Positions 1-54,199 of a stretch of 54,199 bases of DNA are shown here, piece by piece. A program made the position numbers and the translations under genes. Origin of the DNA: Octopus bimaculoides (lineage: Eukaryota); assembly GCF_001194135.2 (NCBI RefSeq), contig NC_069002.1, positions 10,621,172-10,675,370 of the forward strand, given 5' to 3'. The notes beneath the pieces are model-generated. The model was not told the origin of the DNA. It did not search any database and was given only the letters and a program-made list of their open reading frames with translations. Every line of letters begins with the position of its first letter. Position 1 is the first letter of the stretch.

Positions 1-435
1 ACTTCAATTTATTTAAGTAATGTGAGCATTACCTTAAATGCAATATGAAGAGCAATCTTCAGCTGCACGAAAAAATGTAGAAAAAAGACATATTACAAAT
101 GTGGCAACATATTAAAACCAAGTGGGAGAGAGCAGAGGAAGAATATATAAGTCATATATATATATATATATATATATATAAGTAACAGGCTTTAAGAAAA
201 AAAAAAGTACTGGGGCCGATACATTCGACTAAAAATTCTTCAAGGCGGTGCCCCAGCATGGCCGCAGTCTAATGCCTGTAAAACCAGTAAAAGACGAAAA
301 ATAAAGATGCGTTCGCACACTTGCCCATTGTGCCGCTCAGTGATACTGAACTGGAAACCGCGTGGTTGCCAAACGAGCTTCTTAAACGCACAAGCCGACC
401 GGCAGCCGTACCTGAGACAAAACACCCGTTCTCAC

Positions 436-503
436 TTTATTTGTTATAAACATACGGAAAAGCTTTTCCTCCTCGCCATTATTATTATTATTTATCCTGC
501 ATT
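436..503 (-). CDS. Candidate 68-nt exon (xRINNNNNGEEEKLFRMFITNK)
   Basis: On the minus strand: ttgtctgtatag| acceptor and AAA|gtgaga donor, one open frame. No partner exon found. Confidence 0.2.
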
Positions 504-1319
504 CTATACAGACAATACACAATATGACATGCAGACGAGAAAATGCGTCGCCGACCCACATATTACACAGACAGACAAGCAGGCAGCAGGCAGGAAAGAC
601 AAGGCAAGGCCTATTTGGCCATTTAGATGGCGGTAGTAATACACACACACACATATATATATATATGTTTATCACTAAACCGGGGTGTTGCTGACTGTTT
701 GTAAATCATTGTGACTAAACCCGCTACCACCCTACATTTTCTGTCGCTAAGATATATATACATGTATGTATCCGTAGTATATCATAAAAGCCGTAACAGA
801 CTTGAAATGAATAAAACTGGGTCATCTGTCCCTTGTAAAGTTAAAGTTTTTTTGTGTTTAATAAAAGAAGCGCTGCGGTGACGGAGGTGTCGAAGGCGGG
901 CTTGGTCACACATAAGTGTTCTTTCTTTCTTTCTTTCTTCTCTCTTCCCTTTCTCTCTCTCTCTCTATATATATATTTCTCCTGCAAACCACTCACGCAC
1001 ACATTTAAGCACGTACATTTCATGCATGAAGTGTATGTTACGTATTGATAAGCGCTTTCATGTCTCGCTGTGCCGTCTGCAGATTTTCAGAGAAGTTTTG
1101 TATGTGTGTGTGAGGATTTTTAGTCGAAGAAATCGACCCCAGGCCTTATTCTTTGTGAACTTAGTACTTATTCTACCGCTGTCTTATTTTCCAAACTGCT
1201 AAGTTACGGGGACATAAAGACACCAACATCGGTTGTCAAACGATGGTGCGGGTACAAACACAGACACACACATAAATATGTGTGTGTGTGTATGTATATC
1301 TCTTTCTCTCTTTTCTCTT

Positions 1320-1692
1320 TTACTTGTTTGACTGTGGCCATGCTGGAGCACCGCCTTTAGTCGAGAAAATCAACCCCAGGACTTATTATTTGTAAGCCTA
1401 GTACTTATTTTATCGGTCTCTTGCCGAACTGCTAAGTTACGGGGACGTGAACACACCAGCATCGGTTGTCAAGCGATGTTGGGGGGACAAACACAGACAC
1501 ACAAACATATACACACACACACACACATATATATACGACAGGCTTCTTTCAGTTTCCGTCTACCAAATCCGCTCACAAAGGTTTGGTCGGACCGAGGCTA
1601 TAGCAGAGCACATTTGCCCAAGGTGCTTCGCAGTACTGTAACTGTACCCGGAACCATGTGGGAAGCAAGCTTCTTACCACACAGCCACGCCT
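1320..1692 (-). mobile_element. tRNA-derived CORE-like SINE (family A), near full length
   Basis: Reverse complement of GGCGTAGGAGTGGCTGTGTGGTAAG...GGTTCAGTCCC...GGCACCTTGGGCAAGTGTCTT. A second partial copy lies at about 1110-1300. Confidence 0.85.
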
Positions 1693-1872
1693 TGGCAAAC
1701 AAATTCTGCTTATTTTCATTCCGTATCGCGTCCTCCTTTGGACGCTTTCAATATTGGATCAAACATACTCTCTCTCTTTTTCTCTCTTAGGAATAGGTCC
1801 TAGTATTCAGTTTCTCTTTCCTCATGTTCGAAACGTTGGAGCTTCCCCGTTCCGAACAGACATACCCAATTT

Positions 1873-2019
1873 GGTAAATTTTCAGATTAACACCCGCACG
1901 ATTTTAATAGGGTTTTAAGGTCAGGGTTACGGTTAGGGCCAGGGAATTCCGTCCCTAACCGAAACCCTAACCCTGACACGCCAGTGAAAATCGTGCGGGT
2001 GTTAATCTGAAAAGTTACC
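1873..2019. mobile_element. Short palindromic MITE-like element with internal telomere-like motifs
   Basis: Perfect 27-bp inverted repeat TTTTCAGATTAACACCCGCACGATTTT (1879-1905 and 1987-2013); inner GGTTAGGG / CCCTAACC repeats. Confidence 0.75.
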
Positions 2020-2651
2020 CCCAATTTATATAATTTTACTCCGAAAGAATATAGCTGAGAAGCAACATTTGTGATTTGCGGACAGGGAGTTGATTTGTGC
2101 GTTTTGTACGAAATTTGGTCCTCAAAATCACTGCTGTAACTTCTCACCTATAATAATTGTTCCAAATTTTGACAGCAATTTTAGGGGTAGAATCTAAGTC
2201 GATTACATCGAACAACCACCCCTGTACTCCATTTTATCAACCCCGAAAGGATGAAAGCATACAAAATAATAATAATAATAATAATTCTTTCTGCAATATG
2301 CACAAGGTCTGAAATTTTAGGAGATGGAGCTAGTCAGTTCGACTGGTTGTTATTTTAGCGATCCCGAAAGGGCGAAAGTTAAAATCGACCTCAACGGAAT
2401 TTGAACCCAGGACGTAAAGGCACACGAAATAGCGCTAAGCACTTTTGTTCGGCGTGCTAACGAGTCTTACAAGTTCGCCGCTTGATAATATAGTGATTAA
2501 TAATAACCGAACACGCTCATTTGTAACAAACAGTTCTCTTCTTCCTTCAACACATACATACATACGCGCGTACACGCGCGCGCACACACACACACACGCC
2601 GGTTTGGTATGACAGAAAAAAAATAGCACTCCATACATGACTGTGTGTATG

Positions 2652-2721
<70 letters not shown>

Positions 2722-3403
2722 TATATACAAACCTTAAAACAGTGACACAGTTATAACATAGACAACATGCCAAACATCGTCTCCTTGTTTCCCCTCCTAT
2801 GATATGACAACCCCTCACTCACTCTCTCCCTCTCTCATCTACTCTTTCTTTCTCTCTCCGCACTCATTTGTATTTTATCGCCCTCCCACTTTCCCTCCTA
2901 CCGTTTCCTTCCTCTTCTACACACTGCTTCTCTCTCAATCCACCCCTCTCTCTTTCTTATCTATCTGTCTCTCTCAAACCCGTCGCTCATATTTCCCTCC
3001 CACCCTCATAACTAAATCTCCTCCTGCTCTTCCTCTCTCTACAGTCCTCCTTCTTTTTCTCACACATGTCTATGTCTTATTACATGAAATTTACCAAAAT
3101 TCTGTCACTTGGCAATTCCGGTATGGCTTTCTTTAAACATGTTTTCTGGACCACTTTCAAAGTTTTTTTTCTCTCCCCTTCCATCTATATTTGTGCCTCC
3201 TCTTTGTTGATCGTTCTATTGTTTAGATTTTCTAAGGTAAAGTTCCGTTATGGATGGAACTTGTCCAACCTTGCACTCTAGTGTACAACATATCTTGCTT
3301 TTTTCTCTGATTGACTCCAGTTCTTTGTCCGAAACTGGTGTTCTCTCTCTTGAACTAGCATTGTAATCATTCCACTTACTGTGTCTGTCTGTTTGTTTGT
3401 CTT

Positions 3404-3435
<32 letters not shown>

Positions 3436-4049
3436 CATACATGTATTTATATATATATATAAACATGTTTTTATTCGAATTGACATTATTATAAGTTTAA
3501 CCGACACAAAAAGCACGTCCGATTGTACTTTAATGATATCGTGCTGTGTGCGCGTACACACACACGCACACACACACATATATATATATACACGCGCGCG
3601 CGCCCTCATATAAAACATATTTTGACTGTATTGTTAGCCTTTCTGTGTACACATTGTTCATATTCAAACACTGTATTTTTGTTTAATTCGTAAACACACA
3701 CACAAACACACATATACACATACACGATCCGACCAGAGCGCGCCAACTACGACGTTCGAGTTGCTAGAAACAACAGCCCAAATCCCCTTCACATAACAAG
3801 CATACACAAACACATCTTCCTCTCCTCCTCTACCATCTTCAACACGAATAATAAGGACAACGAACCCCTAGATACCACTAAAGACAGACACGGGTGATCG
3901 ACCATTCTACTGGAATGCCTTCGGCTATACATTTCCACAATCAAAACTGGCCTTGCGCTTAAACACCAATAACATATTTAGACATATAGTTCGGCTCGGT
4001 TTGGGCTGGAACAAGGATCTTCAACGTCCTTGACCTTCGCAGCCCCTTT

Positions 4050-4097
4050 TTTAAAGCCGGCGCGGCAGACACGATGCTGTGCTCCAATTAAGTAAGT
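4050..4097 (+). promoter_or_regulatory. Candidate non-coding first exon and donor with a short uORF (MLCSN*)
   Basis: CpG-rich patch GCCGGCGCGGC followed by the canonical donor AA|gtaagt at 4092. Linkage to the 13865 exon is inferred only. Confidence 0.25.
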
Positions 4098-4199
4098 TGG
4101 ATTGGAGATTTGGTTGCAGAAAAGAAGAAAAAATGTGCACGGAGTGTGCACGAAACGGTTCTAGCAGCCTGACCTTCTGGGGGAAAAAAAGAACCAGAA

Positions 4200-4511
4200 T
4201 GATGTCTGTATATCTATCTGTGTATTTATGTTTCTGTGTAGTTGTTTGTGTGTGTATATATATATATATGTTTGTGTGTATATATATGTGTGTATATATA
4301 TGTATGTGTATATATATATGTATATGTATATATATATGTATATGTATATATATATGTATATGTATATATATATGTATATGTATATATATATATGTATGTA
4401 TATATATATATATATATATTTGTATGTATATCTATATATATATGTATATATATATATGTGTGTGTGTATGTATATCTATATATGTATATATGTATGTATA
4501 TATATATATGT
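4200..4511. repeat. (TA)n/(TG)n compound microsatellite; many similar tracts occur throughout (e.g. 2640-2730, 26660-26800, 40190-41300, 46980-47200, 53720-54199)
   Basis: Direct inspection. Confidence 0.95.
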
Positions 4512-5598
4512 NNNNNNNNNNNNNNNNNNNNNNNNNNNNNNNNNNNNNNNNNNNNNNNNNNNNNNNNNNNNNNNNNNNNNNNNNNNNNNNNNNNNNNNNN
4601 NNNNNNNNNNNNNNNNNNNNNNNNNNNNNNNNNNNNNNNNNNNNNNNNNNNNNNNNNNNNNNNNNNNNNNNNNNNNNNNNNNNNNNNNNNNNNNNNNNNN
4701 NNNNNNNNNNACCGGTTGGTGTGTATATTCTTGTTATAGTGTAAACTTATATTCAATTACACGCGCGCACACACACACACTGACGCACACATACACGCGC
4801 GCACTTTACTTCGCACACACGCATGCACTTCTAAAGAACACTTGAACTTGTCACGTGATCGTGTTATGAAACTGTGTTGTGAAAAATGGTTTATAACATA
4901 ATTAGTTGCGTATTTGCATGTTTGCGCTTGTTTGCCTGTAACTGTGTGCTTAACACGAGAAGGTTTTCAATGCTGTTTAACTCTGAGTCAGCCTCTACCG
5001 AGCAGGCCTATCTATGTATGATCAAATGCTGTCTATCCTGATTATATTTTGTCTTTTGTTTGAGAGGGCTATTTGGTTGCTATTTCTAGCGAACTCATTG
5101 CAGACTGCCTCGTTGGATCGTGTACGTTGGTTTTGTTTGTACATGCATTATGTCTTATTTAAGTAAACATGTGTATCTGTCTCTCTCTTTCTTTCTCTCT
5201 CATGCTTGTGTGTTGTGTTATATTTGTATATATTTGCTGGTTCCAGTCATTGACCTACAGCTAAAAGTACTATAAATCGATCATATCGACTCCATTTGAT
5301 AGATTATAGATTATTTCAGTCTGCTATAGATTTTACCGGTGTGCAGTTAGAAAATACCCTTGTTATCTTTAGAAATCACACACAGAATTGTAACCTATAG
5401 AATATATATATATATATATAATTTTTCATAGAAAACCATGTAATCGTTACCGATATAGCAAGGGATTTCAACTTATATGTTTGACTTAAATTTGACGGTC
5501 AAATATAGCCTTATACAGAAATGTTGACATAGGAATAAATTACAATAATAATGGATATTGTCATCAAATCTCTCTCTTAAATTTAAATTTAAAACTTT

Positions 5599-5629
<31 letters not shown>

Positions 5630-7607
5630 NNNNNNNNNNNNNNNNNNNNNNNNNNNNNNNNNNNNNNNNNNNNNNNNNNNNNNNNNNNNNNNNNNNNNNN
5701 NNNNNNNNNNNNNNNNNNNNNNNNNNNNNNNNNNNNNNNNNNNNNNNNNNNNNNNNNNNNNNNNNNNNNNNNNNNNNNNNNNNNNNNNNNNNNNNNNNNN
5801 NNNNNNNNNNNNNNNNNNNNNNNNNNNNNNNNNNNNNNNNNNNNNNNNNNNNNNNNNNNNNNNNNNNNNNNNNNNNNNNNNNNNNNNNNNNNNNNNNNNN
5901 NNNNNNNNNNNNNNNNNNNNNNNNNNNNNNNNNNNNNNNNNNNNNNNNNNNNNNNNNNNNNNNNNNNNNNNNNNNNNNNNNNNNNNNNNNNNNNNNNNNN
6001 NNNNNNNNNNNNNNNNNNNNNNNNNNNNNNNNNNNNNNNNNNNNNNNNNNNNNNNNNNNNNNNNNNNNNNNNNNNNNNNNNNNNNNNNNNNNNNNNNNNN
6101 NNNNNNNNNNNNNNNNNNNNNNNNNNNNNNNNNNNNNNNNNNNNNNNNNNNNNNNNNNNNNNNNNNNNNNNNNNNNNNNNNNNNNNNNNNNNNNNNNNNN
6201 NNNNNNNNNNNNNNNNNNNNNNNNNNNNNNNNNNNNNNNNNNNNNNNNNNNNNNNNNNNNNNNNNNNNNNNNNNNNNNNNNNNNNNNNNNNNNNNNNNNN
6301 NNNNNNNNNNNNNNNNNNNNNNNNNNNNNNNNNNNNNNNNNNNNNNNNNNNNNNNNNNNNNNNNNNNNNNNNNNNNNNNNNNNNNNNNNNNNNNNNNNNN
6401 NNNNNNNNNNNNNNNNNNNNNNNNNNNNNNNNNNNNNNNNNNNNNNNNNNNNNNNNNNNNNNNNNNNNNNNNNNNNNNNNNNNNNNNNNNNNNNNNNNNN
6501 NNNNNNNNNNNNNNNNNNNNNNNNNNNNNNNNNNNNNNNNNNNNNNNNNNNNNNNNNNNNNNNNNNNNNNNNNNNNNNNNNNNNNNNNNGTTTTTGTTTC
6601 GAGTGAGTTGTGTATGTGTGTGTGTGTTGGGACTTTTTGTGTTTGTTCAGTGTTTCATAACTCTGAGTTCAAGTTCTGCCGGTTATTGGTATTGATTATC
6701 TCCTTGGTGGTATTGGGACGGACGGACGGAGGGAGGGGGGGAGGCGGCTGTTTATGAGGTGGTCAGATAGAAAGCGCAGAAGCAGATGTTGGAAGACAAG
6801 CAGATAGGTAAAGAGAATGATAGAATGATAGTTGTAAAGTGAGGAGGAGTAGGAGGGAGAAAGAGAGAGAGAGGAGGAGGGGAAAGGTAGAGAGAGGGGA
6901 GAGAAGAAAATATAGATGGGTGGAGAAGTGTGAGGTGGTGATGAGGCAGTGAAAGCTTGAGAGGGGGGGGAGAAGCAAAAGGCAGATGTAGACATCAGAG
7001 AGAAGGAATTATGTGTATGGATAGAGAGGGGGGGAGAGTAAGGAGATTGATAAAGAGAGGGTGAAGATATTGCTCGAGGGGGAAAGTGAGAGGCAGAGAG
7101 AAAATAGACGTTGCTAGAGAGAAAGGAAGAGGTTGATGGAGAGAGGAGATTGTAAAGAAGCTGATGACGAAAAAGATATTGATGATGGTGGTAGAGAGAG
7201 AGAAATAGATAGATAGAGAGAGAGAGAATAGAAACATTGAGGAAGAGAGAGACAGAGGAAGTAAAAGACATTGCTGGAGAGAAAGAAAGTGATTGATGGA
7301 GATTGAAGGAGAGACTAAAGGCGCTGATGATTAGAGAAAGTAAAGATATTGATGAGTGGGGGAGGTTGATGGATGGGTGGCTATGGAGAGAAGATGAATA
7401 ATATGCTTGCAGTGGCAGATGATTGAAGAAACGAGAAGAAAAAAAGACCCTGGTTGGAGAGTATGAGTGAAGTATCCATTTGTCTGTCTGTCTGTTTGGC
7501 TGTCTTCCTCCTTTCTTGATCTGTCTGTACATGCACATCGCACTAGCTGCCTCTTCTCCCATTAATACCATCAAAGGAAAGATAACAAAAATTAAAAAAA
7601 TTAATAG

Positions 7608-7771
7608 GCATAGGAGTGGCTGTGTGGTAAGTAGCTTGCTTACCAACCACATGGTTCCAGGTTCAGTCCCACTGCGTGGCATCTTGGGCAAGTGTCTTCT
7701 ATTACAGCCTTGGGCCGACCAAAGCCATGGGAGTGGATTTGGTAGACGGAAACTGAAAGAAGCCTGTCGTA

Positions 7772-7775
<4 letters not shown>
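7608..7775 (+). mobile_element. SINE family A, 5' half running into a gap
   Basis: GGCATAGGAGTGGCTGTGTGGTAAG...GGTTCAGTCCCACTGCGTGGC. Confidence 0.8.
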
Positions 7776-7806
<31 letters not shown>

Positions 7807-9112
7807 NNNNNNNNNNNNNNNNNNNNNNNNNNNNNNNNNNNNNNNNNNNNNNNNNNNNNNNNNNNNNNNNNNNNNNNNNNNNNNNNNNNNNNNNNNNNNN
7901 NNNNNNNNNNNNNNNNNNNNNNNNNNNNNNNNNNNNNNNNNNNNNNNNNNNNNNNNNNNNNNNNNNNNNNNNNNNNNNNNNNNNNNNNNNNNNNNNNNNN
8001 NNNNNNNNNNNNNNNNNNNNNNNNNNNNNNNNNNNNNNNNNNNNNNNNNNNNNNNNNNNNNNNNNNNNNNNNNNNNNNNNNNNNNNNNNNNNNNNNNNNN
8101 NNNNNNNNNNNNNNNNNNNNNNNNNNNNNNNNNNNNNNNNNNNNNNNNNNNNNNNNNNNNNNNNNNNNNNNNNNNNNNNNNNNNNNNNNNNNNNNNNNNN
8201 NNNNNNNNNNNNNNNNNNNNNNNNNNNNNNNNNNNNNNNNNNNNNNNNNNNNNNNNNNNNNNNNNNNNNNNNNNNNNNNNNNNNNNNNNNNNNNNNNNNN
8301 NNNNNNNNNNNNNNNNNNNNNNNNNNNNNNNNNNNNNNNNGGCATGCTAACAATTCTTTTCTACTCTAGGCACAAGGCCTGATATTTTGGGGGAGTGGGG
8401 CCAGTCGGTTAGATCGATCCCCAGTACACAACTGGTACTTGATTTATTGACCCCGAAAGGATGAAAGGCAGTCGACCTCAGCGGAATTTGAACTCGAATA
8501 CCGCTAAGCATTTTGCCTGGTGTGCTAACAATTCTGCCAGCTCACCACCTTAATGATAATAATAATAATAATCCTTTCTACTGTAGGCACAAGGCCTGAA
8601 ATTTTTTTAGTGGATGAGGCTAATCGATTACATCGACTCCACCCCACCCCACCCTCCATCCCAGTAGTCATCTGCTACTTATTTCATCGCCCCCCAAAAG
8701 GATGAAAGGCAAAGTTGACCTTGGTGGAATTTGAACTTAGAAGCATTTTGTCCAACATGGTAATGATTCTGCCAGTTCATTACCTTAGTAAAAATAATAA
8801 TAATAATAATATGGGCTACAGCAAATATTCTGCTCAATACCACAGATTTGCTTGTCGTTTGTTTGACCATAACCAGTTGAGCATGTCCCCTAGTACTTAT
8901 TCTATCAGTCTCTTTTGCCAAACTGCTAAGTTACAGAGATGTAGACACACCGACACTAAGTTGTCAAGTGGTGATGGGACAGGGCATCCAGCTGTAGAAA
9001 CTCTACCAAATCAGATTGTTGGCTGGTGTTGCCATCCGGTTTCACCAGTCCTCAGTCAAATCGTCCAACCCATGATAGCATGGAAAGCGGACGTTAAACG
9101 ATGATGATGACG

Positions 9113-9143
<31 letters not shown>

Positions 9144-9304
9144 TAACGGGGTTCTTTCAATTTCTGCCTACCAAATCCACTCACTAGACTTTGGTTGGCC
9201 TGAGGCTTTAGTGGAAGAAACTGCCCAAGGTGTGACGCTGTGGGACTAAGCTCAGAACCATATGGTTGGAAGGCAAGCTTCTTACTAAACAGCCATGTCT
9301 GCAC

Positions 9305-10268
9305 CTATATCTAAATCATCTCCATGCTCGAATCAAGTGGTCCTGGTTCATTTTGGACATTACTCTGACTATGGCAGCTTTCAAAGAATCTTTAATGTTA
9401 TGGGCATGTTCGTTGACCTCTCTCTCAACAACGCTCCACATCTAATAGTCCAATGGATTGAGATCTGGGGAATTAGGAGGCCAAATGTTAGGGGTTATGT
9501 GATCCTGAAAATTTTCAGTCATCCATTCTTGTGTTACTAGAGCAATGTGTAATAGTGCAGAGTCTTACTGAAATACATATGGCCTTCCATTGCATACACT
9601 GTCTATTCAGGGCTTAACAATTATTTCCAGGACCTTAATGTAGGTGGCAGAGTTAATTCTAAGGCCTTGTGGAAAGAAGTAAGGAGGCATCACATATCCT
9701 TCATTGCTGACAGCCCCTAAAACCATGACAGTTGCGGGAAATTTTGTATGCATAACATATGAAACTGCCGAAGGGTCTGCAGATAACCATCTGTCATTTC
9801 TTCTGTTAATTTTTTGATCTTGGTCAGAGTTTTTCTCGTTTGAGAAAAAACAAATCAAATCTTTTTCTGCTGGATTTTTCAGTTTGTTTAAGAGACTTTT
9901 AGATCTGATGTGATTTTCTTTTGCTTTTTCTGACAAATTGACCTTTCCTCATCATATAAGACTTATATATCTGATGTCTTCATGGACAACATTCCTGACT
10001 GTTCCTTCTGACACATGGAGATCTTTTGCAATTGACCTCATCGACTTTCTGGGATTGTAATCAATGGTTTGTTGAACTTGCTGGATAAATTCAGGTGTTC
10101 TGATGATTTCAGAGCATTTAGAATGCTTTTCATGCTTTGATACTGGTGACACAAGCCACAATAACAGCATGCCTCTTCGTTTCTTGATTAAGCTGAGCTT
10201 CTGCCATTATTATTTTCTGAAACAAAGATTATACAGAATTAGCAAAAAATGCAGCAATGACCCCCCTG
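9305..10268 (-). mobile_element. Degenerate Tc1/mariner element, maT (DD37D, Bmmar1-like) type transposase pseudogene
   Basis: Minus-strand peptides FFSNEKNSDQDQKINRRNDRWL, VMHTKFPATVMVLGAVSNEG and IWPPNSPDLNPLDY. Terminal repeat TA|CAGGGGGGTCATTGCTG at 10268; the other end is replaced by a SINE. Confidence 0.85.
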
Positions 10269-10273
10269 TATAT

Positions 10274-10615
10274 GTAGGTGCAGGAGTGGCTGTGTGGTAA
10301 GAAGCTTGCTTCCCAACCACATGGTTCCAGGTTCAGTCCCACTGCGTGGCACCTTTGGCAAGTGTCTTCTGTTATAGCCTCGGGCTGACCAAAGCCTTGT
10401 AGATTTGGTAGATGGAAACTGAAAGAAGCCTGTGGTATATATGTATATGTTTGTATGTCTGTGTTTGTCCCCCCACTATCACTTGACAACCAATGTTGGT
10501 GTGTTTACGTCCCCGTAACTTAGCGGTTCGGCAAAAGTATCCAATGGAATAAGTCCTGGGGTCGATTTGTTCCACTAAAGGTGGTGCTCCAGCACGGCCA
10601 CAAACAGATAAAAGA
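10274..10615 (+). mobile_element. SINE family A
   Basis: Same head, CORE-like segment and tail as the other copies. Confidence 0.8.
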
Positions 10616-11228
10616 CTATATATACACATGAAATGATGTATATATATGTCTATGTATGCAAGTATGTGTGATGGGTACACACACATATATAGACTAAACA
10701 GGAAGATGTAAGAAAGCTACACACCTTAGCTCAGTGAAAGAAAGGTAGACTTATATTGAATAGTGAAGGTGGAGTGATAATATGGGGGTGGGGTGGAGGA
10801 GGAGAGGAAGAATATAAGTAAACAGGTAGGTGGTGGGGGAATTGGGGGGGGGGCGAGTATATAGTCAGAGGAATTAACCAAATAGCACAGGTGGTAGTTG
10901 TAGTGGTGGTGGTGGTGGTTGAAAGCTATATTTAATTGCCCAGGTAATGGAGACAAGCTGGGTTCCAAATTACTTCGTCTGTGTGTGTATGTGTGTCTTA
11001 CTCTCTTCTTGCTTTACCTCAGTCTTCTAACATTTTGTTGTGTATCATTCAAAAATAAGAGATACATGTTACCTGAAGCCATTGTAGAAGATGCTTGCTC
11101 AAGGTACTGTGCGCTAGGACTGAAGCTGAAACCACATGACTGAGAAATGAGTTTCTTAACCACACAGCCACACCTGTACCTATTCCTAATTCCATTGGTA
11201 ATAATTATTCCAAGCAGCAAGTAGTGTT

Positions 11229-11259
<31 letters not shown>

Positions 11260-11679
11260 CCAGTACCGCCTGACTGGCCTTCGTAGGATTTTCGAGCGAG
11301 ATCGTTGCTAGTGCCCCTGGACTGGCTCTTGTGCAGGTGGCACATAAAATACACCATTTTGAGCGTGGCCGTTGCCAGTACCACCTGACTGGCCTTCGTG
11401 CGGGTGACACGTAAAAGCACTCACTACACTCTCAGAGTGGTTGGCGTTAGGAAGGACATCCAGCTGTAGAAACTCTGCCAAATCAGATTGGAGCCTGGTG
11501 TAGCCATCTGGTTTCACCAGTCCTCAGTCAAATCGTCCAACCCATGCTNNNNNNNNNNNNNNNNNNNNNNNNNNNNNNNNNNNNNNNNNNNNNNNNNNNN
11601 NNNNNNNNNNNNNNNNNNNNNNNNNNNNNNNNNNNNNNNNNNNNNNNNNNNNNNNNNNNNNNNNNNNNNNNNNNNNGCT

Positions 11680-11890
11680 TTTTATCTTGTTTTGGTCATT
11701 AGACTGTGGCTATGCTGGGGCACCACCATGAAGAATGTTAAGTCATATGTATCAACCCAAGTACTTATTTTTTAAAAAGCCTGGTACTTATTCTATCAGT
11801 CTCTTTTGCTGCGCTGCTAAGTTATGAGGACATAAACACACCAACACCAGTTGTCGAGTGGTAATGGGGAGACAAACATGCATAGATAGA

Positions 11891-11931
<41 letters not shown>

Positions 11932-12313
11932 GACGGTCTTCTTTCAGTTTCCATTTAGCAAATCCACTCACAAGGCTTTGGTTGACCCAAGGCTATAATA
12001 GAAGACATTTGCACAAGATGCCATGCAGTGGGACTGAACCCGGAACCATGTGGTTGGTAAGCAAGCTTCTTACCACACATCCACAACTGCACCTATATAT
12101 ATTTACTCTTACTTGTTTCAGCCTTTTGAGACTGTGGCCATGCTGGAGCACTGCCTTTTAGTCGAGCAAATCGACCCCAGGACTTATTCTTTAGAAGCCT
12201 AGTACTTATTCTTTCGCTCTCTTTTGCCGAACCGCTAAGTTACGGGGACATAAACACACCAGCATTGGTTGTCAAGCGATGTTGGGGGAACAAACACACA
12301 CATACAAACATAT

Positions 12314-12388
<75 letters not shown>

Positions 12389-12552
12389 TACAACGGGCTT
12401 CTTTCAGTTTCCGTCTACCAAATCCACTCACAAGGCTTTGGTCGGCCCGAGGCTATAGTAGAAGACACTTGCCCAAGATGCCGCGCAGTGGGACTGAATC
12501 CGGGACCATGTGGTTGGTAAGCTAGCTACTTACCACACAGCCACTCCTATGC
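11680..12552 (-). mobile_element. Two adjacent SINE family A copies (about 11680-12090 and 12103-12552)
   Basis: Both carry the family A head, CORE-like block, internal (TA)n and tail. Confidence 0.85.
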
Positions 12553-12784
12553 AGTCCTCGGGGATATTCAGCGTGACACAGAGTGTAACAAGGCTGACCC
12601 TTTGAATTACAGGCATAACAGAAACAGGAAGTAAGAGTATATATATATATATATATATATTATCTTTTTTATTTTATATTTTACTTGTTTCAGTCAGACT
12701 ACAGCCATGCTTGGGCACTGCTTTGAAGAAGATTTCGTTTTCCCAAATAACTGGGGAGTACACGGCCATGCCTGCAGCACATAT

Positions 12785-12975
12785 TAGATGAAGTTGGTAA
12801 CTTCAGACACCTAAGTGTACTAATTAGCCGTAGTTATTTACGGGTGTTGTGAAAATGATGTAACCAGAGTAAAAAGTGAGAATACTATTTCTTCTTGTGG
12901 AAACTGAGAGCTGCTTGCATGAGTAAAGCTCTGGTGGTGTAGTGCTTACGTTACATGGTATGAAAGTATGACTAT
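12785..12975 (+). mobile_element. RTE-type reverse transcriptase fragment
   Basis: EVGNFRHLSVLIS resembles the EVVDSFxYLGDLIS motif; heavily decayed. Confidence 0.45.
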
Positions 12976-13177
12976 AGGCGCAGGCATGGCTGTGTGGTAA
13001 GAAGCTTGCTTCCCAATCACATGGTTCCAGGTTCAGTCCCACTGCGTGGCACCTTTTTTTTTATTAAGCATAAGTAGTCTGGGAACCTTTTGATACCTCC
13101 TCATACATCTGAACCAAAATATATATATAAATATATATTTTTATTTATATTTTTATATATATTTATATATATATCTA

Positions 13178-13440
13178 TTGCGTCATCCCATAAATAATGT
13201 GGTTTTTCATACTTCTATTTTTCAAAATTAATATAAACAAAGTTGTTTTCTAATCTAAAATATACTCTCCTTCATTTTCCACAATGCTCTTCCATCTGTC
13301 TGGTAGACTTGCAAAGCCCCCACTTCCAAAATTCACTTGCCTGTGATGGAAAATACTACTCCTGTACTGTTCTGACCTCCTCTGCAGAATTCATATTTTT
13401 TTCTGTCCAAATGAAGAATGTGGAATAAATGATAGGCAGG
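13178..13440 (-). mobile_element. 3' fragment of a mariner (DD34D-type) element with TIR
   Basis: Minus strand encodes ...LPDRWKSIVENEGEYILD* (frameshifted C-terminus). TA|TTGCGTCATCCCATAAATAATGTGGTTTTT resembles a mariner TIR. Confidence 0.75.
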
Positions 13441-13864
13441 TGTGTTAAATATGAGTGTTATGATCCTCACAAAGTGGATAACAATAATTTGAATTGAAGA
13501 AAAGAGCAGTCAAATTAATGTTGAATGAACATCATTTATTTCGAATTACATACAAAAGTTTAAACAATTCGGGCAACCTCTTCATCAGGCATTGTAATCA
13601 CAATCAAGTTTTATATAAATTCCTCAATATATATGGATGTTTGATAAATATATTTGATGCCTCAGTCTCCATGTCTGTGTCTATCTCTCCCACCCTCTCT
13701 CTTTCTCCTCTCTCTCATCCTCTCTTTGTCTCTCTTTCATATCTTCCTCTCCTCGTCCTTTCCTCTTTCTCTGTCCGTCTATCCGCTGTCCCTTTCTCGA
13801 TGCTTTCTCCCTTCCCACCCAGTTCCATTGACCAATTGACCAACCTTTCTCTTATCTCTGACAG

Positions 13865-13954
13865 AGTGGCTAGCCCAGAATGGATATCTGGACAAGATAT
13901 GGTATTTGAAAGTCCACATCCTCAGTTAAACAGTCGCTCTAGGAAGACACTCAG
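13865..13954 (+). CDS. Upstream exon of the same gene; probable start ATG at 13899 (MVFESPHPQLNSRSRKTL-S...)
   Basis: Acceptor cctttctcttatctctgacag| and donor CAG|gtgaga. The only open frame ends in phase 2 (AG|), which joins T|ATT of 19139 to give Ser in frame. ATG context GATATGG. Confidence 0.7.
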
Positions 13955-14409
13955 GTGAGATAGGCACAGACGAGGAGGTGATGTTGTCATATCTCTCTCT
14001 TTCTATCTCTCTCTCCTTCTATCTCTCTCTCTCTGTTTTTCTGTCTCTTCTCTTATAATTACATTTCCTTTGACTCTGTCTGTTTGCCTGCCTGTTTGTC
14101 TGTCTGTCTCTTGTCTTTATTTTTTCATCTCTACTCTTTTTCTTTTCCTTTCTCCTATTCTTCAACTGTTTCTTGCTTTGAAATGAAACCCTGGTTGCTT
14201 GTCTCAAATTGTGACTGATTCCTTTGTTGATGACGACGTCGACAACAACAAGGGCAATGGTGCTGCCCCTTCCAGTTTTCACCACCATTTCCAGTACTTA
14301 GATTTTGGTATTGTTTTGCATTCATCATCGGCATCAGCAGCAGCAATAAAATTTAGTTGGTTCCATTTTCTTCTTTTTCTCGTCAGCCAATTGACCAAAT
14401 AAAGATTCC

Positions 14410-14646
14410 CTTATTTACATTCGACAGATATTTGTCCCCATCTTGTTTGTTGTTAACACAATGTTTCGGCTGATGTACCCTCCAGCCTTCTTCAGGTGTC
14501 TTGGGGGAAATTTCGAACCTGGGTTCTCATTTCTAAGGTATTCTTCAATGTTGTTGTTATTATTATTGTTATTATTGTTCAGGTCACTGCTTGGTCGGAA
14601 TCTTGGGGTTAGTAGCCCACACTCTTAACCACTACCCCATATGCCC
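14410..14646 (-). mobile_element. tRNA-headed SINE-like element carrying a minimal hammerhead-like motif (14455-14500)
   Basis: Minus strand GGGCATATGGGGTAGTGGTTAAGAG head; GACAC-CTGAAGA-A-GGCTG(10)CAGCC-GAAA-CATT-GTGTT. Confidence 0.7.
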
Positions 14647-14764
14647 GTGAGCTTTTTTTTTTTTTTTTGAAGTCTAATGTCGGCTCCGTACCAATTAGAT
14701 AATACAGTTCTATATTTAAGAGATGAGGAATTATGTACATTATTTACATTCGTCGGATACCCAC

Positions 14765-14960
14765 GGGCAAATGGCGTAGTGGTTAAGAGCGTGGGCTTCT
14801 GAGTCCGATTCCAAGCAGTGACCTGAACAATAACATCGAAGAATACCTCAGGAATGAGAAGCCAGGTTCGAAATTTCCCCAAGACACCTGAAGAAGGCTG
14901 GAGGGTATATCAGCCGAAACGTTGTTAACAACAAACAAGATGAGGACAAATATCCGTCAA
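14765..14960 (+). mobile_element. Second, inverted copy of the tRNA-headed hammerhead-bearing element
   Basis: ATGGCGTAGTGGTTAAGAGCG head; GACAC-CTGAAGA-A-GGCTG(10)CAGCC-GAAA-CGTT-GTT at 14883-14926. Confidence 0.7.
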
Positions 14961-15482
14961 NNNNNNNNNNNNNNNNNNNNNNNNNNNNNNNNNNNNNNNN
15001 NNNNNNNNNNNNNNNNNNNNNNNNNNNNNNNNNNNNNNNNNNNNNNNNNNNNNNNNNNNNNNNNNNNNNNNNNNNNNNNNNNNNNNNNNNNNNNNNNNNN
15101 NNNNNNNNNNNNNNNNNNNNNNNNNNNNNNNNNNNNNNNNNNNNNNNNNNNNNNNNNNNNNNNNNNNNNNNNNNNNNNNNNNNNNNNNNNNNNNNNNNNN
15201 NNNNNNNNNNNNNNNNNNNNNNNNNNNNNNNNNNNNNNNNNNNNNNNNNNNNNNNNNNNNNNNNNNNNNNNNNNNNNNNNNNNNNNNNNNNNNNNNNNNN
15301 NNNNNNNNNNNNNNNNNNNNNNNNNNNNNNNNNNNNNNNNNNNNNNNNNNNNNNNNNNNNNNNNNNNNNNNNNNNNNNNNNNNNNNNNNNNNNNNNNNNN
15401 NNNNNNNNNNNNNNNNNNNNNNNNNNNNNNNNNNNNNNNNNNNNNNNNNNNNNNNNNNNNNNNNNNNNNNNNNNNNNNNNNN

Positions 15483-15690
15483 NTAATAGTAGCAGTAGTA
15501 ATAGTAATAATAGTAGTTGCAGTAGTAGTAGTAGTAATAGTAGTAGTAATAATAGTAGTAGTAATAATAGTAGTAATAGTAGTAGTAATAGTAGTAGTAA
15601 TAGTAGTAGTAGTAGTCGTAAAAGTAATAGTACAATAGTAGTAGTAAAAGTAGTGGTAGTGGTAGTAATAGTAAAAGTAGTAGTAGTAGT
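15483..15690. repeat. (TAG/TAA)n trinucleotide microsatellite bordering a gap
   Basis: Direct inspection. Confidence 0.95.
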
Positions 15691-15799
15691 AAAAGGCTGA
15701 CCAAAGCCTTGTGAGTGCATTTGGTAAATAGAAACTGAAAGAAGTCTATAATAAATATATATATATATATATATAGTACTAGGGGAAAAAAAACCCCCA

Positions 15800-17040
15800 A
15801 GGTTTATGAACTCATCGATGAAAATCCACTGTCACATATAGAAAACATTTATAGTTAAAAGTATAATATAACACAAAGCAAATATCATAAGATCAAGATA
15901 ATAAAATGACTACACGTGTTTCGTAACCAATTTTCAAATATAAAGAAATTTAAATCGATTAAAATCGATTAAAACTATCAAAAATCAATTCTATTCAAAA
16001 TTATAGCTAATCTTCAGGTCAAAATACAACAATAATAATAATAAATGAATGTATATATCAACCAACAATAAATAACAAATGAATGTATATAAAATACTTA
16101 TATATATAGATAGAAAAATATTATTGAAATATCAAAATAATAACCATTCCATAATTGATCCTACATCCATTATAAAATAATCTAATAAGTATATTATATA
16201 TAAAAACCAACTAAACAAATTTTTTCATTTAAAATGCAATTTGAACGAAGTTTAAGGTTAAAATAAAAAAGATATTATTTGCACATATTTAAATGATGCA
16301 ATAGTTTAAGCTAGGCTATTTATGATTAAAAACATTTATTTGTAATACGTCTAGTGAAAATATTCCGTATAGTATAGGAAATTAACATAAAAAGACTAGG
16401 TATTTATCACATAAAACAGTATTAATCGAAAATATTTTAACCTTAATCAAATCGAAGTCTTATATTAGGCTAAAATGGTACTCTAATTTCAAAATAATTT
16501 AGTGTTAAATGAGGTATCGATTAAAATTATCATTAAAAATCAATTGAATAATAAAAAAAAATACAAGAATATTTATACATTCCTAATAATAATATAACTT
16601 CGTAAACAAAGTAAACAATATACAAATCAAAATGTTATTATATTTCAAACTGAAACTTAGATGTAAAAGTCAAAATTCGAGGTTAATTAGAAATAAAAAT
16701 ATGAATGAAAGATTAAGCTTAATGAAAGATTAAGCTTAAGTCATAGTAAAAAACCCATTAACAATATTATAAACAAAGAAAAAGGTTAGTTATTTATATC
16801 ATAATATAGAATGAAATATTAAACAATATTAATCGAAAATATTACAAATCTAATCAAATCGAAGTCGTATTTCGGTTAAAATGATACTCTCACTTCTAAA
16901 TAATTTATTGTTAAAAAAGGTATTGATTAAAAATCAATTGAATAATATAAAAATACAACTTAATTTAATTTTAATTTTTAATAAATGGATTTTAATTGAG
17001 TTTTTACCTGTAATTTTGGATTTTATCCCTAATATTATTA
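15800..17040. repeat. Extremely AT-rich block with diverged internal repeats (~400-570-bp period)
   Basis: TTAATCGAAAATATT...AATCAAATCGAAGTC at about 16423 and 16829; ATCGATTAAAA...AAAAATCAATT at about 15955, 16517 and 16922. Confidence 0.6.
15907..16021 (-). ncRNA. Type I hammerhead-like motif with a long AT-rich helix II
   Basis: Minus strand TGAC-CTGAAGA-[TTAGCTATAATTTTGAATA...TATTTGAAAATTGGTTAC]-GAA-ACACGTGT-A-GTCA. Helix I TGAC/GTCA is perfect, helix III is palindromic, triplet GUA. Confidence 0.55.
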
Positions 17041-17224
17041 TTATAATATATATATATATATATACATACATACATTCAATCCAGGGCAATTTGTCTTGCC
17101 TAGTCTATGGTTTTCAGGGGTTTTAATGCCCAGCGTTATTAGGGAGTCTCCCTAAATGCTGTCCTGCAGTGAATTTGACGAATAAAGAAACCACATACAT
17201 AGTGTATATGTGATAGATAATGTT

Positions 17225-17600
17225 TTTTGCTTCCCAACCACATGGTTCCAGGTTCAGTCCCACTGCGTGGCACCTTGGGCAAGTGCCTTCTACTATATCC
17301 TCGGGCTGACCAAGGCTTTGTGAGCGGATTTGGTAGGCGGAAACTAAAAGAAGCCTGTCATATATATGTATGTATATATCTATGTGTGTGTGTGTCTTTG
17401 TGGCTACATTTGTCCTCCCTCCATCCTGGTTGACAACCGGTGTTGGTATGTTTATGTCCCCATAGCTTAGCAGTTCAGCAAAAGAAACCAAGAGAATAAG
17501 TACTAGGCTTAAAAATAAGTCCTAGGGTCAATATGTTTGATTAAAACCCTTTAAGCCACTGCTCCAGCATGGCCACAGTGAAATGACAAACAAGTAAAAG

Positions 17601-17661
<61 letters not shown>

Positions 17662-17910
17662 GTGTGTGTGTATTTGTCCCCAACAACTGCTTGACAACTG
17701 GTGTTGGTGTGTTTACGTCACCCCCCCCCCCCNNNNNNNNNNNNNNNNNNNNNNNNNNNNNNNNNNNNNNNNNNNNNNNNNNNNCCCCATAAAAGAGAAT
17801 GATAGAATAAATTCCAGGCTTTACAAAAATTAAGTTGGATTGATTTGCTTGACTAAAACTCTTCCAGGTAGTGCCCCAGCATGGCCGCAGTCTCATGACT
17901 GAAACAAGTA
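17225..17910 (+). mobile_element. SINE family A copy plus a second 3' fragment
   Basis: Family A consensus blocks. Confidence 0.75.
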
Positions 17911-18289
17911 AATGTTAAAATGTAAACACGAGTCGATATTCTGTAGATGAGGACTAATAGGCTGGAACTTGTCCACAGGTGTCCCTTGCCAACATACAAA
18001 CATGATGATGATGATAATGATGTTGAATACATAGGTGGTTGTCTGTGTTGTTATTGTTTGTTTTTTAATGTTAATTCCGATCTTTTCCTTTTGTTTTTTT
18101 TCTCCTCCATTTTTCTTATTTTTCTAACTTCCTTAGAGATTTAACTACAAACAAATATTGTTAATCTATTAATCTATTTGGAATGGTGAGCTGGGAGAAT
18201 CAGCACATCAGACAAAATGTTTAGTGGGTTTTTTTTGTTTTTGTCTGATTCATTCCATTTGGAGTTCCAATTCCACCAATGTTGACTTT

Positions 18290-18765
18290 TGAATACAGAA
18301 GTGATCAAAGACCTCCAGCTCCTGGAGTTCAGTAACACGAATTGGCCAATGTGTGTTGCTGTATCTCCAGAAGCTGGCGGCCTCCAATCGCTTCTGTATT
18401 TGTCTTCTCCTACTGCATATCGCATACCGTATTTTGAACTGATAACTTTACGCTCACCGCGGTTTCTCACTTCTTGAGGGAACGCTTCTGACAAGGAGAC
18501 TACAGTGGTTTGGTCATGCATTGTGGTGCCCTCATGATGAACTTGTCCAGAAGGCTGTAGCACCAGATCTTCCCCTCCCCGGGTTGGTGTAAGCAGATGA
18601 GGGTGGTCAGCTGAAAACGTGGCCCATGACAGTAAAAACTGATATGGAGCTTGTTGCCACTTTTCAAGTCTTTGGCGTTCATTGCTGGAACCAAGAATGG
18701 CCTCAACACACTGTAGAGTCAGTTGCCAATAGACATGCTGAGAGGGTCATGACCTGGAGTCAATT
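18290..18765 (+). mobile_element. Degenerate 3' end of an RTE-type LINE ORF (RT C-terminal region)
   Basis: Frameshifted + strand peptide ...LQKLAASNRFC...LLTRRLQWFGHALWCPHDELVQKA...GGQLKTW...FGVHCWNQEW, matching the RRLRWFGH / GGQxKTW motifs of RTE ORFs. Confidence 0.75.
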
Positions 18766-19138
18766 CAACTGGCATTTTACCAGCCACTGGGCCACCCACT
18801 GGGCCACCCACTGGAAAAATGTTTAGCCTTCTACTTTAAGTTTTGATCAGTAATATTCTTTTTCCTGATTTCACTTTATGAAACAGTGGCCATGCTGTGG
18901 CAACACCTTGTAAAGTGCAGTCAATTTCATCATCAGGCAAGCGTGTAATTTGAACTCCTGGATTCAAAATATGAAGAGGTGTAAGCCAATTGTCACACAG
19001 TATACGTATCTGATGCTCTACTCACTATCATTCGCCTGCTAATTTTTAAAATTTCTTTGTTCAGTTGTTTGTTTATTTCCAATATCTGTGTTACATAAAA
19101 AAATTAACAATGATATTTTTTTCTTTTTATTCTTGCAG

Positions 19139-22100
19139 TATTGCTGCCGTGACCCGTTCTTCAACGAAAACTTCTGTCGTCAAAGACAATTCCATTCCAG
19201 TCGCTGATTTTTACGCTGAATCGATATTTTCGCCACCGGGTGTCAAAACCCGACAACGCCGTCAATCAATGTATGTGCAAAAGCAAGTCCCAAATGTCTC
19301 GTTTTCAGTTACGAAACAGGACGTGACGTTCTCCGAAACAAGCTCGTTGACTTCTTCCAAGGTGACCAACGTCTCGAGTCGCACCATAACAACCGTCCAG
19401 CAGACAAAGTCATCTTCGCAGATGTCTGCTCTGGTTGGCAGTGACCAGGCGGTCGAAGGACTGGCAGGCGAGAAGGAGACAATCAGTGAAGAAATCAGCA
19501 ACATCATTAATAACCTTCGCGACTCAAATCGCAAGCGCAAGTCTGATGTGCAGTCACTGGAGACTTCTGACGTCAAAGAAAAAGTGCCAAAACCTTCAAA
19601 GACACTGGAAGAAGAGAAATTGTCTCTGGTTAGGAGTTTGTCGTTGAAGGAGAGGTCCAAAGAGAATGTTTCGACAGCGGGAAGCGAAGACATAACCAAA
19701 TTAGTTACTGTGGATATCGTTTCCGAAGAACTGGAAGCCGCTGCAGTAGAAGAAGAAGAGGTTCCGCCCGATATACAAGATAATTCCAGTAAAGCTAAGA
19801 AAAGCACACCACAGAAGAAGAAGCCTGGAAGAAAAAGCAAGTCTCCCGCTGCTAAAACAAAGACAACCAGGACACGGAAGACAAGTACTTCGAAGGCCAA
19901 AAACCAAGAAACCGATTCTGAAGAAGTAGCAACGGTTGAAGTGGTTGTAGATAGCAGCAGTACTACACCTGCAAGAAAGAAAAGGGGCGCGACGCCAGTA
20001 AAAGCAAAAGCGAGCAGTAAAGGGGCAAAGAGAAGTACCACTCCTAAAAGACAAGCAAGTGCACCAAGCAAGGAATTGGTTGTAGAAGCCATTGCTCCAG
20101 TCAAGAAAGAAAGGAGATCACGATCAGTGGGGCCGAAGAGTAAAAGAAAAGTAGATGAGGTGCCGGCAGACAAAGCAGACGAGGGTGCCGCTTCGGTTGA
20201 AACGAAAGAAACATCTAAAAAGGGCTCCCGTTCACGTAAAAGTACTCCTCAAGCTGAAGGGTCTCAAAAATCTTCTGTAAAAGGCTCACGTAAGAAATCG
20301 ACTTCAAGGAAATCAACTCCAGTGAGAAAGGCAACCCCTACGAAAAAGCGTACTCCGAGAAAGGCTACTCCGTCTAGAGAACGAAAGGCTACTCCCACAA
20401 GAAAGGCCACCCCCACGAGGAAGGCCACTCCCACAAAGAGTGCCACACCCACAAGAAAGACTGCTCCTGCTAAGAAAGCCACTGCATCTAGGGAAGCAAC
20501 TCCTGCCAGAAAAGCCGATACTCCTGTCAGAGAGGTTACTCCTGCTAGAAAATCTGCCACTCCACCCCGAGAAAGTACTCCTGCTAGAAAATCTGCCACT
20601 CCACCCCGAGAAAGTACTCCTGCAAGAAAGGCCACTCCTTCTAGAGAAGCAACTCCTGCTAGAAAGGGTACTCCTGCTAGAGAAGCAACTCCTGCTAGAA
20701 AGGCTACTGCTACTAGAAAGGGTACTCCTGCTAGAAAGGGTACTGATACTAGAAAGGGTACTCCTGCTAGAAAGGGTACTCCTACTAGAAAGGCCACACC
20801 TTCTCGAGAAACAAGCGTCGCGAGAAAATCGTCTCCAAAGAAGGTCACCCCTTCTAGGGAAGCTACACCTGCACGAAAGAGTACTGCTAGGAAAGCAACA
20901 CCTTCCCGAGAAACTGCTTCTAGAAAGGCAACTGCTAAAAAGGGTAGTCCCATTAGGCAGTCAACACCTTCGAGAAAAAGTACCCCTGTTAGACAGTCAA
21001 CACCTTCTAGGAGAGGATCTCCGGTCAAAGAGAAGACATTGCAACAGAAATCTAGTGGGAAGAAGTCACAGAAAACATCACGGTCTCGAAGCAAAACAAA
21101 GAGAGTCCACAAGCGTGCTTCTTCAAAGAAAGCCGGTAAGAAGAAAACAGTGCTGGCCACGCAGGAAAAAGAATCCTTGGCTACTGTTGGGGCTGATGAA
21201 AAAGCAGCAGCACCACCCCCACAAAAGACAACCACCAGTAGTAGCTCTTCTATGTCTACAATAATCACAGGTCTCTTTAAGCATTTCGCCCCAAGCCAGA
21301 AAAAGGCAAAAGTAGTTGAGTCCACCACCACAACAACGACAGTTGGTGGTTCCGTGGCTGCCGAGTCTGAAGTTAATACAGGGGAAGAGCCGAAAAGAAA
21401 GATACCAGAGGCAAGAAAACGTGCACTGATTTCTTCGCCTCTGGATTCCAGCACACCTGAGGTTCCCCAGGCTCCTAAAGCATCTTTCGTTAGCAGACTG
21501 AGAGATACAGCTTCAAGCCTGTCTCCATTTGCCTTGAGCAGGTCGTTCGAGTATAAGCGTGCTGTTGTGGCGTCGGCTAACAACAAAACTGTAGAGATTT
21601 CGCAGACGGTCACACATCCAGGAATGACCGCTGGCAAAGGATTAGATGAGACTGACCAGCCAACGTCAGCGGTACAACAGGTTGTTGAAATGAGCTCCAC
21701 TCATGCAACAGTTGAAGAGGATGAAAGCAAACAGAAGCAAGGGGAAAAAGTTGTCGACACACGAGAAACGTATTATGAGTCCCAGGAATCAGAAATTGAT
21801 GAGGGGTCGATCCTTGATAAGCTGGTTCATTATGAGTCACAACAGTCTGAGATAGAGGAGGTGGAAGCTGATAAGCAGAAACTTGTTCACTATGAGTCCC
21901 AGCATGACACTGAGGAAGAGTCCCAGGTTGAGACAGAAGATGACTCCCACGTTGAGATGGAGAATGAGGTGGAGGAAGAGTCACATGGTGTGGTGGCGAA
22001 AAAGACCCATGTTGAAGAAGCAGAAGAAGAAGAGGAAGAGTCATGTGATGTGGTGGGGAAAAGGACCTATGTTGAGGAAGAAGAGTCCCAGGTCGAGACA

Positions 22101-22943
22101 GAAGAAGAGTCACATGATGTGGTGAAGAAAAAGACCTATGTTGAGGAAGAAGAGTCCCAGGATGAGACAGAAGAAGAGTCACATGATGTGGTGGAGAAAA
22201 AGACCTATGTTGAGGAAGAAGAGTCCCAGGACGAGACAGAAGAGGAGTCACATGCAGTGGTCGAGAAAAAGACCTATGTTGAGGAAGAAGAGTCCCAGGA
22301 CGAGACAGAAGAGGAGTCACATGAAGTGGTGAAGAAAAAGACCTATGTTGAGGAAGAAGAGTCCCAGGACGAGACAGAAGAGGAATCACATGCAGTGGTG
22401 GAGAAAAAGACCTATGTTGAGGAAGAAGAGTCCCAGGTCGAGACAGAGAATGACTCCCAGGTGGAGTCTCAGGTTGAGTCCCAAATTGAAACAGAAGATG
22501 AATCCCTGCTTGAGATTGAAAACAAGACAGATGATGGTACTGCTGAAATATCCAATATCACTATGGATACAAGGGAGTTTGTTTCATCCGAAAGAAATGT
22601 AACCGTCCACTATGAGTCACAAGAGTCGGAATTGTTAACAGAGGAAGAAGATGATGGTTCCTGTGTGGTGAATGGTGTTGAAGAGGAAGGCAGTGAAGCC
22701 AAAGAAGGGGACGTAGGGAAAGGAAAAGAACATTATCTTGAACAGCATGTCGTTTGTGATTATGTCAAAGAACACCGTTTCACAGTCAACAACAAAGAGA
22801 CTGACGACTCCTCACAAGAGCCCATCCGATCGAAAGGTGAAGACGAAGAAGAAGAAGAGGAGGAGGAAGAAACAAGGGGAAGGGTGTTGACTAGAAGACA
22901 AGCGGCAGCTGCAGCAACGAAAGGGTCGTCGTTGAGAGCAAAG

Positions 22944-22975
<32 letters not shown>

Positions 22976-23177
22976 GACAAGGAAATCGATGCTGGGTAAG
23001 AGAGGCGCCGAGAAAGTACTAGAAGATACTCCCTACGACTTGGAGCCGCCAAAGAAGATCTTCACCGAGGTGATGGATGAGGATGAAACGATGGAGATGG
23101 CAGACAAGGACGAAGAGGCGAACGCCCTCTTTGACTCGTATTACTCTGGCTACGGACTACGCTGCACCATCCTCTGA
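19139..23177 (+). CDS. Large terminal coding exon of an uncharacterised low-complexity protein: Lys/Arg-rich TPxR/K repeat region, Glu-rich 23-aa repeat, C-terminal CaaX (CTIL)
   Basis: 4.1-kb open frame in otherwise repeat-only DNA. Strong acceptor ttttttctttttattcttgcag| at 19138 (phase 2, T|ATT GCT GCC), codon-preserving tandem repeats, stop TGA 23175-23177 followed by TAA. Confidence 0.9.
20310..21030 (+). repeat. Coding short-period repeat (mostly 18-21 nt) encoding ATPARK/GTPARK/STPSRK units
   Basis: Repeated ACTCCTGCTAGAAAG motif. Confidence 0.9.
21975..22445 (+). repeat. Coding 69-nt (23-aa) tandem repeat KKTYVEEEESQDETEEESHxVVE
   Basis: GACCTATG anchors at 22064, 22133, 22202, 22271, 22340 and 22409, plus a degenerate one at 22004. 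Confidence 0.95.

Positions 23178-54199: not shown

What the first reader, a model, noticed from the sequence alone, without database searches (positions are those of the whole stretch)
13865..23177. Apparently domain-less ~1364-aa charge-segregated protein ending in a CaaX box
Seen: the spliced model 13899-13954 + 19139-23177 has no recognisable globular domain. It has a strongly basic N-terminal half, a strongly acidic C-terminal third, basic clusters, and ends ...DSYYSGYGLRCTIL*. Established: Cys-aliphatic-aliphatic-Leu is a GGTase-I prenylation consensus, and prenylated nuclear proteins such as lamins and Drosophila Kugelkern associate with the inner nuclear membrane. Inference: a lineage-specific membrane-anchored chromatin tether or nuclear-shape protein.
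Basis: partly seen in the sequence, partly recalled or inferred. Interest (0 to 1): 0.75.

Follow-up and report, generated by a model that had tools for sequence, protein, structure and literature searches.

The report
Disordered octopus-type protein ending in CaaX
This is a real, expressed gene for a very long, unfolded protein with a positively charged half, a negatively charged third and a lipid-attachment signal (CTIL) at its end, so it is probably a membrane-tethered charged "brush", perhaps at the nuclear envelope, but where it sits and what it does are untested.

Summary
RNA contigs from three runs carry the exact junction 13954|19139. Both assembly gaps lie inside that intron, and exon 2 (19139-23177) has no N. 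RNA covers exon 2 through the TGA stop. The product is at least 1364 aa and about 150 kDa, with 0 Trp and 4 Cys, and no Pfam, PDB or AlphaFold-supported domain. It has a basic block (aa 230-700, pI 11.8) holding 36 full CDK-consensus sites, mostly in 6-aa repeats. It has an acidic block (aa 851-1270, pI 4.1) with six 23-aa repeats, and it ends ...DSYYSGYGLRCTIL*.

CTIL is the same tetrapeptide shown to prenylate and membrane-target human OAS1 p46. A related species (about 92% nucleotide identity) keeps the ORF open, with in-frame indels only. dN/dS is about 0.2 at both termini, and the last 14 residues, including CTIL and the stop, are identical.

Three corrections apply:
- The frame is open upstream of ATG 13899 and a further 5' exon lies outside the window, so the N-terminus may be longer.
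- Thr at a1 is not aliphatic.
- The acidic-repeat copy number is uncertain.

The "inner-nuclear-membrane chromatin tether" idea is plausible by analogy (NLS-like clusters, long disordered linker, lipid anchor) but unproven. "Lineage-specific" could not be tested, because the protein databases do not even hold this protein. Interest is moderate.

The parts
13865..13954 (+). Internal exon holding the modelled start codon (ATG 13899-13901) and the first 18 codons plus 2 nt. The frame is also open over 13865-13898.
   Evidence: AG acceptor and GT donor are in the sequence. RNA contigs of X3, X4 and X10 cover 13864-13954 and continue on both sides into other exons. In the related species B the ATG and both splice sites are kept, with 1 non-synonymous (S12T) and 1 synonymous change.
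13880..13909 (+). Out-of-frame upstream ATG in strong context (A at -3, G at +4) opening a 9-codon uORF that overlaps the modelled start.
   Evidence: Read from the sequence. It implies either uORF control or a true start in the upstream exon.
13955..19138 (+). Intron of about 5.2 kb as assembled. It contains both flagged assembly gaps (14961-15483, 17733-17784) and SINE-like copies.
   Evidence: Junction 13954|19139 is present in RNA contigs. N runs listed. SINE-like copies at 15695-15775 and 17227-17383.
19139..23177 (+). Giant last coding exon (aa 19-1364 plus TGA).
   Evidence: ORF. Continuous RNA depth in 4 runs. A colinear contig of about 92% identity exists in species B, with all resolvable indels in multiples of 3.
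19467..19559 (+). Short amphipathic helix, aa about 129-159 (GEKETISEEISNIINNLRDSNRKRKSDVQ). It is the only confidently predicted structural element and ends in an RKRK basic cluster.
   Evidence: AlphaFold pLDDT reaches 97 here. The stretch is identical in species B.
20103..20153 (+). Bipartite NLS-like cluster KKERRSRSVGPKSKRKV (aa 341-357). PKSKRKV matches the SV40 NLS PKKKRKV at 6 of 7 positions but lacks the critical second Lys.
   Evidence: Motif scan. The comparison with SV40 is from established knowledge. It is one of several basic clusters, the others being RKRK at 150, KKKPGRKSK at 245, RKKR at 298 and KRVHKRASSKKAGKKK at 673.
20316..21029 (+). Basic Thr-Pro repeat block (aa 412-649). 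About 40 degenerate hexapeptides of type A-T-P-x-R-K/E carry 32 of the protein's 36 [ST]-P-x-[KR] CDK-consensus sites.
   Evidence: Tandem Repeats Finder reports an 18-nt period over 20383-20793. Motif counts and hexamer parsing.
21633..22892 (+). Acidic block (aa 851-1270, pI 4.1). It includes six 23-aa repeats TEEESHxVVxKKTYVEEEESQxE (22031-22447), HYESQxSE motifs and a run of poly-Glu.
   Evidence: 69-nt repeat, 6.0 copies, 93% match. Composition. Species B has 53 fewer codons here.
23133..23174 (+). Conserved C-terminal tail DSYYSGYGLRCTIL. The CaaX box is Cys1361-Thr-Ile-Leu at 23163-23174, and the stop is at 23175-23177.
   Evidence: Sequence. The 14 residues are identical in species B, with a single synonymous change (23157) over 23133-23177. 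No RNA variant at or above 10% here.
23178..23420 (+). 3' UTR (minimum extent) with a 24-nt tandem duplication at 23187-23241.
   Evidence: RNA depth reaches 23420 in X24. Tandem repeat. Species B lacks about 24 nt here.

Best explanation
The locus is a bona fide, widely transcribed gene. It encodes a protein of at least 1364 aa (about 150 kDa) that is almost wholly intrinsically disordered, with separate basic and acidic blocks.

Proposed mechanism, from the C-terminus.
1. Cys1361 of the terminal CTIL is geranylgeranylated by GGTase-I. The -TIL is removed and the Cys is methylated on ER or nuclear-envelope membrane. The protein becomes a peripheral membrane protein anchored by its C-terminus.
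2. The 35 residues next to the anchor and the following roughly 420-aa block are strongly acidic. They should be repelled from the membrane surface and act as an extended spacer.
3. Beyond the spacer lies a block of about 470 aa with net charge about +104. It carries NLS-like clusters and 36 CDK-consensus sites, most of them in about 40 TPxRK-type repeats, which makes it a polyanion-binding arm resembling the histone H1 tail or the nucleolin N-terminus.
4. I think the most likely location is the inner nuclear membrane. The layout 'NLS + long unfolded linker + membrane anchor' is what drives active import of Heh2-type proteins. 'NLS + CaaX' is sufficient for nuclear-membrane targeting of lamins, Kugelkern and GFP-NLS-CaaX.
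5. There the basic arm would bind chromatin. Phosphorylation by mitotic CDK would neutralise it and release chromatin.

Shown: gene model, expression, disorder, charge blocks, motif content, purifying selection on both termini, CTIL conserved in one relative.

Inferred: prenylation, location, ligand, CDK switch.
For: Gene model and transcription.
- Splice junction and read-through to the stop are seen in RNA.
- At least 15 RNA runs from 5 studies hold 92% or more of the exon's sampled 31-letter words.

Disorder.
- 0 Trp, 4 Cys, and a maximum 19-residue Kyte-Doolittle mean of 0.98, so no membrane-spanning segment. Uversky windows are mostly in the disordered range.
- No Pfam or PDB match. AlphaFold gives low confidence apart from isolated helices.

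Motifs.
- 36 [ST]Px[KR] sites and several basic clusters.

CTIL as a working signal.
- CTIL is functionally validated in OAS1 p46: appended to p42 it gives perinuclear membrane localisation, and C397A abolishes this (PMC7612834).

Conservation in related species B.
- The ORF is kept open by indels of 3, 3, 15, 33, 54, 93, 45, 159, 12, 39, 15 and 6 nt.
- dN/dS is 0.21 over 139 N-terminal codons and 0.16 over 63 C-terminal codons, with pS 0.19-0.28.
- The last 14 aa are identical. Roughly 9 replacement changes would be expected there under neutrality.

Precedents.
- Kugelkern has a coiled coil, an NLS and a CaaX box, localises to the inner nuclear membrane, and its C567S mutant is nucleoplasmic. 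GFP-NLS-CaaX is active on the nuclear membrane (PMC2947476).
- NLS plus a disordered linker drives inner-nuclear-membrane import of Heh1/Heh2 and Pom121 (PMC4569319, PMC4695851).
Against: - There is no experimental or localisation evidence of any kind.
- The prenylated nuclear-envelope proteins named in the paper read here (lamins, Kugelkern) are farnesylated, whereas X = Leu predicts geranylgeranyl.
- From general knowledge, geranylgeranylation tends to hold NLS-bearing GTPases such as Rac1 outside the nucleus, and CaaX-only proteins default to ER and Golgi.
- The SV40-like cluster lacks the critical Lys, and no NLS predictor was available.
- Conservation of CTIL itself in one close relative is weak evidence: the probability of no change by chance is about 0.1-0.2 at pS 0.19-0.28.
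- Alternating acidic and basic blocks with TPxK-type repeats are equally typical of soluble nucleolar proteins (nucleolin, Nopp140).
- The N-terminus may be incomplete, so a domain encoded by upstream exons cannot be excluded.
Confidence: 0.35

Rival explanations
1. The protein is prenyl-anchored on cytoplasmic membranes (ER, Golgi or plasma membrane) rather than in the nucleus. The basic Thr-Pro repeat arm would bind microtubules, RNA or ribosomes, or acidic lipids. It would then be a membrane-cytoskeleton or membrane-RNA linker, analogous in logic to ER p180/RRBP1 (basic tandem repeats) or to proline-rich MAP regions controlled by proline-directed kinases such as CDK5 in neurons.
For: - The same CTIL box sends OAS1 p46 to perinuclear endomembranes, not into the nucleus.
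- There is no polybasic or Cys second signal next to the CaaX box, and the juxtamembrane region is acidic. From established knowledge of Ras and Rho targeting, this predicts endomembranes by default.
- Basic S/T-P-rich regions are typical microtubule-binding segments (general knowledge).
Against: - The protein has many strong basic clusters that usually work as nuclear localisation signals.
- [ST]Px[KR] sites at this density are most typical of mitotic chromatin and nucleolar proteins.
- Nothing in the sequence specifically indicates microtubule or ribosome binding.
Confidence: 0.25
2. The protein is a soluble nuclear, nucleolar or chromosome-periphery phosphoprotein of nucleolin, Nopp140 or Ki-67-like composition. 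On this reading the terminal CTIL is not used, or is used only marginally, and the tail is conserved for another reason, for example as a short linear binding motif.
For: - The block architecture of acidic tracts, Lys/Arg blocks and TPxK/R repeats resembles nucleolar proteins (general knowledge of the nucleolin N-terminus).
- About 1-2% of proteins carry CaaX-like ends (PMC11152559 abstract), and some such ends are not modified.
- Conservation of the tail covers 14 residues, not only CTIL.
Against: - CTIL is a proven substrate sequence in another protein.
- Cys is very rare in this protein (4 of 1364), yet one sits exactly at position -4.
- The tail preceding it (DSYYSGYGLR) is small and polar, as prenyltransferase substrates usually are.
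Confidence: 0.25
3. The long ORF is not a genuine protein-coding gene. It would be a repeat-rich transcribed region or an assembly artefact whose open frame and CaaX end are accidental.
For: - The sequence is low in complexity, with tandem 18-nt and 69-nt repeats.
- No homologue was found in the protein libraries.
Against: - The ORF has 1345 codons and a spliced, abundant mRNA.
- A second species keeps the frame through at least 12 indels, all multiples of 3, with dN/dS about 0.2.
- DNA contigs of independent runs of the same species match exactly.
- The library searches did not find even the query itself, so they say nothing either way.
Confidence: 0.02

Closest known systems
Drosophila Kugelkern (and Kurzkern/Charleston)
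   Same: Both are non-lamin proteins with no recognisable globular domain. Each has an N-terminal helix or coiled-coil segment, NLS-type basic clusters and a C-terminal CaaX box. Both are restricted, as far as is known, to a narrow lineage. Kugelkern is anchored to the inner nuclear membrane through its CaaX Cys (PMC2947476).
   Different: Kugelkern has 570 aa and is farnesylated. The protein here has at least 1364 aa and ends in Leu, which predicts geranylgeranyl. It also has huge separated basic and acidic repeat blocks and 36 CDK sites. Sequence homology to Kugelkern was not tested, because no Kugelkern sequence was on hand, and it is not expected.
B-type lamin tail (NLS ... acidic stretch ... 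CaaX)
   Same: Both have basic NLS clusters, an acidic run shortly before the C-terminus and a terminal CaaX box.
   Different: This protein has no intermediate-filament rod and no lamin-tail Ig fold (no Pfam hit). Lamins are farnesylated (X = Met).
Human OAS1 p46 CaaX box
   Same: The terminal tetrapeptide CTIL is identical. In OAS1 it is predicted to be geranylgeranylated and is necessary and sufficient for membrane targeting (PMC7612834).
   Different: The rest of the protein is unrelated: OAS1 is a folded nucleotidyltransferase. OAS1 p46 goes to cytoplasmic endomembranes.
Nucleolin N-terminal region, histone H1 C-terminal tail, Ki-67
   Same: All have tandem TPxK/R or SPKK-type basic repeats that are CDK substrates and bind nucleic acid. 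In nucleolin these are combined with long acidic tracts. Ki-67 is a very long, disordered, charged 'brush' on chromatin (general knowledge).
   Different: This protein has no RRM or GAR domains, no H1 globular domain, and no FHA or Ki-67 repeats. None of those proteins has a lipid anchor.
Yeast Heh1/Heh2 and metazoan Pom121 inner-nuclear-membrane targeting module
   Same: The layout is the same: a membrane anchor, a long intrinsically disordered linker and a strong NLS (PMC4569319, PMC4695851).
   Different: Their anchors are transmembrane helices. Here the anchor would be a C-terminal isoprenoid, and no hydrophobic segment exists.

Membership tests
CaaX substrates of GGTase-I | Cys exactly four residues from the translated C-terminus | tested here: met
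   TGC at 23163-65 is followed by ACC ATC CTC TGA. RNA reads through the stop, with no joint at or above 10% removing it.
CaaX substrates of GGTase-I | X = Leu (or Phe), with an aliphatic a2 | tested here: met
   a2 is Ile and X is Leu. a1 is Thr, which is not aliphatic but is tolerated: the identical CTIL is functional in OAS1 p46.
CaaX substrates of GGTase-I | Motif conserved in orthologues | tested here: inconclusive
   CTIL and the stop are identical in the one related species reachable. That species is close (pS 0.19-0.28), so the chance of no change is about 0.1-0.2.
CaaX substrates of GGTase-I | Isoprenoid actually attached, followed by -aaX proteolysis and methylation | not testable with these tools
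   This needs metabolic labelling, mass spectrometry or an in vitro GGTase-I assay.
Kugelkern-type prenylated inner-nuclear-membrane proteins | Architecture of N-terminal helix or coiled coil, NLS and C-terminal CaaX | tested here: met
   A helix at aa about 129-159, basic clusters and CTIL. This is a match of architecture only.
Kugelkern-type prenylated inner-nuclear-membrane proteins | Farnesyl-type CaaX (X = Met, Ser, Gln or Ala) | tested here: not met
   X is Leu, which predicts geranylgeranylation.
Kugelkern-type prenylated inner-nuclear-membrane proteins | Sequence homology to Kugelkern and Cys-dependent localisation at the nuclear rim | not tested
Localisation needs an experiment.
Lamins | Intermediate-filament rod (PF00038) and lamin tail domain (PF00932) | tested here: not met
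   No Pfam hit at E-values up to 1-5 apart from sub-threshold noise.
Nucleolin / Nopp140 / Treacle-type nucleolar phosphoproteins | RRM plus GAR domains (nucleolin), or LisH plus SRP40 (Nopp140) | tested here: not met
   No Pfam hit. Only the composition resembles them.
Heh2/Pom121-type actively imported inner-nuclear-membrane proteins | Transmembrane anchor | tested here: not met
   The maximum 19-residue hydropathy is 0.98, so there is no transmembrane segment.

The most novel reading that the evidence does not exclude
A cephalopod protein unlike any described family that is geranylgeranyl-anchored to the inner nuclear membrane. It would carry an acidic spacer and a CDK-switchable polycationic Thr-Pro repeat arm that tethers chromatin in interphase and lets go in mitosis. 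That would make it the first geranylgeranylated, and the first non-lamin, non-insect, prenylated nuclear-envelope tether.
Probability: 0.25. Interest if true: 0.65.

Novelty: new variant of a known kind. Interest (0 to 1): 0.4.

Why it matters
Outside lamins, prenyl-anchored nuclear-envelope proteins are known essentially only from Drosophila (Kugelkern, Kurzkern). Those proteins show that a lipidated, largely unfolded protein can by itself reshape nuclei. A second, independent example in a mollusc would show that this solution has evolved repeatedly. This one would use a different isoprenoid and a clear block design of anchor, acidic spacer and basic phospho-switchable arm, which makes it a simple natural model of an electrostatic membrane-chromatin tether.

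If the protein instead turns out to be cytoplasmic or soluble, it is one more fast-evolving disordered protein and of limited interest.

Tried and rejected
Homology searches that found nothing.
- Full-length protein against the 5.8-billion-protein word-indexed library: no hit.
- A concatenation of the four non-repetitive segments, as an artificial query: no hit.
- C-terminal 215 aa against all 1.84 billion representatives: no hit.
- None of these recovered the query's own protein. A control with the neighbouring ORF at 38623-39297 found only one Logan-derived relative at 81% identity. These libraries therefore barely cover this lineage, and 'orphan' cannot be concluded.
- Exact look-ups of window ORFs in the assembly index found nothing. 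The spliced protein was not accepted for look-up.

Other checks that led nowhere.
- Pfam on the whole protein and on segments gave only sub-threshold noise: DUF963 on the TP repeats, CbiG_C and DUF3439. PDB sequences gave none.
- No PacBio RNA runs were available.
- seemed to show that species B lacks the C-terminal 65 codons. This was an artefact of thousands of (ACA)n and (GAA)n microsatellite contigs swamping the alignment. Restricting the stretch to 22981-23420 recovered the orthologous contig.

Corrections and rejected motifs.
- I first noted an in-frame stop upstream of ATG 13899. On re-reading, that TAG (13871-73) is out of frame and the frame is open. This is corrected in the notebook.
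- The 5' exon sequence seen in RNA (…CAGAAGAAAGGGCTCCAAGTTTCACACAC) is not in the window.
- No PP1-docking RVxF motif, strict D-box or AT-hook is present. There is one KEN (aa 193) and one RxxL (aa 15), too few to interpret.
- The joint 13174>13864 in X10 is a chance (TA)n match.

Full report

Yes. The window looks like a repeat-rich metazoan genome. It has a tRNA-like SINE in at least 15 copies, (TA)n, (CA)n and (TC)n microsatellites, and scaffold gaps, which fits a cephalopod.

The long + strand ORF at 19065-23177 is by far the longest in the window.

The scan's program asked that continuity across the gaps be tested first. The two N runs (14961-15483, 17733-17784) lie inside the intron, and no N lies in the coding exon. 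RNA contigs from three independent runs carry the junction exactly. Contigs laid on exon 2 continue upstream as …TCAGTTAAACAGTCGCTCTAGGAAGACACT, which is the end of the small exon. Contigs laid on the small exon continue downstream as TATTGCTGCCGTGACCCG…, which is the start of exon 2. Order, orientation and frame across the gaps are therefore established by mRNA. Only the intron length is uncertain.

RNA depth is continuous over exon 2 and runs through the TGA at 23175-77 into the 3' UTR. At least 15 RNA runs from five studies hold 92% or more of the exon's sampled words, so expression is broad.

The only joint that would remove the stop is 22039>22944 (GT..AG). It is supported by 4 reads against a depth of about 100, and it would frameshift to a 1011-aa product. 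It is minor and may be a template-switch artefact in GAA-rich repeats. No RNA-DNA difference at or above 10% touches the last codons.

**2. What the protein looks like**

The spliced model gives 1364 aa, 150 kDa and pI 6.5. The composition is E189, S169, T155, K150, with no Trp and four Cys.

| Region (aa) | Character | Key features |
|---|---|---|
| 1-229 | about neutral | conserved helix at aa 129-159 |
| 230-700 | basic, pI 11.8, K+R 138 / D+E 34 | TP repeats, CDK sites, basic clusters |
| 701-850 | mildly basic, least polar | none recognised |
| 851-1270 | acidic, pI 4.1, K+R 37 / D+E 151 | six 23-aa repeats |
| 1271-1364 | tail | ends in CTIL |

- **Basic block.** It contains about 40 degenerate hexapeptides of type A-T-P-x-R-K/E (18-nt period). 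It holds all 36 full CDK-consensus sites [ST]-P-x-[KR], 32 of them within aa 412-649. It also holds most of the basic clusters: KKKPGRKSK at 245, RKKR at 298, the bipartite-like KKERRSRSVGPKSKRKV at 341 and KRVHKRASSKKAGKKK at 673. RKRK at 150 lies in the N-terminal region.
- **Acidic block.** It contains six near-identical 23-aa units TEEESHxVVxKKTYVEEEESQxE (69-nt period, 93% match), several HYESQxSE motifs and dozens of CK2-type sites.
- **Structure.** There is no hydrophobic segment; the maximum 19-residue hydropathy is 0.98. Pfam, PDB sequences and segment-wise Pfam find nothing. Single-sequence AlphaFold gives mean pLDDT 38.9 for aa 700-1364 with one helix, and 56 for aa 20-250. In the latter, only a helix at aa about 129-159 (…ETISEEISNIINNLRDSNRKRK…, pLDDT up to 97) and a second at aa 175-192 stand out.

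I add that there is one short conserved amphipathic helix.

**3. Corrections to the model**

1. The reading frame is open from the first base of exon 13865-13954 (RVASPEWISGQD-M). It stays open through the 28 visible nt of a further upstream exon (…RRKGSKFHT) seen in RNA contigs. That exon is absent from the window. An out-of-frame ATG in strong context at 13880 precedes the modelled ATG. The true start may therefore lie upstream, and 1364 aa is a minimum. An N-terminal domain encoded outside the window cannot be excluded.
2. The a1 residue of the CaaX box is Thr, which is not aliphatic.
3. The number of 69-nt repeats is uncertain. RNA contigs break there, and 25-40% of reads carry alternative letters at 22255-22401.

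**4. Related sequences**

The large protein libraries returned nothing, not even the query itself. A control with the neighbouring ORF returned a single Logan-derived protein at 81% identity. These negatives are uninformative about lineage restriction.

The k-mer index did reveal a second organism, "B" (runs X34 and X35, 6% of words). Its DNA contigs are colinear with the gene.

- One 3056-nt contig spans 19051-22039 at about 92% identity.
- Every indel I could resolve is a multiple of 3: 3, 3, 15, 33, 54, 93, 45, 159, 12, 39, 15 and 6 nt.
- Exon 1 keeps the ATG and both splice sites.

From the complete difference lists I rebuilt B's first 139 codons of exon 2 and its last 63 codons.

| Region | dN/dS | pS | pN |
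|---|---|---|---|
| N-terminal 139 codons of exon 2 | 0.21 | 0.19 | 0.044 |
| C-terminal 63 codons | 0.16 | 0.28 | 0.054 |

B's tail reads …DNDEEAKALYDSYYSGYGLRCTIL*. The last 14 residues, the CaaX box and the stop are identical, with one synonymous change.

Both termini are therefore under purifying selection, and the refutation test "orthologues lack the terminal Cys" is passed for this one relative. The species are close, however. Conservation of the four CaaX codons alone would occur by chance with a probability of about 0.1-0.2. For the 14-residue tail, roughly 9 replacements would be expected under neutrality, against 0 observed.

**5. Is CTIL a credible prenylation signal?**

Yes, on three grounds.

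- The identical tetrapeptide is the CaaX box of human OAS1 p46 and is predicted to be geranylgeranylated. Mutation of its Cys abolishes membrane localisation and activity. Appending CTIL to the p42 isoform is enough to relocalise it to perinuclear membranes (PMC7612834).
- The preceding residues (DSYYSGYGLR) are small and polar.
- Cys is otherwise almost absent from this protein.

About 1-2% of proteins carry such ends. One CaaX end is not remarkable proteome-wide, but in this protein it is unlikely to be idle. I put prenylation at about 0.6-0.65.

**6. Mechanism**

There is no neighbouring Cys or polybasic patch. The 35 residues before the box have 12 D/E against 2 K/R. From established Ras and Rho targeting rules, the default destination is ER, Golgi or nuclear-envelope membrane rather than plasma membrane.

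The order of parts, starting from the membrane, is lipid anchor, acidic spacer of about 500 aa, basic NLS-bearing arm of about 470 aa, and N-terminal helix. Two established principles make the inner nuclear membrane the most likely destination.

- NLS plus CaaX suffices for nuclear-membrane association, as shown for lamins, Kugelkern and GFP-NLS-CaaX. Kugelkern C567S becomes nucleoplasmic (PMC2947476).
- NLS plus a long unfolded linker plus a membrane anchor drives active import of Heh1/Heh2 and Pom121 (PMC4569319, PMC4695851).

The TPxRK array resembles H1 and nucleolin-type nucleic-acid-binding tails. It is a dense CDK substrate, which suggests release from chromatin on mitotic phosphorylation.

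All of this is inference. The rivals are listed with their weights:

- a cytoplasmic endomembrane scaffold that binds microtubules or RNA (0.25);
- a soluble nucleolar or chromatin phosphoprotein with an idle CaaX box (0.25);
- an artefact (0.02).

The main point against the nuclear model is that the prenylated nuclear-envelope proteins named are farnesylated. From general knowledge, geranylgeranylation tends to retain NLS-bearing proteins outside the nucleus.

**7. Comparison and novelty**

By architecture, the closest known thing is Drosophila Kugelkern, with its helix or coiled coil, NLS and CaaX box and no globular domain. This protein fails the farnesyl-type criterion, is 2.4 times longer, and adds the charge-block and CDK-repeat design. 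Homology to Kugelkern was not tested.

It is not a lamin, not nucleolin or Nopp140, and not a Heh2-type protein, because the defining domains or a transmembrane segment are absent. I class it as a new variant of a known kind, a CaaX-anchored disordered protein that is plausibly nuclear.

**8. Verdict**

- Interest is about 0.4.

Noticed in passing
outside the window; joins 13865: RNA contigs show at least one further 5' exon (…CAGAAGAAAGGGCTCCAAGTTTCACACAC[G]) spliced onto 13865. It is not found anywhere in the window, which has gaps upstream at 11549-11676, 7807-8340 and 5630-6589. The frame with the main ORF stays open through its visible part.
   Followed up: partly
13880-13909: An out-of-frame ATG in strong Kozak context opens a 9-codon uORF that overlaps the modelled start codon at 13899.
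   Followed up: no
22031-22447: The 69-nt acidic repeats have an uncertain copy number. RNA contigs break here, and raw RNA reads show 25-40% alternative letters at 22255, 22262, 22263, 22385, 22393 and 22401. This points to allelic or copy-number variation, or to cross-mapping between units. Species B is 159 nt (53 codons) shorter in this region.
   Followed up: partly
22039 to 22944: A minor GT..AG joint (4 raw RNA reads in X24) skips 904 nt inside the exon. It would frameshift to a 1011-aa product without the CaaX box. It may be a rare exitron or a template-switch artefact.
   Followed up: partly
22946-22980 and 22832-22895: The (ACA/AAC)n poly-Thr and (GAA)n poly-Glu microsatellites inside the CDS attract thousands of reads and contigs from other loci. 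Depth reaches 100,000s, and the apparent G>A at 22967 comes from this. This noise hid the orthologous C-terminal contig in one analysis.
   Followed up: yes
23187-23241: A perfect 24-nt tandem duplication (GCTCCCCCTGCTGTTTACATCTCA, 2.3 copies) lies 10 nt after the stop codon. Species B lacks about 24 nt here, so the duplication looks recent.
   Followed up: partly
20271: Six raw RNA reads leave the exon at 20271 into sequence that is not in the window (ACATCATACCACTCAAAATACGCGTATATG). There is no GT donor there. This is unexplained and could be a chimera or a polymorphic insertion.
   Followed up: no
e.g. 7603-7800, 45878-46075, 12360-12552(-), 36855-37037(-), 11900-12084(-), 49317-49497, 10282-10456, 29776-29927, 17227-17383, 12974-13055: A tRNA-like SINE of about 190 nt (GGCGCAGGCATGGCTGTGTGGTAAGAAGCTTGCTTCCC…GGTTCAGTCCCACTGCGTGGCACC) is present in at least 15 copies at 80-94% identity. 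It is often followed by (TA)n and an assembly gap. The copy at 12964-13090 collects very high multi-locus RNA depth.
   Followed up: partly
38623-39297 (+): A non-repetitive 224-aa ORF (MAESPRISGLFLGSKDDQIKSMCNILKFGQDVFKEF…) has one homologue at 81% identity (P0001, Logan-derived, 225 aa) and a weak sub-threshold Pfam DUF7809 match (E = 0.056). It is probably a neighbouring gene or exon.
   Followed up: partly
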